This document shows positions 1-62,402 of a stretch of 62,402 nucleotides of DNA, one piece after another (positions within the stretch are counted from its first letter, which is position 1; every line of letters begins with the position of its first letter). Under the pieces are notes generated by a model, which was given only the letters and a program-made list of their open reading frames with translations, made no database searches and was not told where the DNA came from. The translations under genes were made by a program, and so were the position numbers. Origin of the DNA: a virus (Duplodnaviria; Heunggongvirae; Uroviricota; Caudoviricetes); IMG/VR virus record IMGVR_UViG_3300029219_000144; one strand, given 5' to 3'.

Positions 1-125
1 TGAAGAGCTTTCATCTGCCCAGCGGTTATTTTTGTGCCTTTAGTTCGTTTAAGCACTTTCTCTAGTGTTTTCCACTCAACCTTAACTCCATCCAGCAATT
101 TTTCCAGATAACTCAACTCGCTCAT
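1..125 (-). CDS. hsdS: Type I restriction-modification specificity subunit HsdS, N-terminal fragment (gene continues beyond window start)
   Basis: Reverse complement of 1-125 reads ATG then [24 protein letters not shown]... with no stop before the window edge; its ATG overlaps the hsdM stop in an ATGA arrangement typical of hsdM-hsdS coupling. Confidence 0.55.
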
Positions 126-1684
126 TTCTGTACCTCGCAGCCTTCAATTTCAGCCACAATCGCATCAATATCTTTGCGCAATTGGTCGATTTTGCTGACC
201 GTGGTTTTCAGCTCTGCATTCAACTCAGCGATATCGATAATTTCGCGAGTATCTTTCGCTTCCACATAGCTGCTCACCGACAGGTTATAGTCATTAGCTA
301 CAACGGTCTCAAACGCGACAGATTTTGCCAGATGAGCAACATCTTCCTTGCTGGCAAATACCTGCATAATCTGTTCGATATGGGCATCGGTCAGGATATT
401 GTTGTTAGTCTCTTTTTTGAACAATTCGCTGGCATCAATAAACTGAACTTTGGTATCCGTTTTATGTTTAGACAGCACCAGAATATTGACGGCAATGGTG
501 GTGCCAAAGAACAGGTTCGGTGCCAGTGAAATCACGGTTTCGACATAGTTATTGTCGACCAGATACTGACGGATTTTCTGCTCCGCACCGCCACGGTAAA
601 AAATACCCGGGAAGCAAACAATCGCAGCACGACCTTTGGCAGAAAGATAGTTCAGCGCATGTAATACAAACGCAAAGTCAGCTTTGGATTTGGGGGCCAG
701 AACGCCAGCTGGGGCAAAACGTTCATCGTTAATCAGCGTCGGGTCATCGCTGCCAATCCATTTCACCGAATACGGTGGGTTAGAAACGATGGCATCAAAC
801 GGTTTTTCATCTCTGAAGTGCGGTTCAGTCAGCGTATTGCCCAGCTTGATATCAAACTTGTCGTAGTTGATGTTGTGCAAAAACATGTTCATACGCGCCA
901 GGTTATAGGTCGTATGGTTGATTTCCTGACCAAAAAAACCTTCTTCGATGATATGGTCATCAAACTGTTTTTTAGCCTGCAACAACAGCGAACCGGAGCC
1001 TGCTGCCGGGTCGTAGATTTTGTTAACGTGGGTCTGCCCGTGCATAGCCAGTTGTGCAATCAGCTTAGAGACGTGCTGCGGTGTAAAGAACTCACCGCCT
1101 GACTTACCGGCATTTGCCGCATAGTTAGAAATCAGGAACTCATAGGCATCACCGAACAGGTCAATCTGATGTTCGTTGAAGTCACCAAGTTTTAACCCTT
1201 CAACCCCTTTCAGAACCGCAGCCAGGCGGGCATTTTTATCTTTAACGGTGTTACCCAGGCGGTTACTGGTGGTATCGAAATCAGCAAACAAACCTTTGAT
1301 GTCAGCTTCTGAAGGGTAACCGTAAGCAGAGCTTTCGATAGCAACGAAGATGCTGTTTAAATCTGCATTCAGTCTGTCATTAGTATTTGCTTTCGCAGCT
1401 ACGTTGCAGAAAAGCTGACTGGGGTAGATGAAGTAGCCTTTAGTTTTGATGGCATCGTCTTTAATGTCATCAGTAATTACGCTGTCATCCAGTTTCGCAT
1501 AACAGATACTGTCATCACCGGCTTCAATATAGCTGGAAAAATTTTCGCTGATAAAACGGTAGAAAAGTGCGCCCAGAACGTATTGCTTAAAATCCCATCC
1601 ATCGACCGAACCCCTGACATCGTTAGCAATTTGCCAGATTTGACGATGAAGCTCTGCACGTTGTTGAATACTTGTCATTTTCAT
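122..1684 (-). CDS. hsdM: Type I restriction-modification DNA methyltransferase subunit HsdM (N6-adenine)
   Basis: 520-aa ORF with the N6-adenine methyltransferase catalytic motif NPPYS ([11 protein letters not shown]) and typical HsdM N-terminal region. Confidence 0.9.
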
Positions 1685-1808
1685 CCACTTATTTCAGGCT
1701 TATGTAATTGGATGTGATTCTACAGCAACTTGGATGCTTTAGCAGTTCGGACATTAGGCAACGAATGACCTAATTAGAGCTTTTTGGAAAAGCGGTATTG
1801 TCGGTGCG

Positions 1809-2033
1809 ATGATAGCTATGTTTGGGTGCGCGATGGTGCAATACAATGACGGTGAAAAGGTAAGCATCCAGTCTGATGGCTGGTATGGGCTGGATAGCCT
1901 GCAAAAAACCGCAGATAAAGCCTGTCAGCAATATGGAAAGTCCAAAGCTGTATATCAGCATAGTGCGAACGCTAACCCTCATCTTACGCCCGGTTCGGGT
2001 GTTCAGAATACCATCTGGAAATGTGAGCCTTAA
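1809..2033 (+). CDS. hypothetical small protein (74 aa)
   Basis: ORF ending one codon before the next ORF start (TAA then ATG at 2036); no recognisable motif. Confidence 0.3.
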
Positions 2034-2035
2034 AC

Positions 2036-2287
2036 ATGAGCAACTGGAACATAGCAGCTAAAAGCCAGGAAGAAAGGAATAAAGTTAACGTTGACCTGGC
2101 TGCCAGGGGGGTTGCCTACAAAGAGCGATTGAACATACCCGTCATAGCGGAACAGGTAGCCCGTGAGCAACCTGAGAACCTGCGCACCTATTTCATGGAA
2201 CGGCTACGGCACTACCGGCAGTTAAGCCTCCTGCTGCCAAAAGGAAACGATCCGGTATATCAGAAAGAAGATATAGCCAAAAAATAA
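2036..2287 (+). CDS. hypothetical small protein (83 aa)
   Basis: ORF tightly coupled to the upstream ORF; function not recognised. Confidence 0.35.
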
Positions 2288-2385
2288 CGCGCCACCAGGC
2301 GAGCGCAAAGCATCGCGCTATTGCACACTTCAAGCATCTTTAATGTATACTGTATGGATAAACAGTGCTCTGAGGTGAAAACGCT

Positions 2386-2775
2386 ATGGGCTTCCCTTCT
2401 CCTGCGGCGGATTATGCTGAGAGCCGTATTTCTCTTGATCAGCAGATAATTAGACATCCTTCAGCGACCTACTTCATGAGGGCAGCTGATAGTCATCATC
2501 GTGAGGGAATATTACAGGGTGCATTGCTGGTGGTTGATTCCTCACTTACCCCGGTTGATGGTTCTCTGCTTGTATGCGCTCTGGATGGGGAATATCGCGT
2601 AAAAAGATACCGGAAGTATCCACGTCAGCATCTGGAGGATTTAAGAACCGGTAAGAAGGAAGCATTGCCAAAGGATGACGATGGATGCACGGGCAGCAAT
2701 GCCGTGTTTGGTGTGATCACTCACATTATCAACGACGCAAGAAGTGGCGAGTTTGATGATTGTCCCGTGATGTAG
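2386..2775 (+). CDS. UmuD-like LexA/S24-family peptidase, lacking the UmuD N-terminal arm
   Basis: Protein starts MGFPSPAADYAE and aligns from memory with E. coli UmuD from its cleavage-site region onward (GFPSPAADYVE); Ser (AADSH) and Lys (YRVKRY) of the S24 dyad appear retained; RBS GAGGTGA upstream. Confidence 0.65.
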   Translation: MGFPSPAADYAESRISLDQQIIRHPSATYFMRAADSHHREGILQGALLVVDSSLTPVDGSLLVCALDGEYRVKRYRKYPRQHLEDLRTGKKEALPKDDDGCTGSNAVFGVITHIINDARSGEFDDCPVM

Positions 2776-2812
2776 GAGAACTGATTAGGCGGTGCAATGC
2801 ACCGCCTTTTTA

Positions 2813-3913
2813 TCACACTGCGCGGAATGCGATTTCGCCAGGTATTACTTCACCTTGCCAATACATTTGGGCAGCAACGCGATCTGCGAGGTCACGATAA
2901 ATAGCCGTAAATTCGCTATCTGGACGACTAATAACGGTTGGTGTTCCGTTATCCAGATCTTCACGAAGAGAGATATGAAGTGGCATTTGGCCTAACAACT
3001 GCGTGTTGTATTTCTCGGCCAGTTTCTGTGCGCCACCGGTGCCAAAAATTGGCTCGTGATGACCGCAGTTACTGCAAATATGCACACTCATGTTTTCGAC
3101 GATACCCAGTACCGGCACTTCGACTTTTTCGAACATCACAATGCCTTTCTTCGCATCGATCAGCGCGATGTCTTGCGGCGTAGTTACCACAACCGCACCA
3201 GTTACAGGAATGTTCTGCGCCAGCGTCAACTGAATATCACCAGTGCCCGGCGGCATATCGAGAACGAGATAGTCCAGATCAGGCCATAGAGTTTCCTGCA
3301 ACATCTGCATCAGCGCCTTGCTGGCCATCGGTCCACGCCACACCATTGCATTGTCGTCGGTGACCAGATAACCAATAGAGTTGGTTGCCAGGCCATGAGA
3401 CATGATAGGTGCCATGTGAGTACCGTCAGGTGAGGTTGGACGTTGGTTTTCCGCGCCCAGCATGGTTGGAATTGATGGACCATAGATATCGGCATCCAAA
3501 ATACCAACTTTCGCACCTTCAGCAGCCAACGCCAGTGCCAGGTTTACCGCCGTGGAGGATTTACCCACGCCGCCCTTGCCTGAGCTGACGGCGATAATGT
3601 TCTTAACGCCATTAATGCCTGGTTGGTTTTTGACGCGCTTAAGCGTGGCAATGTTGTACGACAGCTTCCAGTCAATAGCCTTTGCGCCAGTGATACGGAG
3701 CAGATCACCACTACATTGCTCTTTCAGGTCTTCAAAAGGCTTATTCCACACGAAAGGCATGATTAGTTCGACATGCAGTGTGTCATCCATCAACGCAACA
3801 TGGTGTAACGCTTTAAGCGTAGTCAGGTTGTGTTTCAGGGTTGGGTGCTGAAAATTAGCCAGCGTACCGGCTACCATTGCTCTCAGGGCATCCGGCGATT
3901 TGGACTCGCTCAT
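2813..3913 (-). CDS. apbC: Iron-sulfur cluster carrier ATPase ApbC/Mrp
   Basis: 366-aa ORF with deviant Walker A SGKGGVGKS, CxxC near the C-terminus (CSNCGHHEP); near-identical to E. coli Mrp as recalled. Confidence 0.92.
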   Translation of the reverse strand: MSESKSPDALRAMVAGTLANFQHPTLKHNLTTLKALHHVALMDDTLHVELIMPFVWNKPFEDLKEQCSGDLLRITGAKAIDWKLSYNIATLKRVKNQPGINGVKNIIAVSSGKGGVGKSSTAVNLALALAAEGAKVGILDADIYGPSIPTMLGAENQRPTSPDGTHMAPIMSHGLATNSIGYLVTDDNAMVWRGPMASKALMQMLQETLWPDLDYLVLDMPPGTGDIQLTLAQNIPVTGAVVVTTPQDIALIDAKKGIVMFEKVEVPVLGIVENMSVHICSNCGHHEPIFGTGGAQKLAEKYNTQLLGQMPLHISLREDLDNGTPTVISRPDSEFTAIYRDLADRVAAQMYWQGEVIPGEIAFRAV

Positions 3914-4070
3914 CCCGTCTCCTTTATTTTAATTTGCGCAATTGTCGCCTTGTAGTGTACTCCAGCTACGACATTTAATCATTTATGAGAAATGCTGTTA
4001 TCACATGGCAGACATAAGGCCATTTTGTTACTATCAAGCCCCTTTTCACTACAAAGAAGTAATGCCTACT

Positions 4071-6104
4071 ATGACCCAAGTCGCGAAGAAAATTCTGGTG
4101 ACGTGCGCGCTGCCGTACGCTAACGGCTCAATCCACCTCGGCCATATGCTGGAGCACATCCAGGCTGATGTCTGGGTTCGTTACCAGCGAATGCGCGGCC
4201 ACGAGGTTAATTTCATCTGTGCCGACGATGCCCACGGTACGCCGATCATGCTGAAAGCACAGCAGCTTGGTATCACACCGGAGCAGATGATTGGCGAAAT
4301 GAGTCAGGAACACCAGACTGATTTCGCAGGCTTTAACATCAGCTATGACAACTATCACTCGACGCACAGCGAAGAGAACCGTCAGTTGTCTGAGCTTATC
4401 TATACTCGCCTGAAAGAGAACGGTTTTATTAAAAACCGCACTATCTCTCAGTTGTACGACCCGGAAAAAGGCATGTTCCTGCCGGATCGTTTTGTAAAAG
4501 GCACCTGCCCGAAATGTAAAGCGCCAGATCAATACGGCGATAACTGTGAAGTCTGCGGCGCAACATATAGCCCGACTGAATTGATCGAGCCGAAATCGGT
4601 GGTTTCTGGCGCTACCCCGGTAATGCGTGATTCCGAACACTTCTTCTTTGATCTGCCTTCTTTCAGCGAAATGTTGCAGGCATGGACCCGCAGCGGCGCG
4701 TTGCAGGAGCAGGTGGCGAACAAAATGCAGGAATGGTTTGAATCCGGCCTGCAACAGTGGGATATCTCCCGCGATGCGCCTTACTTCGGTTTTGAAATTC
4801 CGAACGCGCCGGGCAAATATTTCTACGTCTGGCTGGACGCGCCGATTGGCTACATGGGTTCCTTCAAGAATCTGTGCGACAAGCGCGGCGATACCACCAG
4901 CTTCGATGAATACTGGAAGAAAGACTCCACCGCCGAGCTGTACCACTTCATCGGTAAAGATATTGTTTACTTCCACAGTCTGTTCTGGCCAGCAATGCTG
5001 GAAGGCAGCAACTTCCGCAAGCCGACCAACCTGTTTGTTCATGGCTATGTGACGGTGAACGGCGCGAAGATGTCCAAGTCTCGCGGCACCTTTATTAAAG
5101 CCAGCACCTGGCTGAATCATTTTGACGCTGACAGCCTGCGTTACTACTACACTGCGAAACTCTCTTCGCGCATTGATGATATCGATCTCAACCTGGAGGA
5201 TTTCGTTCAGCGCGTGAATGCCGATATCGTGAACAAAGTGGTTAACCTGGCCTCCCGTAATGCAGGCTTTATCAACAAGCGTTTTGACGGCGTGCTGGCA
5301 AGCGAACTGGCTGACCCGCAACTGTACAAAACCTTTACTGATGCCGCTGAAGTGATTGGCGAAGCATGGGAAAGCCGTGAATTTGGTAAAGCTATCCGTG
5401 AAATCATGGCATTGGCTGACCTGGCTAACCGCTATGTCGATGAACAGGCTCCGTGGGTGGTGGCGAAGCAGGAAGGACGCGATGCCGATCTGCAGGCGAT
5501 TTGCTCTATGGGCATTAACCTGTTCCGCGTGCTGATGACGTACCTGAAGCCGGTACTGCCGAAACTGACTGAACGTGCAGAAGCATTCCTGAATACAGAA
5601 CTGACTTGGGATGGTATCCAGCAACCGCTGCTGGGCCATAAAGTGAATCCGTTCAAGGCACTGTATAACCGCATCGATATGAAGCAGGTTGAAGCACTGG
5701 TGGAAGCATCCAAAGAAGAAGTGAAAGCCACAGCCGCACCGGTAACTGGCCCACTGGCTGACGACCCGATTCAGGAAACTATCACCTTTGACGACTTCGC
5801 CAAAGTTGACCTGCGCGTGGCGCTGATTGAAAACGCAGAGTTTGTAGAAGGTTCTGACAAACTGCTTCGTCTGACACTGGATCTCGGTGGTGAAAAGCGT
5901 AATGTCTTCTCAGGCATCCGTTCTGCTTATCGAGACCCACAGGCACTGATTGGTCGTCACACCATTATGGTGGCTAACCTGGCTCCGCGTAAAATGCGCT
6001 TTGGCATCTCCGAAGGCATGGTGATGGCTGCCGGTCCTGGCGGGAAAGATATTTTCCTGCTAAGCCCGGATGCCGGTGCTAAACCAGGCCACCAGGTTAA
6101 GTAA
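4071..6104 (+). CDS. metG: Methionine--tRNA ligase MetG
   Basis: Start chosen at [29 protein letters not shown] (HLGH class I motif) matching the E. coli MetG N-terminus; KMSKS present; the ORF-track start at 3942 is an in-frame upstream extension. Confidence 0.95.
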
Positions 6105-6125
6105 CTAAACAACCATTCTTCACAA

Positions 6126-6153
6126 TGCCCGGCAACACGCTGGGCATTTTCAT
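6126..6153 (+). terminator. Rho-independent terminator downstream of metG
   Basis: Inverted repeat TGCCCGG..CTGGGCA followed by a T-run, about 22 nt after the metG stop. Confidence 0.7.
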
Positions 6154-6187
6154 ATAGACACAATCCCTCCTGATTTACACAAGCCCT

Positions 6188-6202
6188 AAAACAATTTGTT
6201 TT
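6188..6202. promoter_or_regulatory. 15-bp palindrome AAAACAATTTGTTTT (operator family copy 1)
   Basis: Perfect inverted repeat; first copy of a motif found at least 10 times upstream of start codons in the phage element. Confidence 0.5.
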
Positions 6203-6237
6203 CTACCTTTTGTTGATTGAGATAATAAGCCACATAA

Positions 6238-6253
6238 GAAAACAAATTGTTTA
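6238..6253. promoter_or_regulatory. Palindrome GAAAACAAATTGTTTA (operator family copy 2), abutting the RBS of the 6258 ORF
   Basis: Same palindrome 50 bp after copy 1, immediately followed by GGAG and ATG. Confidence 0.5.
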
Positions 6254-6257
6254 GGAG

Positions 6258-6506
6258 ATGAAGATGTTTGGAACAGCAAAAGAAATCATCGAGAAACTGA
6301 AAAACTATCCAGAAGACGAACCCTTACTCATGGTTATGTGGCACAAAGAAGATATTGCTGAAGTAAGGACAGATCTCACTGATGAACAATGCGTACAGGT
6401 GATGCAAAAAATCAGACAATACCATAACGCTGATGTCGGCGTTAATTGGGAGGTTATATCAACTACGGCGAATGAGTTGTTTCCGAACGGGGTGGTAAAA
6501 TGCTGA
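6258..6506 (+). CDS. hypothetical phage early protein (82 aa)
   Basis: ORF with AGGAG just upstream (second ATG at 6264 has better spacing); preceded by the operator palindrome. Confidence 0.5.
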   Translation: MKMFGTAKEIIEKLKNYPEDEPLLMVMWHKEDIAEVRTDLTDEQCVQVMQKIRQYHNADVGVNWEVISTTANELFPNGVVKC

Positions 6507-6688
6507 AACTCACCAAATTGTATAAGACGACAGTTAGTAGCCCTACCCTCGTTACACAGCATGACTCTGAGTGTCTACCAAATATCTGTTTCGAGCACCA
6601 TACGATCTCGGACTCAATTGGGTACAGAAACGGAGTATGGGGGAGTCAGGGGAGGGAAGAAAAGCTGCGTGATTACGGTGTCACATAG
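6500..6688 (+). CDS. hypothetical small protein (62 aa)
   Basis: ATG overlaps the stop of the upstream ORF (ATGCTGA), suggesting translational coupling; no motif recognised. Confidence 0.3.
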   Translation: MLKLTKLYKTTVSSPTLVTQHDSECLPNICFEHHTISDSIGYRNGVWGSQGREEKLRDYGVT

Positions 6689-6800
6689 CAAACCATCAAG
6701 AACATTCGAAAGGTGCTCGATGTAGGATTTGATGCGGTACAATTCCACCCTGACGCTGAAATAGACGATGGTCTGGAAAATTGGAAATTGTGAGGGATAA

Positions 6801-7199
6801 ATGAAATATGCACCATTGGCACTAATATTTTTTGTGCTTTCTGCTAATGCCACGCCAGTTGAAGAGCCTAACACTATCGTGTACCCACGATGCATGAAAA
6901 TAGATCCGGAAACACACAAGCAATTACCTGGTTACAATATTGTTATGGATATAGGGAATAAATTTAAAATCGTTTCCCCAAATGGGAATTCGGTGATATC
7001 CATCTCGCTTGCCCAAAGTGAAAAAGATAGGAACATGTTCGACGCCTCAGTCGGCGATGTTTACTTCTCTCGTTACCATGTTCAACCTGATGGGAACTTT
7101 CTATACTCAGCCTGGAGTGAAAAGGCGAAAGTTACAGTGCTGTGTAATGGTAAAAGCGGTGAGCGGCATTACGTTGACCCTATTCATTTCGAGAACTGA
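6801..7199 (+). CDS. hypothetical secreted protein (132 aa, N-terminal signal peptide)
   Basis: N-terminus MKYAPLALIFFVLSANA then TPVEEP looks like a Sec signal peptide; RBS GAGGGA 5 nt upstream. Confidence 0.55.
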   Translation: MKYAPLALIFFVLSANATPVEEPNTIVYPRCMKIDPETHKQLPGYNIVMDIGNKFKIVSPNGNSVISISLAQSEKDRNMFDASVGDVYFSRYHVQPDGNFLYSAWSEKAKVTVLCNGKSGERHYVDPIHFEN

Positions 7200-7329
7200 C
7201 TACACAAGTAAACAAATCAATCAGTTGATAATGGCGGTCACAATTTGATTCTTTTCTATAAGAATCCGTTGATCGCCACTACTCCCCTTCCATACCTGCA
7301 ATCACATCCTTAAATATCAATAAGTTATA

Positions 7330-8110
7330 GTTGTTTATACAATCAAGAAAACAACTGAATAACAGATCAACGAAACATCAACGCTTTCACCCGATTTGGT
7401 CTAAAAAATTGACGTTTTCACACATCACTGCTTATACCCGTAATTCTACGCAGCAGACAGCGCCACAGCGTCCAATTTTCACCACAGACGACCCAACACA
7501 CTACCAACAAAAACACACGCTCAAAATCGTTCCCGTTGCGTTACACAACCATATAAACAACTTATTTTAAGGCATAGCAAAACAACTAAATAACACACAT
7601 GCCATTCCCCAAAACAACCAACCTCTTTATGGCAGGCTACCGAAAAGACCCACCTCTTCTCCCCAGGCTACCGGACAACCAACCTAACTTTCACAGGCAA
7701 TCCGAAAACATTCATACGCGCGATACCCACGACACGCCATTACCCAAACAGCGAAGAAACACCAGAATCACTGAAACCCCAACGAAGCCTGTAACCGCAA
7801 GGTTTCTCTCAATCCCAAAAGACACGAAACATAACAATCACGGGAAACGCCATTACCCAATACACGAATAACTACAAAAGCCTTCACACACTCCAGACAA
7901 ACAACTCAAACACAATAACGAAAGGAATCGCCAACCTGCCATTACTCCATACACGGAGAAGAACAATCACCAAAACGACGAGAACACCCCATAGAAGAAC
8001 CACCGCAAAACGAACGAAACCACATACACCGACAGAGAGAACAACACGCCCAATTCACCAACAGAAATAGTCGCCGTATAGAACGTTCTGGAAGGAGTGA
8101 GCATTAACGC
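7330..8110 (+). other. ~0.8 kb non-coding tract with strong strand asymmetry (A+C-rich, G/T-poor on the + strand)
   Basis: Visibly few G and T over hundreds of bases (ccaacc, cacgaaac, caaaacgacga motifs); ORFs here lack RBS and have low-complexity translations. Confidence 0.6.
7607..7695 (+). repeat. Degenerate ~85-bp intergenic element, copy A (paired with 10785-10865)
   Basis: Shares aaaacaaccaacctctt .. caggctaccg .. acccacct .. ggctaccg .. caactttc with copy B by eye. Confidence 0.5.
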
Positions 8111-8277
8111 CTATAGAGAGGTTGAGACAGATAAAACACGAAGAAAACACAACATGTATAGCGAAGAAGACAGGTATGTATAAGTGGGGAGGGAAGGAGT
8201 GGTGTCGCCTCCTTTTTCGTATTTATTCAACTCCTGATTTTATCCCCCGTAAAACCCCTACGGTCAGCCTTCGGTCC

Positions 8278-8420
8278 ATACAGGGAAAAGGTTGCATCCC
8301 GCTACAGAAACGGCTGGGTTGCCTTCGGGGAACGGCTGGGGATTTTCAGGGAAACGGTCGAGTTGCCTGTGTGGATTTCGGGAAAAGGCTCGATGCCGGT
8401 TCAGGAACGGCGGCGTACCG
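8278..8420 (+). repeat. Iteron-like cluster: about 6 direct repeats of (C)AGGGAAACGGCT at ~19-32 bp spacing
   Basis: Copies at ~8281, 8305, 8327, 8346, 8378, 8400 (agggaaaagg, cagaaacggc, ggggaacggc, agggaaacgg, gggaaaaggc, caggaacggc). Confidence 0.6.
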
Positions 8421-8746
8421 GTATAGCGAGAGGGAGAGTTGCGGCTACCCACCTGTAATGTGCGGGAAGAAGAGAGGCGCTCACGTGCAGGCGAACTTAC
8501 TTACCGCTGGATTCCCTCTGAATGCCCAGTTACAGCGTAATTGTGCCAGACAGCCAACGGGTCACAATCGATTTCAGTAGGTTTTCGGGGAGATGATTAT
8601 TCTGCCCACCAGCCACCTTCGGCCACTAAATCAGAATAATGTAAAAAGTGTTCTCGGTACTGAACCTGAAAACTCACTGCCAAAACCACATTCACCGGAA
8701 TAAAATCCTTTTTCGCCTGTGCGTTATTGCGATAATAACACCAACA

Positions 8747-8762
8747 AGAAAACATGTTGTTT
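8747..8762. promoter_or_regulatory. Palindrome GAAAACATGTTGTTTA (operator family)
   Basis: Motif lies 13 nt upstream of the ATG at 8775. Confidence 0.5.
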
Positions 8763-8774
8763 AAGGATTGCTTT

Positions 8775-9104
8775 ATGTTTGCACATATCGACATCAACCA
8801 AATCAAGAAATTGACTCAAAAAGAGTTTGACCAGTTCTATGAGCTGGAAGGTTGGTCTTCCACTCTGATCAATTCGCGGTGGGTACTTGAGCTGATGACT
8901 CGTGATGACGCACCTGCTTTGATGATTTGCGACATGGGTGAAGATGCTGACTTTATGGATATGAGCGAATTTTGTGTGGACACATACAACCGCAGCCAGA
9001 AGTACTACTTCACATGCGATAGCGAAAATGACGTGATTTCTAAGGTCTATCTTCACCTCGTCCAGCATTGGGACGTTCAGGAGTTTCTTGAGGTATTCGA
9101 GTAA
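8775..9104 (+). CDS. hypothetical phage early protein (109 aa, acidic)
   Basis: Start chosen at the second ATG (MFAHIDINQ) with AAGGA upstream; the first ATG at 8754 lies inside the operator palindrome. Confidence 0.5.
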   Translation: MFAHIDINQIKKLTQKEFDQFYELEGWSSTLINSRWVLELMTRDDAPALMICDMGEDADFMDMSEFCVDTYNRSQKYYFTCDSENDVISKVYLHLVQHWDVQEFLEVFE

Positions 9105-9231
9105 ACCCAACCAAAGCCAGCAATGCTGGCTTAATTTCTCTATAGCCGCAGGGAGGAACCTGCATATCGATCATGCACCTGATCATTATGCTTTGTAGCC
9201 GTTTTCTTACTGGTATTATTTACGCCATTGA

Positions 9232-9247
9232 GAAAACAAGTTGTTTA
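9232..9247. promoter_or_regulatory. Palindrome GAAAACAAGTTGTTTA (operator family)
   Basis: Followed by CGGAG and the ATG at 9258. Confidence 0.5.
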
Positions 9248-9257
9248 CGGAGTTGTG

Positions 9258-9569
9258 ATGAAAAAATCATTGGTTCTTGGTCTGGACAAAGACCAGAAGA
9301 GAAAAGAGAAGCCTGCACTGGTTGCTCAATTAACTTTGCTGGACATCGTTGCCAATGGAACTTCTATTCGTCTGTTCCGTGAAACAGCGGTGTCTTTCGA
9401 TAAAAACACCTTTACTCGTTATGTAATGAATGTTCGTCGCCAGCGTGGAAAAGGATGGGTGGCATTTCAAAGAATGTGGCCGGAACATCAGCTCGAACTG
9501 GCCTTGATGGAAGTTAACCGCGTGGCCCAGCAAGAAATTCAGAGAGCATCAGTGATGGCAATAGCCTGA
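9258..9569 (+). CDS. hypothetical phage early protein (103 aa)
   Basis: Start MKKSLVLGL with ACGGAG RBS; followed by a hairpin terminator. Confidence 0.5.
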   Translation: MKKSLVLGLDKDQKRKEKPALVAQLTLLDIVANGTSIRLFRETAVSFDKNTFTRYVMNVRRQRGKGWVAFQRMWPEHQLELALMEVNRVAQQEIQRASVMAIA

Positions 9570-9603
9570 TAATGTGCAAGTGGTAATTAGTCGACAGTAC
9601 GAC

Positions 9604-9631
9604 AGCCCCGCCATCCTTACGGGGCTTTTTT
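9604..9631 (+). terminator. Rho-independent terminator
   Basis: AGCCCCG..CGGGGCT stem followed by TTTTTT. Confidence 0.7.
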
Positions 9632-9636
9632 GTATT

Positions 9637-9652
9637 GTAAGTACATACTTAC
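9637..9652. promoter_or_regulatory. Palindrome GTAAGTAcaTACTTAC (TAAGTA/TACTTA family)
   Basis: Perfect inverted repeat about 45 nt upstream of the 9696 start. Confidence 0.45.
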
Positions 9653-9695
9653 GATCATAGAATATAAAAATAACCAATACACTACGGAGAGTGAA

Positions 9696-10091
9696 ATGAC
9701 CGTTAAACGCGAAAAACTGACAGTTGATGTTTACTATGCCTCTGAAACCGCCGAAGGTAAGAATGTGGCAAAAATCACCGTTGTTACGTACAACACCGAA
9801 ACTGGTGCCGAAGTCCAGGCCAGTACGATCGTGCGTAAAGGTGACGCCTCCGGCGGCGAGTACGCGACTCAATACCAGTCCATTCTCGATGCAACTGACC
9901 CGCTGCTGCTGAAAATCGAGAACTACTTCCGCCAGGTTGATGAAGAGGTGTTTGAAACCATGATGAATATGGTTAACACCGTATTCGCCTCCAGCCTGAA
10001 CACCAGCACCACCTGGATTGGCCAGTACGGTCTGCGCATTACCTCTGGCATTCCTGCCGACACCTTAATCCCTGAAAGCGTATTCGCTTAA
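9696..10091 (+). CDS. hypothetical phage protein (131 aa)
   Basis: Start MTVKREKL with GGAGAG RBS 5 nt upstream; terminator follows. Confidence 0.5.
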   Translation: MTVKREKLTVDVYYASETAEGKNVAKITVVTYNTETGAEVQASTIVRKGDASGGEYATQYQSILDATDPLLLKIENYFRQVDEEVFETMMNMVNTVFASSLNTSTTWIGQYGLRITSGIPADTLIPESVFA

Positions 10092-10102
10092 TCCTCTTTA
10101 AA

Positions 10103-10127
10103 TGGCGCGTAAACCGCGCCATTTTAT
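10103..10127 (+). terminator. Rho-independent terminator
   Basis: ATGGCGCG taaac CGCGCCAT followed by TTTT. Confidence 0.7.
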
Positions 10128-10136
10128 TATGCCCGA

Positions 10137-10151
10137 TAACAATTTGTTTTC
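10137..10151. promoter_or_regulatory. Palindrome ATAACAATTTGTTTT (operator family variant)
   Basis: Upstream of the ORF starting at 10167 or 10209. Confidence 0.45.
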
Positions 10152-10166
10152 TGCCTTATCAGATTT

Positions 10167-10583
10167 GTGAAAATGATTTCACTGAAGCAACTTAATAAGG
10201 AAACCATCATGGGACTTGATATCTATATCGAGACACAGCCTAAAAACGATCTGAATAACGAGGCATCCAGAAAGCAGGTTGCTTACTTCCGTAAGTTCAA
10301 TGCGCTCGTTGGGTGGATGGAGCGCAACGTAGGTGAAGTCGAAAATTGTGAGCTTTTAGAATTAACGATGAATGACATTTGTCTTCTGAAAGCTCATTTG
10401 ATGCACATAAACGAAAGCAATTGCGAAGAGTACTTGCCTACTCGGGAAGGTTTTTTCTTCGGCAGTCAGGAGTACGACGAAGGTTACTGGCATGACGTGG
10501 ATAAGCTGAAAAAACTTGTGGAAGACCTGATCAGGAACCACGACTTTCACAATAACAGACTGACCTTCTGCGCCTGGTGGTAA
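10167..10583 (+). CDS. hypothetical phage protein (138 aa; alternative start 10209)
   Basis: ORF; ATG at 10209 (MGLDIYIE) has AAGGA RBS and may be the real start. Confidence 0.5.
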   Translation: MKMISLKQLNKETIMGLDIYIETQPKNDLNNEASRKQVAYFRKFNALVGWMERNVGEVENCELLELTMNDICLLKAHLMHINESNCEEYLPTREGFFFGSQEYDEGYWHDVDKLKKLVEDLIRNHDFHNNRLTFCAWW

Positions 10584-10585
10584 AT

Positions 10586-10729
10586 ATGGGCGATTTCAAG
10601 AAACGCCTGAAGGAAAGAGCCGAGATGGTCAGAAAGCAAAACGCCTCTTCTGTCATCAGATACGCAAGGCAGTTTAGTCGCAACAACAAATCAGTTGAGG
10701 AAAAGATCCTTAGCGTAATCGGTCGATAA
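10586..10729 (+). CDS. hypothetical small basic protein (47 aa)
   Basis: ATG 2 nt after the upstream stop; translated by hand as MGDFKKRLKERAEMVRKQNASSVIRYARQFSRNNKSVEEKILSVIGR; followed by a hairpin. Confidence 0.3.
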   Translation: MGDFKKRLKERAEMVRKQNASSVIRYARQFSRNNKSVEEKILSVIGR

Positions 10730-10734
10730 TTATT

Positions 10735-10758
10735 AAGGCCATCAGCATTGATGGCCTT
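10735..10758. other. Perfect 10-bp-stem hairpin AAGGCCATCA gcat TGATGGCCTT without a clear U-tract
   Basis: Inverted repeat read directly; possible terminator, RNA-processing or protein-binding site. Confidence 0.5.
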
Positions 10759-10784
10759 AAATGACCATCCTGTTTCCCGCAGGC

Positions 10785-10865
10785 TAAAAACACCAACCTC
10801 TTACCTCCAGGCAACCGACAAACCCACCTGTTCCCGTCCGGCTACCGCAACTTTCCACTTTGACG
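10785..10865 (+). repeat. Degenerate ~85-bp intergenic element, copy B (paired with 7607-7695)
   Basis: aaaacaccaacctcttacctccaggcaaccgacaaacccacctgttcccgtccggctaccgcaactttccac aligns by eye with copy A. Confidence 0.5.
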
Positions 10866-10898
10866 CCTTATTCGTACAACGATAATTAACACCAATAA

Positions 10899-10913
10899 GA
10901 AAACAATTTGTTA
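10899..10913. promoter_or_regulatory. Palindrome GAAAACAATTTGTTA (operator family)
   Basis: 20 nt upstream of the ATG at 10934. Confidence 0.5.
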
Positions 10914-10933
10914 TTTACGATAAGGAATTAATC

Positions 10934-11416
10934 ATGAATTTTATCGCTACTGTAAACGCACCCGCACATGGCAATATCGCTGTAACGTTCTCTGACATTG
11001 AAAAACGAGTACTTGGTGCATGGCGCGACAATGAGACGGTAGAACTGTCAGCACAAGAAAAATGCATTATTGCACGCGACATCATTGGCAATCGTCGTTA
11101 CTCGCGGGTATTTGAGAAAGCGTATGTGGTAAATTCTGGATTCGGAACGTTCGTCTTTCCGGTGCGCTCCGGGCGATTCTGCCAGTCCAAGCTGATTGAG
11201 TTCGCTACGCAGATTTCTGTCTGGATTAAAACTCAATCGTCGTTCAAATTTTCCGACGATGAAGCAGTATCGCAGGGGATGCGGATCGCCAACAATGCAA
11301 TTAAATGCAAAAACATTACGTATACCGCTGGCGTTGATACATGGAAACTGTTTTGCGCTAACTTTATGCTGAATGTATACGCAAGCAACCGCATCCACAT
11401 CCTTGATGGCGTGTAA
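10934..11416 (+). CDS. hypothetical phage protein (160 aa)
   Basis: ORF with AAGGAA RBS; terminator follows. Confidence 0.55.
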   Translation: MNFIATVNAPAHGNIAVTFSDIEKRVLGAWRDNETVELSAQEKCIIARDIIGNRRYSRVFEKAYVVNSGFGTFVFPVRSGRFCQSKLIEFATQISVWIKTQSSFKFSDDEAVSQGMRIANNAIKCKNITYTAGVDTWKLFCANFMLNVYASNRIHILDGV

Positions 11417-11421
11417 CTGAG

Positions 11422-11448
11422 AAGAGGGCCAGAAACGGCCCTTTCTCT
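11422..11448 (+). terminator. Rho-independent terminator
   Basis: AGGGCC agaaac GGCCCT followed by TTCTCT; the loop contains the iteron core AGAAACGG. Confidence 0.6.
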
Positions 11449-11466
11449 ATAGCCACCAGCTGCCGC

Positions 11467-11555
11467 AGGGAAATTTTCAGAAACGGCGAGGAACGTATTC
11501 ATGAGCCGACGGGAAACGGCCAGGATTTTTTCGGGAAACGGCTGCATTCGCCTTT
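11467..11555 (+). repeat. Second iteron-like cluster (3-4 copies of GGGAAACGGC)
   Basis: cagaaacggc, gggaaacggcc and gggaaacggctg within 90 bp; same core as the 8278-8420 cluster. Confidence 0.55.
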
Positions 11556-12011
11556 ATGTAGAAAAAACATCGGGAAGCTGGTGGAATCCAACCAGCGGTT
11601 GTCGGACAGGTGAGCGGGGAAAATTATGATGACTTTCGTCGCCTGAGACATCCAGATTTCTTTCGTAGCGTAATCACATACGTGATTAAGTGGTGTGATT
11701 ATGTGAAAAATCACGCGCACATAATACGCGAGCGGACACAGAACAACACAAAATGCCGATCCGCGCCGACAAATAAACGCGGATCACATAGCAAGACTAA
11801 AAGCCAATGATTAACCATACGCTATAGCGCAATATAACGCGTTTTAAGCGCGTTAATGTGTTAAGTAATGGGTATGTACTGGCAAGGATATAAAAGCGCG
11901 TCTATGGCGTTATTTTGGCGCTTATTTTTATGTTGTTGGAGTGAGTTAAAGACAATAAAAAACGCGCCATCATTGGCGCGTTATGGTGGGAGTATTGGAA
12001 ACGAAAAAAGC

Positions 12012-12048
12012 GCCCATAGTGGGCGCTCGATTTTATTTGTGTAAACTG
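12012..12048. terminator. Bidirectional hairpin terminator AGCGCCCAtagTGGGCGCT flanked by an A-run and a T-run
   Basis: Perfect 8-bp stem; T-rich on both strands. Confidence 0.65.
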
Positions 12049-12263
12049 ATTTTAAATCCCATTTCTACAAACGCTTTTAACATTAAAAAAATATCAGCGT
12101 CGTTCACGTCTGCTTTTTTTCGCTCCTGGTCGCTCAATAAGTCAATTTTGCGCGTTGTTTCATTTATAAGCTCGACTGCGCGCCCAGCGTAACCAGCGAT
12201 CCCAGCGATGCGATTAACATAATATTCGTTATGGACGTTAACGCCAGCGATAAGAACAAACAT
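12033..12263 (-). CDS. hypothetical protein (76 aa), AT-rich moron cassette
   Basis: Minus-strand ORF in a low-GC block; its stop overlaps the terminator hairpin. Confidence 0.45.
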   Translation of the reverse strand: MFVLIAGVNVHNEYYVNRIAGIAGYAGRAVELINETTRKIDLLSDQERKKADVNDADIFLMLKAFVEMGFKISLHK

Positions 12264-12283
12264 GATTAAGCTCCTTAAAAAAA

Positions 12284-12487
12284 TTAAATAGAATTTTGAA
12301 GTTTTCCGATTAATGCGCTTAAACGTAAGTATTCACGTTTGCGCTTGCAATCTCGCTTGCTGTTAAGCAAATCAGAAAACGTAAAATTTAATTGGTCGCG
12401 TTGCGCGATCAAATCATCGATTAATTCCAGTTTATAAGCGCGATACTTTGCGCGATATTCCGCGCGGATCTTGTCATAGCTGACCAT
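12284..12487 (-). CDS. hypothetical protein (67 aa; ORF-track start at 12532 lies inside a hairpin)
   Basis: Start set at MVSYDKIRAEYRAKY with AAGGAG RBS 8 nt upstream. Confidence 0.45.
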   Translation of the reverse strand: MVSYDKIRAEYRAKYRAYKLELIDDLIAQRDQLNFTFSDLLNSKRDCKRKREYLRLSALIGKLQNSI

Positions 12488-12504
12488 TTTTAAAGCTCCT
12501 TTAA

Positions 12505-12523
12505 AGCGCCCATAGTGGGCGCT
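12505..12523. other. Second copy of the hairpin AGCGCCCATAGTGGGCGCT (identical to 12018-12036)
   Basis: Same 19-bp sequence between the 216-aa gene stop and the next gene's RBS. Confidence 0.6.
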
Positions 12524-12535
12524 TGATTCCATTAA

Positions 12536-13186
12536 TTACGCTTTGAAAGCATCAGCTAAATAATTGTAGAAATCATTTTTAATGAAGCGATATTGCTGAG
12601 TACCAGCTTTCGCGCTCCCAGCTCCTTTGACTTTTTCAACAAGTCCAAGACGTTCGCAAAGATTGATCAACTGGTTGGCTTGAGTATAGCCAGCGTCCAA
12701 TTTAATTTCACACGCTTTTTTAGCTTCATTCATTAAATCGAAAACAGCGCCATTGGTGAACGTGTCGATCTCGTCGTTAATCATATCGATTAAAGCGAAT
12801 ACACGAGATCCTGACATATCAGCGATGGAATAAACGCATTTACCAGATTTAATTGATTTAACCAGATAAACCAGTTTTTCCAGAGAATAACTATTAGTCA
12901 TTGCATCACGGAAAAATACTTCTGGCGCTTGTTTGCTTGCTTTAATCGCATAGTAAAAAACAGAGCATAATTTTTCGTCTTCTACAGCGTTTACAACGTT
13001 GTTGATGAAGTAAGCAAGTTTAGTGGTCGCAGCTTGCATATTTGCTTTGTCTGCTTTAGTGTGCGTACCATTTTTATAATGTTCGTTATATGTTTGAGTT
13101 GCCAGATCTGCTTTTTCGCGCAGCTCGTCGGATACAATAGATGCAGCTTCAATGATGGACTTTTTAGAAATGATAATGTTAGCCAT
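12536..13186 (-). CDS. hypothetical protein (216 aa), AT-rich moron cassette
   Basis: Minus-strand ORF in a low-GC block; no motif recognised. Confidence 0.55.
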   Translation of the reverse strand: MANIIISKKSIIEAASIVSDELREKADLATQTYNEHYKNGTHTKADKANMQAATTKLAYFINNVVNAVEDEKLCSVFYYAIKASKQAPEVFFRDAMTNSYSLEKLVYLVKSIKSGKCVYSIADMSGSRVFALIDMINDEIDTFTNGAVFDLMNEAKKACEIKLDAGYTQANQLINLCERLGLVEKVKGAGSAKAGTQQYRFIKNDFYNYLADAFKA

Positions 13187-13423
13187 GATAATTTTTCCTT
13201 ATGTAAATTTAAAATTTATTGTCGTTAGCGTCTTCGCTTTCGACGAGTTCAATTATCGATACGCGAAAAAAGATTGCAAGTGTTTTTTTAAAATTTTTTG
13301 CAGGGATGAAAGTCCTAGAAATAAAAGCGAGATCGTCGAAGGTGTTCCCTAAATAAATAATCGATTCCGGCTTTCGACCTTATATATATTTAGATTATTT
13401 GATTTATAGATATAAAGAAGTGA

Positions 13424-13447
13424 TGTGAAAAATAATAACCGGACTTA
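13424..13447 (-). terminator. Hairpin terminator for the minus-strand gene ending at 13470
   Basis: TAACCGG acttag CCGGTTA followed on the minus strand by a U-rich tract. Confidence 0.5.
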
Positions 13448-13469
13448 GCCGGTTATTAACCTTATAGAT

Positions 13470-13778
13470 TTATTGAACAGACTCTACAGCCTTACGATTG
13501 GTGTCAAATAGCGCATCAACGAACTGTGCCGATGACTCGCTAGATTCGCAATCCAACATTGCCCGTTCTTCATTTGCCACTTTCTTACACAGTTCCACAT
13601 TCTCACCTATCGCTTTTCCTGCTTTTACGGCTGCCGAAAATTGATACATGCAAACTGATACATTCTGAGACGTTGAGCACACGTCATTCATCAGCGACTG
13701 AATGACAGGCTTATAGTCCATTGCATTTGCCGCAACTGAGCAAAGTAAAAATAATGGTGGTAACAATATCGATTTCAT
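13470..13778 (-). CDS. hypothetical secreted/periplasmic protein (102 aa, signal peptide)
   Basis: N-terminus MKSILLPPLFLLCSVAANA then MDYKP; several Cys residues. Confidence 0.55.
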   Translation of the reverse strand: MKSILLPPLFLLCSVAANAMDYKPVIQSLMNDVCSTSQNVSVCMYQFSAAVKAGKAIGENVELCKKVANEERAMLDCESSESSAQFVDALFDTNRKAVESVQ

Positions 13779-13781
13779 AAC

Positions 13782-14306
13782 TCAAAAAGGCAAAATTCGT
13801 TCAACCCAATCGAACAAAACAACTATTTTTCTACCGTTCTCGACACGTAGTGTAACCTGACAAGCATCTGCGCCTGCTGACACCCCCTCAATTTCACGGC
13901 CATCCGCCATGTACACCCTTATAGATTTGTTTGCTTTGTAGGCTTGGTTGCAAATTGCAAAAAAATCGCGGCGTGATGGCCGATTATCGACATAATCAGG
14001 GTGAACTGTTAGTCGACCTTTGAAATCGTGAGCGATACTGTCAACCACACCTGATTCAATTGTACTAATGCGTTCAAGTGGGAGCCTTATACGATTTTCT
14101 TTGTCAAAAGGGGCTGGGCAAAGGTCAACTTTGTTACGAGATGGCATGAGGCCATAAACGTACATGCAAAACGCCTGGCCATCTTCGAGAGTGACCCTTA
14201 CAGGAATTTGTTCTCTGCGCCAGAACATCAGTAGTTTTTCAACGTTAGTGTAATCTCGCGGCCAGAGTTCAGCTTGGATACCGTAGGTAATATCTTTGGT
14301 TGTCAT
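13782..14306 (-). CDS. hypothetical protein (174 aa; ORF-track start 14384 overlaps the upstream gene)
   Basis: Start set at MTTKDITYG, 4 nt after the upstream stop. Confidence 0.45.
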   Translation of the reverse strand: MTTKDITYGIQAELWPRDYTNVEKLLMFWRREQIPVRVTLEDGQAFCMYVYGLMPSRNKVDLCPAPFDKENRIRLPLERISTIESGVVDSIAHDFKGRLTVHPDYVDNRPSRRDFFAICNQAYKANKSIRVYMADGREIEGVSAGADACQVTLRVENGRKIVVLFDWVERILPF

Positions 14307-14310
14307 GTCA

Positions 14311-14775
14311 TCACAGAGTTGTTGGCAGAATGTCGATGTCACCAGAATTGCTGGTGAACACCCTGAACGCTTTTGTGTCTCCATTCTTCAGAGTCGTTTC
14401 TCGCTCTTGACGAGCGGGGTTTAGAGCACATAAACCTGCACCTTCAAGAGATGCACCCACAATTAATTCTCCGGCATTTAAATGGAAAGTCGCTTTTTCG
14501 CCTGTAGCCAGTTTTGCGACAGTTTCGCCGTTGATGAAAATGGAAGCATCACATCCAGCTCCTACAAAACCTGTGTCTCTCATTACCACCAACGTAGCTG
14601 GCGCTGCGCTTTGATACTTGAACACTTTGGCCTGCGGTGCTGGTTTGGCGTCATGGATTGATATTGGGCGTGATTGGCACGCGGTAAGCATCAACACTGG
14701 TAACGTTAGTAGAGGGAGAAGCGAGTATTTCATGATAGTTTTAGAACAGAAAGTGAACAGTATGGGAGACTTCAT
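14311..14775 (-). CDS. putative lipoprotein (154 aa)
   Basis: Hydrophobic N-terminal segment ending in lipobox LMLTAC; GGGAG RBS upstream of the 14775 start. Confidence 0.5.
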   Translation of the reverse strand: MKSPILFTFCSKTIMKYSLLPLLTLPVLMLTACQSRPISIHDAKPAPQAKVFKYQSAAPATLVVMRDTGFVGAGCDASIFINGETVAKLATGEKATFHLNAGELIVGASLEGAGLCALNPARQERETTLKNGDTKAFRVFTSNSGDIDILPTTL

Positions 14776-14801
14776 CTTTGTCTCCCTAATTGATAGCGTG
14801 A

Positions 14802-15080
14802 TTATTTTAATCTGCTTAATAGCGTTTCGAGATCTTCCTTTGTCATATTAGAGTTCTCATAGATACGCATGATTTTCTCACGAGTCTTAGCGGAAGCCCC
14901 GACAGAAGATATAACCTTGTCAAAGTCGGCCATTGTCAATTGTTCCAGAATGGTATTTATGACTTCAGCCTTAGACATTTTGATATTTTTTTCTTTTAGT
15001 TTCACTTGAAACTTTCCAAGTTTGTCATTGGCCTTATCAGACAATGCTACCTGACAATAAGTTGTTTTCTTTTCGCTCAT
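14802..15080 (-). CDS. hypothetical small protein (92 aa), possibly a ribbon-helix-helix-like DNA binder
   Basis: ORF directly downstream of the helicase gene; composition weakly suggests beta-strand then helices; not verified. Confidence 0.4.
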   Translation of the reverse strand: MSEKKTTYCQVALSDKANDKLGKFQVKLKEKNIKMSKAEVINTILEQLTMADFDKVISSVGASAKTREKIMRIYENSNMTKEDLETLLSRLK

Positions 15081-15082
15081 AA

Positions 15083-16642
15083 CTAATCTCGTTTCAGAAC
15101 TCCAAAATCGAATGCTCCATCAATAGGCAATACACCTTCTGCAAAGCCAGGTGTGGTGTCGATGATGTGTTTTCGCTCATAAGAGTGAGACAACAGGTAT
15201 TTGTTGCTAATGTCAATGAAATCAGTGATAAAACACACGTTTGCCTGATTTTTTTTGGCTCGTAAGCCACGACCGACACGCTGCCTCATTTCAACTTCTG
15301 CTTTCCCACCACCAGCAAGAATGACCGCACCAACGCTTGGCACATCAACACCGACATCCAGAATAGTCGAGCCTATTAAAACATCTATTTCTCCAGACGC
15401 TAAACTGTTCAGCTTTGCTTGCCTTGTCGCCTGGTTAGATTCCCCATAGATGAAGTCAACTCTAAGGCCGGACTCTTTCATCATTTCCATCAGGATTTGC
15501 CCGTGGCGTTTAAGACGAACCAGAGTCATACAATTGAGAGAATGTTGCTTATAGAGCAATGCTTCGCGAACAATGGCCTCGTTACGTCCCAAATTATACA
15601 CGATCCCCAACTGATAAGCCTTTTGGTAGGCGGTGCTCATACCAACTCTAAAATTGAGGTGTTTGTTGGCAAGTTCGGCCTTGATTCTGGCCTCGTCTGG
15701 CTTGTAGGCAACTTTATGATAAAGGAAGTACGGCTTTGCCAGAATGCCTCGATCAATCAGGTACTTTTCTGTGACTTTAATTTCAATTCGCCCGGCCACC
15801 GCCATCAGGCGCATGTTGGCTTCCGTCGAATCCTTCATGAACGGCGTGGCTGTAAGCGCCAGACGATAGTCTGCGTTCACACATAATCTGGCGATGTCAT
15901 AGAAATTTGAGCCTGAAGACTCATGCGCCTCTTCCAGAATAAGAAGAGAGACACTTGAAAGGAAGCGTTTCACCAACTCCCGACGTTTGAGGTGGTAGCT
16001 TTTCTTATCTGGTGTTGCATCGCGTGGTGGTTCTTCGAGGAAACTTGCAAGAGTTTGAACTGTAGCGACGTTGATATGTCGTGATACCTGGAACTCACCC
16101 GAGCCAATGACTCCAACCTTTTGGTCTTTTAACCACGGTTCGCCATTTTTGGCGCGGTAGTCGATGGATCTCTGGAAGTTTTCGGCCATTTGAAACATCA
16201 GAACAGAGCGGGTTGTTAAAAATAATGTCATTCGACCGATACGTGCAGCTGCTTTGCAGGCAACATTAGATTTCCCGCCACCAGTAGCGATCTGCGCAAT
16301 CATCATTCCCTCTCGAACCAGTGTTTCCACAGTCTGATCCTGATACGCATAATCAGGATTGTATGGGAATGGGTTAACCGCCGGATTTGGTTTTCCAAGC
16401 GCCGGGGCTTTGTCTTTGCGGATATGAACACATTTGATGCCCGCCTTGTTCAAGTTCGCCGCTACAGGCTTGGCAAAGCCAGCAGGGAACGAGTTTTTAC
16501 TCCAGTTGAACATCGTGCTTGTGCCCTTCCAGTCGCCAGTCTCGACTTCGTAGCTCAACATTTGCTGCACCAGTTGCTTTACCTTGTCATCTGCGCCAGA
16601 AATAAGCGCATTTACTGCGTTAGATACAATCCGAACAGTCAT
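15083..16642 (-). CDS. Superfamily 2 DEAD/DEAH-box type helicase
   Basis: Motif I QIATGGGKS, motif II LILEEAHES, motif VI QRVGRGLR in a 519-aa ORF. Confidence 0.8.
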   Translation of the reverse strand: MTVRIVSNAVNALISGADDKVKQLVQQMLSYEVETGDWKGTSTMFNWSKNSFPAGFAKPVAANLNKAGIKCVHIRKDKAPALGKPNPAVNPFPYNPDYAYQDQTVETLVREGMMIAQIATGGGKSNVACKAAARIGRMTLFLTTRSVLMFQMAENFQRSIDYRAKNGEPWLKDQKVGVIGSGEFQVSRHINVATVQTLASFLEEPPRDATPDKKSYHLKRRELVKRFLSSVSLLILEEAHESSGSNFYDIARLCVNADYRLALTATPFMKDSTEANMRLMAVAGRIEIKVTEKYLIDRGILAKPYFLYHKVAYKPDEARIKAELANKHLNFRVGMSTAYQKAYQLGIVYNLGRNEAIVREALLYKQHSLNCMTLVRLKRHGQILMEMMKESGLRVDFIYGESNQATRQAKLNSLASGEIDVLIGSTILDVGVDVPSVGAVILAGGGKAEVEMRQRVGRGLRAKKNQANVCFITDFIDISNKYLLSHSYERKHIIDTTPGFAEGVLPIDGAFDFGVLKRD

Positions 16643-16687
16643 AAACCTCTTTCCTTAGTGCCTTTTGTATGTTATTTGGCTATTATA

Positions 16688-16706
16688 ATAAGTAAGTGAT
16701 TACTTA
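16688..16706. promoter_or_regulatory. Palindrome TAAGTAAGTGATTACTTAG in the divergent promoter region between the helicase and ParB-like genes
   Basis: AAGTA..TACTT inverted repeat between divergently oriented genes. Confidence 0.45.
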
Positions 16707-17405
16707 GTGGATTGTAGCAATAAAATGGATGTAAAAATCACGATTTTGCAGGTTGATGTTGCCAACCTTCGCCCGAATACCTGGAACACCAATTCGGTTG
16801 GTGCGCAGAATTTTGAAAAACTGAAAGGTTCTATCGAAAAATTGGGCTTTTTTAAGCCAATTTTGGCTCGTGAACTTGAAGATGGATTTTTTGAAATCCT
16901 CGGCGGCGAACATCGCTGGCGTGCTGCTATTGAGCAAGGAATTTCAACGGTTCCGGTGCTTTCTGTGGGCAAAATTAGCGATGTCGTAGCTAAACAGATG
17001 TCACTGGTGGACAACGAGCGATACGGTGAAGACGACCAAATCGCATTGCAACGCTTCATTGAAGAAATTCAGTCAGAACTTGACTATCAACTGTCTGAAA
17101 TCGCCCCGTATGACGACGAAATCTCGATGGTTTTAGCAAAAGAGGCGGCAATCGACCTTGAAGCACTGGAGGCGTTGTCTCGTGGTAGTGATGAGCCTGT
17201 CGATACCGACAAACGAGAGAAAACCGAACGTGTGGGGGCGGAACATCAGACCATGCGCTTCAAAGTAACTTTCGATGCGTCAGATCGTGTTGCAGAAACC
17301 ATAAAAAACATCATCAAAGAGCAGGCTATTAACACCGGTAATGAAATGGAGAACGCTGGTGAGGCTCTGGTGTGGCTGGTCGACTACTACAAGGAGCGTA
17401 TGTAA
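16707..17405 (+). CDS. ParB N-terminal domain (ParB/Srx-like nuclease fold) protein 1
   Basis: GGEHRWRAA motif typical of the ParB N-terminal domain; GTG start at 16707 or ATG at 16725. Confidence 0.65.
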   Translation: MDCSNKMDVKITILQVDVANLRPNTWNTNSVGAQNFEKLKGSIEKLGFFKPILARELEDGFFEILGGEHRWRAAIEQGISTVPVLSVGKISDVVAKQMSLVDNERYGEDDQIALQRFIEEIQSELDYQLSEIAPYDDEISMVLAKEAAIDLEALEALSRGSDEPVDTDKREKTERVGAEHQTMRFKVTFDASDRVAETIKNIIKEQAINTGNEMENAGEALVWLVDYYKERM

Positions 17406-18073
17406 TGACCAAAAAGTTTGAAATCGTATATCGCGACCCGGCAGATCTTATTCCCTATGAGATGAATGCCAAAAAGCATGATGAACAGCAGATCCGAGAT
17501 CTGGCCGCAGCCATTAAAAAGCGCGGATTTGACCAGCCAATTACGGTCGATAAGAACGACGTAATTATTACTGGCCACGGCCGCCGTGAGGCTGCAATTT
17601 TTGCTGGACTTGAGCGCGTGCCGGTTATTGTTCGCGATGATCTCAGTGATGACGAGGTTCGTGCGAAGCGCCTTGAAGATAACCGACTTGCCAGCATTGA
17701 TTACGATGCAATTAAGCTACAGAAAGAGCTTGAGTCGCTTGTTCTGGACGATATCGAGGTTTTCGGCTTTGAAGAGCGTGAGTTGAATGTTCTCGTTGGC
17801 AGTATGACAGAAGAAATGGACACCGACTCGCTAGTTATCGATCTTGGCGAAGAAACTAAACGACAGAAGGATGAACACACCGAGATCAGTCGCGAAGTTG
17901 CAGCGGAAGAAGTACGTGTTGTCGACGTATTGGGCTTTAAAACGCTTCCTGCTGGCTCTGCCATTGTTGTTGGTGATTTGCTTGCCCACATGGAAGAAAT
18001 GACGGGAGAGAGCGGGGTAGACGCATTTGTGGCATATGCGGAGAAGATCTCTTCCGGGGAGATGGCTGCATGA
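17405..18073 (+). CDS. ParB N-terminal domain protein 2 (paralog)
   Basis: ITGHGRREAA motif; ATG overlaps the upstream stop (TAATG). Confidence 0.65.
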   Translation: MTKKFEIVYRDPADLIPYEMNAKKHDEQQIRDLAAAIKKRGFDQPITVDKNDVIITGHGRREAAIFAGLERVPVIVRDDLSDDEVRAKRLEDNRLASIDYDAIKLQKELESLVLDDIEVFGFEERELNVLVGSMTEEMDTDSLVIDLGEETKRQKDEHTEISREVAAEEVRVVDVLGFKTLPAGSAIVVGDLLAHMEEMTGESGVDAFVAYAEKISSGEMAA

Positions 18074-18735
18074 GCAAATACATCATCAACGTATCGTTTC
18101 AGACTCGCGTAAATAAAACCACGCGCACGCTGGAAATCGCCGAGTCGTTCGGGCTTGGTCTGGACGAAAAAGAGTGGACGCTTTACGACAAACTGGAGCT
18201 GGAAGTAAAGCAGGGCGATGTGGTGTACATCACCGGCCAATCCGGTTCAGGCAAATCCGTTGTGCTACGCGAGCTGCAACGCCAGATGAAGGATGAAGGG
18301 CTTTCTGTAGCTTCTATTGATGACTTTACCTTCGATAATGAGGTTAACGTCATTGACCAACTGGGCAAAACTACCAGTGATGCGCTTGGGTTGTTATCTA
18401 TGGCTGGTCTGAACGATGCATATATGTTTGTTCGCAAGCCTTCTGAAATGTCAGACGGCCAGAAATATCGTCTCAAGATTGCCAAACTGATTGAGTCAGG
18501 CGCTAAAGTATGGGCTGCTGACGAGTTCGGCGCTGTTCTCGACCGTGTAACCGCTCAGGTTGTGGCGTCTAACCTCCAGCGTGCCGCTCGAAAGGTTGGT
18601 GCGACGGTAATGGTGGCGACGACTCACGAAGACCTGAAGAACGCGCTGCGCCCTGATATGCAGATCACCAAGCACTACAAAGAACGCGTGAAGGTGGAAT
18701 ATCACAATGGTAGTCATGATGAGGTCCATTCATGA
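18070..18735 (+). CDS. Stand-alone ABC-type ATPase domain protein (221 aa)
   Basis: Walker A GQSGSGKS, signature-like SDGQKYR, Walker B VWAADEF, H-loop TTHE; start overlaps the upstream stop. Confidence 0.65.
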   Translation: MSKYIINVSFQTRVNKTTRTLEIAESFGLGLDEKEWTLYDKLELEVKQGDVVYITGQSGSGKSVVLRELQRQMKDEGLSVASIDDFTFDNEVNVIDQLGKTTSDALGLLSMAGLNDAYMFVRKPSEMSDGQKYRLKIAKLIESGAKVWAADEFGAVLDRVTAQVVASNLQRAARKVGATVMVATTHEDLKNALRPDMQITKHYKERVKVEYHNGSHDEVHS

Positions 18736-19622
18736 CGGACATCATCATTAAACGCTACCGCCCTGAAGAGTTTCCGCGTCATCTGGACTTTCTGGAGCGA
18801 ATGACTGTTACAAAGGGAACTGTAGAGGACTGGCACGCTCTTAAGTCGCTTCACTACAAAACAGACGGCAAACCTTTCGCGCCAACTTACTATCGCTGCG
18901 AACTTGATGACCGTCTGGTGGGCGTCGTGGTTATGGCTTACCCGAAACTACTGTTGGCACCTCGCCACCGCATGTTTCCTAAGTTGAAACCAACCACTAA
19001 TACCACCGTGGCTAACCAGTACTGGGGTCGGTACGTGAATAACAACTTTGCGGTGATCAGTCGCTCAGTTGTGGATACTCAGTATCGTGGCGTAGGCGTC
19101 TCTTATCGAATGATTAACCTGGTTAGCAGGATGCATGACCGGCCAATCATTGAGATCCAGTCCTCGATGAGCAAATACAATCCCTTCGCCATGAAAGCAG
19201 GGTTTAAGTTCATCCGCCCTGAGCGACCGAAGAGCTATGAAAGTGCACTGCGTGTGTTCCAGCGCCATTTCCGCTCCGACCCGGGTGATAACGAGGCGAT
19301 CGTCAAAGAGTTGTTCGCTATGAGCGAGTCTCGTCGTCGCCGTGCGCTGCGCGATTTGGTGGCGGACTACCATAAGAACAGTTCCCTGGCAAAAGCTGGG
19401 CGGAATCGTGGCACGACGATTCAGGACATTGCCGACAGTCTGGTGGACGAGGCCAGCATTGTGAAGCTGCTCAAGGACATTCACAACCTGAGCTTTACGT
19501 CTCCGTTGTATGGTGTGTACCGAAACCCTGACTTTGGCCGTCGACTGCCTGACACGCTGCCACTGCTGGCATTCGACAAACAACCTTTGGATAAACCGTT
19601 AGAAATTGCTTTACCGGCATAA
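18732..19622 (+). CDS. GNAT-like acyltransferase-fold protein with a C-terminal extension (296 aa)
   Basis: Motif-A-like QYRGVGVSYRMINLV (Q/R-x-x-G-x-G/A) after a hydrophobic strand LVGVVVMAY; start overlaps the upstream stop. Confidence 0.45.
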   Translation: MTDIIIKRYRPEEFPRHLDFLERMTVTKGTVEDWHALKSLHYKTDGKPFAPTYYRCELDDRLVGVVVMAYPKLLLAPRHRMFPKLKPTTNTTVANQYWGRYVNNNFAVISRSVVDTQYRGVGVSYRMINLVSRMHDRPIIEIQSSMSKYNPFAMKAGFKFIRPERPKSYESALRVFQRHFRSDPGDNEAIVKELFAMSESRRRRALRDLVADYHKNSSLAKAGRNRGTTIQDIADSLVDEASIVKLLKDIHNLSFTSPLYGVYRNPDFGRRLPDTLPLLAFDKQPLDKPLEIALPA

Positions 19623-19631
19623 GGATTTGCC

Positions 19632-19898
19632 ATGACGTTAACCGACAAACAAAAGGACATCATCAAAACGCTCAATCTCGGTTATGAGCGAGGTCATCTA
19701 CTTGATCTGGACGAATTGCTTGAAGTTTTGCCGTACAAGACAACAAAGCAAAGTATCCAGTTCTCAATTCGCGCTCTGATAAAAAAGGGGCTGGTGGAGA
19801 AAGGGCATACGCGCCAACGCAGTGACAATCGCTATCACCGCCGGACTCTTGGGTTAACCACTTTAGGTCGAGCCAAAGCGAAGTTACTGGTGATGTAA
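19632..19898 (+). CDS. small winged-helix-like DNA-binding protein (88 aa)
   Basis: Region KTTKQSIQFSIRALIKKGLVEKGH resembles a recognition helix plus wing; last gene of the operon. Confidence 0.4.
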   Translation: MTLTDKQKDIIKTLNLGYERGHLLDLDELLEVLPYKTTKQSIQFSIRALIKKGLVEKGHTRQRSDNRYHRRTLGLTTLGRAKAKLLVM

Positions 19899-19922
19899 TC
19901 GGTCTGGGAGCTTATTTAAAGA

Positions 19923-19979
19923 CCTGCTTCCGTATATATAAATAATAAGTAACTTATTAAATATATATACGGAAGCAGG
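19923..19979. repeat. 57-bp near-perfect palindromic element (copy 1), CCTGCTTCCGTATATATA..TATATATACGGAAGCAGG
   Basis: 18-bp arms around an AT-rich palindromic core containing ATAAGTAACTTAT; second copy at 52280-52336. Confidence 0.65.
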
Positions 19980-20015
19980 CTTAGTAAGACATGCCAGACC
20001 TAATTAAACACCCCA

Positions 20016-20057
20016 GAAAACAAGTTGGTTAGCAGATGCAGTAAACAAGTTGTTTTA
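20016..20057. promoter_or_regulatory. Two adjacent operator-family palindromes (GAAAACAAGTTGGTT and TAAACAAGTTGTTTTA) upstream of terS
   Basis: Tandem copies about 45 nt before the ATG at 20096. Confidence 0.5.
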
Positions 20058-20095
20058 GAGCGCATGGACGCGCTCTGTGTGTTTTAGAGGGATCT

Positions 20096-20728
20096 ATGAC
20101 GGTCGAAAAAGACGAGGTAAAAACTCGCCTGACACCAGCGGAGTGGGCCGAAGCTGAAGCCAAATGGACGTCAGGCGAATATACACTCTCAAAGCTGGAG
20201 GAAGAGTACGGCATTCGTCGTGAAACACTCTCCAGACATTTCAAAAAGCGAGGATTAGAGAAAGGCGCGGACTCTGTTGGGAAGATGGTTCGTGAGTCTC
20301 TTAAATCTGACGCAGAGCTTCGCGCTAAAGCCCGTGCGGAAAAGATAGAAGAACGTCGTACACGTTATGACGGCTGGGCGTATGCGTTGGGGCAGATGGT
20401 GATGGTCGAAGTCACTACGGCCAAACGTGAGGGTAAGCCTTTAGGGGCGATTGAGGATTCTCTCAAGAGCTTACAGAGAGCCAGTAATACCCTTGCAAAA
20501 TGCTTTGAAGTTTCGTCCAAAGCATTGGGCATGGATCATGCGGAAAATGACGAGGAAGAAATTCCGAACCTGGTATTTGGTGAGCTTACGCCTTCCCAGG
20601 TGGCGAAATTACGTCAGGAAGACGACGAGCCTGAAATCATCGATGACGAATTGCTTGAGACGTTGGAAGAAGAAGCTCTAAGCGAATTTGATGCGACAGA
20701 TGATGGAATTGAAGGGGAGGACGAATAA
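20096..20728 (+). CDS. Terminase small subunit (predicted)
   Basis: 210-aa protein with an HTH-like N-terminus, acidic C-terminus, immediately upstream of terL. Confidence 0.55.
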   Translation: MTVEKDEVKTRLTPAEWAEAEAKWTSGEYTLSKLEEEYGIRRETLSRHFKKRGLEKGADSVGKMVRESLKSDAELRAKARAEKIEERRTRYDGWAYALGQMVMVEVTTAKREGKPLGAIEDSLKSLQRASNTLAKCFEVSSKALGMDHAENDEEEIPNLVFGELTPSQVAKLRQEDDEPEIIDDELLETLEEEALSEFDATDDGIEGEDE

Positions 20729-21984
20729 TGGCAATCCCGTCCTCGCTCAGTCTTGTGCAACTGCATTCTGGACAGATGAAAGTCTTCCAGTCTCCGCATC
20801 GATTTAAAGTTGTTTGTGCTGGTCGACGCTGGGGAAAATCCCGGTTGTCGATCTCCACTATTATTCGTGCGGCGGCAAAGGAAAAAAAGCAAAGAGTCTG
20901 GTATGTCGCTCCTACTTACCAGATGGCTCGCCAGATTTTGTGGGACGATCTACAGGAAGTTCTGCCTCGTAAGTGGGTTAGGAAAAAGAACGACACCACG
21001 ATGACAATCGTGTTGAAGAACGGTTCGGAGATCGCCCTCAAAGGTGCTGATAAGCCTGACACTCTGCGCGGCGTAGCGTTGCATTTTGTAGTGCTTGATG
21101 AATTTCAGGATATGAAGGCTGACACCTGGTACAAGGTGTTACGACCTACTCTTTCATCGACACGCGGCGGTGCACTGATCATTGGTACGCCAAAAGGCTT
21201 CTCGGAATTTCACAAACTGTGGACTATAGGCCAGAACGTAGAGCTGCAAAGAAAGGGACAGTGGAAGAGCTGGCAGTTTGTAACTGCCGATTCTCCGTTT
21301 GTACCTACGGCGGAAATTGAAGCTGCTAAGAACGATATGGACCCGAAATCGTTCGCTCAGGAGTACCTGGCGAGCTTTGAGAACATGTCCGGGCGCGTTT
21401 ACTACCCGTTCGATCGTAACGTGCATGTAAAACCGCTTCAGTTCAACCCTCGGTTGCCTATATGGGTAGGGCAGGACTTCAACATTGACCCGATGTCTTC
21501 AGTAATTTTGCAACCTCAGCCAAATGGTGAGCTATGGGCAATTGATGAATTGGTGCTCTTTTCCTCTAACACGGCAGAGGTTTGTGATGAGCTTGAGAGA
21601 CGCTTCTGGCGCTGGAAATCACAGATAACGGTATTTCCAGATCCGGCAGGTGCTTATCGCCAACATGCTCGCGGGGAGTCTGACGTCGACATATTCAAAG
21701 AGAAGGGATTCTTACGTGTCGATTATTCGAAAAAGCACCCGCCAATTGCGGATCGTGTTAATGCTGTTAACCGAATGCTGATGACCGCATCTGGAGATAT
21801 CCGGCTGTATATCGATCCGAAGTGCAAGCATTTGATTGATTCACTGGAAAAAGTCATCTACAAGCCTGGAACACGAGATATGGATAAGACAGGTGGCATT
21901 GAGCATAGTGCAGACGCATTGGGCTATCCAGTACATCGTAGGTATCCAGTCAAAAACCGTGTTATTCTTGGTGGTTCTCGATAG
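20728..21984 (+). CDS. Terminase large subunit
   Basis: Walker A-like CAGRRWGKS, Walker B VVLDEF, C-terminal nuclease-like region; followed by the portal gene. Confidence 0.75.
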   Translation: MAIPSSLSLVQLHSGQMKVFQSPHRFKVVCAGRRWGKSRLSISTIIRAAAKEKKQRVWYVAPTYQMARQILWDDLQEVLPRKWVRKKNDTTMTIVLKNGSEIALKGADKPDTLRGVALHFVVLDEFQDMKADTWYKVLRPTLSSTRGGALIIGTPKGFSEFHKLWTIGQNVELQRKGQWKSWQFVTADSPFVPTAEIEAAKNDMDPKSFAQEYLASFENMSGRVYYPFDRNVHVKPLQFNPRLPIWVGQDFNIDPMSSVILQPQPNGELWAIDELVLFSSNTAEVCDELERRFWRWKSQITVFPDPAGAYRQHARGESDVDIFKEKGFLRVDYSKKHPPIADRVNAVNRMLMTASGDIRLYIDPKCKHLIDSLEKVIYKPGTRDMDKTGGIEHSADALGYPVHRRYPVKNRVILGGSR

Positions 21985-22010
21985 GTAAGTAATTATCTAA
22001 GGTTATTCAA

Positions 22011-23585
22011 ATGGAATTGAACGACAAACAAATTAAGGATCTGGTGGCGCGACGCCACCCGGAATACGAAAAGAAAAAAGAACATTGGGACTTCCTCGCC
22101 AGCACTTACGCTGGCGGGCGTGGTTGGTTTACAGACAATATCTTTCGTTACTTTAAAGAGGGAGATCAGGAGTTTAAGGAGCGAGTTGAACGTGCTTATC
22201 GCTTCAACCACACTCGTGAGGTGGTAAACCTCATCAACAAATATCTCTTTAAAGAAGACATTCATAGAAATATCGAAGAGGCACCAGAGCAGATCCGCAA
22301 TTTCTGGAAACGTGCGACTCGCCAGAATGCCTCTATTGACTCATTTATGGCCGCTATTGATTTGCAGTCGTCTATTTACGGTCGCATATGGGTTGTTGTC
22401 GATAGCACGATGAGTGGTGATGTTGAGTCAGTAGCTGACGAGAAAAAGAAAGATGCTCGCGCCTACGCCTACTGGATTTCACCTCAGCAAATGCTGGATG
22501 TGGCATGGGACGACGACGGGAATATGTTGTGGGCGTTAATTGTGGAAGTCGCTCGTGATGACGCAGATCCTTTTACTTCTACAGGTCAGGAATACCAACG
22601 TTATCGTCTGTGGACACAAAACGAGTGGTATCTGTTCCGTGAGGAAGTGAAGAAGGGCGCTGGTGGAGCAGGTCGCCGTCAGGCAAAAGTTATTTTAGAG
22701 GATAGCGGTGAGCATAATCTCGGCGTAGTTCCTGTGTTTCCTGTTGATTGTATTGGAGAAAGTGAATCACCGTATTTCAGCCCATCGTTGATCGATGATA
22801 TCGCTTATCTTGATCGTGCGGTTGCAAACTATCTGTCAAACCTTGATGCCATTATTCAGGATCAGACATTTAGCCAGTTGGCTATACCGGTACAGTCGCT
22901 TTTACCTGGTGATGAAAACCACACTAAAGTGCTTGAAATGGGCACAAAGCGAGTCTTCACCTACGATTCTGAAGGTGGAAACCAGCCGTTTTATCTGTCA
23001 CCAGACCCGAAACAAGCTCAGATGATCATCACTACGATTAAGACGGTGATTAACGAAATCTACCATTCAGTTGGTGTAGCTGGTGAGCGAACGAAGCAGG
23101 ACAACGCACAGGGAATCGATAATTCATCTGGTGCCGCAAAAATGTATGACTTCCAGCGTGTAAATAGCTTGCTTGTCACAAAAGCAGAGCGTCTGGAAAG
23201 GGCTGAACGCCAAATCATGCTACTGGTTGCGAAATGGATGGGGGTAGATCTGGACGAAGATCACTCTTTAATTGCGTATCCAGAAAGTTTCGATATTCGT
23301 GGCCTTACTGATGAATTTTCTGTTGCCGAGAAACTGTCATTACTTCAGGCACCGGACTCTGTACGTCGTCACCAGATGGAAATGCTTATTGAGAAGATTT
23401 TCCCGAACATTACTGAGGCGATGAAAAAGGAATTTGATAAAGATCTCTTGAATTTTCCTCCAAAAAATGATCTAAATACCCTTGAAAATAAGTCGGTACT
23501 TACTTATGATCGTGGTGCAGCCCAAGAAAGCGGGCAAGATCAACCCCGAGGGAATGGGGACTCATCTACTCAAGAGAACGAGTGA
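22011..23585 (+). CDS. Portal protein
   Basis: 524-aa ORF directly after terL and before the scaffold and capsid genes. Confidence 0.7.
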   Translation: MELNDKQIKDLVARRHPEYEKKKEHWDFLASTYAGGRGWFTDNIFRYFKEGDQEFKERVERAYRFNHTREVVNLINKYLFKEDIHRNIEEAPEQIRNFWKRATRQNASIDSFMAAIDLQSSIYGRIWVVVDSTMSGDVESVADEKKKDARAYAYWISPQQMLDVAWDDDGNMLWALIVEVARDDADPFTSTGQEYQRYRLWTQNEWYLFREEVKKGAGGAGRRQAKVILEDSGEHNLGVVPVFPVDCIGESESPYFSPSLIDDIAYLDRAVANYLSNLDAIIQDQTFSQLAIPVQSLLPGDENHTKVLEMGTKRVFTYDSEGGNQPFYLSPDPKQAQMIITTIKTVINEIYHSVGVAGERTKQDNAQGIDNSSGAAKMYDFQRVNSLLVTKAERLERAERQIMLLVAKWMGVDLDEDHSLIAYPESFDIRGLTDEFSVAEKLSLLQAPDSVRRHQMEMLIEKIFPNITEAMKKEFDKDLLNFPPKNDLNTLENKSVLTYDRGAAQESGQDQPRGNGDSSTQENE

Positions 23586-23606
23586 TAAGTAACAAAAGGA
23601 ATTTTT

Positions 23607-24494
23607 ATGAATCTGTGGCAAATGCTTTTGGCCCGTCGTGGTCTGATGGATGTCGCTGAAGCGCATGAGCGTGGAGGCGCTGGCGGTGTAGCTGCTGATA
23701 ATGAGCAGAGTACACAAGATCCTGACAAACAGGGTGAACAAAAAGAGCAGCCGAAGGGCGATGACGAATACGCTGGCATGACTCAGGAAGAGTTACTGGC
23801 CGAACTTCGTAAAACCAAGAAAGCTGGTGCTGAACTGCTGAAGGAGAACATGAAGCGCAAAGAGAAAGAGCGCACATTGGCCGATCAGCTTGCTCAGTAC
23901 GGTGATATCGATCCGGCTCGTGCTCGCCAGCTTTTAGAAGCTGAACAGGCCGCAGAAAACGCACGTCGTGAGGCGGAGCAAGCTGAACTGGAGCGTCGTG
24001 GTGAGTTCGATGCTGTTAAAAAACAGATGATCGAAGCACACCAGGCAGAGCTGGCACAGCGTGACGAACGTTATGCAGCACTGGAAAGTGAAAACGCATC
24101 ACTGAAATCTCAATTAGTCGAGATGACCGTGGGCGCTTCCTTCAGTAACTCTCTCTTCCTACGTGACAAAGTTCTGATGACCCCGGCAAAAGCCCGCGTG
24201 ATCTACGGTTCTCATTTTGAAGTGGGTGAAGACGGTAGCGTAGTGGGTTATGACAAACCGGCAGGTCACAAAGAACGAGCTGTTCTGGTTGACGGTGAAG
24301 GTAAGCCGTTGCCGTTTGAATCCGCGATTGAACGCATTGTGCGGGCAGATCCGGAAGCTGACGCATTGATGCGTAGCGAAGCCAAGCAGGGTGTAGGCTC
24401 ACATTCCAAATCGACCTACACAATATCCCAACCGAAGAACAAGTCGACTATGGATAAGTTGGCCTCCGGTCTGGGGAAAATTGGACTTAAGTAA
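23607..24494 (+). CDS. Scaffolding protein
   Basis: Charged, coiled-coil-rich 295-aa protein between portal and capsid genes. Confidence 0.6.
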   Translation: MNLWQMLLARRGLMDVAEAHERGGAGGVAADNEQSTQDPDKQGEQKEQPKGDDEYAGMTQEELLAELRKTKKAGAELLKENMKRKEKERTLADQLAQYGDIDPARARQLLEAEQAAENARREAEQAELERRGEFDAVKKQMIEAHQAELAQRDERYAALESENASLKSQLVEMTVGASFSNSLFLRDKVLMTPAKARVIYGSHFEVGEDGSVVGYDKPAGHKERAVLVDGEGKPLPFESAIERIVRADPEADALMRSEAKQGVGSHSKSTYTISQPKNKSTMDKLASGLGKIGLK

Positions 24495-24519
24495 CATCTA
24501 AATCAAAGGGAATTGATAG

Positions 24520-25395
24520 ATGCCATTACTGCGTGAAGAAGCTGAAAAGCTGTCTAACAACGAACTTGAACAGGGTGTGATCGAAACTATCATCGATCGC
24601 GATGACCTGTTTGCCATCCTGCCTTTTATGAAAATTAATTCAAAGGCATATCTGTACAACCGTGAAAAAACGCTGAGTGAAGCTACCTTCATCGACGTTA
24701 ACGACACCATCCCTGAAGGTGCAGCAACCTTCGAAGAATGCGTTGCGAAACTGCGTATTCTGGCTGGTGACGTAGACGTTGATAAATTCCTGGCGACCAC
24801 TATGGCCGACACCAACAACCAGTTGGCTATTCAGGTTCGTCAGAAAGTTAAAGGTCTGGCTCGTGCGTTCCGTCGCAACCTGATTTTGGGTGACTCCAGC
24901 TCCAACAACAAGGCGTTTGACGGCATTCCACGCCTGATGCACGCAGATCAGAAGATCGATATCGCCGGTGCATCTATGACTTTCTCTATGTTCGACGAAC
25001 TGGTCGATGCGGTGAAAGATCTTGGTGCTGACTGCATCATGATGCGTTCAGAGCACCTGCGTGCTTACCGTGCGCTGCTGCGTACAGTAAACGTAGGTCC
25101 GTCTGAAATCATGATGGAGAACTTCGGTCGTCCGATGCTGTGTCATAACGGCGTTCCGTTCATCATCAACGACTTCATCCCGACCGATGCTGGCAAAGCA
25201 AGCATCTACTGCCTGCATCTGTCAGAAGAGAACGGCGTTACTGGTCTGTATGGCGGCGACAACGCAGGTATCGTTGTTGAAAACATTGGTACTGTACAGA
25301 ACAAAGACGCAGTACGTACCCGTGTGAAGTGGTACTGCTCTCTGGCGAATAAGCACGATAAGGCTATCGCTGCACTGACCAATGTAAAAATTTAA
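24520..25395 (+). CDS. Major capsid protein (predicted)
   Basis: 291-aa ORF following the scaffold gene, followed by a strong terminator. Confidence 0.6.
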   Translation: MPLLREEAEKLSNNELEQGVIETIIDRDDLFAILPFMKINSKAYLYNREKTLSEATFIDVNDTIPEGAATFEECVAKLRILAGDVDVDKFLATTMADTNNQLAIQVRQKVKGLARAFRRNLILGDSSSNNKAFDGIPRLMHADQKIDIAGASMTFSMFDELVDAVKDLGADCIMMRSEHLRAYRALLRTVNVGPSEIMMENFGRPMLCHNGVPFIINDFIPTDAGKASIYCLHLSEENGVTGLYGGDNAGIVVENIGTVQNKDAVRTRVKWYCSLANKHDKAIAALTNVKI

Positions 25396-25429
25396 TCAGT
25401 GTGGTAGATAGGTAGTTATCTATGTTAAA

Positions 25430-25456
25430 GGGTGGGCTATACGCCCACCCTTTTTG
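25430..25456 (+). terminator. Rho-independent terminator after the capsid gene
   Basis: GGGTGGGC tatac GCCCACCC followed by TTTTT. Confidence 0.75.
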
Positions 25457-25468
25457 TAGGAGCGAGAA

Positions 25469-26389
25469 ATGCCAGAACAAAAGATGAAGATTACGGAAGA
25501 GGCATTTTCGGATTTTACGGGGCATATGTGCCGTGCCGGATTTACCAATTCTATCTCCGATGAACCTTTAACCGAGCGGCAACAAAGTCAGCTATCTGCT
25601 TGTTTGCAGGCGGTTCCCCTCTCCCAATCCGTAAACATAACCCCGGCTTCACCGTCAGTTTTGGTTGGGAAAACTGTTCAACTTAGTGCAGGTATTAGTA
25701 TGGGTAAGAGTGCCAGTTCATTCACCTGGAAGTCAGCCAATGACCAAATTGCAACCGTTAACGGCACTGGATTAGTAACTGGCGTAGCACCAGGCAAAGT
25801 AAAAATTACTGCAACTGATCAGGAAACCCAGCTTTCCGCTTCAGTGGAAGTCACCGTAAATCCGGTAGCCGTTCAATCCGTAACGGTAACGCCAGAATCA
25901 ACGTCTGTTGAGAAAGGGAAATCAGTCAGTCTGAAAGCGAATGTTCAGCCGTCAAATGCGACGAATAAGGCTGTTGCCTGGTCTTCCAAAAATGAAGATA
26001 AGGCAACGGTAGACCAGAGCGGGAACGTTACTGGTGTAGAAGTTGGCACTGCGACGATTGAGATCGTTTCCCAAGATGGCAGCAAAAAGGGAACTGCAAC
26101 GGTGGAAGTAACTGCGCCTGTTGTGGCTGTTACCGGCGTCGAAATCGACCCAAATAGCACAACCGTTGAGGCAAACAAAACTGTTCAGCTGACCGCAAAT
26201 GTCGAGCCGGCAGGAGCAACAAATAAAACCGTTACTTGGGAATCCAAAAATACCGAGTTTGCAACGGTGGATAGCGAAACCGGTGTTGTAACTGGCGTTG
26301 CGGCTGGTACTGCCACAATCGAGGTTACTACCCAAGATGGTAGCCACAAAGCGACAGCGACCGTAGAAGTCACTGCTGCACAGGAATAA
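25469..26389 (+). CDS. Ig-like (Big_2-type) repeat protein, probable head decoration protein
   Basis: Three repeats of the pattern VTV.P.S..V..GK.VQL.A.V.P..ATNK.V.W.S.....ATVD..G.VTGV..G.ATI typical of bacterial Ig-like domains. Confidence 0.6.
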   Translation: MPEQKMKITEEAFSDFTGHMCRAGFTNSISDEPLTERQQSQLSACLQAVPLSQSVNITPASPSVLVGKTVQLSAGISMGKSASSFTWKSANDQIATVNGTGLVTGVAPGKVKITATDQETQLSASVEVTVNPVAVQSVTVTPESTSVEKGKSVSLKANVQPSNATNKAVAWSSKNEDKATVDQSGNVTGVEVGTATIEIVSQDGSKKGTATVEVTAPVVAVTGVEIDPNSTTVEANKTVQLTANVEPAGATNKTVTWESKNTEFATVDSETGVVTGVAAGTATIEVTTQDGSHKATATVEVTAAQE

Positions 26390-26433
26390 TCAATATTGGG
26401 CGGCGAAAGCCGCCCATGTAGAGAGAATGCGTT

Positions 26434-26868
26434 ATGAAACCAGCAAAAATTGTTTTATTAGAACCGCAATTTTCCGGTTATTCGGGAATGTTGTGCGGCG
26501 TTCAGTTCGAGAACGGGGTGTCCGTAGCGGAGTTGCCTTTTATCGATCAGCAAAGGATTTGTGCCTCAATGCGAGCATCAACAGTCGAGGGCAAAAATGT
26601 TTCTCCGTCTGCCGCATACAGTGATCGTGGCGAGTTGACCGCAGACCTGATTACCGAGCCAGCAGCACCTGACATTGTGCCAATGAAACGTGGGACACCA
26701 GATGAACCGGCCAAACAGATCCAGACTTTCACACGAGAAGAGTTGGAGTCAATTGCAGACAATGAAGGCATTGCCGGTCTACGTGTGATTGGTAATCAGG
26801 TTGGTGTCAAAGCGAAAGGAATTGTCGAGATGATTGAAGGCATCCTGAAAGCACAAGGCGGTGAGTAA
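26434..26868 (+). CDS. hypothetical head-associated protein (144 aa)
   Basis: ORF in the head-to-tail gene block. Confidence 0.5.
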   Translation: MKPAKIVLLEPQFSGYSGMLCGVQFENGVSVAELPFIDQQRICASMRASTVEGKNVSPSAAYSDRGELTADLITEPAAPDIVPMKRGTPDEPAKQIQTFTREELESIADNEGIAGLRVIGNQVGVKAKGIVEMIEGILKAQGGE

Positions 26869-27701
26869 TGGCGCAGATCGACTCGTATCGTAGCGGTGAA
26901 GCTGTTTCCCTTTCATTTGCCTTCAACGTGCTGGATATCGAATCTGCTACCTACACAGTAAAGGACAGCACCGGGGCTATTCTCGTTGATGGCGAGCCGC
27001 TAGAAATTACCAGCGGTCAAATGTCGATTCCGGTTGTCGTGTCGGCTGAATATAACCAGCTCTCTGAGAAAGAACGCGATCTGCGGTACGTCATTGTGAA
27101 GGCTGTTGCATCGGGTCTGACGCATGAAGAGCGGCAAATGTATGTTCTGCTGAATAGTTTTGAACTGTCGATACCAGAACAGTCGTTTGCAACTGTCGCT
27201 GATGCTCAAATGCAGGCGATCGATATGCTGAATGGGGACACTTTGCTGTCGGATGGTGAAGGCTTAATGCGCAAGCGTCTCATTGAGGCTACCAGACGAA
27301 TTAAAACTTTACCGTTCTCAATCCGCAAAATTCTACGTATCGACTTTGACCGATACGATCGCCCTCAAAATATGCTGAATGTGTATGACATTCCGTGGGG
27401 AGCAGATGGAGCGTACCGGCATGATTTAGTCGATTGGGAAAAGATGACGCAGGAGAAGTTTGAAGAGTTCCCTGACTACTTCAAAGAAGCGTTGATGCTT
27501 GCCGTTGTCAACGAAGCGTGTGAGATCGCAAATGGCAATGATGTTGCCGCAGCACGAGAGGATGGCATTTTGTCAGAGTCAATCGGTGAAACAACCAACA
27601 TGTACCGTACCGGTAAAGCTGCAAACGTGCATGTGGCTCGCAGTACCTGGCGCTTGCTGGTCAGTTACATCAACAACCGTATGATTGTTCGCCGTGCGTA
27701 A
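26868..27701 (+). CDS. hypothetical head-associated protein (277 aa)
   Basis: Start overlaps the upstream stop. Confidence 0.5.
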   Translation: MAQIDSYRSGEAVSLSFAFNVLDIESATYTVKDSTGAILVDGEPLEITSGQMSIPVVVSAEYNQLSEKERDLRYVIVKAVASGLTHEERQMYVLLNSFELSIPEQSFATVADAQMQAIDMLNGDTLLSDGEGLMRKRLIEATRRIKTLPFSIRKILRIDFDRYDRPQNMLNVYDIPWGADGAYRHDLVDWEKMTQEKFEEFPDYFKEALMLAVVNEACEIANGNDVAAAREDGILSESIGETTNMYRTGKAANVHVARSTWRLLVSYINNRMIVRRA

Positions 27702-27780
27702 CGCCAGTCGCATTATTTACTTTTGGTCGAAAGGGTTTTTGGCCAGTAATGAGAGCGACCGACAACAACAGAGAGAGAGC

Positions 27781-28125
27781 ATGAATATTTCGTGGCAAAC
27801 AGAAATTGCGATCTACCGCTTTGGCGCAAAGAACGTTTACGGCGAGGCGCAATTACAATTCGTCAGGAAGACGAATGTCGGCGTGGTTAAGTTCGAACAG
27901 AGTAATGAGAAATCGTCAGTTCGTGCTGATAGCTCTGGTAGTCGTGGTAAGGCGAGTCTGGAGCTGTTTGATGCTGTGTTAGTTGTCCCTTTAGAAGCGG
28001 CTGTACAACTTGATGATGTGCTGATCCTTGAAGGTCAAAAATTAAAGGTGTCCAGTGTTCATCGCCGTTGGGGGCTACGAGGAAGACCTGGGCATCTTGA
28101 AGTGGGGGCGAATATATGGGTCTGA
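27781..28125 (+). CDS. putative head-tail connector protein (114 aa)
   Basis: Start MNISWQTEI with a GAGAGAG RBS-like stretch; position between head and tail genes. Confidence 0.45.
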   Translation: MNISWQTEIAIYRFGAKNVYGEAQLQFVRKTNVGVVKFEQSNEKSSVRADSSGSRGKASLELFDAVLVVPLEAAVQLDDVLILEGQKLKVSSVHRRWGLRGRPGHLEVGANIWV

Positions 28126-28589
28126 AATACGATGCGCATCAGTTCAAACGTGCGGGGAATAGACTCAATAACAGCCAGAAAGCATTTAAGCGATATCTTA
28201 TTCGGGACATGGAAAAGCTGGCGCGTTTGGTTGAGCGTCTCAGCCGTGCAATGGCCCCGCTGGAAACCGGATCTCTGGAGACAGCCATCTTTGCCAGGGT
28301 GATTAAAGAAGGTTATTCAGGGCTGCGCATTGAGCTTTCTGTGTCTGGAGCAAAACCACGTCAGGGGCATCCGGGCGTAGAAGTCGGTGACTATGCTAAG
28401 TACATGGAGCTGGGTAAATACCGACTCGGTTATCTTTCTCGAATGAAGAACGTGACAAACCCACCAATTGCCGGTGTTAAACCTCGTGTTGGGCCACACT
28501 TTCTGGAAAGAGCGGTGGAAATTAGCGAGAAGCAGTTCTCAGAAGCGATTCTTGAGGCTGCCAGAAAAGCCGGTTTTACGAGAGGTTAA
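28116..28589 (+). CDS. putative head-tail joining protein (157 aa)
   Basis: ORF overlapping the upstream gene by 10 nt. Confidence 0.45.
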   Translation: MGLKYDAHQFKRAGNRLNNSQKAFKRYLIRDMEKLARLVERLSRAMAPLETGSLETAIFARVIKEGYSGLRIELSVSGAKPRQGHPGVEVGDYAKYMELGKYRLGYLSRMKNVTNPPIAGVKPRVGPHFLERAVEISEKQFSEAILEAARKAGFTRG

Positions 28590-28590
28590 T

Positions 28591-28974
28591 GTGTTTATTG
28601 AAGCGTTTGCAAGTTTGATGCAGAAGGCAAAGATTGGCACGGTCGGGACTGACATTTTCTGTCACTACTTGCCTGCCAATGTGAAATCTGGCGTCCTGCT
28701 TATTAACCCAAATACCGGTATCAGCATCGATCATGAGCTACAGGGCTTTTACCACGAATCATTCACAATAATTGTGCGTGGTTCGTCAATTACTACGACG
28801 GTTGAGAAAGCCAATAAAATCATTGAGATGTTTCCAGTAGAGGAAACGGAATCTGGTGGTGTTTATTTTCGACTGGTACGACCGATGGCGATGCCAATCA
28901 TTTATCCCAAAAATGATGGAGCATTAATAGAAGCAGGCATTCCTGTTGAATTTGCTGGCTATTTATTGAATTAA
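28591..28974 (+). CDS. putative tail completion/neck protein (127 aa, GTG start)
   Basis: GTG with GAGAGG RBS 5 nt upstream, in frame with track ORF 28468-28974. Confidence 0.4.
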   Translation: MFIEAFASLMQKAKIGTVGTDIFCHYLPANVKSGVLLINPNTGISIDHELQGFYHESFTIIVRGSSITTTVEKANKIIEMFPVEETESGGVYFRLVRPMAMPIIYPKNDGALIEAGIPVEFAGYLLN

Positions 28975-28982
28975 GTCAATCG

Positions 28983-28998
28983 GTAAGTATATACTTAC
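28983..28998. promoter_or_regulatory. Palindrome GTAAGTAtataTACTTAC upstream of the major tail gene
   Basis: Perfect inverted repeat of the TAAGTA/TACTTA family. Confidence 0.45.
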
Positions 28999-29048
28999 TG
29001 TTAGCGCAATGAATGCGTAGAATTAACGGAAAAAGGAGTTTTCCATCA

Positions 29049-29795
29049 ATGTCTAATACCCATGTAAAAAACATCAAACTTGGTGCCTGTAAGGTGTCGT
29101 TTGGTGGTGTGGATTTGGGTTACACCAAAGGTGGTGTTCAGGTTGAAGTAGCCACTGAAACGCTGAAAGTCACTGTCGACCAGCACGGCCAGACAATTAT
29201 GTCAGAGCTGGTGCAGGGTCGTAACATTACCATTACTGCGCCGCTGGCCGAGTCTGTGTTGAAAAATATGGTCGATCTGATGCCGGGGTCTACTCTGAAC
29301 GAAGACGACAACGCTGTGACCATCACTTCCGCACAGGGTGTCAACCTGATCGACGTAGCCAAAGAGCTGGTTCTGACTCCGCAGGACACTACCGACTACG
29401 TTCTGACCATTCCGAAAGCTGCGACCGCAGGTAACTTCACCATGACTTACCAGTCTGATGATGTTCGTGTGTTCTCTGTTCAGTTCAGCGCATACCCTGA
29501 TGACGAAGGCGTTCTGGGAAGAATGAGCGGCCCTAAACCGGTAAAAACCGTGTCGATCAAACCGGAATCTCCAACTGTAAAAGCAGGGGAGACTGTGCAA
29601 CTGACAGCCGAAATCACTCCAGCTGATGCCGCAGACAAAACCGGTGTTTGGGAATCCGAAGACCAGGAAAAGGCCACGGTAGATCAAACGGGTCTGGTAC
29701 GTGGTGTGGCGCAGGGTTCTACAAATATCTCCTTCACCAGCAATAGCGGTGGTAAGAAGGCAACTAAGTCAGTAACGATTAACCCCGCAGATTAA
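29049..29795 (+). CDS. Major tail protein with C-terminal Ig-like domain (lambda gpV-like architecture)
   Basis: Start MSNTHVKNIK with AAGGAG RBS; C-terminal ~80 aa are Big_2-like; hairpin terminator follows. Confidence 0.65.
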   Translation: MSNTHVKNIKLGACKVSFGGVDLGYTKGGVQVEVATETLKVTVDQHGQTIMSELVQGRNITITAPLAESVLKNMVDLMPGSTLNEDDNAVTITSAQGVNLIDVAKELVLTPQDTTDYVLTIPKAATAGNFTMTYQSDDVRVFSVQFSAYPDDEGVLGRMSGPKPVKTVSIKPESPTVKAGETVQLTAEITPADAADKTGVWESEDQEKATVDQTGLVRGVAQGSTNISFTSNSGGKKATKSVTINPAD

Positions 29796-29808
29796 TCAGT
29801 AATTAAGC

Positions 29809-29835
29809 AGAGGCTCAGGATGGGCCTCTCTTTTA
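29809..29835 (+). terminator. Hairpin terminator/attenuator after the major tail gene
   Basis: AGAGGC tcaggatgg GCCTCT followed by TTTT. Confidence 0.55.
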
Positions 29836-29850
29836 AAAGGATTTTAACCA

Positions 29851-30168
29851 ATGACCAAATTACTCGATCTAGATTCCATTCTGCCTCCGAAGAAAAGCAT
29901 CAAATTTGGCGGTCAGGAATATCCCATCGTTGAAATGACGGTAGGTCTGTTCGTTTCCATCAAGCAGATGGAAGGCAAAGATCTCATGAATATGTCTCCT
30001 GTTGAGCAAGTGACAGCTTATGCAGATCTGGTTCGTAAGGTTATCCCTTCAGTACCTGACGAAGTTCTTGAAAAACTGACTGTTCCGCAACTCCAGCAGA
30101 TCTTCACCTTCGCTATGGAAGTGATTGATGAAGAAAACGAAAAAGCGGCTGGCGAAGGGGCAAAGTAA
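29851..30168 (+). CDS. Tail assembly chaperone (lambda gpG-like)
   Basis: 105-aa acidic protein between the major tail and tape-measure genes; downstream -1 frame is open. Confidence 0.65.
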   Translation: MTKLLDLDSILPPKKSIKFGGQEYPIVEMTVGLFVSIKQMEGKDLMNMSPVEQVTAYADLVRKVIPSVPDEVLEKLTVPQLQQIFTFAMEVIDEENEKAAGEGAK

Positions 30169-30518
30169 TTTCCCGCGATGAATCCGGGACAAGGACCGTC
30201 TCAATAGATCTCGGATTCTATTTCAGTCGTGTAGTTGCTCACTACGCCGTGTCGCCATTAGAGCTACTGAACGTTCCTCTCACGATGTTCTGGATGCTCA
30301 GTCGCAATATAGACCGTCTGCGTGCGGAAGAGGATGTCCGCAACTTACAAGTCGCTCGTGCGTCCCAGGCGGATGGCGAGGCTGTGAAGGCGTTCATGGA
30401 GGGTTTGCAACTCAGGATTGGAAGACCAGTCGTAACAGATAAAGTCTACGATCCAAGCCAGGATAAGGCAGACCCTGACGCCAAAGAGCAACTGATGCAA
30501 ATATTTGGCAGAGGATGA
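29851..30518 (+). CDS. Predicted -1 frameshift fusion product (gpGT-like)
   Basis: The -1 frame is open from 30132 to 30518 and overlaps the last 12 codons of the chaperone ORF; candidate slip site GAAAAAG at 30139-30145. Confidence 0.5.
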
Positions 30519-30525
30519 CAAGGGA

Positions 30526-33500
30526 ATGTCACAAAACGTAGAGTTTATCCTGTCGCTGGAAGACAAACAGTTTACAGCGTCAATCGATCGTGCGGGGAAA
30601 CTGCTTACTCGATTTGGTGAGCAGGTAACAAAGCCTGCTCAAAAAATCCAAGCCTTTGAACGCTCTTTGGGTTCGGTCGCCCGTATCATTGGCGTTCTGG
30701 AAAGCAAGCTCGATTCTACGGCAGATAAACTACAGGATGTAGCTGCCGGTTTTGAGCTTGCTTCAGATGCTACGCGTAAAATGCGTGGCAACATCACCAG
30801 CCTCAATTCTGGTCTTAAAGCCCTGATTGAGCGCGTCGATACGACAACTTCTTCAGTAGATAAACTCACCGCGTCATTACGTAAAGTGCAATCAGAGCTA
30901 AATGATTTCTCTGATTGGGCGACCTATGCAAGCAAAAGCGCAAGCCGCTTTGGTACGGAGGTCAAAGAAGCCTCTGCGTCCGTGAGTGGCATGAATACGC
31001 GCCTTAATACCACGACGAAGCGACTCAGTAATTGGGGTGTCACAACGAGTCAGGCTGCCGAGGGACTGAAAAAGGTTCGTGAGCAGATGGACGAAGTTAT
31101 CGGACGTCAGCAACTGATTAGCAAGCCGGTACGCGTTCGTACATCTGGAAGTGGCGATGGTGGTAGCGGGCGGCGTAGCGGCGCTTCTGGCCATAGCGGT
31201 AAAAGTAACGAAGGAGGTATGTTCTCTGGCCTTCGTGGCAACATTTTCCTGCTTGGCGAGATCGGAGATGCAGCCAGAACGGTTACTGACATCATGTTTG
31301 GGTGGCAGAAGCCTATTGTTGAAGCTGCGGCCGAAATGGAACGTATGCGGGTGATGCTTCGAGGGTTGAATAAGGAGAAGTCCAACCCGGGCCAGGCTGC
31401 CGCTGATGATATGAAGTACATCGTAGACATGGCGCAAAATGCGCCGTTCGCGATGCAGGCGTTAACAGATTCCTTCGTGAAGTTTCGTTCTGCTGGCTTA
31501 GATCCAACCGATGGTTCTCTGAAGGCGCTGGTGGACTCCGTTGCTCGTTTTGGTGGTGATAGTGAGCTGTTGAAACGTGCGGCTGTGGCCGTTCAGCAGA
31601 TGTCCGGTAAGGGCGTTGTGTCAATGGAAGAGCTACGTCAGCAATTAGGTGAAGCCGTTCCTAACGCGATGCAGGCAATGGCAGACGCCGCAGGCATCAC
31701 TATGGGGGAACTGACTAAAGCCGTTGCCAGCGGTACGGTTGAGGCAAAACAGGCGTTGTCTCTGATGTTTGTTGGTCTGCGTGCGGAGAATGAGAACGCA
31801 GCGAAAGACATGATGCAAACCTACACAGGTGCGCTGGCGCAACTTCAGACGTCATTCACGTTATTTGCTGATCGGGTTGGTCAGGCCGGATATCTGGATT
31901 CTCTATCGAAGGGGATGAAAGAACTGGCTTCAATCATGAATAGCGCCGAAGGAATTTCGTTTGCCAATTCTTTAGGCTCGGGGTTAACGACGGCAATCGA
32001 TGGGTTGCGTCAGCTTGCTCAATGGTTAGTAAAGAACCAAGAGCTGGTAATTAATCTCGGTAAGGTCGTGGCCGCGATGGTTGCGTTCAAACTGATGCGA
32101 GCAGGGATCATGGGGGTAGTTGGCGCAGGCAGCCAGATGGTTAGCACCTTTGCCACGATGGCGACCGCCATACAGACTCCATTTAACCTCGGCGCTACAG
32201 CAGTAACCCGATTCAATCGTGCGGCACGTATGGGGCTGGCTCCGATCCCCTCTCTTATTTTCGCCATCCGTGGGGCGATTACGGGGCTTAAAGGCGCTTT
32301 TGCTGGATTAACGGCGTTCATTGCAGCAAACCCTATAGGGGCAGCATTTACAGTTGCCACTGTAGCTGTTGCTGGCCTAATCACGTACATGACCATGCTC
32401 CGCAGCGAAACTTCAAAGGTCGTTGACGAGATTAGGAAAATACCAGAGGCGATGACGGCGGCCAAACGTGCACAAATGGCCGACCGCGCAGAAAAGCTCG
32501 AAAAGCAGATTCTTGCTGATCAACGAGCATTAAAAACTGGTGAGGGTGTTAATTACGTATCTAACTCTGCCGGTGTTATCACTCACAAAGAGTCGAAGGC
32601 TGACATCGAAGCACGCCTGAAAAAAAATCAGGAAGAGTATCAAAAGATAACCGGCACGATAGCTCTTGGTGACGGCGCTGTAGCAAAGCGTTTGGCTAAA
32701 GAGGCTGCCGAATCTCAGATTGAGAAAATTCGAGCGGAAAACCAGATTTTCGCGGCAACATTCGTGAAAGCCCGGCAGGAGGCTCTGGACAAGATCCAGA
32801 AAATCAATGATGACGGTTCACTTTCAGATGACGAAAAGAACAAGCTATTGGCACCGTTACGTGAAACGGTAAACAAAAGCTATCTGGAGCCTGCGCAAAA
32901 ACTGGTTGATTCACTTTCTTCTCGTAAGAATGCCACCGAGAAGCAAATAGCGACTCTTAATGATCAGCTTGAAAAAGCCAAAAAGGATGGAAATACCGAG
33001 CAAATCCAGAAACTGCAAGGCAGTATCCGTGGTTATCAGGAGCATTTGGAAGCCGTTGCTCAGGAGCTGACTCAGGCAGAGTTCGAGAGAGATAACGCGG
33101 CCAAAACTGGTAAGGGCGTAATGTCAAACCAGGGGACTGTTCTTGGGTTAGGTACAACTGATAAAGCCGCTCAGAAGGCGCTGGCGCAATATATGCGAAA
33201 CCAGATGGATTCTGCGACTTATCAACGTACTTTGCCTGACGGCACTCCGATGATGGACTTCGAAGGTAAGCCGATTATTGGGCCTAAACAACTCAAGACG
33301 CAGCTTAATTTGCAGAAAGCATCCAGCGCCAGCTCTCTGGAGAAAATGAGCGATGAAGAGCGTGCCGCAGCCATTGCTGCACTAACTAAAGCTCGTGAAC
33401 AGGATGCAGCAGCTGCCGAGAAAGCAGCCCAACGATCAGCTAACGCCTCGCAGCGTGCGGCCAAGAAGGAACAGGCAGCGCAACAGAAACTGGCAGCCGG

Positions 33501-35097
33501 ATACCAGAAGGCTCTGGACAAAGCCGATCAGCTTATGGGGCAAATGGGTGAAAGCTCTAAGGCTACGGTATCGTTTGATCAGTCTCTTCGCGATACAACG
33601 AAATCGCTGACAGATTTGGCTAATGCGGTTCCTAACGAGTTCATCACTCAAGAGATGATCGACAAGGCGAAAAAACGTCTTGAGGACCTCAAAAATGCGA
33701 CACCTGAATATCGCGAGATGTTTAATCGCCGCAATGTTGAGCAGATGATCTCCACTTGGGCACCGGAGGCGGATTCCATTATTAGTGCTGGCTATACGCC
33801 GTCTCGCGAAGAGAAAGTTGCTGATTTCGAAGACACCTACAACCGCAATCTCAAAGCGTTGATAGAACTTCGTGATAAGGCGTCTGATCCTAAAGTCGTG
33901 GCGCTTTATACAAAGAAAATCAATCAACTGATTGCTGCTGGCAATACCGCGCTTATTAAAGAGACGGGGACTGCGACGCAGAAGTTGGCACTGGAATACG
34001 AAAACTTGGCAGAGCAGATCGAAAGCACCTGGACTGATTTGTTTAGTGGCTTAACTGATGTCCTGACTGATTTCGTTATTAACGGGAAGATGAGCTTCTC
34101 CAGCCTATCTCAGTCCATTTTGAAAGATATCACCAATATGGTCGTGAAGTCGCAAATCACGCTGCCTCTAATGAACATGTTGGGGATGGGAACCACCGCA
34201 GCTGGTAGTTCACAGAGTGGCAATTTGCTCACTGGAGTTGCTTCCGCCGTTGCCAATCAAGGGGTACGAATGGGCAACACTGTTAACGGCGACAAGTCGG
34301 TGGGAGAAGCCACGAAGGAGACGTCCAGTTCGGTAACTGGATTGGGGCAAACAACACAGCAGACCACCAGCGCAATTGGCACTGCAACAAATGCGATTGG
34401 TAGCTGGGTATCAGGGCTATTTGATAGCACCGAAGCCAAAGATGCTGAAACAAAAGCAGTGAAGGACTCCATCTTCTCGATGCAGAACCTCAGCTCTGTT
34501 ACCGGCGCTCTGTCTGCCGCGTTTGCAATGCTTGGAGCTAATGCTTCCGGCTCTGGTAATAAGTGGTTGAATTTCGGCGCGACAGTTGCATCTGGTTTGG
34601 TTTCAGTATGGGCTGGTGGTGGATTCGATGGATTGATGTCCGGTTCTTCTGGCTCAACTTCCGGGTTCAACAATCTGACCAGTTCTGCTGCCGATGGCAC
34701 GAATGGTATTCCTGCAATTCCGAAGTTTGCAAATGGTGGCATATTCGGAAAAGACGGCGTGATCCCGCTCCGGGCATACCAGAAAGGCGGTATCGCCAAC
34801 TCACCTCAATTGGCGTTGTTTGGGGAAGGCGATATGAATGAGGCGTATGTTCCATTGCCTGATGGTCGAACAATCCCTGTAACGCTCAGTACCGATGGTA
34901 TGAGTGGAGGAGGAAATGTTCTTTCTCCGGTATCAATTGAGATCAACGTCCATAGTGACGGTAGCACAACTGAATCCGGCGATACAGAAAGCATATGGAA
35001 CAATGCCGCTCAACGGATGAAAGCAATCGCGCTTGAGACTATCGCTCAAGAGAAACGCCCTGGCGGATCACTCAACCCAAACACTCAACGTAACTAA
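30526..35097 (+). CDS. Tail tape measure protein
   Basis: ~1523-aa protein, coiled-coil/Ala-rich with Gly-rich regions, located after the G/GT chaperone; start 30505 (TTG) or 30526 (ATG). Confidence 0.8.
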   Translation: MSQNVEFILSLEDKQFTASIDRAGKLLTRFGEQVTKPAQKIQAFERSLGSVARIIGVLESKLDSTADKLQDVAAGFELASDATRKMRGNITSLNSGLKALIERVDTTTSSVDKLTASLRKVQSELNDFSDWATYASKSASRFGTEVKEASASVSGMNTRLNTTTKRLSNWGVTTSQAAEGLKKVREQMDEVIGRQQLISKPVRVRTSGSGDGGSGRRSGASGHSGKSNEGGMFSGLRGNIFLLGEIGDAARTVTDIMFGWQKPIVEAAAEMERMRVMLRGLNKEKSNPGQAAADDMKYIVDMAQNAPFAMQALTDSFVKFRSAGLDPTDGSLKALVDSVARFGGDSELLKRAAVAVQQMSGKGVVSMEELRQQLGEAVPNAMQAMADAAGITMGELTKAVASGTVEAKQALSLMFVGLRAENENAAKDMMQTYTGALAQLQTSFTLFADRVGQAGYLDSLSKGMKELASIMNSAEGISFANSLGSGLTTAIDGLRQLAQWLVKNQELVINLGKVVAAMVAFKLMRAGIMGVVGAGSQMVSTFATMATAIQTPFNLGATAVTRFNRAARMGLAPIPSLIFAIRGAITGLKGAFAGLTAFIAANPIGAAFTVATVAVAGLITYMTMLRSETSKVVDEIRKIPEAMTAAKRAQMADRAEKLEKQILADQRALKTGEGVNYVSNSAGVITHKESKADIEARLKKNQEEYQKITGTIALGDGAVAKRLAKEAAESQIEKIRAENQIFAATFVKARQEALDKIQKINDDGSLSDDEKNKLLAPLRETVNKSYLEPAQKLVDSLSSRKNATEKQIATLNDQLEKAKKDGNTEQIQKLQGSIRGYQEHLEAVAQELTQAEFERDNAAKTGKGVMSNQGTVLGLGTTDKAAQKALAQYMRNQMDSATYQRTLPDGTPMMDFEGKPIIGPKQLKTQLNLQKASSASSLEKMSDEERAAAIAALTKAREQDAAAAEKAAQRSANASQRAAKKEQAAQQKLAAGYQKALDKADQLMGQMGESSKATVSFDQSLRDTTKSLTDLANAVPNEFITQEMIDKAKKRLEDLKNATPEYREMFNRRNVEQMISTWAPEADSIISAGYTPSREEKVADFEDTYNRNLKALIELRDKASDPKVVALYTKKINQLIAAGNTALIKETGTATQKLALEYENLAEQIESTWTDLFSGLTDVLTDFVINGKMSFSSLSQSILKDITNMVVKSQITLPLMNMLGMGTTAAGSSQSGNLLTGVASAVANQGVRMGNTVNGDKSVGEATKETSSSVTGLGQTTQQTTSAIGTATNAIGSWVSGLFDSTEAKDAETKAVKDSIFSMQNLSSVTGALSAAFAMLGANASGSGNKWLNFGATVASGLVSVWAGGGFDGLMSGSSGSTSGFNNLTSSAADGTNGIPAIPKFANGGIFGKDGVIPLRAYQKGGIANSPQLALFGEGDMNEAYVPLPDGRTIPVTLSTDGMSGGGNVLSPVSIEINVHSDGSTTESGDTESIWNNAAQRMKAIALETIAQEKRPGGSLNPNTQRN

Positions 35098-35139
35098 CTA
35101 TCGACTGCCCCGACCGGGGCAGTCTCACAAGGATGTGAG

Positions 35140-35475
35140 ATGGAAAGACAAACGTTTAATTGGTATCCAGATTACGAATCTGAAAAAAGCGTAAAACCGA
35201 ATGTAACGGTACTTAATTTTGGTGATGACTACGAGCAGCGACAGGCTCAAGGTCTTAATCGTATTAAAGAAGAATGGTCGTTAACCTTTACCAGATCATA
35301 CAACGAAATTAATGCAATCGATGACTTCCTGACTGAGCGAGCAGGCGTTGAGTCGTTCTATTGGGTTAATCCAAGAGGAAAACGGATTGTAGTTGTATGT
35401 GACAGTCATACGGTCAAGCGATATCAGGGGTACTGTGTCTTAACAGCTACATTCAGACAAGTATTTGAGGCTTAA
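35140..35475 (+). CDS. Minor tail protein M (lambda gpM-like)
   Basis: 111-aa ORF directly after the tape measure and before the gpL homolog. Confidence 0.6.
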   Translation: MERQTFNWYPDYESEKSVKPNVTVLNFGDDYEQRQAQGLNRIKEEWSLTFTRSYNEINAIDDFLTERAGVESFYWVNPRGKRIVVVCDSHTVKRYQGYCVLTATFRQVFEA

Positions 35476-35557
35476 GTATCTAGATAAGTAAGTACTAATT
35501 TACTATCATTGTGGCGCTGACAGGATGTTAGCGCCTACTTATTTCAAGGATGAAACA

Positions 35558-36256
35558 ATGGGAATTAAAGCTGATATTCAGAGCTTATCTCCCTCTGCAC
35601 TCATTGAGTTGTTCGTACTGGATATGTCGAACACAACTTCAGGGGGGAAGCTATTCTTCCACGCCGGAACAAACGAACTGATGCAACCGGTCGTCTGGCA
35701 AGGAGTGACATACGAGCCGTGGCCAATCAAAGCATCAGGCTTTGACAAAACTGGCCAGGGAACGTTGCCACGTCCAAAAATTCAGGTATCGAACTTTGCC
35801 GGAACTGTCTCTGCGGAAGTTCAGGCAAACGACGATCTTGTTGGCTGCCGCATTATTCGCAAGATGACGCTGGCTCGCTTCCTCGATGCCGTTAATTTTA
35901 AAGACGGCAACCCAACAGCAGATCCAAACCAACATTTCCCGGATGAAATGTGGTTTATCGAACAGAAAACTCTCGAAACTCATCAGGTTGTCGAGTTTGA
36001 ATTGTCCAGTGTGTTCGATTTGATGGGGGTGCAACTGCCGTATCGTCAGATCATTAAAAACACCTGCCCGTGGAAATACCGAGGGCCAGAATGCGGCTAT
36101 ACCGGTCCATATTTCGACAAAAATAACCAGCAGACGTCTATGTCTGGTGCTGATTACTGCACAAAACGTTATGACGCCTGTAATGCGCGTCGGAATTATT
36201 TTGCCAACGGAGTGATCCATTTTGGCGGGTTTATTGGAGCTACGCGATATGGGTAA
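35558..36256 (+). CDS. Minor tail protein L (lambda gpL homolog)
   Basis: Regions VWQGVTYEPWPI, ARFLDAVNF and NTCPWKYRGPECGYTGP match lambda gpL as recalled. Confidence 0.8.
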   Translation: MGIKADIQSLSPSALIELFVLDMSNTTSGGKLFFHAGTNELMQPVVWQGVTYEPWPIKASGFDKTGQGTLPRPKIQVSNFAGTVSAEVQANDDLVGCRIIRKMTLARFLDAVNFKDGNPTADPNQHFPDEMWFIEQKTLETHQVVEFELSSVFDLMGVQLPYRQIIKNTCPWKYRGPECGYTGPYFDKNNQQTSMSGADYCTKRYDACNARRNYFANGVIHFGGFIGATRYG

Positions 36257-37046
36257 TAAAGCAATCCCTGAGCTTGGCTCTGATGTTATGCAGCAAATCT
36301 ATCTCTGCGCCATAAATCGCTACCCTAATGAAGCGTGTGGCTTTCTGGTGAGAACTAATGGCGACAAATATCGCTTTATGGAAGCGCGAAATGTTTCGGA
36401 GAACCCGCAGAACACTTTTGTAATGCACGTTGACGACATTATGGCGGCAGAGGATGCAGGTGACGTAATCGCAATCTGGCATTCACATACTGATGAATCA
36501 GCAGAAGCATCTGATGCCGATCGTGCAGGCTGTGAAGCGACGGAAGTTCCGTGGATGATTCTGGCTATTCGCAAGAATGTTGAGGGAGATGCCCCTTTCC
36601 ATTTTAGCGAGATGAATGTGATCACACCTGATGGTTTCGAAATGCCATACCTGGGTAGACCGTATGTATTTGGCGTATTCGATTGCTGGATGTTGTGTCG
36701 GGACTATTTGAAGCGTGAGTTTAACGTCGAGCTTAACCCGAACGCACACCTGCATATTCCATCGTGGTACACCGGCGATAACGACATTCTCGACCAGAAC
36801 TACCGAAACGAGGGATTGGTACGGCTTGCGCCTGGAACAGAGCCTCAACGTGGGGACGTCTTCTTTATTCAATACGGAAAAATGCCTGACCACTGTGCGG
36901 TTTATATCGGCGATGGAATGATTCTTCATCACCAGATCGACCGCCTTAGTTGTCGTGCTTATTACGGCGGGATGTATCAGAAACATACGACGCATCACTT
37001 GCGTCACAGAGACTTGCTCAAGGGAGATGAGACGTGTCTGAGTTAG
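36249..37046 (+). CDS. Tail assembly protein K (JAB/MPN metalloprotease plus NlpC/P60-like)
   Basis: PNEACGFLV and JAMM-like IAIWHSHTDESAEASDADRAG motifs; Cys/His-containing C-terminal half; overlaps L by 8 nt. Confidence 0.75.
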   Translation: MGNKAIPELGSDVMQQIYLCAINRYPNEACGFLVRTNGDKYRFMEARNVSENPQNTFVMHVDDIMAAEDAGDVIAIWHSHTDESAEASDADRAGCEATEVPWMILAIRKNVEGDAPFHFSEMNVITPDGFEMPYLGRPYVFGVFDCWMLCRDYLKREFNVELNPNAHLHIPSWYTGDNDILDQNYRNEGLVRLAPGTEPQRGDVFFIQYGKMPDHCAVYIGDGMILHHQIDRLSCRAYYGGMYQKHTTHHLRHRDLLKGDETCLS

Positions 37047-37624
37047 TTCATGTGCAGCTTGGCGGCCCTATGGCCAAACATTTTGGCCGCCACTGGCATC
37101 TAAAGGTGCGTAATACAAAACAGGCTCTGGATTTAATTGAGGCCAACAAGCCTGGGTTTAAAGCATGGATGAAGCGCAATATCAAAACCTATGACAGATA
37201 CCACATCCAGATCACCAATAAACAGGGCCACAAGTGGTCTGTGGACGAGAGTGAATATCAGATGATGGGGCAGTCTGACAATATTGCAAAAATCCGCATT
37301 ACCCCTGTTCCGCGAGGAAGTGGTGGATCTGCTTTTGGATGGTTTCAGACGGTTGTTGGAGCAGTATTAATGGTTGCCTCGATATGGGTGCCCGCTCTTG
37401 CGCCTCTCGGTTTGTCACTGATGATGGGCGGTATAGCGCAAATCATATCTCCGCAAGCCACTAACGAAAGTGTGAGGCAGGCGGATAACTCGAACTCTTA
37501 TTACTTTGATGGACCTCAAAACACAACAAACCAGGGGAACCCTGTACAGCTTATCTATGGCGAGGAAATTTTAGTTGGCTCACAGGTCGTGAGTTCTTCT
37601 ATCACCATCGACCAGCTTATGTAA
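37034..37624 (+). CDS. Tail assembly protein I (lambda gpI-like)
   Basis: C-terminal NPVQLIYGEEILVGSQVVS resembles lambda gpI; Gly-rich hydrophobic middle. Confidence 0.7.
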   Translation: MSELVHVQLGGPMAKHFGRHWHLKVRNTKQALDLIEANKPGFKAWMKRNIKTYDRYHIQITNKQGHKWSVDESEYQMMGQSDNIAKIRITPVPRGSGGSAFGWFQTVVGAVLMVASIWVPALAPLGLSLMMGGIAQIISPQATNESVRQADNSNSYYFDGPQNTTNQGNPVQLIYGEEILVGSQVVSSSITIDQLM

Positions 37625-37635
37625 TCAAGGATTTT

Positions 37636-40600
37636 TTGGACATGGAACAGTTCAAGAAGAAAAAATTACCGCTTCTTATTGCCGGTGCTGGTGGCAAGAA
37701 AAGTAAAAGCTCCAGCCGTACCCCGGTTGAAGCTGATGATACTGTCAATTCTCGTGCTATGGCAGCCATCCTCGACCTTCTTGGCGAGGGGGTTATCGGT
37801 GGCCTGGTAAATGGCGCAAAGTCGATCTTCATCGACGATTTACCGATCTTGAATGAAGATGGCTCTTCCAACTTCAGCGGTATTACATGGGATTTTCGTG
37901 ACGGCTCACAAGATCAGACGCCAATGGCTGGTTTTGATTTTGTCGAAACGCCTAAGTCCGTAAATATTCAGCTTAAAAAAACACACGACGTTACGGTTTC
38001 AATCGATAACGATGAAGCTGATCGCGTTCGTGTCATCATGAAATTCCCCTCTTTACGTAGCGTTGATAAAAGCTCTGGCGATACAAATGGCACTACGGTG
38101 AAGTACAAATTCCAGATCGCCAACGCAGACGCAACATTTTCTGATGTAGTGGCAGAAGGTGAGAAAAGCGTTGATATCACGCTAACGGCAAAGAAAACCG
38201 GCGTGTATTACCGTAGCTATGAGCTGAAACTGCCTAAGCCTGGTCGTGCATACAAGGTTAGGGTGATTCGTCTTACAGATGATAATAGTAGCCAGTACCT
38301 CTACAACGACACATGGGTTGATTCCATCGGTGAGATTGTCGACACGCCAATGAACTACCCTAACTCTGCTCTTGTTGGCTTGAAGGTCAATTCAGAGCAG
38401 TTTGGTAGCACAATGCCTTCCCGTTCGTATTTGGTGCGCGGTATCAAAATCCGAGTACCGTCAAACTACAACGAATACACCAATACTTATGTCGGCGTAT
38501 GGGACGGTACTTTTAAGCTGTTGTCTTCTTCAAACCCTGCGTGGATTCTCTACGATTTGCTTACCAATACTCGGTATGGTCTTGGGCAATTTGTGTCGGA
38601 ATCCATGATTGACCTCGGCCAGCTCTACCAGATTGGTCGATATTGTGACGAAGAGGTCGATGATGGCTTTGGGGGTAAAGAGAAACGCTTTGCAATCAAT
38701 ACGCAGATCACCAGTCGACAAGACGCATACCGATTAATTCAGGATATTGCCGGTGCATTCCGCGGCATGGTGTTTTGGGCTGGTGGCATGGTTAACATCA
38801 TGCAGGATAGCCCATCAGATCCGGTAATGATGTTTACCAACTCCAACGTCAAAGATGGACTGTTTACCTATAAAGGTTCTGCGCGTAAAGATCGCCCATC
38901 CGTTGCGCTCGTAACCTACAACAACAAGGAGGACGGTTATAAGCAAAACATCGAATACGTTGAAGATCAGGACGCAATGCGCCGTTATGGTGAGCGTAAA
39001 ACAGAAGTCGTAGCATTTGGATGTACAAGCCGAGGCCAGGCTCACCGAGTTGGTTTGTGGCTTTTGTATACCGCCAGAATGGAGTCGGATGTAATTACAT
39101 TTACTGCCGGCTTAGACGCCTCATTTCTGATGCCTGGTGAAACCGTTCTGATTCAGAACAAATATCGTGCAGGTAAACGTAACTCCGGTCGAATTGTGGA
39201 GTTTACCAAAAACAGCATCACTCTCGATGCGCCTGTGTCGTTAGCTAAAAGTGGCAGCTTTATTCGGATATTGAATCAGGAAGGCAAAATCGTTGAACGC
39301 GATGTTCTTGAAACTGGCGAAAACATAACAAAGGTTACGTTTTCAAAAGCCCTGTCGTCAGCGGAAACGCCTGTTTTGAACGGTGTCTGGACAATTACAG
39401 AACCAGATCTCGAACCTATGCGCGTTCGCATCGTTAACATCGCGCAGGGGGAAACGCCGGGTAGCTTTGACATCACCGCTGTTGAGAACAATCCGTCTAA
39501 ATATGAGGCAATCGACAATGGCGCAACGCTGATCCCGCAGAATACGACGGTATTGGACCCAACTTACTCCAAGCCATCTAATCTGCAAATCACTGAAGGG
39601 ACTTATCTCTCAAGCCCGGGCAACCTGTCAGTAAAACTGACTGCAACATGGGAAGGAAAATCTCCAGAGTATTGGATCAGTTGGCGACGTTCTGATGAAA
39701 ACAATGTATCGAACTGGCAATCGGCGCGTGTAACCGAAGAGCAATACGAAATCGTTAATGTCGCGGAGAATGGACACTACGACTTCCAACTGTATGCGGT
39801 TTCATTCAACGGTAAAAAAACAGAGATTATCAGTACCGTTTATCAGGTGTTGGGCACAATGACACCGCCGGATGCCCCAACGTCATTAACGGCCGTTGGA
39901 GACTATCGTAATGTGATACTGAATTGGGTTAATCCAGATTCGGTAGACCTTGATCACATTAATGTTTACGCATCCCAGACCAACAATCTGGATACGGCGA
40001 AACTGATCGCAGAGTCTGCAAGCACCACCTTTACACATGCTGGTCTTGGGGATAGCGAAACGTGGTATTACTGGGTTCGAGCATCGAACAAGCGAGGTAT
40101 GTTAAGCCCTCCGAACTCAAACTTGGGTACAGAGGCGACAACTCGCGATGTACTGTCGTTCCTGGCTGGCAAAATTACATCTTCCGAGCTTGGTCAGGCT
40201 CTGCTTGAGGACATCAACAGCAAAGCCTCTCAAGAAGCAGTTGACGAGTTAAATGAGCATATCAACCAGAGCGTCGAATCTTTGGAGGGGGCGGTAAACG
40301 ACGTTAAGGAAGATATAGCTGAATTAGATAAGCAGTTCAGCGATAACCTCGCGGGTTTTGAAATAAAATTCAACGAGCGTAGCGATGCTTTGGAGAACGC
40401 ACAAACCGAGCTTAAAGGTGAGGTTTCGGCAACGATCGACAAGGTCAATGAAGCGTTTGAAAAAATTGATGCTACTGATGCTGCAATTGTTGAAATCGAA
40501 AACACCGTATCTGAACACGATAAAGCTCTCGCTAATACAGTCGAGGCAATAAAGGCTGCAAGAGATGAAGCGGCGGCTCTTATTGCTAAGGAAAGCGAGG

Positions 40601-42366
40601 CTCGTGTTGAAGGCGATGCTGCAAACGCTAAACAACTGGAAGTGTTGCAGTCAACGGTAGAGGAAAGCTCCGCTGCCGTTGAAGAAATGAAAAAGACGGT
40701 TGCAGAGGTCGATCGTGCCAGTGCAGAACTGACTACGAACATTGAGGCGTTAGCCAAAACAAATATTGACCTGGCTCTTCGTCAAGATGAAGACCAGCAC
40801 AAGCAGATGGTCAATAACGCGAAGATCGCAACAACACAGAAAACCTTTGCTGATGATATGTCTGCAATGGCCACGAAGGTTGAGGAAATTCGCGTAGAAA
40901 TTGGCGAAGACATTAAGGCCAGTATTCTGGAAGAGTCCACCGCTCGTGCCGATGGCGATGAAGCGTTGGCAAAGCGTGTCACTCAGCTGCAATCTAAGTT
41001 TGAAGGAGATATCAGCGCGGCGATTAGTACAGAGCAGGAGGCTCGCACATCTGCCGATGAAGCTCTGACGACACAGATCACTCAGCTTGAGTCGAAAGTA
41101 AGCAACGATATCGTCGCAGCTATTAAGGAAGAGCAAGAAGCCCGAGCAACGGAAGATTCGGCTCTGGCAAGCCAGATCACCCAACTTCAGGCAAAGGTTG
41201 ATGATGATATTTCTGCTGCAATACGTAGTGAGCAGGAGGCCCGAGCAAGCGGGGACTCTGCGTTAGCCAAACAAATAAACCAGCTTCAGTCAAAGGTTGA
41301 CGGTGATATATCCGCTGCCATCACTCAGGAGCAGGAGGCCAGAGCAAGTGCTGACCAGGCGCTCTCACGAGAAATTAACAGCCTGCGAGCACAAACCGGA
41401 ACTGATATTGCCGCAGCGGTTGCTGTAGAGACAAAGGCAAGGACTGATGCCGATAGTGCATTGTCCACTCAGATTTCGTCTCTTACAGCAAAAGCTAATG
41501 ATCTCGAGGCATCTCTTGCCAGAGAAACAACGGCTCGTGCTGATGGTGATACCGCTTTAACAAAAGAGGTTTCAAGTTTAAAAGCACAGACAGCGAAAGA
41601 TATTAGTGCGGCCGTTGCAGTTGAAACGCAGGCTCGAACTGATGCTGACTCGGCGTTGTCGTCTCAGATCACCAAGCTGACCTCTCAATACAAAGAGGAT
41701 ATTAAAGCGGCTGTAGCAACCGAAACGAAAACGCGTACAGAGCAAGATGCTGCATTGGCGACTCAAATCACAAACTTAGAGTCTCAAACGGCAGCCAACA
41801 TTTCCGCGGCGGTAACAACTGAAACGACAGCGAGAACGCAGGCAGATAATGCTCTGAGTGGGCGAATCGATACTCTGAAAGCAGAGGTGGATGGAAATAC
41901 CGCGACAATTCAACAGCAGGCAACAGCTATTGCTGATACCAACAAAAAAGTGTCAACCGCGTGGACGTTGAAAATGGAAACTTCAACGAGCGGAGGGCAG
42001 AAGTATGTTGCTGGTATTGCGCTTGGTATCGACACCACTGGCCTTTCTCAGTTTTTGGTGCAGGCTGACAGGTTTGGTTTGGTCAACTCTGTTAACGGGA
42101 AGATCACCACGCCATTTGTTATCGAAAACAGTATCGCCTATATGAATGGTGCGTATATCAAGGATGGCACAATCACCAATGCAAAAGTAGGCGATCTGCA
42201 ATCTACCAATTTTGTTAGCGGTAGATCTGGATGGCGGTTCGGCAAAAATGGAACGCTTGAGATCAACGGTAATAGCGGGGGTAATGGGCGACTGGTCATA
42301 AATGGTCAGCGGATTGACGTTTATGACGATAACAACGTCCTACGAGTAAGAATTGGCCTTCTGTAA
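37636..42366 (+). CDS. Central tail fibre / host specificity protein J homolog (1576 aa)
   Basis: Multiple blocks match lambda J as recalled (YPNSALVGLKVNSEQFGS, FGCTSRGQAHRVGLWL, KYVAGIALG..LSQFLVQADR); contains an internal coiled-coil repeat array. Confidence 0.85.
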   Translation: MDMEQFKKKKLPLLIAGAGGKKSKSSSRTPVEADDTVNSRAMAAILDLLGEGVIGGLVNGAKSIFIDDLPILNEDGSSNFSGITWDFRDGSQDQTPMAGFDFVETPKSVNIQLKKTHDVTVSIDNDEADRVRVIMKFPSLRSVDKSSGDTNGTTVKYKFQIANADATFSDVVAEGEKSVDITLTAKKTGVYYRSYELKLPKPGRAYKVRVIRLTDDNSSQYLYNDTWVDSIGEIVDTPMNYPNSALVGLKVNSEQFGSTMPSRSYLVRGIKIRVPSNYNEYTNTYVGVWDGTFKLLSSSNPAWILYDLLTNTRYGLGQFVSESMIDLGQLYQIGRYCDEEVDDGFGGKEKRFAINTQITSRQDAYRLIQDIAGAFRGMVFWAGGMVNIMQDSPSDPVMMFTNSNVKDGLFTYKGSARKDRPSVALVTYNNKEDGYKQNIEYVEDQDAMRRYGERKTEVVAFGCTSRGQAHRVGLWLLYTARMESDVITFTAGLDASFLMPGETVLIQNKYRAGKRNSGRIVEFTKNSITLDAPVSLAKSGSFIRILNQEGKIVERDVLETGENITKVTFSKALSSAETPVLNGVWTITEPDLEPMRVRIVNIAQGETPGSFDITAVENNPSKYEAIDNGATLIPQNTTVLDPTYSKPSNLQITEGTYLSSPGNLSVKLTATWEGKSPEYWISWRRSDENNVSNWQSARVTEEQYEIVNVAENGHYDFQLYAVSFNGKKTEIISTVYQVLGTMTPPDAPTSLTAVGDYRNVILNWVNPDSVDLDHINVYASQTNNLDTAKLIAESASTTFTHAGLGDSETWYYWVRASNKRGMLSPPNSNLGTEATTRDVLSFLAGKITSSELGQALLEDINSKASQEAVDELNEHINQSVESLEGAVNDVKEDIAELDKQFSDNLAGFEIKFNERSDALENAQTELKGEVSATIDKVNEAFEKIDATDAAIVEIENTVSEHDKALANTVEAIKAARDEAAALIAKESEARVEGDAANAKQLEVLQSTVEESSAAVEEMKKTVAEVDRASAELTTNIEALAKTNIDLALRQDEDQHKQMVNNAKIATTQKTFADDMSAMATKVEEIRVEIGEDIKASILEESTARADGDEALAKRVTQLQSKFEGDISAAISTEQEARTSADEALTTQITQLESKVSNDIVAAIKEEQEARATEDSALASQITQLQAKVDDDISAAIRSEQEARASGDSALAKQINQLQSKVDGDISAAITQEQEARASADQALSREINSLRAQTGTDIAAAVAVETKARTDADSALSTQISSLTAKANDLEASLARETTARADGDTALTKEVSSLKAQTAKDISAAVAVETQARTDADSALSSQITKLTSQYKEDIKAAVATETKTRTEQDAALATQITNLESQTAANISAAVTTETTARTQADNALSGRIDTLKAEVDGNTATIQQQATAIADTNKKVSTAWTLKMETSTSGGQKYVAGIALGIDTTGLSQFLVQADRFGLVNSVNGKITTPFVIENSIAYMNGAYIKDGTITNAKVGDLQSTNFVSGRSGWRFGKNGTLEINGNSGGNGRLVINGQRIDVYDDNNVLRVRIGLL
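40930..41880 (+). repeat. In-frame tandem repeats (~90 bp, about 9 units) inside the J gene
   Basis: Repeating ~30-aa units such as DISAAI..EQEARA.ADSALA.QITQLQ.KV. Confidence 0.6.
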
Positions 42367-42396
42367 TGTAGAAAAAAATATTTATATCGGTAAAAA

Positions 42397-42414
42397 TAAG
42401 TAGGTACATACTTA
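42397..42414. promoter_or_regulatory. Palindrome TAAGTAggtacaTACTTA upstream of the side tail fibre gene
   Basis: Perfect TAAGTA/TACTTA inverted repeat, followed by hairpin GGTGGGC..GCCCACC. Confidence 0.45.
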
Positions 42415-42458
42415 ATGGTGGGCAAGGATAGCCCACCAAATCAAGGAGCATATTCAAC

Positions 42459-45400
42459 ATGTGGTACAGGGAAGGTACTATCACATTTACACAGGGCAGC
42501 AATACTCTGGTTGGGGCAGGGACAGCCTGGAACGTAACAGCTAATGGTGTGTTGCCGGGGATGATCGTCATTGGCCCCGACAATAAGCTGTATGAGATCA
42601 AGCGCGTAACCAGTGATACGAACATTGTTCTCTCAGAACCTTATACCGGCGAAACTCAGTCTGAAGTTCCGTGCCGAATCATTACGACCTATGAAGGCGA
42701 CTTAACACAGTTTAGCGCGCGCTTTACAGCACTAATGTCGCGTATGTCGGCTGATTCCAAGTCCATGCGCAGTTGGTTGACTGCTCTGGATGAGGTGACA
42801 ATCGAGCGTGAAGACGGTACAGAAGTGACCGTTAAGCCGCTAATGCAGATCGTCAACGAGCACAACGAAAACGTTGAGTGGTATAAAAATAACACTGACG
42901 CGATTGATGCTGCTGGCGACAAAGCTCGTGAGGCGGCGGCCAGTGCTGCCGCAGCAGCAGAAAGCGCCAATATCGCTGGAGAAAAAGCCTCTCAAGCGTC
43001 TCAAAGTGCATCCGCTGCAGAGTCCTCAAAAAGCGCGGCGGCCACCAGTGCCGGTGCCGCGAAAACGTCTGAAACGAATGCTGCAGCGTCACAAAAATCT
43101 GCAGCCACTTCTGCATCCACCGCGACCACGAAGGCGTCAGAAGCTGCCACCTCAGCCCGGGATGCGGCGGCCTCAAAAGAGGCAGCGAAATCATCAGAAA
43201 CGAGCGCAGCCTCGAGCGCCAGTAATGCCGCTTCCTCGGCAACGGCGGCAGGAAATTCCGCGAAGGCGGCAAAAACGTCCGAGACGAACGCCAGGTCTTC
43301 TGAAACGGCAGCGGGACAGAGCGCCTCGGCTGCGGCAGGCTCAAAAACAGCGGCTGCGTCGTCTGCCAGTGCCGCGTCAACAAGTGCCGGGCAGGCCTCA
43401 GCCAGTGCCACCGCCGCCGGAAAATCGGCAGAAAGTGCCGCATCGTCTGCTTCAACAGCCACAACGAAGGCTGGCGAAGCCACTGAACAGGCCAGCGCAG
43501 CAGCGAGGTCTGCTTCCGCAGCGAAGACATCCGAAACGAACGCGAAAGCGTCGGAAACCCGTGCAGAATCCTCAAAAACGGCAGCCGCATCGTCCGCCAG
43601 TTCGGCAGCGTCATCGGCATCATCTGCGTCTGCTTCAAAAGATGAGGCGACCAGACAGGCGTCAGCAGCGAAGGGCAGCGCCACGACGGCATCCACGAAA
43701 GCAACAGAGGCGGCAGGCAGTGCGACGGCAGCATCTCAGAGCAAAACTGCTGCTGAATCCGCTGCGACCCGTGCGGAAGCTGCTGCTGATCGTGCTGAAG
43801 AGATTGCCGGTGCAGTTGCGATGGAAGACGCAAGCCTTACAACTAAAGGTGTTGTGAAACTTAGCAGTGCTGTCGACAGCACCAGTGAATCGCTGGCCGC
43901 AACGCCAAAAGCAGTTAAAGTAGTCAATGACAATGCGAACAGCAGGGTGCCATCTAACCGAAAAATTAACGGGAAAGCACTGACTGCGGATATCACATTA
44001 ACGCCGAAAGATATTGGTACTTTAAATTCAATAACGATGTCTTTCTCTGGCGGGGCCGGGTGGTTCAAACTGGCTACTGTTACAATGCCACAAGCGAGTT
44101 CCATCGTTTACATCGCATTGATTGGTGGCGCTGGTTACAACGTCGGCTCCCCACATCAGGCAGGCATTTCAGAACTGGTTCTACGAGCAGGCAATGGAAA
44201 CCCCAAAGGGATTACAGGTGCTTTGTGGAAGCGTACAGCTGTCGGATTAACGAATTTCGCCTGGATCAACACATCCGGCGATACATATGATATTTACGTT
44301 GAGATTGGCAATTATGCGACTCGTGTAAATATCCATTGGGATTGTACTGCAAATGCGACAGTTTCTATTTATACATCGCCAACATATTCAGCTAGTAAGC
44401 CTTCCAGCGTTACCGATGGTGTTGTTTATACGATGTATAGCACACATCAGAAACCGACGCCGTTAGATATTGGAGCACTGCCAACAACCGGAGGAACAGT
44501 TTCAGGTCCGTTGTCTGTTACTGGTGGGATCACCGGAACATTAAATGGTAATGCAAGTACAGCAACGAAATTGCAGACGGCAAGATCTATCGGTGGAGTT
44601 GGTTTCGACGGTTCTGCAAATATCAACCTTCCAGGTGTAAATACTACGGGTAATCAGAACACCACTGGTAATGCTGCAACTGCTACAAAACTTCAGACGG
44701 CAAGAACTATCGGCGGCGTGAGCTTTGATGGTACTGCGAATATTAATTTGCCAGGTGTTAATACGACTGGTAATCAGAATACAACGGGCAACGCGGCTAC
44801 TGCTACGAAGTTGCAGACTGCGCGTACTATCAATGGGGTGTCGTTTGACGGCTCGGCAAATATTTCCTTGTCGCCAGCAAATATAGGTTGCCCGGCATCT
44901 CCTACTGGTTGGTTAACTACAGGAAGTAATGGCGGAGCAATAACAACAGCACAGTTAGTGACGTTATTGCAAAATAATGGAGCATTTAACACAAAGTCAT
45001 GGATTGCTCGATGTGCTTGGGCCTATGCCAATAGTGCAACCATACCAAATAGTGAAACTGGTTGTGGCGTTATTCCATTGGCAGGAGCTGTTATAGAGGT
45101 ATTTAATAACGGTAGTAGCTCAAACAATTATACGATCCGTATAACAACGGCCACAACGACGAGTGTCTCTGGTGCTCTCACTAATGCGGAGTTTATCTAT
45201 GTATTTAATGGCACAGATTATTCTCCGGGATGGCGAAGAGTATATAACACGAAAAACAAACCAACAGCCTCTGATGTCGGTGCATTACCTCTTACCGGTG
45301 GTACATTATCTGGAGGTTTGACATCTTCTGGCGAGATCATTTCAAAATATGCAAATGGTTTCCGCATTGCTTACGGTAGCTTTGGGTTCTTTATCCGTAA

Positions 45401-46616
45401 TGATGGATCGAACACATATTTCATGCTAACAGCATCAGGAGACACATTAGGTTCATGGAACGGTTTGCGACCAATTACAATTAATAATACCAGCGGTGCT
45501 GTATCAATTGGTAATGGACTAAATGTGACTGGTGGCGTAAATGGTAGTTTGAACGGTAATGCTTCAACAGCTACGAAGTTGCAAACAGCGAGAAACATCA
45601 ATGGTGTTAAGTTTGATGGCTCAGGCGATATCAACATTAATACATTGGTATCTCGTGGCCGAGTTACGGCGTTAAGCGGCTCTACTCAAGGCACTGCTGG
45701 CATTCAAATGTACGAGGCGTACAACAATAGCTACCCGACCACGTATGGCAACGTATTGCACATGAAAGGTGCGAGTGCTGCTGGTGAGGGCGAGTTGCTT
45801 ATTGGCTGGAGTGGTACGAGCGGTGCACATGCGCCAGTTTTCATTCGCTCACGAAGAGATACCACAGATGCGGCATGGTCAGCGTGGGCGCAGGTATATA
45901 CTGCTAAGGATTCAATCCCTGGTGTGAATACAACCGGTAATCAGAATACTACTGGTAATGCCGCAACAGCCACAAAATTGCAGACAGCAAGGAAAATTGC
46001 TGGTGTGGCGTTTGATGGCTCTGCCGATATTACTTTGACTGCGGCTAACCTTAATGCTTATACGAAAACAGAGGTAACAAACCTTCTAAGTTCCTATGCA
46101 AGCAGATCATCACTGACAGGCTATAGTGGCAACCTGGATATTATTGCTGAAACACTGGTTGTCAAATCAGGCGGTAGTGGAGGGTTTGCTATATGGGATA
46201 TTGGCACAACTACTAGCGGTGCCAATATGTACATTGATCCAAACCCTGGTATCAATACAGTTTGGCGTTCAACATCTTCAAGGCGCTATAAAAAGGATAT
46301 TGAAACATTACAAGATCGATATGCTGATGAACTTTTGTCATTAAGACCTGTTTGGTATCGTTCAATTTGTCGAGGTGACCGAAAGGATTGGGGGTATTAC
46401 GGCCTTATTGCTGAAGAGGTTGGTGAGATTGCCCCGCAATATGTCCATTGGCGTGAACCAACAAATAATGATTCTCCAGAAGATATTTCCTCAAATGGTA
46501 TGGTCGCTGAAGGGGTGATGTATGAGCGTTTGGTTGTACCACTCATTCATCATATTCAGCAATTGACCAAAAGGGTTGAGGAGCTTGAAACGAAGTTAAA
46601 TTCACCTAAAGAATAA
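42459..46616 (+). CDS. Side tail fibre (lambda Stf-like shaft, repeat region, C-terminal intramolecular chaperone domain)
   Basis: Ala/Ser-rich region (AESSKSAAATSAGAAKTSETNAAASQ...) near-identical to lambda Stf as recalled; GNAATATKLQTAR repeats; C-terminus has S74-like chaperone motifs (YGLIAEEV..). Confidence 0.8.
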   Translation: MWYREGTITFTQGSNTLVGAGTAWNVTANGVLPGMIVIGPDNKLYEIKRVTSDTNIVLSEPYTGETQSEVPCRIITTYEGDLTQFSARFTALMSRMSADSKSMRSWLTALDEVTIEREDGTEVTVKPLMQIVNEHNENVEWYKNNTDAIDAAGDKAREAAASAAAAAESANIAGEKASQASQSASAAESSKSAAATSAGAAKTSETNAAASQKSAATSASTATTKASEAATSARDAAASKEAAKSSETSAASSASNAASSATAAGNSAKAAKTSETNARSSETAAGQSASAAAGSKTAAASSASAASTSAGQASASATAAGKSAESAASSASTATTKAGEATEQASAAARSASAAKTSETNAKASETRAESSKTAAASSASSAASSASSASASKDEATRQASAAKGSATTASTKATEAAGSATAASQSKTAAESAATRAEAAADRAEEIAGAVAMEDASLTTKGVVKLSSAVDSTSESLAATPKAVKVVNDNANSRVPSNRKINGKALTADITLTPKDIGTLNSITMSFSGGAGWFKLATVTMPQASSIVYIALIGGAGYNVGSPHQAGISELVLRAGNGNPKGITGALWKRTAVGLTNFAWINTSGDTYDIYVEIGNYATRVNIHWDCTANATVSIYTSPTYSASKPSSVTDGVVYTMYSTHQKPTPLDIGALPTTGGTVSGPLSVTGGITGTLNGNASTATKLQTARSIGGVGFDGSANINLPGVNTTGNQNTTGNAATATKLQTARTIGGVSFDGTANINLPGVNTTGNQNTTGNAATATKLQTARTINGVSFDGSANISLSPANIGCPASPTGWLTTGSNGGAITTAQLVTLLQNNGAFNTKSWIARCAWAYANSATIPNSETGCGVIPLAGAVIEVFNNGSSSNNYTIRITTATTTSVSGALTNAEFIYVFNGTDYSPGWRRVYNTKNKPTASDVGALPLTGGTLSGGLTSSGEIISKYANGFRIAYGSFGFFIRNDGSNTYFMLTASGDTLGSWNGLRPITINNTSGAVSIGNGLNVTGGVNGSLNGNASTATKLQTARNINGVKFDGSGDININTLVSRGRVTALSGSTQGTAGIQMYEAYNNSYPTTYGNVLHMKGASAAGEGELLIGWSGTSGAHAPVFIRSRRDTTDAAWSAWAQVYTAKDSIPGVNTTGNQNTTGNAATATKLQTARKIAGVAFDGSADITLTAANLNAYTKTEVTNLLSSYASRSSLTGYSGNLDIIAETLVVKSGGSGGFAIWDIGTTTSGANMYIDPNPGINTVWRSTSSRRYKKDIETLQDRYADELLSLRPVWYRSICRGDRKDWGYYGLIAEEVGEIAPQYVHWREPTNNDSPEDISSNGMVAEGVMYERLVVPLIHHIQQLTKRVEELETKLNSPKE
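44540..44880 (+). repeat. Three tandem ~120-bp in-frame repeats inside the fibre gene (further diverged copies near 45540 and 45900)
   Basis: Repeated NINLPGVNTTGNQNTTGNAATATKLQTAR.IGGV.FDG with synonymous differences. Confidence 0.6.
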
Positions 46617-46627
46617 ACAACTTCAAT

Positions 46628-46652
46628 CGGGGCTGGAACTAAACCAGCCCCT
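46628..46652 (+). terminator. Hairpin after the tail fibre gene
   Basis: GGGGCTGG aactaaa CCAGCCCC; weak U-tract. Confidence 0.45.
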
Positions 46653-46676
46653 GCTTAAAAGTATAAGGATATATTT

Positions 46677-46931
46677 ATGAGCTATGGTGCACAGGTATGG
46701 TCGCCATCAAGACAGGAGATGGTCGATGCGTTGGCCCCTGTTTATTACCTCGATTATTTTACTCCCTCTGGTTCTGGAAGTAGAACATATGAGGTTGAGG
46801 CGGGATTGGGAATCGACTATTACATAATGGACGTAACCAATGGGAAATACACAAGTCTTACGGTTTCTGGAAATACCATTTCATGGTCTGGAGCTAGTGG
46901 CAATTTAAACATATTGGTTTTTCAAAAATAA
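46677..46931 (+). CDS. hypothetical protein (84 aa)
   Basis: ORF in an AT-rich block after the fibre gene. Confidence 0.45.
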   Translation: MSYGAQVWSPSRQEMVDALAPVYYLDYFTPSGSGSRTYEVEAGLGIDYYIMDVTNGKYTSLTVSGNTISWSGASGNLNILVFQK

Positions 46932-47539
46932 TGTACGGAAGCAAGATATATCGATCTGACGGGAAGGTCTGGATGTCTCCTTCTTTGTCTCCTATCGTCT
47001 TTCAGAGAAAGCAGGTTGTTTCTTTGTCTGGCGGGACAGAGTTTAACACCCAAATATCTCCAGATCGTTCACCGATGATTTTTGTTGCCTATTCGAAAGC
47101 TGTTTCATTAATAGCCAACAGAATAGTGCGTAACAACCAGGTGATTTACAGTTTCGGAGGTCAGGGTAGCGACTCTAGTGCCACGATATACGTATTTTCG
47201 AAAGGTATAGCCAAAAAAGAAACTTGGGGCATGAGTTTTTTCAATGCACAAGGGGAGGAAATCTATAATACGGCAAATATCCCACTTTCATTTACCTTTC
47301 TTAATAATACGGAGTGGAACAGCTCTGGAGGGCATGTTTTTGATTACCCACCAGCGATAATCCCAACATATGCGAATGTGTTCGCTGTTCCAGTACCGGG
47401 CGGAGCCATGACAATGGTTTATGGATATGCGGCATATGGAAATACTGTTAGCTCGATATTCGTAAACCAACTTAATGGCGGCCATAGTTTTAGCGTAAAT
47501 GGCAGAGTACCGGTAATAAATAGAAATCTGTATAACTGA
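46931..47539 (+). CDS. hypothetical protein (202 aa)
   Basis: Start overlaps the upstream stop; AT-rich; no motif recognised. Confidence 0.45.
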   Translation: MYGSKIYRSDGKVWMSPSLSPIVFQRKQVVSLSGGTEFNTQISPDRSPMIFVAYSKAVSLIANRIVRNNQVIYSFGGQGSDSSATIYVFSKGIAKKETWGMSFFNAQGEEIYNTANIPLSFTFLNNTEWNSSGGHVFDYPPAIIPTYANVFAVPVPGGAMTMVYGYAAYGNTVSSIFVNQLNGGHSFSVNGRVPVINRNLYN

Positions 47540-47546
47540 TGAGTAA

Positions 47547-47780
47547 ATGATGAAAAGATTATTTCTAACAATAGCTGTTGTTCTCTCTCTTACTGGCTGC
47601 CAGAAATTGCCGACACCTATATGTTACGGTGAGGCTATCATTGGTGGACAGGAGACAGTCATACCCATATATGCTGTTAAAAAAGTGAACGACTATACCT
47701 TATACAAAGCGGGTAGCATCTATAACTGGCGATGGGTAGGAGTAGGTGCTTTCTCATCAGTCCGTTGCAATGTTGAATGA
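47547..47780 (+). CDS. small lipoprotein (77 aa), possible superinfection-exclusion type
   Basis: Signal peptide with lipobox LTGC (MMKRLFLTIAVVLSLTGCQ); sits between tail fibre and lysis genes. Confidence 0.5.
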   Translation: MMKRLFLTIAVVLSLTGCQKLPTPICYGEAIIGGQETVIPIYAVKKVNDYTLYKAGSIYNWRWVGVGAFSSVRCNVE

Positions 47781-47861
47781 TAAGTAAGTACACACCTACA
47801 ACAAGAAGGTGAAATGTGATATAAATCCGCCATCCCGATTTGACTTTTCATGGAGGAAAAC

Positions 47862-48185
47862 ATGTCGAACGAGATGGCGGGCGTTACAACAGAGCAAGTT
47901 GAGCGTATTGCCGCGATCGTTGCTCGGGAGGTTGTTGGCAAATTAGGTAAAGAGCTACGTGAAGAAATTGGCCAGGAGGTCAATGATCAGCTGAAAACCT
48001 ACTTTGGTGATATGACCCCGGCGCAACATAGTATTCAACACTCCAACCTGGACAAACTCCTTAACCGGTTAGATTCCATCTCCAGTGGGTTCTTTGGCGG
48101 CATTGTTTCTAAAATAACGTCGTTCATTATTACTGCACTGCTTTTGGGGTTAGCCGCGTATGGCGTAAAAAATGGACTGCAATAA
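47862..48185 (+). CDS. putative holin-like protein with a single C-terminal transmembrane segment (107 aa)
   Basis: GGAGG RBS 6 nt upstream of MSNEMAGV; hydrophobic C-terminus FFGGIVSKITSFIITALLLGLAAYGV; first gene of the lysis block. Confidence 0.4.
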   Translation: MSNEMAGVTTEQVERIAAIVAREVVGKLGKELREEIGQEVNDQLKTYFGDMTPAQHSIQHSNLDKLLNRLDSISSGFFGGIVSKITSFIITALLLGLAAYGVKNGLQ

Positions 48186-48198
48186 CAGGAGATCAAGG

Positions 48199-48891
48199 AT
48201 GAAGACTCCGAGAGGCATTCGTAATAATAACCCCGGTAATCTTGATAAAGGATCACCGTGGCAAGGTCTGGTTGCGAATCCAGACGAACCGCGCTTTTGC
48301 ACGTTTAAAGACCCTGTTTGGGGGATTCGTGCGCTGGCGGTGACTCTAATTACCTACCACGACAAACGTCGCGCAAAAGACGGCTCAAGTATCGATACCA
48401 TTCGTGAAGTTATTGAACGTTGGGCACCGCCGAATGAAAACAACACTGACGCCTACATTAATGAGGTGTCTAAAGCCGTTGGTGTAACCGCAGACATGAT
48501 CATCGATCTGCATGATTACGACATCCTTCGACCTTTGGTTGAGGCAATCATTCGCCACGAGAATGGCCGAGGCCCGCTAAAAACGCTGAACACCTGGTAT
48601 GCGGCAGAAGTTATTGAGGAAGGTCTGCGTCGAGCTGGCGTTGTTAAGCCGGTGAAAACCGTGAAGGCTGTTCCTGTAACTAAAGAAACCGCAGGCGCAA
48701 CTGTTACAGCAGGTATTGGTCTGGCGCAGCTGGCCGATGTTATGCCGCAGGTTTCCGCTGCTATGGATAAAGCACAAGGTCATATCTCTAGCGGGGATAC
48801 AGTACGCATCATCTTCGGTATTGCCACTATTGTTGTGGCAGGATTCATTGCCTGGTCGCAGGTAAGAAAACACCAGAAAGGGATGGTCTAA
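48199..48891 (+). CDS. putative endolysin-like protein with a C-terminal membrane anchor (230 aa)
   Basis: Conserved-looking N-terminal GIRNNNPGNL motif, C-terminal TM IIFGIATIVVAGFIAW; located between the holin-like and spanin genes. Confidence 0.4.
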   Translation: MKTPRGIRNNNPGNLDKGSPWQGLVANPDEPRFCTFKDPVWGIRALAVTLITYHDKRRAKDGSSIDTIREVIERWAPPNENNTDAYINEVSKAVGVTADMIIDLHDYDILRPLVEAIIRHENGRGPLKTLNTWYAAEVIEEGLRRAGVVKPVKTVKAVPVTKETAGATVTAGIGLAQLADVMPQVSAAMDKAQGHISSGDTVRIIFGIATIVVAGFIAWSQVRKHQKGMV

Positions 48892-48892
48892 T

Positions 48893-49144
48893 ATGCTAGG
48901 CAGCCTGATGACAAAGCTAAAAGTTGCTTTGATTACGCTGGCTGCCGTTCTTTTCGTTCTTGTCGGCGCTTACACGATGGGCGGGAATGCGGCGCGACGA
49001 GCAATGGAAGAGAAGGCAAAACAGGAAGACAGAAAACGACTTCAAAACACAGTGAAAGTGGTGAATGAGACGAGCAGTAAAATACGTCAGAAAGATGCTT
49101 CTGCCGTTCATCGTGAGTTGTATGATAAGTGGGTGCGTCATTAA
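48893..49144 (+). CDS. i-spanin (Rz-like inner-membrane spanin)
   Basis: N-terminal TM (LKVALITLAAVLFVLVGAY) then charged periplasmic domain; o-spanin ORF embedded in another frame. Confidence 0.6.
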   Translation: MLGSLMTKLKVALITLAAVLFVLVGAYTMGGNAARRAMEEKAKQEDRKRLQNTVKVVNETSSKIRQKDASAVHRELYDKWVRH

Positions 49145-49280
49145 ACCACAAACAGCCAGCGTGTTGTTCTGCGATGGGGCTGAGCCTATCTATATCAGCA
49201 ATAATGATGTAATGACTGAAGAAACCGAACGCCAAATCCTTTTTCACAATACGATGGGAGAGAGGGTTTGTGGTTGGTGA
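49065..49280 (+). CDS. o-spanin (Rz1-like outer-membrane lipoprotein)
   Basis: Lipoprotein signal MRRAVKYVRKMLLPFIVSCMISGC with lipobox ISGC; overlaps the i-spanin 3' end out of frame. Confidence 0.55.
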   Translation: MRRAVKYVRKMLLPFIVSCMISGCVIKPQTASVLFCDGAEPIYISNNDVMTEETERQILFHNTMGERVCGW

Positions 49281-49287
49281 TGTCGAA

Positions 49288-49309
49288 GTTCCCCTCAAAT
49301 GAGGGGAAC
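49288..49309. terminator. Bidirectional hairpin between convergent lysis and toxin-antitoxin genes
   Basis: GTTCCCCTC aaat GAGGGGAAC, 9-bp stem. Confidence 0.6.
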
Positions 49310-49312
49310 ACA

Positions 49313-49834
49313 TTATTCTTCGAACAATTTTTCGATAGATTTTGTAGGATAGAACAAAGAACGCTCGTTGTTACCAACCAGCTGGATAAAGCCCAAACTT
49401 TTATAAAACGCCTTGGCTTTGTCATTTAACGCCTCAACGAAAAGTCCATGAATGCCTACAGCAAGAGATGCATTGTACACAACGCGCATTGCATGTGTTA
49501 CAAGCATTGAGCCAAATCCTTGACCTTGAAGGGACTTGTCCAAAGCCAGCCTACCCAAAGTAACACTTGGAACATTCCGATAAGGTACCTTCTTTTGCTG
49601 GCTTCTTGAAGGTAAGGACTCCTTTTCAAAGCAGCTGCCTGACAAAGTGTAATACCCTAACACTTTTGGTCTGTCTTCTTTCGTGAAAAGCACATAAGCG
49701 CGAAGAATTTTTCCCTCATGCTGCCTTTTTAAGTGGTTGGTTAAAAAGGCATTTAGTGATTCTTCACCGCAATCAAAACCATTCAAATCATAATCTTTCT
49801 CTCCAGAGAAAATTTCTATCTTTATATTATCCAC
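49313..49834 (-). CDS. GNAT-family acetyltransferase toxin (TacT/KacT-like)
   Basis: 173-aa GNAT fold with motif-A-like QGQGFGSMLV; immediately downstream of a DUF1778-type antitoxin gene. Confidence 0.7.
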   Translation of the reverse strand: MDNIKIEIFSGEKDYDLNGFDCGEESLNAFLTNHLKRQHEGKILRAYVLFTKEDRPKVLGYYTLSGSCFEKESLPSRSQQKKVPYRNVPSVTLGRLALDKSLQGQGFGSMLVTHAMRVVYNASLAVGIHGLFVEALNDKAKAFYKSLGFIQLVGNNERSLFYPTKSIEKLFEE

Positions 49835-49841
49835 GAGTAAA

Positions 49842-50111
49842 CTACTCCATGCTTTTCAGACGATCAGCAGCTCGTTTCAGCTTGTCGTTCGGTGCCGGAG
49901 GATTGCTTATAGCGTCCATAACCAGATTCCAGGATTCTTCATTCAGAACTAGTCTACGGTGTTGCTCTATAACTTTCACGGCACGTTCAGATGCACTGCT
50001 AACCATAAACTGAGTAATGCTCTGGTTAGACATTGCGGCAGCTTCCTCGATGATGCTTTTATCGTCATCGGTTAATCTCAAATCGATGCGCTGCTTTTTT
50101 AGTGCTGACAT
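49842..50111 (-). CDS. DUF1778-family antitoxin (TacA/KacA-like)
   Basis: 89-aa protein from MSALKKQRIDLRLTDDDKSIIEEAA, RBS AGGAGG 5 nt upstream; ORF-track start 50150 is an upstream extension. Confidence 0.65.
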   Translation of the reverse strand: MSALKKQRIDLRLTDDDKSIIEEAAAMSNQSITQFMVSSASERAVKVIEQHRRLVLNEESWNLVMDAISNPPAPNDKLKRAADRLKSME

Positions 50112-50379
50112 GTATTCCTCCTGATGGCCGTGATGTAGGAAGGCCATCAATCTCCTCTGTTCAAACTGAGTTTTCGACTCAAAAATTACTTTAAAAGGCT
50201 ATAGCCCATTACGTGTGCATTATCAAATTGTGTACGGCATATCACCGTACTTGTAATATAGAGGTCATTGTTACTTTTTTCAACAGACAAATACAAGCTA
50301 TGATTGCCAATTGTTAATCACAACCTACCATTTAACCTTTACACCGCAGCCGTAGGCATTTAGGCTATATCACATATAA

Positions 50380-50394
50380 GAAAACAAGTTGTTT
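50380..50394. promoter_or_regulatory. Palindrome GAAAACAAGTTGTTT (operator family) upstream of parA
   Basis: 35 nt before the ATG at 50430. Confidence 0.5.
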
Positions 50395-50429
50395 CAGACG
50401 ATAATTATATACGCAAAGGGAACTCTCCA

Positions 50430-51098
50430 ATGACCAAGATCTTTGTGGTTGGCGGCACAAAGGGCGGGCCTGGCAAATCCACCGTTGCCCAGCAAATTGC
50501 CGTTTGCCTGAAAGTCAAAAAGAAGAAGAAGGTTTATATTACCGATATAGATATTCAGCGCACGACAACGAGCTGGTGTGAAGACCGTCGACAGAACGAA
50601 GACCTTGAGCTGATTCCTTTTGCATACGTTCAGGATGACATCATTAAGCACCTAAAATCGCTTCAGGGTAGAGCTGAGTTTGTAGTGGTAGATGCTGGTG
50701 GCTTCGACTCCGAAATTCAGCGACAAGCGATGCTGATGGCTGACGTTATCATTATCCCGCTGCGTCCTAAGCGTCGTGATTTGAAATCTTTACGTGACAT
50801 CGATCCTATTATCGACAATGTTCGCAATGTAAACGATAAAGTGAAGGTCCGCGCGGTCATGAACCAGTGCCCGGCTTTGCCATCACAAGTGTCTCGCATT
50901 CTGGCGGCTAAAGAGATTGTCGAGACGTTTGGCATCGAGTCTGCGCCAGTCAATCTATATAACCGCAACGTCTACGATGATGCGGAAGAGTCTGGTCGTT
51001 CTATCTTCGAAATGACCGGTAGCGAGCGCGACAAAAAGGCGGAAGCCGAGTTTGAAGAATTTGTAGATTATCTGTTGAGTCTGGAGGAAGAAGAATAA
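50430..51098 (+). CDS. ParA/ParF-type partition ATPase (small, type Ib-like)
   Basis: Deviant Walker A GGTKGGPGKST in a 222-aa protein. Confidence 0.75.
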   Translation: MTKIFVVGGTKGGPGKSTVAQQIAVCLKVKKKKKVYITDIDIQRTTTSWCEDRRQNEDLELIPFAYVQDDIIKHLKSLQGRAEFVVVDAGGFDSEIQRQAMLMADVIIIPLRPKRRDLKSLRDIDPIIDNVRNVNDKVKVRAVMNQCPALPSQVSRILAAKEIVETFGIESAPVNLYNRNVYDDAEESGRSIFEMTGSERDKKAEAEFEEFVDYLLSLEEEE

Positions 51099-51457
51099 TG
51101 TCCATGAAAATGGGTGACCTAGCAAAGCGCAAAGAGCCTGATGCACCGGCTAAGAACACAACTCCTTTGCGCCAACCAGTCAGACCACAGGGACGCCCGA
51201 CTCGTGGCAAAGAGAAAATTAAAAGCCGCACAATGTCACTGGAAGACGAATACTTCGAACTGCTGGAGATGATGAAGTTCATCCCTCGCTTCGAGAAATT
51301 CACCCGTTCTGACGTGATTCGCGCAGCCATTTTCCATCTGGCAGAGAAGTCACCGCAGGAAATCGAGGACATCGTGAAACTTAACGAGGCAATCACAGCT
51401 GCCGATGTCACGATGCGTACCGATGAAATTAAACGAGAGTTGATGAAGAAAGGTTGA
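51098..51457 (+). CDS. small partition partner protein (ParG/RHH-like, 119 aa)
   Basis: Start overlaps the parA stop; basic N-terminal tail and helix-rich C-terminus. Confidence 0.5.
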   Translation: MSMKMGDLAKRKEPDAPAKNTTPLRQPVRPQGRPTRGKEKIKSRTMSLEDEYFELLEMMKFIPRFEKFTRSDVIRAAIFHLAEKSPQEIEDIVKLNEAITAADVTMRTDEIKRELMKKG

Positions 51458-51501
51458 TAAGAGAAGGCGTGATTAGACGCCTTCTCTTAAAAGGTATATT
51501 T

Positions 51502-52257
51502 ATGCTTTACAAATATGTTGGAAGTAGCGTCCCGGAAGACACAATAAAGTATTTAAAGTATTACTTAGAAGATGGGAAAATTCGAGCAACTCGTCCGAAT
51601 GATTTCAACGATCCTGCCGAGTTTAAAGTTAATTTTGATTATGATGCTGATATAGACGCCATTAAGAAAAGATTTTTTGAGCTTTGGCCTAATCATCACA
51701 ATGATGAATTTGAACGCTGGTTATTGAGTCAAACAGAACATAGTCGCAGTTTTGATAACTATATGATTAGAACAACTTTTCTGCAGTGTCGGGGAGTTAT
51801 TTGTTTGACAAAAAGACCAGATAATTATCTTATGTGGTCGCATTATGCGCATTCTCACTCTGGTTTTTGCATCGGATTTGATGATGGTTTTATAAATGCG
51901 TTTGATGATGGTTTTTTTGTTCGCGGTGAGGTCAAATATTCCTCTGATGTTCCGGTTGTAAATTTTTTTACCGACTCAGATAAAGAGATTGCAGCGGCTC
52001 TTTGCCTAAATAAAAGCGATGTCTGGGAATATGAAGAGGAGGTTAGAATCGTAACCGAGAATTGTGGCGTGAAATTATTTGATAAATCCTTAATTAAGGA
52101 AATAACAATAGGTTGTAAGGCTAGCAGTCAACTTCAAAATTATGTTCATCAACTATTTGATTCAGGTATCGAAATCTACAAAATGAAGTGCCCTCCAGGA
52201 TCGTATAAGCTGGAAAAAATAAGATTAGAGAAAGATACTGATTTTCTTGGATACTAG
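51502..52257 (+). CDS. DUF2971-like protein (252 aa from MLYKY; alternative start 51454)
   Basis: N-terminal LYKY, RPNDFNDPAEF and later SHYAHSHSGFCIGF motifs resemble the DUF2971 family as recalled; AT-rich gene. Confidence 0.5.
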   Translation: MLYKYVGSSVPEDTIKYLKYYLEDGKIRATRPNDFNDPAEFKVNFDYDADIDAIKKRFFELWPNHHNDEFERWLLSQTEHSRSFDNYMIRTTFLQCRGVICLTKRPDNYLMWSHYAHSHSGFCIGFDDGFINAFDDGFFVRGEVKYSSDVPVVNFFTDSDKEIAAALCLNKSDVWEYEEEVRIVTENCGVKLFDKSLIKEITIGCKASSQLQNYVHQLFDSGIEIYKMKCPPGSYKLEKIRLEKDTDFLGY

Positions 52258-52279
52258 TATTGGTAGTATCAACAATTAT

Positions 52280-52336
52280 GACCTGCTTCTGTATATAATA
52301 AGTAAATTAGTATTTATATATATACAGAAGCAGGTC
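52280..52336. repeat. 57-bp palindromic element (copy 2), GACCTGCTTCTGTATATA..TATATACAGAAGCAGGTC, followed by TTTT
   Basis: Arms nearly identical to copy 1 at 19923-19979; core contains TAATAAGTAAATTAGTA. Confidence 0.65.
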
Positions 52337-52450
52337 TTTTAAAGACACCCACCAGAACAAGTCCCTTCCGTTTCCACTTCCAAAAACTGCCACCAGTCGC
52401 TATCATCCGCTCATTGTGATAAGTAAGTAACTACCTACCAGGTGAGCCAC

Positions 52451-53191
52451 ATGAGCCAAATCTTTTTCGATACCATCGACAACGACCAGTACGACTTCAT
52501 GACAGAGTGGAATACCGCTGTTATGGACAAGTGGGTTGCTGAAAACATTGGTTTGTCGCGCTGCAAAGACGAGGCTGAACTGTTTGAGACGAAGTGGTTT
52601 GATTACCGCGATATGCATCCTCTCATGGCCACCTGTCTGTTTACGGAGGCATACAAACGTCAGTACTCAAATATCATGCTGACGCACGGTCGTGAACACT
52701 TTGAAACAGCTCCGTTCACCACCGGGTTAAAACGCTTGCCTTATCAGGAGTTGTCGACTGCTAATAAAACGTCGCTATGGAAAGCACGCCAGTTTGCGGA
52801 TCGCTATTGCTGCTCATACGACTACTTTATCTCCACTGTTCTTTCCGCAGCTGCACGACGTCTGTGGGACAAGCTGCCTCGCCCACAGCATTTGTGGCAG
52901 CCAGAACTGATTGAGATATTTGAAGAGAAATTAGCCAGACGCGCAACAACCCGTCTGGATGACTCTCTGGTTAGCTTTAAGCATATGGGAGACATGCAGT
53001 TCAACCCGATTCAGGAAAGCTATTTTGAGTGGATTCTGGAGCGTTTGCGCACCATCCCTCGCAGTAAGCGCATACGCGCAATTTTCTCCGCTATCTGGCT
53101 AATGGAAATCGTTCCAGAGCGCCTTATTTCCGCCCACTTTCCAGAAGAACTGGAAGAAGCACGGCGGTTTATTGATCCCCTATCTAATTAA
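52451..53191 (+). CDS. hypothetical replication-module protein (246 aa)
   Basis: ORF directly upstream of the DnaB-like helicase; RBS AGGTGA. Confidence 0.5.
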   Translation: MSQIFFDTIDNDQYDFMTEWNTAVMDKWVAENIGLSRCKDEAELFETKWFDYRDMHPLMATCLFTEAYKRQYSNIMLTHGREHFETAPFTTGLKRLPYQELSTANKTSLWKARQFADRYCCSYDYFISTVLSAAARRLWDKLPRPQHLWQPELIEIFEEKLARRATTRLDDSLVSFKHMGDMQFNPIQESYFEWILERLRTIPRSKRIRAIFSAIWLMEIVPERLISAHFPEELEEARRFIDPLSN

Positions 53192-53200
53192 CTAATACTA

Positions 53201-53215
53201 GAAAACAATTTGTTT
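53201..53215. promoter_or_regulatory. Palindrome GAAAACAATTTGTTT (operator family) upstream of the helicase gene
   Basis: 20 nt before the ATG at 53235. Confidence 0.5.
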
Positions 53216-53234
53216 AAAAAACAAAGGAAAGCAC

Positions 53235-54575
53235 ATGACCGAACTTTGCCATACAGGACGCGGGCTGTCCGAAGAGTTTGATGAAGATTTCCAGAACAGA
53301 CTGACGGCATATTTTTGTCGTGATCACGAGTTTCTTACTCGTGCGGGAGATCTGGTTGTGCCTAGCCAATTTGCCAATGCGGCCAATGCCATATTGGTTA
53401 ATATGGTTTCGGGCTATTACCGTATGTACAAGAGCGCGCCCTCTTCATCTGCAATTCTGGATATGCTTAAGCGTGCGAAACGCGATAAGACTATCCGTGA
53501 GGAACTATTCGCCGATGTTGTTGCTGCGTTTAAGCGCATCCTTGCAGAAAAATTGTCCGATACCTCGTACATGGTTGACCAGGTATCAACCTTCGCAAAA
53601 AGCGTAGCGTTTGATGATGCTCTGATTAAGGCTGCTGAACTGAAAGAGAAAGGCGACTTTCAGGGGGCGATGGCAATCATGGCCAAGGTTCAGCAGATTG
53701 GATCGAACGAAGCGACCGGAATCTATGACTACTACACCTCCGCAAGTGAGCGATTGAAAGCGCGTGAATATGAGGCTTCAGAGGAGTATGTACCAAACAG
53801 TATTACAACTGGACTCCCTCTTCTCGATAGGTTGCTGTACCAAAAAGGCTGGGCAAAGCGCGAAATGGTGCTCTTCATGGGGTTCGCTAAATCCGGTAAA
53901 TCGACCGCAATGGGTGAGTTTTCCATAAACGCAACGCTTGCTGGCTACAATGTTCTGTATCTCTCGCTGGAGGTTCACACCACCATTTTATCCGACCGTT
54001 TTGATGCAAGATTGTCGGAGACGGAAATGTCCAAGCTGGTGGAACGGCGCGATGAGGTTCATCGTAAGTTGGCAGAGTTGGGAGCCACGAAGGGGATTGG
54101 TAGTTTGTGGGTTGTTGAGCGTCCGTCAGGAAGTATGTCACCGGCAGACCTGGATCGTATGCTTAACAGCATGAAAGCCAATGGCATGGTGCCTGACATG
54201 GTTGTTGTCGACTACGCAGATTTGATGCGTGCCAGTTATGACCTTCGTGATGATCGCGCCAACATTCGTAGTATCTACACCGATTTACGTGCTCTTTATG
54301 ACAAGCATAACGTTGCTGGTATCACGGCGTCACAAACAAACCGTGAAGGTGGCGCGTCAGAAGTTGCCACAATGATGCACGCTGCCGACAACATCGAAAA
54401 AGTACGTATTGCTGACCTGGTAATAACGATCAACAAAACCGAAGAAGAAGAAGCGAAAGGAGAGGCTCGTCTCTACTTTGCTGGTTCGCGTAACCAGCAG
54501 GGAGGGATCAGCATTCGCGTTAAACAAAACCTCGAACAAATGCGCTTCATTGAGCGAATCTTAGACGTTACCTAA
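53235..54575 (+). CDS. DnaB-like replicative helicase (RecA-fold ATPase)
   Basis: Walker A GFAKSGKST and Walker B-like MVVVDYADL in the C-terminal half of a 446-aa protein. Confidence 0.6.
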   Translation: MTELCHTGRGLSEEFDEDFQNRLTAYFCRDHEFLTRAGDLVVPSQFANAANAILVNMVSGYYRMYKSAPSSSAILDMLKRAKRDKTIREELFADVVAAFKRILAEKLSDTSYMVDQVSTFAKSVAFDDALIKAAELKEKGDFQGAMAIMAKVQQIGSNEATGIYDYYTSASERLKAREYEASEEYVPNSITTGLPLLDRLLYQKGWAKREMVLFMGFAKSGKSTAMGEFSINATLAGYNVLYLSLEVHTTILSDRFDARLSETEMSKLVERRDEVHRKLAELGATKGIGSLWVVERPSGSMSPADLDRMLNSMKANGMVPDMVVVDYADLMRASYDLRDDRANIRSIYTDLRALYDKHNVAGITASQTNREGGASEVATMMHAADNIEKVRIADLVITINKTEEEEAKGEARLYFAGSRNQQGGISIRVKQNLEQMRFIERILDVT

Positions 54576-54580
54576 AAAAT

Positions 54581-54605
54581 AAGCGTGGAGAACACCTCCA
54601 CGCTT
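54581..54605. other. Perfect hairpin AAGCGTGGAG aacac CTCCACGCTT right after the helicase stop
   Basis: 10-bp stem; A-run upstream, no clear U-tract downstream. Confidence 0.5.
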
Positions 54606-54656
54606 GATTCATTGGTGAAACAACTTTTCTTTTGCCAAACCACAAAAGAAAAACAC

Positions 54657-55838
54657 ATGAGCCTTTATGTTATATCAACATTTAGGTTGGTCACAATATT
54701 GCCTGTTAAAAGTGGAATTATCGTGAGCGAGCTGAAAGAGCTAATTACCGAATTAGATTTTGAACAATGGTTGGATACTGAAGGTATCGTTTATCGACGT
54801 GGAGGCGTGAGTACTCGCGGTCGTGAAGTGAATATCAAGGAGTGTCCGGTATGCGGCAGCTCCAACTGGAAGGTATATTTCAATCTGACCAGTGGCGTCG
54901 GTAAATGCTTCGCTGGTGATCATCCCGAAGAGATTCAGTTCAATAAGCTGGTCTTCCTCAAGCACTACAGCGGTAAATCACGACGACAGTTCGAGGAATA
55001 TGTGCAGAACGCTCTTCTTTCCCAGGGGTGGGCACCAAAGAAAGAAGAGATAGTGCTTGCAAGCACAGTCGAGTTAGAGGGACCAGTTGCACTCCCTCGT
55101 CATTACGATCTTCCTATAGATGGCCATCTTCCAGACTATCTGGTTGAACGAAATATATCGCCTGAAATGGCAAAGTATTTTGACCTACGATACTGCGTCG
55201 AAGGCAAGCACGCTTATGTAGATCCGTATACAGATCAGGTTAAAGGACAGATTTTCGATATGCGAATACTGATACCGGTTTACGATCTGGATGGGGTAAT
55301 GAAGACATTTCAAGGACGAGACATTACCGGTACAGCAGAACGCCGCTACCTCTTCCCTATGCAGCTGCCGGCGTCGGGTAAGTTTCTCTACAACGGCCAC
55401 AACGCAGTCGGGAAACAAACAGTCGTTGTGTGTGAAGGGGCATTTGACGTAATGGGCGTGAAGCGAGCCATCTTCGACGAAAAGACGCTGAGGGATTATG
55501 TAGAGCCAATTGGCACGTTCGGGATGCACTTGTCCGGAAATATGAATGAGGACGCTGAAGATCAGTTGGGCGCGTTCCTGACGCTCAAGGCGCGTGGATT
55601 ACGCAACGTCATCATGATGTGGGATAGCGAGAAGCAAGCGATCCGCAACACCATGTCGGCGGCCAAACGCCTCACCAGCATCGGACTAAATGTCAAAGTG
55701 GCCTGTCTGGGCGAAGAAGGTCTCGACCCCGGCGACGCGACGCCAGAGCAGATCCTCAAAGCCTATTATCGTGCCAAGCCTTACTCCAAACAGCTGGAGT
55801 TAAAATGCAAAGTGCTCGGTATCAAGTCACTCGTGTAG
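54657..55838 (+). CDS. DNA primase (zinc-finger plus TOPRIM)
   Basis: CPVCGSSNW..GKCFAGDH zinc-binding motif and TOPRIM-like VVVCEGAFDVMGV; start uncertain (ATG at 54657 lacks a good RBS). Confidence 0.6.
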   Translation: MSLYVISTFRLVTILPVKSGIIVSELKELITELDFEQWLDTEGIVYRRGGVSTRGREVNIKECPVCGSSNWKVYFNLTSGVGKCFAGDHPEEIQFNKLVFLKHYSGKSRRQFEEYVQNALLSQGWAPKKEEIVLASTVELEGPVALPRHYDLPIDGHLPDYLVERNISPEMAKYFDLRYCVEGKHAYVDPYTDQVKGQIFDMRILIPVYDLDGVMKTFQGRDITGTAERRYLFPMQLPASGKFLYNGHNAVGKQTVVVCEGAFDVMGVKRAIFDEKTLRDYVEPIGTFGMHLSGNMNEDAEDQLGAFLTLKARGLRNVIMMWDSEKQAIRNTMSAAKRLTSIGLNVKVACLGEEGLDPGDATPEQILKAYYRAKPYSKQLELKCKVLGIKSLV

Positions 55839-55839
55839 T

Positions 55840-56892
55840 TTAAGTTGTGGGAGACAGACGGTTCAGGACAAACGCTGCGATATTATTTAGTGCTATATTT
55901 AGCAAACTTGCATCATATGTTTGGTCGTTATCCTTAGGTTTAAAATTGCTGATACTGACTGTCTCACTGTGCTCATTTTCATAGAAACGTTTACTGCTTG
56001 AATCTAGGCGTTTGAGGACGTAAATTTGCCCAAATTCAATCCACTCACCTTCACCATTGAGTCCGCTCCCTGTTTTGACTGAGATGAAGTACTTTGCCAG
56101 CTTGGTTGTAATGCAGTCTTCATTTTTTTCTATGCAAACCTTAATGCCGGCGGCTTTCAAACTACGATAAATGCTGTTTGGATATGCCCCACTATAGATT
56201 TCGCTGCTTTCAATGATAATGACGTCGTATTCTTCCTTTGGCTCAATAGATAAAGCTTCAGGCTCCAAATCATCCTTGTGAAAAATAAATCCTAAAAGAC
56301 GCTCAAGTTCATCTGTTAATTTGAACATGGGGTTCGCTTGGATCTCGCCAGCCCTGTCTTCGTAGACGAGACCCGAGGTTATGAGCTTATTTAGCGATCT
56401 CAGAGCCATTCCACTTTTTTGTGATGTGAGGCTAACTTGGGCTAATACAGTTGATTTATAGCCTTTTATTGGCGAGCTTGTTGTGATGTAAAGTTTGCGC
56501 GCATATTCAATATCAAAGCAGGTTAACCCACTCAGTATGTGGATAAAAAATAGTTTTTCATCGTCGTTAAGGCTGCTGCGGGCTAGGCTTACCGTCAAGC
56601 GAATGTAGTATTCTGTTTTCTTGTCTTCATCATCAAGCACGAGCTTTTTGACTAACGCCGAAAAGTGTTCTCTTGAGATATCGACCTCATCGTCGCAAAT
56701 TTCACCAATGCCCATAATGTAACGGTTGAATCGATCACGACAAGTCGTCGCATTTATCTCTGAGAACAACGTGAACATTTTTTCCGCTGCCTCAATATGA
56801 GGTCCAACAAGCGGTATAGATTTGGCAAACGCCAAACCAGTTTCTTTCAATACCTTCCTGTGTTGCATCACGTTTTTGGACAACGTTGTCAT
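55840..56892 (-). CDS. hypothetical protein (350 aa), antisense to the flanking replication genes
   Basis: Long minus-strand ORF in an AT-rich block inside an otherwise plus-strand module. Confidence 0.6.
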   Translation of the reverse strand: MTTLSKNVMQHRKVLKETGLAFAKSIPLVGPHIEAAEKMFTLFSEINATTCRDRFNRYIMGIGEICDDEVDISREHFSALVKKLVLDDEDKKTEYYIRLTVSLARSSLNDDEKLFFIHILSGLTCFDIEYARKLYITTSSPIKGYKSTVLAQVSLTSQKSGMALRSLNKLITSGLVYEDRAGEIQANPMFKLTDELERLLGFIFHKDDLEPEALSIEPKEEYDVIIIESSEIYSGAYPNSIYRSLKAAGIKVCIEKNEDCITTKLAKYFISVKTGSGLNGEGEWIEFGQIYVLKRLDSSSKRFYENEHSETVSISNFKPKDNDQTYDASLLNIALNNIAAFVLNRLSPTT

Positions 56893-57012
56893 AGACCTAA
56901 GCCTTGTGTGTTTAACGTATTAGTTAAGTGAAATCATATAGAAGTGACCTGACAGCTACAACTGGACAAGATTAAGAGCATTTTTTATAAACGAAAATAA
57001 ACGCCTACATTG

Positions 57013-57032
57013 ATAAGTAGATACATACTTAT
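57013..57032. promoter_or_regulatory. Palindrome ATAAGTAgatacaTACTTAT upstream of the 57076 gene
   Basis: Perfect inverted repeat of the TAAGTA/TACTTA family. Confidence 0.45.
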
Positions 57033-57075
57033 ATTTCTGTAAGAATATGCTCGACGAAGGAATTGAGGAACCTTT

Positions 57076-57870
57076 ATGAAAGCAGATATTCAGAAGTCCG
57101 TTACCGAAATCATCGACAAATCAGGCGTAGAAATTGATACAGAAGAGCGCCAGAAGATTATCGATGAGGCGATCCAGACTGCGCTGGAGCACATCGCCAC
57201 GTCTGTGAGCACCGCACCTCTTTCGGAAGGCTCGAAATACATGCGGGTCTGGGTTCGTTTTGGGGAGTCCCCGGAGCTGCCTGGTGTTAAACAGAAACGC
57301 GCGGCACTCGTGGCGTTCACTCGCAAAATGAAGGACGCAACGGTCGAAGTACGCGCCGGTGCATGGTACGACGGTCGCGTTGTCTACACCAATCAGGCAG
57401 TGTGCGATGAAGGTGAACGGTTTGAGGAAATTGTCGACGCGACTCTTCGCGCGATCAAAGGCAGGGCTGGCGTAGAGGATGATCCTTCTATCGCGGCGTT
57501 CCTGAGCATTGTCGAACTGCCTGAAGTTACCGAACGCGTTACAGATCTGACAACCCCACCTGGTTTGCTGGAGTTGGTGGTCAGTGGCGATACCAAAAAA
57601 GCCGTTGAGCGCATTCGTGAGGTGGAATACGGCATCATCTGCGATATGTGCCGCAGCGACTTAGACCTGGTGCGCATCATTGTCGACGCGGGTCAGACAT
57701 GTGACGGTGTGCTCGCCAGTTTTGCAGGGCAGGTGGCACGCCTGGCCAACGAGCTGCCGATGATTAAACAGGAGGCAAAATCCTACGCCGTCCACCATGC
57801 CAACGATTTACTGGAACCATACCGGTTCGAAGCCGCTCAGGACAAAATGACTGGCTGGGCTACCTGGTAA
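57076..57870 (+). CDS. hypothetical protein (264 aa)
   Basis: ORF with GAGGAA RBS; terminator follows. Confidence 0.55.
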   Translation: MKADIQKSVTEIIDKSGVEIDTEERQKIIDEAIQTALEHIATSVSTAPLSEGSKYMRVWVRFGESPELPGVKQKRAALVAFTRKMKDATVEVRAGAWYDGRVVYTNQAVCDEGERFEEIVDATLRAIKGRAGVEDDPSIAAFLSIVELPEVTERVTDLTTPPGLLELVVSGDTKKAVERIREVEYGIICDMCRSDLDLVRIIVDAGQTCDGVLASFAGQVARLANELPMIKQEAKSYAVHHANDLLEPYRFEAAQDKMTGWATW

Positions 57871-57887
57871 GCCTTGATAAACCATTT

Positions 57888-57909
57888 AGCCCCCTGGTGG
57901 GGCTTTTTT
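57888..57909 (+). terminator. Rho-independent terminator
   Basis: AGCCCC ctggt GGGGCT followed by TTTTTT. Confidence 0.75.
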
Positions 57910-57951
57910 AAACTGCGCTCAATAAGTAAGTACACGACTACGGTTAGAAGC

Positions 57952-58416
57952 ATGTCCACAAAAACAGATTTGTCGAAAATCCCGTCTATCTCCGGAAACA
58001 ACGGTTATTCGCTGCGCTGTCAGGAAGTGAAGATCAACGGCCATGAGGCCCATTGCAGCTATACAGTCTGCCAGCACACCATCCTCGCCTACAAAGAGAA
58101 GCGTCTCCCAGCGACATCGTTCCAGTCCTGCGCTGCGGCCATTGCTGCTGGAAAATGCCAGGCGCTGAAGATGATGGTCGAAGAGATCCGCAAAGGCGAA
58201 CAGCTCTACTTCATCGATATGGCTACGCTTATCAAAGAAGTGGAAGAGCAAAACGACCACGCCAGAACGCTTACCCGGAAGCGCAACACCATGACGATTC
58301 AACGCACGAAGAAAACAGAACCAGCCAAACCCGAAACCACGTCCACCGATTCACTGGCGCCTGTCACTGACGTGTACGCGGCACTCATTGAAGAAGCAAC
58401 CAAAGAAAACACATGA
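57952..58416 (+). CDS. hypothetical protein (154 aa)
   Basis: Start set at MSTKTDLSK because the ORF-track start 57874 lies inside the terminator. Confidence 0.45.
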   Translation: MSTKTDLSKIPSISGNNGYSLRCQEVKINGHEAHCSYTVCQHTILAYKEKRLPATSFQSCAAAIAAGKCQALKMMVEEIRKGEQLYFIDMATLIKEVEEQNDHARTLTRKRNTMTIQRTKKTEPAKPETTSTDSLAPVTDVYAALIEEATKENT

Positions 58417-58450
58417 AAACTCCCGAGCGACCGATGGAGGTTAAACACTA

Positions 58451-62402: not shown

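What the first reader, a model, noticed from the sequence alone, without database searches (positions are those of the whole stretch)
42459..46616. Mosaic side tail fibre: lambda Stf-like shaft joined to a repeat region and a self-chaperoning C-terminus
The Ala/Ser-rich region of this 1385-aa fibre is almost identical to lambda Stf as I recall it, but the distal half differs: five GNAATATKLQTAR-type repeats and a C-terminal domain with intramolecular-chaperone (S74-like) features, with no separate tfa-like gene downstream. This points to modular exchange of the receptor-binding end.
Basis: partly seen in the sequence, partly recalled or inferred. Interest (0 to 1): 0.42.

Follow-up and report, generated by a model that had tools for sequence, protein, structure and literature searches.

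The report
Mosaic self-chaperoned phage-plasmid tail fibre
This is an intact, ordinary but very mosaic side tail-fibre gene of an SSU5-like phage-plasmid of E. coli: it has a lambda-type Ala/Ser shaft and a built-in, probably self-cleaving folding domain at its end, and it is already present almost unchanged in dozens of public plasmid records.

Summary
The ORF (42459-46616, +, 1385 aa), the five GNA[AS]TATKLQTAR repeats, the C-terminal S74 domain and the lack of a tfa gene are all real. "Almost identical to lambda Stf" is overstated. Only the Ala/Ser shaft matches lambda: 72% over 148 aa, 55% over 185 aa, about 89% over one 80-aa stretch. Lambda's N-terminal and C-terminal parts have no counterpart.

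The element is not lambdoid. It is an SSU5-like phage-plasmid. The first ~170 aa are ~85% identical to the SSU5 fibre and occur only on plasmids (191 of 5426 complete E. coli genomes, no chromosomal copies). The shaft DNA occurs in lambdoid prophages of 4073 genomes.

S74 membership holds on every test available here: Pfam hit above threshold, a near-invariant S1273/K1278 dyad with the endoNF S+5 spacing, and a fold match to ICA domains. Cleavage itself is untested.

Sister plasmids carry other blocks on the same scaffold, with boundaries at the 40-aa repeats. Three alternative distal ends join at aa 1213: S74, a tip plus tfa, or a knob with neither. A 75-nt fossil in pLAU-OXA1, and SSU5's own S74 end, suggest S74 is ancestral at this locus.

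This is a known kind of protein with textbook fibre mosaicism. Interest is low.

The parts
37741..42366 (+). Upstream gene for a J-like central tail tip protein, included as context for the fibre's position
   Evidence: Pfam Phage_Tail_Tip, Phage-tail_3 and FNIII-A_GpJ. 32% identical to lambda J by tblastn. RefSeq names it 'phage tail tip fiber protein'.
42443..42448 (+). Shine-Dalgarno sequence AAGGAG, 10 nt before the ATG at 42459
   Evidence: Read directly from the sequence.
42459..46616 (+). Complete tail-fibre ORF, 1385 codons plus stop
   Evidence: ORF list and translation. Full-length match to PHROG 3299. One mismatch to plasmid NZ_CP027358.1. Synonymous to non-synonymous codon differences against relatives are 19:3, 35:1 and 61:22.
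42459..42968 (+). N-terminal anchor module (aa 1-~170), SSU5 type; inferred to attach the fibre to the tail tip
   Evidence: About 85% identical to SSU5_021. The DNA is found in 191 E. coli genomes at 192 plasmid places and no chromosomal places. No similarity to the lambda Stf N-terminus. No Pfam family.
42983..43958 (+). Ala/Ser-rich shaft of lambdoid Stf type (aa 176-~450) plus the conserved collar motif DASLTTKGVVKLSSAVDSTSESLAATPKAVK (aa ~455-490)
   Evidence: 88-95% DNA identity to many lambdoid stf genes. Present in 4073 of 5426 E. coli genomes, at 6319 chromosomal places. 55-72% identical to lambda orf-401. The collar aligns with Mu S/S' structures 8ju3 and 5yvq.
43959..44528 (+). Mid-fibre domain (aa ~501-690), an independently exchanged block
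   Evidence: Shared with lambdoid phage phi458 at 95% DNA identity. Replaced in pMTY18530-3 and p009_B, where identity is 12-25%. PHROG 21552; no Pfam family.
44547..44906 (+). Repeats 1-3: three tandem 40-aa units (aa 697-816), GNA[AS]TATKLQTAR-x-I-x-GV-x-FDG-x-ANI-x-L(PGVNTTGNQNTT)
   Evidence: Regex positions. TRF period 120, 2.2-2.5 copies, 75% DNA match. Block boundaries of relatives fall here.
44907..45248 (+). Knob domain (aa ~817-930) homologous to a domain of the Mu S' fibre
   Evidence: phmmer against PDB: 8ju3_A residues 186-334 align to aa 790-950 (E 1.2e-27 for that stretch). Deleted in p009_B.
45249..45554 (+). Domain of the T4 gp34 C-terminal trimerisation / Mu S type (aa ~931-1032)
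   Evidence: Pfam Gp34_trimer at aa 907-1008, E 5.9e-29. PDB matches 5yvq, 4uxe and 5nxf.
45555..45638 (+). Repeat 4 (aa 1033-1060)
   Evidence: Collinearity with Cyrano ends at window 45640.
45639..45914 (+). Block (aa ~1061-1152) related to the proximal part of P1/P7 Sv' fibre segments
   Evidence: tblastn gives 74-78% identity to P1 Sv', P7 S and D6. The match covers Sv' codons ~64-203 of 519, so not the Sv' tip. Replaced in Cyrano, where identity is 15-42%.
45915..46097 (+). Repeat 5 plus linker ...LTAANLNAYTKTEVTNLLSSY (aa 1153-1213), the common left junction of all alternative distal ends
   Evidence: Homology with Cyrano, pMTY18530-3, DG341-1 p4 and p009_B ends at window 46098.
46098..46274 (+). 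Distal tip (aa 1214-1272, 59 residues), which would be the C-terminus of the mature fibre after cleavage
   Evidence: It lies between the junction and the S74 start. T1250, T1251, A1255 and N1256 are >=90% conserved, and R1270 and S1271 nearly invariant, among homologues (for R1270 and S1271). Low pLDDT in the monomer model.
46275..46613 (+). Peptidase_S74 / intramolecular chaperone domain (aa 1273-1385, 113 residues) with putative dyad S1273 and K1278; predicted cleavage between T1272 and S1273
   Evidence: Pfam PF13884 at aa 1273-1329. S1273 in 114/120 and K1278 in 117/119 homologues. Invariant columns in A1. AF2 pLDDT >90 for this part. The 11 best Foldseek hits are all ICA domains: 7dc3, 3gud, 3gw6. 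Same S+5 spacing as endoNF S911/K916.
46542..46616 (+). Last 24 codons plus stop of the fibre ORF; the same 75 nt survive as non-coding DNA behind tfa in sister plasmid pLAU-OXA1
   Evidence: blastn and direct inspection.
46629..46656 (+). Terminator-like hairpin GGGGCTGG-N7-CCAGCCCC followed by TGCTT
   Evidence: Read from the sequence. Conserved in pLAU-OXA1.
46677..47780 (+). Conserved downstream trio: an 84-aa protein, a 188/202-aa membrane-associated protein and the Cor exclusion lipoprotein. None is a fibre chaperone.
   Evidence: PHROG 557, 425 and 1119; no Caudo_TAP match. 59-74% identical to SSU5_023, SSU5_024 and SSU5_025. RefSeq annotation.

Best explanation
The ORF encodes the lateral (side) tail fibre of an SSU5-like siphovirus that is maintained as a ~110-kb plasmid in E. 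coli.

Proposed working order (steps 1-4 are inferred from homology; only the sequence features are shown):
1. Three chains associate. The C-terminal 113-residue S74 domain, with its long terminal helix, nucleates trimerisation and folding of the fibre from the distal end.
2. Once the tip is folded, S1273 activated by K1278 cuts the chain between T1272 and S1273. This releases the ~13-kDa chaperone, so no separate tfa gene is needed.
3. The SSU5-type N-terminal ~170 residues dock the fibre on the tail tip built by the upstream J-like protein.
4. The Ala/Ser shaft and the string of knobs hold out the distal part, which makes a first, reversible contact with a surface glycan or protein of the host.

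The gene is a patchwork. It combines an SSU5-type anchor, a shaft and mid domain shared at 88-95% DNA identity with lambdoid prophages, Mu S'-, T4 gp34- and P1 Sv'-like blocks, and a tip+S74 cassette. The conserved 40-aa GNAATATKLQTAR units sit at the block boundaries and most likely serve as homologous-recombination linkers.
For: Identity and context:
- The gene lies after tape measure, M, L, K(C40), I and J-like genes and before SSU5_023/024/cor homologues.
- The anchor is ~85% identical to SSU5 gp21 and is plasmid-only in E. coli.
- The closest phages are Cyrano, CMS-2020a and SSU5, all ~103-109 kb.

Intact and functional:
- Open 1385-codon frame with an SD sequence.
- 81 PLSDB plasmids and 78 complete E. 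coli genomes hold at least 80% of the gene.
- Synonymous to non-synonymous differences are 19:3, 35:1 and 61:22.

S74 domain:
- Pfam hit above the gathering score.
- Motif R-S-T-S-S-x-R-Y-K-x-D-V-E is near-invariant in 120 homologues.
- The model is confident in the domain, and the 11 best PDB fold hits are all ICA/CIMCD structures.
- Ser-to-Lys spacing of five matches endoNF S911/K916 and MyRF S587/K592, both shown by mutagenesis to be essential (PMC8326128).
- The motif aligns to the same motif in a T5-like L-shaped fibre, 8hqz.

No trans chaperone.

Mosaicism and junctions at the repeats.
Against: - No experiment shows cleavage, assembly, or even that this plasmid makes virions. One E. coli SSU5-like element tested by others was not inducible (PMC9600943).
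- The Pfam score is modest (27.2 bits), and direct sequence matches to solved S74 proteins are weak (E 0.021; none to T5 pb1 in BLASTP).
- The tip is modelled with low confidence.
- RefSeq marks the identical gene as an N-terminally incomplete pseudogene.
- In SSU5 itself the receptor is reported to be bound by the separate gp22 adhesin (cited in PMC12312913). That gene is absent here, so which part of this fibre binds a receptor is unknown.
Confidence: 0.8

Rival explanations
1. The gene is a decaying pseudogene on a defective phage-plasmid, as the RefSeq annotation of the identical sequence implies, and makes no functional fibre.
For: - RefSeq marks NZ_CP027358.1 as 'incomplete; missing N-terminus'.
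- Many records annotate the gene in fragments.
- Orthologues in some plasmids are interrupted by IS2 or IS66 elements.
- Some SSU5-like E. coli elements are not inducible.
Against: - The 4158-nt frame is open from an ATG with a good SD.
- The 'missing' N-terminus is present and ~85% identical to the SSU5 fibre.
- There is a strong excess of synonymous changes against three relatives.
- The full-length gene is annotated as one CDS in other records.
- The pseudogene flag most likely comes from protein-evidence alignment across a mosaic gene.
Confidence: 0.05
2. The S74-like domain is retained rather than cleaved (a non-catalytic trimerisation or cap domain), or is cleaved at another of the conserved serines (S1271 or S1274).
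For: - S1271, S1273 and S1274 are all nearly invariant, so the nucleophile cannot be fixed from sequence alone.
- The Pfam score is modest.
- In MyRF the ICA domain stays attached to the membrane part after cleavage, which shows functional variety in the family.
Against: - Only S1273 has the five-residue spacing to the invariant K1278 seen in endoNF and MyRF, and it is where the Pfam profile starts.
- Both dyad residues are conserved in 95-98% of homologues, which a purely structural domain would not require.
Confidence: 0.1
3. It is a lambda-family Stf whose receptor-binding end was recently replaced by an incoming S74 cassette.
For: - Shaft similarity to lambda and other lambdoid Stf proteins.
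- The gene lies downstream of a J-like gene.
- Lambdoid phage PhiR49_1 carries a related tip+S74 unit as a separate 234-aa ORF.
Against: - The N-terminal anchor is SSU5-type, with no similarity to lambda Stf 1-200.
- The anchor and this tip occur only on plasmids.
- SSU5's own fibre ends in S74.
- pLAU-OXA1 keeps a non-coding fossil of the S74 3' end behind its tfa, so the S74-to-tfa direction is the one documented.
Confidence: 0.05

Closest known systems
Salmonella phage SSU5 fibre gp21 (SSU5_021), with its adhesin gp22
   Same: - Same genome type and synteny: J-like gene, then fibre, then an 84-aa gene, a 188-aa gene and cor.
- The N-terminal ~175 residues are ~85% identical.
- Both have an Ala/Ser shaft.
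- Both end in a Peptidase_S74 motif.
   Different: - Beyond the anchor the proteins are only ~36% identical in patches.
- SSU5 has one GNA..TATKLQTAR unit; this fibre has five.
- SSU5 has the extra 178-aa gp22, reported to bind LPS core (cited in PMC12312913). No homologue of it exists in the window.
Phage T5 L-shaped tail fibre pb1 (Ltf), and the T5-like LtfA in PDB 8hqz
   Same: - Same architecture: a ~1400-aa siphovirus side fibre with an N-terminal anchor, a 'KTSETNA' Ala/Ser region, a multi-domain shaft and a C-terminal S74 chaperone, with no tfa.
- The S-x4-K motif aligns with 8hqz.
- From my own knowledge: pb1 is auto-cleaved and its tip binds polymannose O-antigen.
   Different: - Detectable sequence similarity is limited to the low-complexity shaft (40-52%) and a weak S74 match (E 0.021).
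- The anchor, knobs and tip are different.
Lambda Stf with Tfa
   Same: - Position downstream of J.
- Ala/Ser shaft and collar motif at 55-72% identity.
- The shaft DNA circulates among lambdoid prophages.
   Different: - No similarity to the lambda Stf N-terminus or to its C-terminal half (orf-314).
- No lom and no tfa.
- Folding relies on a cis S74 domain instead of Tfa.
Endosialidase endoNF C-terminal intramolecular chaperone domain (Peptidase S74), GA-1 gp12 and MyRF ICA
   Same: - Pfam family.
- Fold (Foldseek hits 7dc3, 3gud, 3gw6).
- Ser/Lys dyad with the same spacing.
- C-terminal position and a long terminal helix.
   Different: - 12-21% sequence identity in the structural alignments.
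- The cargo here is a long fibre rather than a tailspike enzyme.
- Cleavage has not been shown.
Mu and P1 fibres S/S' with chaperones U/U', and T4 gp34
   Same: Internal blocks are homologous: the collar, a Mu S' knob (8ju3), the Mu S / gp34 trimerisation domain (5yvq, 4uxe; Pfam Gp34_trimer) and the proximal part of P1 Sv'.
   Different: - Those fibres belong to myoviruses.
- Their tips are switched by DNA inversion and folded by separate U/U' chaperones.
- Here the blocks are internal, and neither an invertase nor a U-like gene lies next to the fibre gene.

Membership tests
Peptidase S74 / C-terminal intramolecular chaperone domain (CIMCD, ICA) | Significant match to the family profile (PF13884) above the curated threshold | tested here: met
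   27.2 bits against a cut-off of 22, covering aa 1273-1329 and profile positions 1-57 of 58. Most homologues of the C-terminus also carry PF13884.
Peptidase S74 / C-terminal intramolecular chaperone domain (CIMCD, ICA) | Catalytic Ser-Lys dyad with Ser+5 spacing at the start of the domain | tested here: met
   S1273 and K1278 are present. They are conserved in 114/120 and 117/119 homologues and invariant in A1. The spacing equals that of endoNF S911/K916 and MyRF S587/K592.
Peptidase S74 / C-terminal intramolecular chaperone domain (CIMCD, ICA) | ICA fold ending in a long C-terminal helix that forms the trimeric coiled coil | tested here: met
   AF2 pLDDT 87-97 over the domain, with a helix at model residues 156-182. 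Foldseek hits 1-11 are all ICA structures; the best is 7dc3 at E 4e-5, probability 1.0. Only a monomer was modelled.
Peptidase S74 / C-terminal intramolecular chaperone domain (CIMCD, ICA) | Autoproteolytic release of the domain after trimer folding | not testable with these tools
   Needs protein expression of wild type against S1273A and K1278A, or mass spectrometry of virions.
Lambda Stf family (Stf plus Tfa) | Stf-type N-terminal domain | tested here: not met
   No similarity to lambda orf-401 residues 1-200. The N-terminus is SSU5-type.
Lambda Stf family (Stf plus Tfa) | Ala/Ser-rich shaft and collar motif | tested here: met
   55-72% identity to lambda. 88-95% DNA identity to other lambdoid stf genes.
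Lambda Stf family (Stf plus Tfa) | Stf-type C-terminal receptor-binding region followed by a tfa chaperone gene | tested here: not met
   No similarity to orf-314. No Tfa homologue in the window. No Caudo_TAP family in the downstream ORFs.
SSU5-like phage-plasmid side fibre (orthologue of SSU5_021) | Shared N-terminal anchor | tested here: met
   About 85% identity over aa 1-175. DNA 75-78% identical to SSU5. The anchor is on plasmids only in E. coli.
SSU5-like phage-plasmid side fibre (orthologue of SSU5_021) | Conserved gene order around the fibre | tested here: met
   L, K(C40), I, J-like, fibre, 84-aa, 188-aa, cor, holin, endolysin in both genomes. The window lacks the SSU5_022 adhesin.
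T5 pb1-type L-shaped tail fibre | Sequence homology along the fibre, not only shared architecture | tested here: not met
   Only the low-complexity shaft aligns (40-52%). BLASTP gives no match in the knobs, tip or S74 region. The fibre works like pb1 but is not an orthologue.

The most novel reading that the evidence does not exclude
E. coli SSU5-like phage-plasmids may run a cassette system on one fibre scaffold.
- At a single fixed junction (aa 1213, right after the last 40-aa repeat) the same fibre carries one of at least three distal ends. Each end solves trimer folding differently: a cis S74 chaperone (this window), a trans Tfa (pLAU-OXA1), or a Mu-S'-like knob with no recognisable chaperone (Cyrano, p009_B).
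- A 75-nt fossil shows that S74 was replaced by the tfa-type end.
- The 59-residue mature tip is partly conserved among distant homologues. Host specificity of the S74 variant may therefore lie in the exchangeable internal knobs rather than at the very end. In that case the S74 cassette would act as a generic, portable 'fibre terminator' that frees upstream modules from needing their own chaperones.
Probability: 0.3. Interest if true: 0.35.

Novelty: new member of a known kind. Interest (0 to 1): 0.18.

Why it matters
The practical value is modest.
- Annotation: the gene is wrongly flagged as a truncated pseudogene in RefSeq, and the report gives a residue-level domain map with a predicted cleavage site.
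- Gene flow: fibre shaft DNA moves between chromosomal lambdoid prophages and a plasmid-borne phage family that is common in clinical E. coli (191 of 5426 complete genomes).
- Engineering: the natural splice points (the 40-aa repeats and the aa-1213 junction) could guide host-range engineering of phage-plasmids or fibre chimeras. S74 ends are attractive for this because they need no partner chaperone.

None of this overturns current understanding. Tail-fibre mosaicism and S74 chaperones are well established.

Tried and rejected
- Searching the large protein database with the N-terminal anchor, to survey C-terminal end types, returned only short or partial gene calls (113-287 aa). It could not give that survey. 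I sampled six loci by hand instead.
- Pfam at E up to 10 found no family for the 40-aa repeat unit, the anchor, the mid domain or the Sv'-like block, and NCBIfam found none for the whole protein. Those blocks are defined only by PHROGs and pairwise homology.
- A sequence search of the PDB with the C-terminus gave only one weak hit (8hqz, E 0.021). The fold search was needed to confirm the domain.
- BLASTP against T5 pb1 did not detect the S74 region.
- I considered a Mu/P1-type invertible tip because of the S'/Sv' homology. I rejected it: the homologous blocks are internal, and the RefSeq annotation of the 12 kb on each side of the gene lists no invertase or U/U' gene.
- No near-identical outside donor of the tip+S74 cassette was found. 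The best non-plasmid relatives are 49-69% identical.
- The primary paper on the SSU5 receptor (PMC3911222) is not held. No paper describing phage Cyrano was found.
- Mismatches between the window and NZ_CP027358.1 looked as if they might spare only the fibre gene. In fact they cluster in the J gene and beyond 48.5 kb, and the whole 41.5-48.5 kb stretch is near-identical. That is not evidence for fibre-specific transfer.

Full report

Window 42459-46616 (+) is a single ORF of 1385 codons. An AAGGAG Shine-Dalgarno lies 10 nt before the ATG, and a GC-rich hairpin (46629-46651) follows the stop. Residues ~150-450 are 68-78% Ala+Ser+Thr. The motif GNA[AS]TATKLQTAR occurs exactly five times, at aa 697, 737, 777, 1033 and 1166. 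The first three are 40-aa units in tandem, a 120-nt array with 75% DNA match.

Pfam finds Gp34_trimer (aa 907-1008, E 5.9e-29) and Peptidase_S74 (aa 1273-1329, 27.2 bits against a cut-off of 22). No tfa-like gene follows. The next ORFs are an 84-aa protein (PHROG 557), a 202-aa membrane-associated protein (PHROG 425), Cor, a holin-like protein and an endolysin. None matches a tail-fibre assembly family. tblastn of lambda Tfa against the whole window finds nothing (best E 0.82).

The one part that fails as worded is 'almost identical to lambda Stf'. Against lambda orf-401 the best segments are 72% over 148 aa and 55% over 185 aa, with ~89% over a single 80-aa stretch. Lambda Stf 1-200 and the entire C-terminal half (orf-314) have no counterpart.

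**2. What element is this?**

The gene differs by one base from a gene on the circular 110-kb E. coli plasmid NZ_CP027358.1. 81 PLSDB plasmids and 78 complete E. coli genomes hold at least 80% of it. A PHROG (3299) matches it end to end. The closest phage records are Escherichia phages Cyrano and CMS-2020a (~108 kb) and Salmonella phage SSU5 (103 kb).

The neighbourhood is a lambda-style siphovirus tail module: tape measure, M-like, L, a C40 peptidase (K), I, and a 1541-aa J-like tip protein. The fibre follows, then the 84-aa, 188-aa and cor genes, a lysis cassette, and plasmid-type partition and replication genes. SSU5 has the same order. The window is therefore part of an SSU5-like phage-plasmid, a group known to be abundant in Enterobacteria (PMC9600943), and not a lambdoid phage.

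**3. Anatomy of the protein**

| Residues | Block | Evidence |
|---|---|---|
| 1-~170 | SSU5-type anchor, ~85% identical to SSU5 gp21 |; DNA found in 191 of 5426 complete E. coli genomes, at 192 plasmid places and no chromosomal places |
| 176-~500 | Ala/Ser shaft and collar motif | 88-95% DNA identity to many lambdoid stf genes; present in 4073 genomes at 6319 chromosomal places; collar aligns with Mu S/S' structures |
| ~501-690 | Mid domain | shared at 95% DNA identity with lambdoid phage phi458 |
| 697-816 | Repeats 1-3 | |
| ~817-930 | Knob homologous to Mu S' (8ju3) | |
| ~931-1032 | T4 gp34 / Mu S trimerisation-type domain | |
| 1033-1060 | Repeat 4 | |
| ~1061-1152 | Block 74-78% identical to the proximal part of P1/P7 Sv' | |
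| 1153-1213 | Repeat 5 plus linker | |
| 1214-1272 | 59-residue tip | |
| 1273-1385 | S74 domain | |

**4. The S74 domain**

In 120 homologues of the last 186 residues, the motif R-S-T-S-S-x-R-Y-K-x-D-V-E is almost invariant. S1273 is kept in 114 of 120 and K1278 in 117 of 119. T1272, S1273, S1274, Y1277, K1278 and E1282 are invariant in a 65-sequence alignment.

An AlphaFold2 model built on that alignment is confident for the domain (pLDDT 87-97) and ends in a 27-residue helix. The 11 best Foldseek hits in the PDB are all intramolecular-chaperone domains: MyRF 7dc3 (E 4e-5), GA-1 gp12 3gud and endoNF 3gw6.

In endoNF and MyRF, the Ser and the Lys five residues downstream (S911/K916 and S587/K592) form the dyad that is indispensable for self-cleavage (PMC8326128). 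S1273 and K1278 have the same spacing and sit at profile position 1 of PF13884. They also align with the equivalent motif of a T5-like L-shaped fibre (8hqz).

Every membership criterion that can be tested in silico is met. Cleavage between T1272 and S1273, releasing a 113-residue fragment, is an inference.

**5. Is the gene alive?**

RefSeq flags the near-identical gene (one base different) as 'incomplete, missing N-terminus', and many records split it. However, the frame is open and the N-terminus is the conserved SSU5 anchor. Codon differences against relatives are overwhelmingly synonymous: 19:3 and 35:1 against pMTY18530-3, and 61:22 against Cyrano. The pseudogene flag looks like an annotation artefact of a mosaic gene. 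Some orthologues are genuinely broken by IS2 or IS66.

**6. Modular exchange, tested directly**

Sliding identity against five relatives shows that each differs in a different block:
- Cyrano differs at aa 1041-1160 and in the tip.
- pMTY18530-3 differs at aa 481-700 and in the tip.
- p009_B has a diverged shaft, a different mid domain, a deletion of aa ~801-1000 and a different tip.
- pLAU-OXA1 is closely similar (about 80% or more) only at aa 1-280, 521-640 and 761-800.

The boundaries (~170, ~490, ~695, ~800, ~1040, ~1160 and 1213) coincide with the 40-aa repeats. This fits the long-standing idea that conserved fibre motifs act as recombination linkers (my own knowledge: Haggard-Ljungquist 1992; Tetart 1998, the latter cited in PMC10879196).

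All alternative distal ends join at window 46098, after ...YTKTEVTNLLSSY. There are three types:
- The S74 type seen here. The tip+S74 DNA matches plasmids of 59 genomes: near full length (at least 80% of the 517-nt query) in 48, and in the other 11 only in part — in the three such records listed, only the 75-nt relic.
- A Mu-S'-like knob with neither S74 nor tfa (Cyrano, pMTY18530-3, DG341-1 p4, p009_B).
- A Stf/Mu-S-like tip followed by a 175-aa tail fibre assembly protein (pLAU-OXA1).

In pLAU-OXA1, tfa and its own terminator are followed by the last 24 codons of the S74 ORF (...IHHIQQLTKRVEELETKLNSPKE*) as non-coding DNA, and then by the shared terminator and 84-aa gene. SSU5's fibre also ends in S74 (SDRRSKRNI).

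**7. What remains unknown**

Which part binds the receptor is not shown. In SSU5 the separate gp22 is reported as the LPS-core-binding protein (cited in PMC12312913), and it has no homologue here. The mature tip would be only 59 residues and is partly conserved among distant homologues. The same tip+S74 unit exists as stand-alone 231-234-aa ORFs in a lambdoid phage and in T1-like phages. Specificity may therefore lie in the internal knobs.

**8. Comparison with known systems and verdict**

Functionally the closest analogue is T5 pb1. It has the same architecture and the same cis-chaperone logic, but no detectable homology outside the low-complexity shaft. By descent the protein is an orthologue of SSU5 gp21. 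It is not a member of the lambda Stf/Tfa family, because two of that family's three defining features fail.

Mosaic fibres, S74 chaperones and gene flow between phage-plasmids and phages (PMC10879196) are all established. The gene itself is already in public records under generic names. I rate it a new, uncharacterised member of a known kind, with low interest. The useful by-products are a corrected annotation, a domain map, a predicted cleavage site and defined natural splice points.

Noticed in passing
window 42924-46616 (= NZ_CP027358.1 89482-93174): RefSeq/PGAP annotates this gene, which differs by one base, as a pseudogene 'incomplete; missing N-terminus'. The ORF is in fact open from 42459 and the N-terminus is the conserved SSU5-type anchor. 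Many other records split the gene into 'phage tail protein, partial' and 'tail fiber domain-containing protein' pieces.
   Followed up: yes
window 46677-47780: A conserved trio lies between the fibre and the lysis genes: an 84-aa protein (PHROG 557), a 188/202-aa membrane-associated protein (PHROG 425) and the Cor exclusion lipoprotein. The trio is shared with SSU5 (59-74% identity) but deleted in the Cyrano-type elements, where the holin follows the fibre directly. In other phages Cor blocks FhuA, which hints that the J-like tip protein may use FhuA. That was not tested.
   Followed up: partly
L006 (pLAU-OXA1, NZ_CP045278.1) 6501-6575, equivalent to window 46542-46616: A 75-nt non-coding fossil of the S74 ORF's 3' end lies behind the tfa gene and its terminator in a sister plasmid. 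In one search, 11 of the 59 matching E. coli genomes cover less than 80% of the tip probe; the three such records listed match only this 75-nt relic.
   Followed up: yes
window 44547-44906: The three tandem 40-aa repeat units are about 90% identical as protein (4 differences in 40 between units 1 and 2) but only about 75% identical as DNA. The units have therefore diverged mostly at synonymous sites. This could reflect an old duplication under protein constraint, or selection against slippage and recombination between units.
   Followed up: no
L007 (phage PhiR49_1) 4854-5558; proteins P0026, P0033, P0036: Homologues of the last ~186 residues (tip + S74) exist as stand-alone 231-234-aa ORFs downstream of stf in a lambdoid phage and in T1-like (Drexlerviridae) phages. 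There they are named 'putative lateral tail fiber chaperone' or 'chaperone of endosialidase'. What their ~115-residue mature product does is unclear.
   Followed up: no
plasmids CP025870, CP025894, CP025868, CP025883 and CP091407: Orthologues of this fibre gene are interrupted by IS2 in four ~100-kb plasmids and by an IS66-family element in one. These look like defective derivatives of the phage-plasmid.
   Followed up: no
L003, L011, L012, L013 (Cyrano, p009_B, pMTY18530-3, DG341-1 plasmid 4): fibre C-termini: The commonest sampled alternative end is a ~120-residue knob (…TIRLTTSHKADYGG…GATSN) related to the internal Mu-S'-like knob of the window fibre. It has no S74 domain and no tfa gene nearby. 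How this end trimerises without a recognisable chaperone is unexplained.
   Followed up: partly
window 41000-41500 and 48500-49272, compared with L001: The window is not the NZ_CP027358.1 plasmid itself. The 41.5-48.5 kb stretch differs by only 3 bases, but mismatches cluster in the J gene (20 in 500 nt) and beyond 48.5 kb (75 in ~770 nt). This suggests patchy recombination along the backbone too.
   Followed up: partly

What the first reader, a model, noticed from the sequence alone, without database searches (positions are those of the whole stretch)
49313..52257. Accessory block: GNAT/DUF1778 toxin-antitoxin, ParA/RHH partition pair and a DUF2971-like gene
After the lysis cassette come a convergent TacAT-like pair (GNAT toxin plus DUF1778 antitoxin), a small ParA with an overlapping partner gene, and an AT-rich DUF2971-like gene, ending at the second 57-bp palindromic element. 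Partition and addiction functions are plasmid-maintenance traits, and DUF2971-like genes are mostly uncharacterised.
Basis: partly seen in the sequence, partly recalled or inferred. Interest (0 to 1): 0.5.

Follow-up and report, generated by a model that had tools for sequence, protein, structure and literature searches.

The report
Plasmid-partition operon flanked by two cargo slots

Summary
The window is an SSU5-type E. coli phage-plasmid, 98.6-98.9% identical here to phage Cyrano/pLF82 and other plasmids. GNAT, DUF1778, ParA and DUF2971 all pass profile searches. The RHH fold of the ParA partner has only sub-threshold support.

The block is three units, not one accessory island.
- **Cassette A (49281-50322):** an AtaRT/KacAT-type toxin-antitoxin operon. 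The toxin is 69% identical to AtaT, and the antitoxin 80% to KacA.
- **Core parA-partner operon (50323-51457):** ParF-like, and conserved across the whole SSU5 supergroup with an invariant promoter region.
- **Cassette B (51458-52274):** a single DUF2971 gene (PADLOC PDC-S31) with a confident ADP-ribosyltransferase fold closest to DarT. It belongs to the same Pfam family as the validated lactococcal defence gene Aristaios.

Across 84-86 related loci the two slots hold 13 and 23 different fillings, empty ones included. Slot B fillings include the validated defence genes PD-T4-3 and PD-T7-5.

The 57-bp palindrome is a conserved plus-strand intrinsic terminator that forms the right border of slot B.

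Novelty is low, because every gene family is known and near-identical records are already annotated. The two-slot architecture is a modest addition that I did not find described in the papers I searched.

The parts
49288..49309 (.). G+C-rich hairpin between the o-spanin (Rz1) gene and the 3' end of the GNAT gene. It is a likely bidirectional terminator at the left edge of cassette A.
   Evidence: Terminator scan. RNA fold -17.3 kcal/mol on the + strand and -17.0 on the - strand, z -4.5 and -3.9. Homology with relatives that carry other slot-A cargo ends at 49262-49272.
49313..49834 (-). GNAT acetyltransferase toxin of the AtaT/KacT type, 173 aa.
   Evidence: Pfam Acetyltransf_1/7/10 above cut-off. 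PDB AtaT 6GTS/6AJM E 2e-78 and KacT 5XUN E 1e-74 over the full length; TacT 5FVJ only 6e-11. 69.2% identity to AtaT. The tyrosine at query position 144 aligns with a Tyr in AtaT; that this is the catalytic Tyr is recalled from the AtaT/KacT/TacT literature.
49842..50111 (-). DUF1778 (TacA-family, RHH) antitoxin, 89 aa, 7 bp upstream of the toxin in the same operon.
   Evidence: Pfam TacA1 E 9e-26. PDB KacA 5ZGN_A E 7e-42 and AtaR 6AJM_C E 1e-40. 80.5% identity to KacA.
50197..50283 (-). Candidate TA promoter: -35 TTGAAA at 50283-50278 and -10 TATATT at 50260-50255. Operator-like inverted repeats: GTACGG-N7-CCGTAC at 50232-50250, just downstream of the -10, and GGCTATAGCC at 50197-50206.
   Evidence: Promoter scan, 10 of 12 matches. 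Sequence read directly. Function is inferred by analogy with autoregulated type II TA operons.
50323..50429 (+). Near-invariant upstream region of parA (promoter/operator). It contains the 13-bp palindrome AAACAAGTTGTTT at 50382-50394.
   Evidence: Nearly every column is identical in the window, SSU5, pJN2-26, a Salmonella element and PhiR41_1, whereas the sequence to its left is unalignable. The palindrome class is enriched in the window, 26 strand-matches against 3.3 expected. It is kept upstream of parA and dnaB in a distant Klebsiella relative.
50430..51098 (+). Small ParA/ParF-type (type Ib) partition ATPase, 222 aa, with deviant Walker A KGGPGKS at residues 11-17.
   Evidence: Pfam MipZ/AAA_31/CbiA/ParA. 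phrog_164. NCBIfam ParA_partition 115.7 bits, below the 180-bit cut-off. Nearest solved structures are ParF of TP228 (4DZZ) and a chain deposited as 'ParA' (5U1G), E 1e-10. Motif located.
51098..51457 (+). ParA partner, 119 aa, presumed centromere-binding adaptor. The N-terminal ~45 residues are disordered and basic, with the motif MGDLAK invariant among the 12 closest relatives. A probable ribbon-helix-helix core spans 43-84, followed by two further helices.
   Evidence: phrog_5111 only. Alignment invariants. AF2 monomer pLDDT 63, helices 48-60, 70-84, 86-98 and 101-118. Sub-threshold RHH_1 hits in relatives P0147 (E 0.005) and P0155 (E 0.11) at the homologous stretch. Only 18 representatives among 1.84 billion proteins.
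51458..51489 (+). Cassette-specific hairpin (13-bp arms, 6-nt loop) directly after the partner stop codon. It has no T-tract.
   Evidence: -21.9 kcal/mol, z -6.5. Most other slot-B cargo types carry a different G+C-rich hairpin at this same position.
51502..52257 (+). DUF2971 protein, 251 aa. ADP-ribosyltransferase fold, PADLOC PDC-S31, candidate single-gene anti-phage (abortive infection) effector.
52280..52341 (+). Conserved 57-bp hairpin plus TTTT. It is an intrinsic terminator for plus-strand transcripts and the right border of cargo slot B.
   Evidence: RNA fold -33.2 kcal/mol, z -10.5. In 37 distinct variants the non-Watson-Crick positions are G.U wobbles 42 times and mismatches 4 times on the + strand RNA, against 2 and 44 on the - strand. 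One position covaries T-A / C-G / T.G. About 30 of 37 are followed directly by TTTT. It is kept next to the phrog_2500 gene whatever the cargo, and in empty slots.

Best explanation
The window is part of an SSU5-type E. coli phage-plasmid. The region 49281-52341 is the element's conserved partition operon lying between two recombination-prone cargo slots.

**Slot A, TA cassette (49281-50322).** It carries an AtaRT/KacAT-type type II toxin-antitoxin operon.
- By homology, the GNAT toxin uses acetyl-CoA to acetylate the amino group of charged tRNA. For AtaT the substrate is initiator Met-tRNAfMet. This blocks translation.
- The DUF1778 antitoxin neutralises the toxin and represses the operon.
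- The likely benefit is post-segregational killing of cells that lose the plasmid prophage.

**Core par operon (50323-51457).**
- ParA is a ParF-like deviant-Walker-A ATPase.
- The 119-aa partner probably dimerises through a ribbon-helix-helix core, binds a centromere or operator, and stimulates ParA through its conserved basic N-terminal tail. This would position the plasmid copies (qPCR mean 5.5 per cell for Cyrano) on the nucleoid.

**Slot B, DUF2971 cassette (51458-52274).**
- It holds a single DUF2971 gene, probably expressed by read-through from the par promoter.
- The protein has a DarT-like ADP-ribosyltransferase fold with the family's Tyr and ExE motifs intact.
- It most likely acts as a phage-triggered NAD+-dependent toxin (abortive infection) that protects the lysogen from other phages.

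**Terminator.** The conserved plus-strand hairpin and T-run at 52280-52341 close the unit and insulate the downstream replication genes.

**Shown:** gene identities, folds, motifs, conservation and variability, and the strand bias of the hairpin.
**Inferred:** all biochemical activities, addiction, partition, defence, and read-through expression.
For: **Identity of the element**
- 98.6% identity to phage Cyrano and 98.4-98.9% to thirteen ~110-kb E. coli plasmids that match the whole query.
- The par core occurs in 264 of 5426 complete E. coli genomes, always on plasmids.

**TA pair**
- Matches to AtaT, KacT, KacA and AtaR at E 2e-78 to 7e-42, with a Tyr aligned at query position 144.
- The gene order is antitoxin then toxin, preceded by a promoter and inverted repeats.

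**Partition pair**
- Deviant Walker A and similarity to ParF.
- A one-base gene overlap.
- Protein identity of 83-100% in all relatives, and an invariant upstream region.

**DUF2971**
- PADLOC PDC-S31, E 1e-40.
- Conserved Y115 and E178-x-E180. This matches the published motif description (PMC12522546).
- Aristaios, a DUF2971 protein, gives an abortive-infection phenotype (PMC11381338).
- A 36% identical homologue lies in P2-like prophages between the tail-fibre assembly gene and the sheath gene. From memory this is the Z/fun defence hot-spot.

**Hot-spots**
- Homology with relatives breaks exactly at the partner stop codon and resumes 5-8 bp before the palindrome.
- Slot B has 23 sequence clusters in 84 loci, including PD-T4-3, PD-T7-5 (E 1.5e-139), KAP NTPase/PDC-S49 and empty slots. 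Slot A has 13 clusters in 86 loci.
- Distant Klebsiella relatives have both slots empty.
- The cassettes are AT-rich, 41.1% and 35.5% GC against 47.3% for the core.

**Expression**
- In Cyrano lysogens the homologous toxin, antitoxin, partner and DUF2971 genes were transcribed 35x, 60x, 9x and 6x above the local background (PMC9928086).

**Terminator:**
Against: - No activity was tested for any of the three modules.
- ParA scores below NCBIfam's ParA_partition cut-off (115.7 against 180 bits).
- No iterated centromere repeats were found next to the operon.
- The partner's fold is unproven.
- No antitoxin or immunity gene accompanies DUF2971, so how self-toxicity is avoided is unknown.
- PDC-S31 is only a candidate class, and Aristaios comes from a Gram-positive host. 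Its sequence relationship to this protein was not measured.
- The hairpin after the partner gene could terminate most transcripts before they reach DUF2971.
- The TA pair could serve phage defence rather than addiction.
Confidence: 0.72

Rival explanations
1. The GNAT/DUF1778 pair is mainly an anti-phage abortive-infection module, or a module for competition between elements, rather than a plasmid-addiction module.
For: It occupies a variable slot whose alternative fillings are unrelated gene pairs and single genes of unknown function. One of these, a 397-aa protein, has an Rx4H HEPN-like motif by eye. The neighbouring slot is filled with defence genes. The element also carries a second TA pair, HicAB, in Cyrano, so addiction may be redundant.
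Against: Neither protein hits PADLOC. I know of no report of AtaRT/KacAT-type pairs giving phage defence, and I did not search for one. The pair is present in 152 of 264 E. coli elements, a frequency that fits a maintenance function.
Confidence: 0.2
2. The ParA/partner pair is not the element's partition system. It would act instead as a regulator or positioning factor for something else, with segregation handled by other genes such as the two ParB-like nuclease-domain genes elsewhere on the element.
For: ParA is below the NCBIfam equivalog cut-off. No centromere repeat array lies nearby. The partner has no recognised DNA-binding domain above threshold. ParB-like genes exist in Cyrano.
Against: The gene that Cyrano annotates as 'MinD' is an Mrp/NUBPL-type P-loop protein (Pfam ParA/NUBPL, E 2e-102) next to a captured metG, so it is not a partition ATPase. 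The ParB-like genes lie about 32 kb away in another operon. The parA-partner operon is syntenic and conserved in every relative examined, and is found only on plasmids. It resembles the ParF-ParG arrangement: a small ATPase followed by an overlapping small gene.
Confidence: 0.12
3. The DUF2971 protein is not a defence effector. It could be an anti-defence factor, a superinfection-exclusion factor, or a host-modifying enzyme used by the phage-plasmid itself, for example during lytic growth.
For: Phage-borne ADP-ribosyltransferases can modify host proteins. This is from my own knowledge (T4 Alt/ModA/ModB). DUF2971 alleles are present in SSU5 itself and in many relatives at this position, so the gene could be a semi-core phage function. 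No trigger or immunity gene is evident.
Against: It is freely replaced by validated defence genes (PD-T4-3, PD-T7-5), or by nothing, in otherwise near-identical elements. It is transcribed in the lysogen. Family members are found in the P2 prophage slot between the tail-fibre assembly and sheath genes and in PADLOC's defence-island-derived candidate set. One member is experimentally anti-phage.
Confidence: 0.2
4. The block is a single co-inherited accessory island.
For: The five genes are contiguous, and all five occur together in 14 PLSDB plasmids that cover at least 80% of the query.
Against: The par pair is core. Slot A and slot B fillings recombine independently: this DUF2971 allele occurs with the TA cassette and also with a different slot-A cargo (L026), and PD-T4-3 occurs with at least five slot-A types. 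In E. coli genomes the TA cassette is in 152 elements and this DUF2971 cassette in 21, out of 264.
Confidence: 0.03

Closest known systems
AtaRT (E. coli O157:H7) and KacAT (Klebsiella pneumoniae), GNAT-RHH type II toxin-antitoxin systems in the same broad family as Salmonella TacAT
   Same: Full-length similarity: toxin 69% identical to AtaT (E 2e-78), antitoxin 80% identical to KacA (E 7e-42). A Tyr is aligned at query position 144. The operon order is antitoxin then toxin. Inverted repeats lie at the promoter.
   Different: The pair is carried as swappable cargo on a phage-plasmid, between the lysis genes and parA. TacT proper is only a distant relative (E 6e-11). The substrate tRNA and the toxicity are untested here.
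ParF-ParG of plasmid TP228 (type Ib partition; small deviant-Walker-A ATPase plus small RHH centromere-binding protein)
   Same: Small ParA with KGGxGKS. Its best solved relative is ParF (E 1e-10). A small, overlapping downstream gene encodes a protein with a disordered basic N-terminal tail and a helix pattern compatible with RHH.
   Different: It has about 35 extra C-terminal residues forming two helices. Its family is confined to SSU5-type elements, with 18 representatives in 1.84 billion proteins. No array of short repeats lies upstream, only one 13-bp palindrome of a class that recurs upstream of about ten other operons.
Aristaios (Lactococcus plasmid pUCCL641, single-gene DUF2971 abortive-infection system), PADLOC candidate PDC-S31, and the DarT toxin of DarTG
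   Different: 251 aa against 316 aa, in a Gram-negative phage-plasmid. Identity to Aristaios was not measured. Unlike DarTG there is no macrodomain antitoxin gene. Target, trigger and anti-phage activity are unknown.
[quoted passage not shown] 2022, cited in PMC10879196; PMC13586616)
   Same: Conserved flanks with many alternative cargo genes that are AT-rich and mostly defence-related or unknown. Empty sites exist. A DUF2971 homologue lies in P2-like prophages between the tail-fibre assembly and sheath genes.
   Different: There are two slots flanking a partition operon on a plasmid prophage. The right border of slot B is a conserved terminator hairpin. I found no paper describing this locus, but I searched only the held library.

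Membership tests
GNAT-RHH type II TA (AtaRT/KacAT/TacAT) | Toxin has a GNAT acetyltransferase fold with an acetyl-CoA binding region | tested here: met
   Pfam Acetyltransf_1/7/10 above cut-offs. Full-length match to the AtaT and KacT crystal-structure sequences.
GNAT-RHH type II TA (AtaRT/KacAT/TacAT) | Catalytic tyrosine conserved (Y144 in AtaT numbering) | tested here: met
   Query position 144 is Tyr and aligns with a Tyr in AtaT, in the motif A/T-F-Y-K-S-L-G-F. That this residue is catalytic is taken from the AtaT/KacT/TacT literature (own knowledge).
GNAT-RHH type II TA (AtaRT/KacAT/TacAT) | DUF1778 antitoxin gene immediately upstream in the same operon | tested here: met
   TacA1 E 9e-26. 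KacA E 7e-42. A 7-bp gap, same strand.
GNAT-RHH type II TA (AtaRT/KacAT/TacAT) | Toxicity by acetylation of aminoacyl-tRNA, neutralised by the antitoxin | not testable with these tools
   Requires expression and rescue assays and in-vitro acetylation assays.
GNAT-RHH type II TA (AtaRT/KacAT/TacAT) | Autoregulated promoter with a palindromic operator | tested here: inconclusive
   A sigma-70-like promoter (10 of 12 matches) with GTACGG-N7-CCGTAC directly downstream of the -10, plus GGCTATAGCC. Binding was not tested.
Type Ib (ParF-like) plasmid partition system | Deviant Walker A (KGGxGK[ST]) in a small ATPase without an N-terminal DNA-binding domain | tested here: met
   KGGPGKS at residues 11-17 in a 222-aa protein. 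Residues 9-199 align with ParF residues 8-189.
Type Ib (ParF-like) plasmid partition system | Reaches the curated ParA_partition model cut-off (NCBIfam NF041546) | tested here: not met
   115.7 bits against a cut-off of 180. It is a divergent relative, not an equivalog.
Type Ib (ParF-like) plasmid partition system | Small centromere-binding protein gene directly downstream | tested here: met
   A 119-aa gene overlapping parA by one base. Gene order is conserved in all relatives.
Type Ib (ParF-like) plasmid partition system | The centromere-binding protein has a ribbon-helix-helix fold | tested here: inconclusive
Type Ib (ParF-like) plasmid partition system | Array of short repeats (centromere) beside the operon | tested here: not met
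   No iterated repeats in 50100-50440 or 52257-52445. There is only one 13-bp palindrome, of a class dispersed over the element.
Type Ib (ParF-like) plasmid partition system | Stabilises a plasmid | not testable with these tools
   Requires a plasmid-loss assay.
DUF2971 / PADLOC PDC-S31 / Aristaios-like single-gene defence | DUF2971 domain above the Pfam gathering score, and a match to the PDC-S31 models | tested here: met
   41.9 bits against 22. PDC-S31 E 1e-40 over residues 1-239.
DUF2971 / PADLOC PDC-S31 / Aristaios-like single-gene defence | ADP-ribosyltransferase fold with conserved motif II Tyr and motif III ExE | tested here: met
DUF2971 / PADLOC PDC-S31 / Aristaios-like single-gene defence | Protects against phage when expressed alone | not testable with these tools
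   Requires phage challenge. Only Aristaios has been tested (PMC11381338).
DarTG toxin-antitoxin | Adjacent DarG macrodomain antitoxin | tested here: not met
   The cassette 51458-52274 holds one gene, and the neighbours are the ParA partner and a phrog_2500 protein. It works like DarT at most, and is not a DarTG member.
Mobile-element defence hot-spot | Conserved flanks, many unrelated fillings including known defence genes, and empty sites | tested here: met
   23 clusters in 84 loci for slot B, with PD-T4-3, PD-T7-5, PDC-S49, PDC-S31 and 4 empty sites. 13 clusters in 86 loci for slot A.

The most novel reading that the evidence does not exclude
The two slots flanking the partition operon of SSU5-type phage-plasmids are a compact, terminator-bounded defence/addiction hot-spot. 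It could be mined for new systems.

Several recurrent fillings have no match in Pfam or PADLOC:
- a 351-374-aa family;
- a pair of a 214-255-aa protein and a 136-174-aa protein that look membrane-associated by eye;
- a 225-aa protein with a lipoprotein-like N-terminus by eye;
- in slot A, a pair of 127-140 aa and 249-258 aa, present in 32 of 86 loci.

The DUF2971 cargo would be an antitoxin-less, DarT-like nucleic-acid ADP-ribosyltransferase that is held inactive until phage infection.
Probability: 0.4. Interest if true: 0.55.

Novelty: new member of a known kind. Interest (0 to 1): 0.3.

Why it matters
SSU5-type phage-plasmids occur in about 5% of complete E. coli genomes. They are also associated with multidrug-resistant Shigella sonnei and Salmonella Typhi lineages (bioRxiv 10.1101/2025.09.12.675607).

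Knowing that their partition operon is bracketed by two swap-in slots gives three practical benefits:
- It explains where these elements keep their addiction and anti-phage cargo.
- It corrects database annotations. The partner gene is labelled 'RelE/ParE toxin' in Cyrano, and an Mrp/NUBPL-type gene is labelled 'MinD'.
- It offers a small, well-delimited locus for finding untested defence genes, and for testing a Gram-negative DUF2971 enzyme.

Nothing here overturns current understanding.

Tried and rejected
**DUF2971**
- Sequence and profile searches of DUF2971 against PDB sequences gave nothing.

**Partner protein**
- No hit with phmmer or a profile against the PDB.
- No hit in Pfam at E up to 10.
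- hhalign against ParG and omega gave probability below 1%.
- An exhaustive profile search found only 18 relatives, so no deeper profile could be built.

**RNA and repeats**
- Rfam on 48500-53500 gave only sub-threshold miRNA-like hits to the hairpin, which are chance matches.
- The search for centromere-type iterated repeats around the par operon found none.

**Ideas rejected**
- That the element's own methionyl-tRNA synthetase is linked to the Met-tRNAfMet-targeting toxin. PhiR41_1 has the synthetase but not the TA pair.
- That the 'MinD' gene of Cyrano is a second partition ATPase. It is an Mrp/NUBPL-type protein.
- That the palindrome is a site-specific recombination site. The strand-specific G.U pattern and the T-run point to an RNA terminator instead, and the cargo junctions vary in position.

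Full report
**What is there**

The six-frame ORF list shows five genes in 49313-52257:
- a 173-aa gene and an upstream 89-aa gene on the minus strand;
- a 222-aa gene, a 119-aa gene and a 251-aa gene on the plus strand.

Two mechanical ORF starts are over-extensions. The antitoxin begins at ATG 50111, as in KacA/AtaR and RefSeq. The DUF2971 gene begins at ATG 51502, because a 100% identical database protein and most close homologues are 251 aa and homologous cargo genes start MLYKY/MLYKF.

Upstream lie a gene annotated as holin in Cyrano, an endolysin, and Rz/Rz1 genes. The 57-bp palindrome is at 52280-52336, with a related copy at 19921-19981.

**Where it comes from**

The 3.6-kb region is 98.6% identical to Escherichia phage Cyrano (= pLF82) and 98.4-98.9% identical over its whole length to thirteen ~110-kb non-mobilizable E. 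coli plasmids. Only the parA-partner part is shared, at 80-87%, with Salmonella phage SSU5 and Klebsiella phage-plasmids. The window is therefore part of an SSU5-type phage-plasmid.

In complete E. coli genomes:
- the par core occurs in 264 of 5426, always on plasmids;
- the TA cassette occurs in 152;
- this DUF2971 cassette occurs in 21, all at least 99% identical, one of them interrupted by IS1.

**Domain checks**

- **Toxin.** It passes the Pfam GNAT models and matches the AtaT and KacT structure sequences over the full length (E 2e-78 and 1e-74). Identity to AtaT is 69%, with a Tyr aligned at query position 144. TacT itself is a distant relative at 6e-11.
- **Antitoxin.** Pfam TacA1/DUF1778 (E 9e-26), and 80% identical to KacA.
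- **ParA.** It has the deviant Walker A KGGPGKS. Its nearest solved relative is ParF of TP228 (E 1e-10). It scores below NCBIfam's ParA_partition cut-off.
- **Partner.** It belongs only to phrog_5111. Cyrano's label 'RelE/ParE putative toxin' has no support in any search.
- **Last gene.** It passes Pfam DUF2971 and matches the PADLOC candidate PDC-S31 at E 1e-40.

**The partner protein**

An exhaustive profile search found only 18 representatives among 1.84 billion proteins, so the family is essentially confined to these elements.

Alignments show the following:
- an N-terminal MGDLAK motif, invariant among the 12 closest relatives and degenerate in more distant ones, in a disordered basic tail;
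- conserved stretches RTMS-EDE (44-51) and FTRSDVIRAAI (68-78), with R44, S47, E49, R70, D72 and R75 invariant even in the distant relatives;
- two further helices.

The monomer model is poor (pLDDT 63). It places helices at 48-60 and 70-84 after an extended segment, which is compatible with a ribbon-helix-helix core.

Direct tests failed for the window protein. Two divergent relatives give sub-threshold RHH_1 hits at exactly this stretch (E 0.005 and 0.11), and NCBIfam gives a weak hit to aCcr1, which I recall as an RHH family. I regard RHH as likely but unproven.

**DUF2971**

With 49 homologues, AlphaFold gave a confident model (pLDDT 95.6, pTM 0.90).

- Foldseek found nothing.
- Y115 and E178 are invariant and E180 near-invariant across the 49 homologues. 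This matches the published description of DUF2971 as a DarT/AbiGi-like transferase family with a strictly conserved Tyr and an ExE motif (PMC12522546).
- A lactococcal plasmid DUF2971 protein, Aristaios, protects against phages as a single gene with an abortive-infection phenotype (PMC11381338).
- A 36% identical E. coli homologue lies in P2-like prophages between the tail-fibre assembly gene and the sheath gene. From my own knowledge this is the Z/fun defence hot-spot.
- A 50% identical Serratia homologue lies in an integrase-bounded island with CbtA/CbeA, PIN and antirestriction genes.

**Three units, not one block**

Comparison with relatives that lack the DUF2971 gene shows homology stopping at the partner's stop codon (51455-51459) and resuming at 52272-52275, 5-8 bp before the palindrome. 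On the other side, homology stops at 49262-49272, near the end of Rz1, and resumes at 50323.

I fetched 80 IMG/VR loci that encode the partner and added eight annotated relatives.

Slot B, from the partner gene to the phrog_2500 gene, falls into 23 sequence clusters in 84 loci:

| Slot B filling | Loci |
|---|---|
| PD-T4-3 (GIY-YIG) | 27 |
| DUF2971 alleles, in 8 clusters at 26-98% identity and both orientations, sometimes stacked with PD-T7-5 or another gene | 24 |
| Unknown 351-374-aa family alone | 15 |
| KAP NTPase (PDC-S49) | 7 |
| Unknown protein pair with membrane-like sequences (by eye) alone | 5 |
| PD-T7-5 alone | 1 |
| 225-aa protein with a lipoprotein-like N-terminus (by eye) | 1 |
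| Empty (192-208 bp) | 4 |

Slot A, from Rz to parA, falls into 13 clusters in 86 loci:

| Slot A filling | Loci |
|---|---|
| GNAT/DUF1778 pair (two clusters, 64% identical) | 46 |
| Unknown pair of 127-140 aa and 249-258 aa | 32 |
| Unknown 183-194-aa gene | 5 |
| Unknown 397-403-aa gene | 2 |
| Empty | 1 |

Further points:
- Fillings of the two slots combine freely.
- Across SSU5, Salmonella and Klebsiella relatives, ParA, the partner and DnaB are 83-97% identical to the window's proteins, while the DUF2971 alleles in the same slot are only 46-52% identical.
- More distant Klebsiella relatives have both slots empty.
- Both cassettes are AT-rich relative to the core.

**Regulatory elements**

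The 105 bp upstream of parA are almost invariant across the supergroup. They contain AAACAAGTTGTTT, one member of a palindrome class found about 11 times in the window. Most copies lie a few tens of bases upstream of start codons, behind a shared TAAT-rich/ATAAGA context. The class is retained upstream of parA and dnaB in the distant Klebsiella relative. Which protein binds it is unknown. No centromere-type repeat array was found.

The 57-bp palindrome is kept next to the phrog_2500 gene whatever the cargo, and in empty slots. Among 37 distinct variants:
- stem positions that are not Watson-Crick are G.U wobbles 42 times and mismatches 4 times on the plus-strand RNA;
- on the minus strand they are wobbles 2 times and mismatches 44 times;
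- one position covaries;
- about 30 variants are followed directly by TTTT;
- the plus-strand fold is the more stable in 31 of 37.

This is the signature of a plus-strand intrinsic terminator. In the window it folds at -33.2 kcal/mol, z -10.5.

Most cargo types bring their own different G+C-rich hairpin directly after the partner stop. In the window this hairpin is at 51458-51489 and lacks a T-run. Only 12 bp separate it from the DUF2971 start, so read-through from the par promoter is the simplest route to expression. In Cyrano lysogens the partner and DUF2971 homologues were transcribed at similar levels (9x and 6x over background), and the TA genes at 35x and 60x (PMC9928086).

**Mechanism and novelty**

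The functional statements are inferences from homology:
- tRNA acetylation and addiction, for the TA pair;
- ParF-like nucleoid-ratchet partition;
- NAD+-dependent, phage-triggered abortive infection, for DUF2971.

Every gene family is known, and near-identical sequences are already deposited and annotated. The finding as given is therefore ordinary.

The added value is the two-slot architecture around a core partition operon, the terminator reading of the palindrome, and some annotation corrections. I found no description of this locus in the papers searched, but that library is incomplete.

Noticed in passing
window 6189, 6240, 7555, 8750, 9234, 10137, 10901, 20018, 20043, 50382, 53203: A 13-bp palindrome AAACAA-N-TTGTTT recurs about 11 times, 26 strand-matches against 3.3 expected. 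Most copies lie 10-50 bp upstream of a start codon, behind a shared 'TAAT..A..ATAAGA' context. The genes include parA and the DnaB-like helicase. It looks like the operator or promoter signature of one regulon of the phage-plasmid. It is conserved upstream of parA and dnaB in a distant Klebsiella relative (L091 5289 and 7453). The binding protein is unknown; the ParA partner is one candidate.
   Followed up: partly
window 19921-19981: The first copy of the ~60-bp hairpin element folds at -38.3 kcal/mol, z -10.7. It lies after a small DNA-binding-protein gene (19632-19898) and before two of the 13-bp palindromes. It is preceded by GGTCTGGGAGCTT, a motif that also precedes the slot-B terminator in many relatives (GGTCTGGCAGCTTCAATCAGA) and in empty slots. 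Unlike the second copy it is not followed by a T-run.
   Followed up: partly
window 2813-3913 (-) and 3942/4071-6104 (+): The element carries a full-length methionyl-tRNA synthetase (tRNA-synt_1g, E 5e-166, plus the tRNA_bind domain). Next to it, divergently oriented, is an Mrp/NUBPL-type P-loop gene (E 2e-102), which Cyrano annotates as 'MinD'. This is the arrangement I recall for metG-mrp on the E. coli chromosome, so it looks like a captured host fragment. It is present in E. coli-clade elements, including one without the TA pair, and gave no hit in SSU5.
   Followed up: partly
L004 4018-5091 (-), L058, L060 and L005 slot B; L007 5634-6678: Recurrent slot-B cargo without any Pfam or PADLOC match. 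One is a 351-374-aa family (62-97% identical among alleles, always on the minus strand). The other is a two-gene module of a 214-255-aa protein and a 136-174-aa protein that look membrane-associated by eye, translationally coupled to the partner gene in SSU5 itself. Both are candidates for untested defence or exclusion functions.
   Followed up: no
L025, L007, L011, L009 and L015 slot A; L067 and L064 slot A: The commonest alternative to the TA pair in slot A is a plus-strand pair of 127-140 aa and 249-258 aa (28-80% identical among alleles, 32 of 86 loci) with no family match. It may be a different TA or defence pair. A 397-403-aa minus-strand cargo has an R-x4-H (HEPN-like) motif near its C-terminus, noted by eye only.
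   Followed up: no
L093-L095 8001-8726: A DUF2971 homologue, 36% identical, sits in E. coli P2-like prophages between the tail-fibre assembly gene and the tail-sheath gene. From memory this is the P2 Z/fun hot-spot.
   Followed up: partly
NZ_JBQRBK010000004.1 (hit H52): In one E. coli plasmid this DUF2971 gene is interrupted by an IS1A insertion, which may be inactivation of a costly gene.
   Followed up: no
window 49313-49834 compared with 49842-50111 in relatives L001-L004: Among near-identical E. coli elements the antitoxin is 100% conserved, while the toxin varies (95-98% identity).
   Followed up: no

What the first reader, a model, noticed from the sequence alone, without database searches (positions are those of the whole stretch)
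55840..56892. 350-aa antisense gene inserted in the replication module
A single long minus-strand ORF lies between the primase gene and the downstream plus-strand genes. It is AT-rich relative to its neighbours and has no motif I can assign. Isolated opposite-strand genes inside phage replication operons are frequently abortive-infection or other defence genes.
Basis: partly seen in the sequence, partly recalled or inferred. Interest (0 to 1): 0.6.

Follow-up and report, generated by a model that had tools for sequence, protein, structure and literature searches.

The report
Abi-alpha-like accessory gene in a phage-plasmid
The antisense ORF is a real, selected but dispensable cargo gene dropped into a variable slot of an SSU5/pHCM2-type phage-plasmid; it is a distant relative of the Abi-alpha abortive-infection family, which makes it a plausible but untested anti-phage gene that current defence catalogues miss.

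Summary
Observation confirmed: a 350-aa minus-strand ORF (55840-56892) lies between the primase gene and the next plus-strand gene, at 41% GC against 48-51% in the flanks. The window is an E. coli SSU5/pHCM2-type phage-plasmid, and the protein is 100% identical to one on S. Typhi pHCM2. The gene is under purifying selection (dN/dS 0.05-0.36). It is a clean 1,175-bp indel (55826-57000): near-isogenic relatives have an 18-bp empty site, and other lineages carry unrelated antisense genes in the same slot. It is therefore accessory, not a replication gene. The AlphaFold models show a helical core, an acidic winged helix and a C-terminal alpha/beta domain with no enzymatic fold. The N-terminal half is nearly invariant, while the C-terminal half exists as anciently diverged, recombining types. 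The family (phrog_22938, about 90 representatives) sits on plasmids, ICEs, islands and phages, sometimes next to PLD or Mrr nuclease genes. It has no Pfam, PADLOC or reported DefenseFinder hit, but its core is remotely related to Abi_alpha/DUF4393 (hhalign E 1e-4 against 0.24-0.45 for reversed controls; 12 distinct sub-threshold Pfam hits among the members scanned, in register in the three examined). Genuine Abi_alpha genes are likewise lone antisense genes in phage replication modules. A defence role is plausible (about 0.45) and untested.

The parts
55840..56892 (-). CDS of the 350-aa accessory protein (stop codon 55840-55842). It is 100% identical to the pHCM2 (NC_003385.1) protein and an ortholog of SSU5_041; it belongs to phrog_22938.
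   Evidence: dN/dS 0.05-0.36
56755..56892 (-). aa 1-46: N-terminal helices modelled at low confidence. The start MTTLSK is conserved, and there is a P27..G30 motif.
56473..56754 (-). aa 47-140: conserved helical core. It carries the family-wide polar cluster R54, Y58, D87, E89, K92, Y96 and R132, Y135. This is the region that aligns to Abi_alpha.
   Evidence: pLDDT >90; conservation; Abi_alpha register
56248..56472 (-). aa 141-215: winged helix (H148-156, H161-172, hairpin 176-192) plus linker helices. L170, G174 and L175 are nearly invariant; the segment is acidic (pI 5.75).
55843..56247 (-). aa 216-350: variable C-terminal alpha/beta domain with a fold like the class II aaRS anticodon-binding domain, CadC periplasmic domain, HpaA, LptE and PelC. 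It exists as several anciently diverged, recombining types.
55826..57000 (.). The indel itself: 1,175 bp holding the gene plus about 110 bp of its own upstream DNA. In the near-isogenic empty site it is replaced by 18 bp. No target-site duplication was seen.
56933..56961 (-). Candidate sigma-70 promoter of the gene, found by eye: -35 TTGTAG (56961-56956), 17-nt spacer, -10 TATGAT (56938-56933). The -10 block is conserved among carriers. It is weak and was not reported by the consensus scan.
   Evidence: sequence, intergenic alignment; the scan found nothing here. Inferred only.
57013..57032 (+). Right-hand landmark, not part of the insert: the palindrome ATAAGTA-N6-TACTTAT within the conserved promoter/operator block of the downstream 264-aa gene. 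It is present in both carriers and empty sites.
57076..58416 (+). The adjacent 264-aa (phrog_4248) and 180-aa (phrog_5055) genes. They travel with the target as a roughly 2.6-kb recombination block (55826 to about 58485). Every carrier examined has this allele (93-98% aa), but the allele also occurs without the target.

Best explanation
The ORF is a horizontally exchanged accessory ('moron') gene occupying a variable cargo slot between the primase gene and the next operon of an SSU5/pHCM2-type phage-plasmid. It encodes a soluble, acidic, three-part protein: a conserved helical core and a winged helix, which together are remotely homologous to the Abi_alpha (DUF4393) abortive-infection family, followed by a swappable C-terminal alpha/beta domain. 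Shown here: the gene is real and under purifying selection; it is dispensable and polymorphic; it belongs to a family carried by mobile elements; its core resembles Abi_alpha; and its C-terminal domain is modular. Inferred: it is transcribed from its own weak promoter while the element resides as a plasmid-prophage, and it protects the host and element against superinfecting phages or rival mobile elements. In that model the invariant core carries out the common function, through an action that is unknown as it is for Abi-alpha itself. The variable C-terminal domain would set what is recognised. In other lineages the same core is paired with PLD- or Mrr-type nuclease genes, which suggests it can also act as a sensor or adaptor for a separate effector.
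For: Accessory status: the slot is empty in Cyrano and PhiR41_1, in at least 124 Escherichia/Shigella plasmids, and on the same 264-aa-gene allele background in E. hormaechei. Unrelated antisense cargo occupies the same slot in 225 Klebsiella plasmids (hhalign probability 0.15) and in Y. pestis pMT (DUF4145). Only about 82 of about 750 SSU5-like plasmids carry the gene. Truncated copies exist (H70, P0102). Foreign composition. Selection. A second variable slot in the same module holds defence-type cargo: PDC-S31/DUF2971 here (E 3e-41) and a PD-T4-3-like gene in PhiR41_1 (E 1.6e-23). Abi_alpha link: sub-threshold PF14337 hits in 4/46 and 8/33 scanned members of two overlapping sets (12 distinct proteins). 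The three located hits are in the same register: P0065 86-190 to model 32-147 at 26.4 bits, P0071 97-196 to 38-149, P0082 124-204 to 65-153. hhalign of the family against a 9-sequence profile of genuine DUF4393 phage proteins gives E 1.1e-4 over 136 columns (A5) and 7.3e-5 (A4), against E 0.24-0.45 for reversed controls. The motif DE..K...Y..L aligns to ee..R...F..L. Shared posture: the phiNM1 DUF4393 gene and its homologs in StauST398-1, IPP23, StB20-like, Jekyll and phi4B1 are lone opposite-strand genes beside replication or antirepressor genes. The phiNM1 protein is the most abundant prophage protein in lysogens (bioRxiv 10.1101/2025.10.23.684294). Abi-alpha confers abortive infection (PMC6356687). 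Family contexts: plasmids, ICEs, islands and phages. A PLDc_2 nuclease gene lies 14 bp upstream in one synteny represented by two family members, an Mrr_cat gene lies 165 bp downstream in Geotalea, an AbiU-like AIPR gene is adjacent in Klebsiella, and TA systems are nearby.
Against: There is no phenotype or expression data. The window protein does not hit PF14337, and the best family member scores 26.4 bits against a 29-bit cutoff. hhalign probability is only 56-62%, and the close subfamily alone gives E 0.13. There is no PADLOC hit, and DefenseFinder is reported to find nothing in pHCM2-like elements (bioRxiv 10.1101/2025.09.12.675607). No effector-type fold (nuclease, TIR, pore, protease and the like) was recognised. 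Most family contexts show a solo gene among maintenance genes (KfrA, ParM/StbB, ArdC), which fits a plasmid-biology role equally well. Abi-alpha's own mechanism is unknown, so the homology predicts a phenotype rather than a mechanism.
Confidence: 0.45

Rival explanations
1. It is a plasmid maintenance or segregation accessory protein: a Kfr-type partner or a winged-helix adaptor acting on the partition or replication machinery of low-copy mobile elements.
Against: Close relatives lack it, and carriers and non-carriers share near-identical partition and replication genes. The KfrA association appears in only 2 of 15 contexts. The known KfrA partner KfrC has a phosphoribosyltransferase-type N-terminal domain (PMC8124265), and no PF00156 hit occurs in the family. 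This role does not explain the swapped C-terminal types or the nuclease neighbours.
Confidence: 0.2
2. It is a transcription factor, with a MarR-like winged helix and a ligand-sensing C-terminal domain, that regulates the divergent 264-aa operon or the lysis-lysogeny decision.
Against: The same 264-aa allele and the same palindrome/promoter occur with an empty slot and in Cyrano, so that operon does not need this gene. The winged-helix segment is acidic (pI 5.75), and no basic residue of the recognition helix is conserved across the family. The family occurs on many elements that lack this operon.
Confidence: 0.12
3. It is an anti-defence or establishment gene that helps the element survive host immunity on entry.
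For: An ArdC-type anti-restriction gene lies 0.6-1 kb downstream of the family gene in two conjugative or integrative elements. A Dam methyltransferase gene lies upstream in L022. Variable cargo slots also carry anti-defence genes in phages (general knowledge).
Against: There is no similarity to any known anti-defence protein. The antisense orientation with its own promoter inside an early operon, together with the Abi_alpha homology, points to lysogen-expressed functions rather than early-entry ones. Partnering with PLD or Mrr nuclease genes is typical of defence, not anti-defence.
Confidence: 0.08
4. It is a conserved replication protein of the phage-plasmid.
Against: It is absent from isolated phages Cyrano and PhiR41_1 and from several hundred related plasmids. 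There is no hit to any replication family.
Confidence: 0.02

Closest known systems
Abi-alpha (EF2833 of E. faecalis V583 prophage 6; Pfam Abi_alpha PF14337 / DUF4393; DefenseFinder 'AbiAlpha'), including phiNM1/80alpha A0EWI8
   Same: The helical core plus winged-helix region aligns: family residues about 47-182 to phiNM1 42-192, hhalign E 1e-4, with in-register sub-threshold Pfam hits. Both are single genes without an obvious effector domain. Both are lone opposite-strand genes inside the early/replication module of a temperate element. Both are carried by prophage-type elements.
   Different: The target fails the Pfam gathering score. It is about 70-90 aa longer because of an extra, variable C-terminal alpha/beta domain. 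It occurs in Gram-negative plasmids, ICEs and phage-plasmids rather than mainly Firmicutes prophages. Its hallmark residues are D87/E89/K92/Y96, where Abi_alpha has E/R/F equivalents. No phenotype has been shown.
Defence-type cargo in variable slots of SSU5-group phage-plasmids (PD-T4-3, PrrC, PD-T7-5 and RM reported in E. coli/Shigella elements; PDC-S31/DUF2971)
   Same: It occupies a discrete slot between conserved backbone genes, with presence, absence and replacement polymorphism. The neighbouring slot holds PDC-S31 in this window and a PD-T4-3-like gene in PhiR41_1 (bioRxiv 10.1101/2025.09.12.675607).
   Different: Those genes are catalogued defence genes or candidates; this family is in no catalogue. 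No recognised defence gene was found among the alternative cargo of this particular slot (a 388-aa Klebsiella gene with no hits, and a DUF4145 gene).
MarR/SlyA-type winged-helix regulators
   Same: The fold of residues about 148-192 matches.
   Different: The segment is acidic, it is embedded between a helical core and an alpha/beta domain, and it lacks the MarR dimerisation architecture. DNA binding is doubtful.
Two-gene nuclease systems (type IV restriction-like PLD or Mrr nuclease plus an accessory protein)
   Same: Distant family members sit 14 bp downstream of a PLDc_2/NgoFVII-like gene or 165 bp upstream of an Mrr_cat gene on the same strand.
   Different: The window gene has no nuclease partner. 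Neither pairing matches a named PADLOC system.

Membership tests
Pfam Abi_alpha (PF14337, DUF4393) | Whole-protein score at or above the curated gathering threshold (29 bits) | tested here: not met
   The window protein gives no hit. The best family member, P0065, scores 26.4 bits (E 8.1e-6); others score 15.6 and 17.5 bits. Hits at E<=0.01 occur in 4/46 and 8/33 members of two overlapping sets, 12 distinct proteins, all below the cutoff.
Pfam Abi_alpha (PF14337, DUF4393) | Profile-level homology to genuine DUF4393 proteins | tested here: inconclusive
   hhalign of A5 against 9 phage DUF4393 proteins gives probability 56%, E 1.1e-4, 136 columns; A4 gives 62.5%, E 7.3e-5; the close subfamily A2 alone gives E 0.13; reversed controls give E 0.24-0.45. 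This is supportive but not decisive.
Pfam Abi_alpha (PF14337, DUF4393) | Architecture: single-domain protein of about 260-300 aa | tested here: not met
   The target is 350 aa, with an additional C-terminal alpha/beta domain at residues 216-350. Eight full-length DUF4393 proteins used here are 257-301 aa; the ninth was a 163-aa partial.
Pfam Abi_alpha (PF14337, DUF4393) | Lone gene on the opposite strand within the early/replication region of a temperate element | tested here: met
   Target. phiNM1, StauST398-1, IPP23, StB20-like, Jekyll and phi4B1.
Pfam Abi_alpha (PF14337, DUF4393) | Abortive-infection phenotype (reduced plating efficiency with premature lysis or death of infected cells) | not testable with these tools
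   This needs phage challenge experiments. The phenotype is defined in PMC6356687.
phrog_22938 (unknown function) | Significant match to the PHROG profile over its full length | tested here: met
   E 5.7e-218 over residues 15-350 against profile 1-336/336. All 76 family representatives match.
Catalogued defence systems (PADLOC-DB v2; DefenseFinder) | Match to any system model | tested here: not met
   PADLOC gives no hit for the target, and only four isolated hits at E>1e-3 among 46 members. For DefenseFinder, the literature reports no systems in pHCM2-like S. Typhi elements (bioRxiv 10.1101/2025.09.12.675607); it was not run here.
MarR-type winged-helix transcription factors | Winged-helix fold | tested here: met
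MarR-type winged-helix transcription factors | Basic, conserved DNA-recognition surface | tested here: not met
   The winged-helix segment has pI 5.75, and only the hydrophobic or glycine positions L170, G174 and L175 are conserved.
KfrC (partner of KfrA on IncU/IncP plasmids) | N-terminal phosphoribosyltransferase-type domain (PF00156-like), per PMC8124265 | tested here: not met
   There is no PF00156 hit in the target or in the family members scanned. The models show a helical core and a winged helix instead. No direct sequence comparison with KfrC was run.
Core replication proteins of SSU5-type phage-plasmids | Presence in all functional relatives | tested here: not met
   It is absent from Cyrano, PhiR41_1, pFJMB80067_1 and pJN2-26. 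About 82 of about 750 related plasmids carry it.

The most novel reading that the evidence does not exclude
This family is a previously unrecognised Gram-negative, mobile-element branch of the Abi-alpha superfamily with a modular design. An invariant helical/winged-helix core, carrying the conserved D-E-K-Y/R-Y polar cluster, is the active part. A cassette-like C-terminal domain, with a fold like RNA- or ligand-binding anticodon-binding domains, is exchanged by recombination to retarget recognition. The core works either alone or as the sensor or adaptor for PLD or Mrr nucleases. If so, it would be the first defence determinant of pHCM2-type phage-plasmids of S. Typhi, and it would give a tractable E. 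coli/Salmonella model for working out how Abi-alpha proteins act.
Probability: 0.3. Interest if true: 0.65.

Novelty: new variant of a known kind. Interest (0 to 1): 0.45.

Why it matters
AbiAlpha is reported as the second most common defence type in sequenced phage genomes, yet its mechanism is unknown, and the examples cited or retrieved here come almost entirely from Gram-positive prophages. A distant, domain-extended relative on E. coli and Salmonella phage-plasmids would move the problem into the best genetic systems available. It would also offer natural C-terminal domain swaps as ready-made specificity experiments. In addition, pHCM2-like elements of S. Typhi and related SSU5-group plasmids are clinically widespread and are currently scored as carrying no defence system. 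If this gene excludes phages or rival elements, that view changes, as do predictions for phage therapy and plasmid ecology in these hosts. If it proves to be a maintenance factor, it still defines an uncharacterised family of about 90 representatives shared by plasmids, ICEs and phages.

Tried and rejected
1. Direct annotation: Pfam, NCBIfam, PADLOC and PDB sequence searches on the target gave nothing significant.
3. Is the Klebsiella 388-aa gene in the same slot a diverged homolog? Rejected (hhalign probability 0.15).
4. Is the target functionally coupled to the 264-aa neighbour because their alleles co-vary? Weakened: 192 plasmids carry that allele but only about 82 carry the target, and one of them has an empty slot.
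5. Recent positive selection on the C-terminal half: not supported. dN/dS is 0.12-0.36, and dS is saturated between types. The pattern reflects old modules plus recombination.
6. KfrC identity: rejected on domain content (PMC8124265).
8. PD-(D/E)xK reading of the DDEDKK motif: rejected, because the motif lies in a loop and helix of an all-alpha domain.
10. The promoter/terminator scan found nothing convincing for the gene. The promoter I give was found by eye.
11. No Rfam family matches the region.
Full report
THE OBSERVATION. It is convergent with the primase gene (54585..55838; PHROG 'DNA primase' E 1.9e-65, with DnaG/Toprim matches at or just below the Pfam cutoffs), and one nucleotide separates the two stop codons. 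Its start is 183 bp from the divergent 264-aa gene at 57076..57870. It is AT-rich: the CDS is 0.414 GC, against 0.481 and 0.507 in the flanking gene blocks, and GC3 is 0.44 against 0.53 and 0.60. Nothing of 50 aa or more overlaps it on the other strand, and no Rfam family matches the region. Pfam, NCBIfam, PADLOC and PDB sequence searches give no significant hit. The only match is phrog_22938, of unknown function (E 5.7e-218).

WHERE THE WINDOW COMES FROM. The region matches Salmonella phage SSU5 and the E. coli phages Cyrano and PhiR41_1. The closest plasmid record is E. coli NZ_CP103696.1 (98.9%). The target protein is 100% identical to one encoded on S. Typhi CT18 plasmid pHCM2 (NC_003385.1) and on 43 other plasmids. 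The window is therefore an SSU5/pHCM2-type phage-plasmid.

A REAL GENE, BUT A DISPENSABLE ONE. Twelve close homolog clusters (52-99% identity) exist, nearly all on contigs of about 100 kb from Enterobacteriaceae, and the start MTTLSK is conserved. Pairwise dN/dS is 0.05-0.17 for residues 1-180 and 0.12-0.36 for residues 181-350, so both halves are under purifying selection.

The slot is polymorphic:
- In phages Cyrano and PhiR41_1, the primase gene is followed after 75 bp by the next plus-strand gene. That empty junction occurs at 80% coverage or more in 124 Escherichia/Shigella plasmids.
- In Klebsiella phage pJN2-26 and 225 Klebsiella plasmids, the slot holds a 388-aa antisense gene. It is unrelated to the target (hhalign probability 0.15) and is itself 55-100% variable.
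- In Y. pestis pMT, a DUF4145 gene lies antisense just upstream of the 264-aa gene; the primase side there is replaced by IS elements.
- About 82 of the roughly 750 plasmids with an SSU5-type primase carry a full-length copy of the target family. Truncated copies also exist (H70, P0102).

The cleanest comparison is E. hormaechei pFJMB80067_1. It has a 99.2%-identical 264-aa gene and an empty slot. Against it, window 55826-57000 (1,175 bp) replaces 18 bp, with no target-site duplication. The right boundary lies just before a palindrome-containing promoter block of the 264-aa gene (ATAAGTA-N6-TACTTAT, 57013-57032), which is conserved in carriers and empty sites alike. The insert therefore brings the gene and about 110 bp of its own upstream DNA. 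By eye there is a weak candidate promoter in that DNA (-35 TTGTAG, 17 nt, -10 TATGAT; 56961-56933), and its -10 block is conserved among carriers. The consensus scan did not report it, so this is inference.

LINKAGE WITH THE NEIGHBOURS. The window's helicase is 100% identical to Cyrano's, and its primase and ligase are 96% identical. Its 264-aa and 180-aa genes, however, are only 43% and 70% identical to Cyrano's, while they are 93-98% identical to those of every carrier examined. The target therefore moves as part of a block of about 2.6 kb (55826 to about 58485). The linkage runs one way: 192 plasmids have the window-type 264-aa allele, only about 82 have the target, and that allele occurs with an empty slot. 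I read this as shared recombination history, not functional dependence.

THE PROTEIN. AlphaFold2 gave pLDDT 76 and pTM 0.72 for the whole protein, and pLDDT 84.7 for residues 1-215 with a 76-sequence alignment. The models show four parts:
- Poorly defined N-terminal helices (1-46).
- A confident helical core (47-140).
- A winged helix (about 148-192) with linker helices.
- An alpha/beta domain (216-350).

Across 76 family representatives, conservation concentrates in R54, Y/F58, D87, E89, K92, Y96, L99, L123, R132 and Y135 in the core, and in L170, G174 and L175 in the winged helix. No basic residue of the recognition helix is conserved. This argues against a classical repressor.

MODULARITY. 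Among close homologs the N-half is 73-92% identical, but the C-half falls into types that are 27-69% identical, with synonymous sites saturated between them. At the nucleotide level, 55844-56359 cannot be aligned with SSU5 although the rest of the block is 85-89% identical. The E. ludwigii copy has an N-half 92% identical to the window's but a C-half only 36% identical, nearer the SSU5 type at 50%. That is a recombinant. The C-terminal domain therefore behaves as an exchangeable cassette on an invariant core.

THE WIDER FAMILY. An exhaustive profile search found 90 representatives at the 50% clustering level, mostly 340-390 aa. All 76 that were tested fall into phrog_22938. Tblastn also finds 40%-identical copies on Klebsiella IncFIA/IncR plasmids and 29%-identical copies on ETEC plasmids such as p948.

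I looked at fifteen genomic contexts. At least eleven are recognisably mobile elements:
- Conjugative or integrative elements with Tra genes, integrases and ArdC.
- Plasmids with Rep3, ParM/StbB and KfrA.
- A phage with a tail spike gene.
- Islands with TacAT, CcdAB or RelE/ParE toxin-antitoxin pairs.

The gene is usually solo. In one synteny represented by two family members (P0103, P0064) it lies 14 bp downstream of a PLDc_2/NgoFVII-like nuclease gene. That nuclease gives PADLOC hits to type IV REase, DrmC, ZacB and PbeA models. In Geotalea it lies 165 bp upstream of an Mrr_cat gene. On the Klebsiella plasmid it overlaps a KfrA_N gene and is followed by an AbiU-like AIPR gene.

THE LINK TO ABI-ALPHA. 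The window protein does not hit Pfam Abi_alpha (PF14337/DUF4393). Sub-threshold hits at E 0.01 or better appeared in 4 of 46 and 8 of 33 scanned members of two overlapping sets (12 distinct proteins). The best is P0065 at 26.4 bits, against a 29-bit cutoff. The three hits I could locate are in the same register: family positions of about 77-189 align to model positions of about 32-153.

For an independent test I retrieved genuine DUF4393 proteins. The first was phiNM1 ABF73047, which I identify as UniProt A0EWI8 from its accession order and antisense orientation; RefSeq labels the identical protein in 80alpha and others as DUF4393. The other eight were homologs from Staphylococcus, Streptococcus, Bacillus, Moraxella and Roseburia phages. 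The hhalign results were:
- Family alignment A5 against the nine-sequence Abi_alpha profile: E 1.1e-4, probability 56%, 136 columns (family 47-182 aligned to phiNM1 42-192).
- Divergent subset A4: E 7.3e-5, probability 62.5%.
- Close subfamily A2 alone: E 0.13.
- Reversed-sequence controls: E 0.24-0.45.
- A5 against the single phiNM1 sequence: E 1.3e-3.

The family hallmark DE..K...Y..L aligns with ee..R...F..L in Abi_alpha. I conclude that the core is probably, but not certainly, a remote homolog of Abi_alpha. The protein is not a member by Pfam's criterion, and it has an extra C-terminal domain.

Abi-alpha was shown to cause abortive infection with premature lysis in E. faecalis, by an unknown mechanism (PMC6356687). 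AbiAlpha is reported as the second most common defence type in phage genomes (bioRxiv 10.64898/2026.05.06.722914). In phiNM1 lysogens the DUF4393 protein is the most abundant prophage protein and is one of the antisense-encoded, lysogen-expressed genes (bioRxiv 10.1101/2025.10.23.684294). The genuine Abi_alpha genes in phiNM1, StauST398-1, IPP23, StB20-like, Jekyll and phi4B1 are also lone opposite-strand genes next to replication or antirepressor genes. That is the same posture as the target.

HOW IT MOST LIKELY WORKS. The following are shown: this is an accessory, selected, horizontally exchanged gene; it is made of an invariant core plus an exchangeable C-terminal binding-type domain; it belongs to a family carried by mobile elements; and its core resembles Abi_alpha. 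The following are inferred, with about 0.45 confidence. The gene is expressed from its own promoter in the plasmid-prophage state and excludes superinfecting phages or rival elements. The C-terminal domain determines what is sensed, and the core executes or relays the response, alone here or to a PLD or Mrr nuclease in other lineages.

Two further observations support a defence reading. The adjacent variable slot of the same module carries PDC-S31/DUF2971 in this window (E 3e-41) and a PD-T4-3-like GIY-YIG gene in PhiR41_1 (E 1.6e-23). A published survey reports PD-T4-3, PrrC, PD-T7-5 and RM systems in E. coli and Shigella SSU5-group elements, but none in pHCM2-like ones (bioRxiv 10.1101/2025.09.12.675607).

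Several points count against it. There is no phenotype, no catalogue hit and no recognisable effector, and the homology statistics are only moderate.

The rivals are:
- A maintenance or segregation accessory protein (0.2), suggested by the KfrA and ParM neighbours and by kleisin-like winged helices.
- A MarR-like regulator of the divergent operon (0.12), weakened by the acidic winged helix and by the occurrence of the same operon allele with an empty slot.
- An anti-defence gene (0.08).
- A replication protein (0.02), effectively refuted by the empty-site relatives.

NOVELTY AND VERDICT. The gene has long been annotated as a hypothetical protein (in pHCM2, and as SSU5_041), and its family exists as an unannotated PHROG. 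New here are its definition as slot cargo, its three-part architecture with a cassette-like C-terminus, its wide distribution on mobile elements with occasional nuclease partners, and its probable remote relationship to Abi_alpha. I rate it as a new variant of a known kind and give it moderate interest (0.45). The finding is ordinary in type, an accessory gene in a phage variable region, but it is a specific and testable defence candidate in a clinically relevant group of elements that current tools score as having no defence system.

Noticed in passing
window 51454-52257 (+): A 267-aa DUF2971 protein (Pfam E 2.6e-10) matching the PADLOC candidate PDC-S31 (E 3e-41) sits in a second variable slot, between the ParA/ParB-like genes and the replication genes. 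In PhiR41_1 the same slot holds a minus-strand PD-T4-3-like GIY-YIG gene (L003 4398-5165, E 1.6e-23), and pJN2-26 has three other genes there. This looks like a defence-cargo hotspot.
   Followed up: partly
window 57076-58416 (+): The 264-aa (phrog_4248) and 180-aa (phrog_5055) 'backbone' genes are extraordinarily allelic. They are 43-51% and 64-70% identical between elements whose helicase, primase and ligase are 84-100% identical, and PLSDB shows discrete identity classes (>=90%, about 88%, about 75%, about 51%, about 42%). Their function is unknown, and no explanation was found for this diversification.
   Followed up: partly
window 57013-57032 (+): A perfect palindrome, ATAAGTA-N6-TACTTAT, lies inside a promoter-like block (…CTGTAAGAATA…) upstream of the 264-aa gene. 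It is conserved across carriers, empty-site phages and divergent alleles, so it is probably an operator for an unidentified regulator.
   Followed up: no
window 61641-62345 (-), running toward the window end: A 234-aa ORF matches only the C-terminal third of PADLOC HerA (positions 467-685 of 686, E 8.9e-112). It is either a truncated or frameshifted HerA-type defence ATPase, or an intact gene interrupted near the window edge. Any partner gene would lie outside the window.
   Followed up: no
window 61363-61437 (+): A tRNA-Asn (GTT) gene. pJN2-26 has a tRNA-Asn at the equivalent position.
   Followed up: no
window 49842-50150 (-): The sequence of this 102-aa ORF looks like a DUF1778/TacA-type antitoxin (recalled from memory, not tested). 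A GNAT toxin partner would be expected just downstream on the minus strand.
   Followed up: no
L004 8885-10051 (-) (Klebsiella phage pJN2-26) and 225 Klebsiella plasmids: The alternative cargo of the same slot is a 388-aa protein with no Pfam, NCBIfam or PADLOC hit. It is itself 55-100% variable among plasmids, making it a second uncharacterised, fast-diversifying antisense gene worth the same treatment.
   Followed up: partly
L031 3526-4248 (-) (Y. pestis pMT): pMT carries the window-type 264-aa allele (97%), with a DUF4145 gene lying antisense just upstream of it and IS elements replacing the primase side. A DUF4145 gene also lies next to a family member on an unrelated plasmid (L020).
   Followed up: no
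L013-L015, L010 (metagenomic contigs): There is a conserved three-gene arrangement: a PLDc_2 nuclease gene, the family gene 14 bp downstream, and a convergent 488-aa CoiA_N-like gene. It lies near MqsA-like/ImmA-like and N6-methyltransferase genes and may be an uncatalogued multi-gene defence system.
   Followed up: partly
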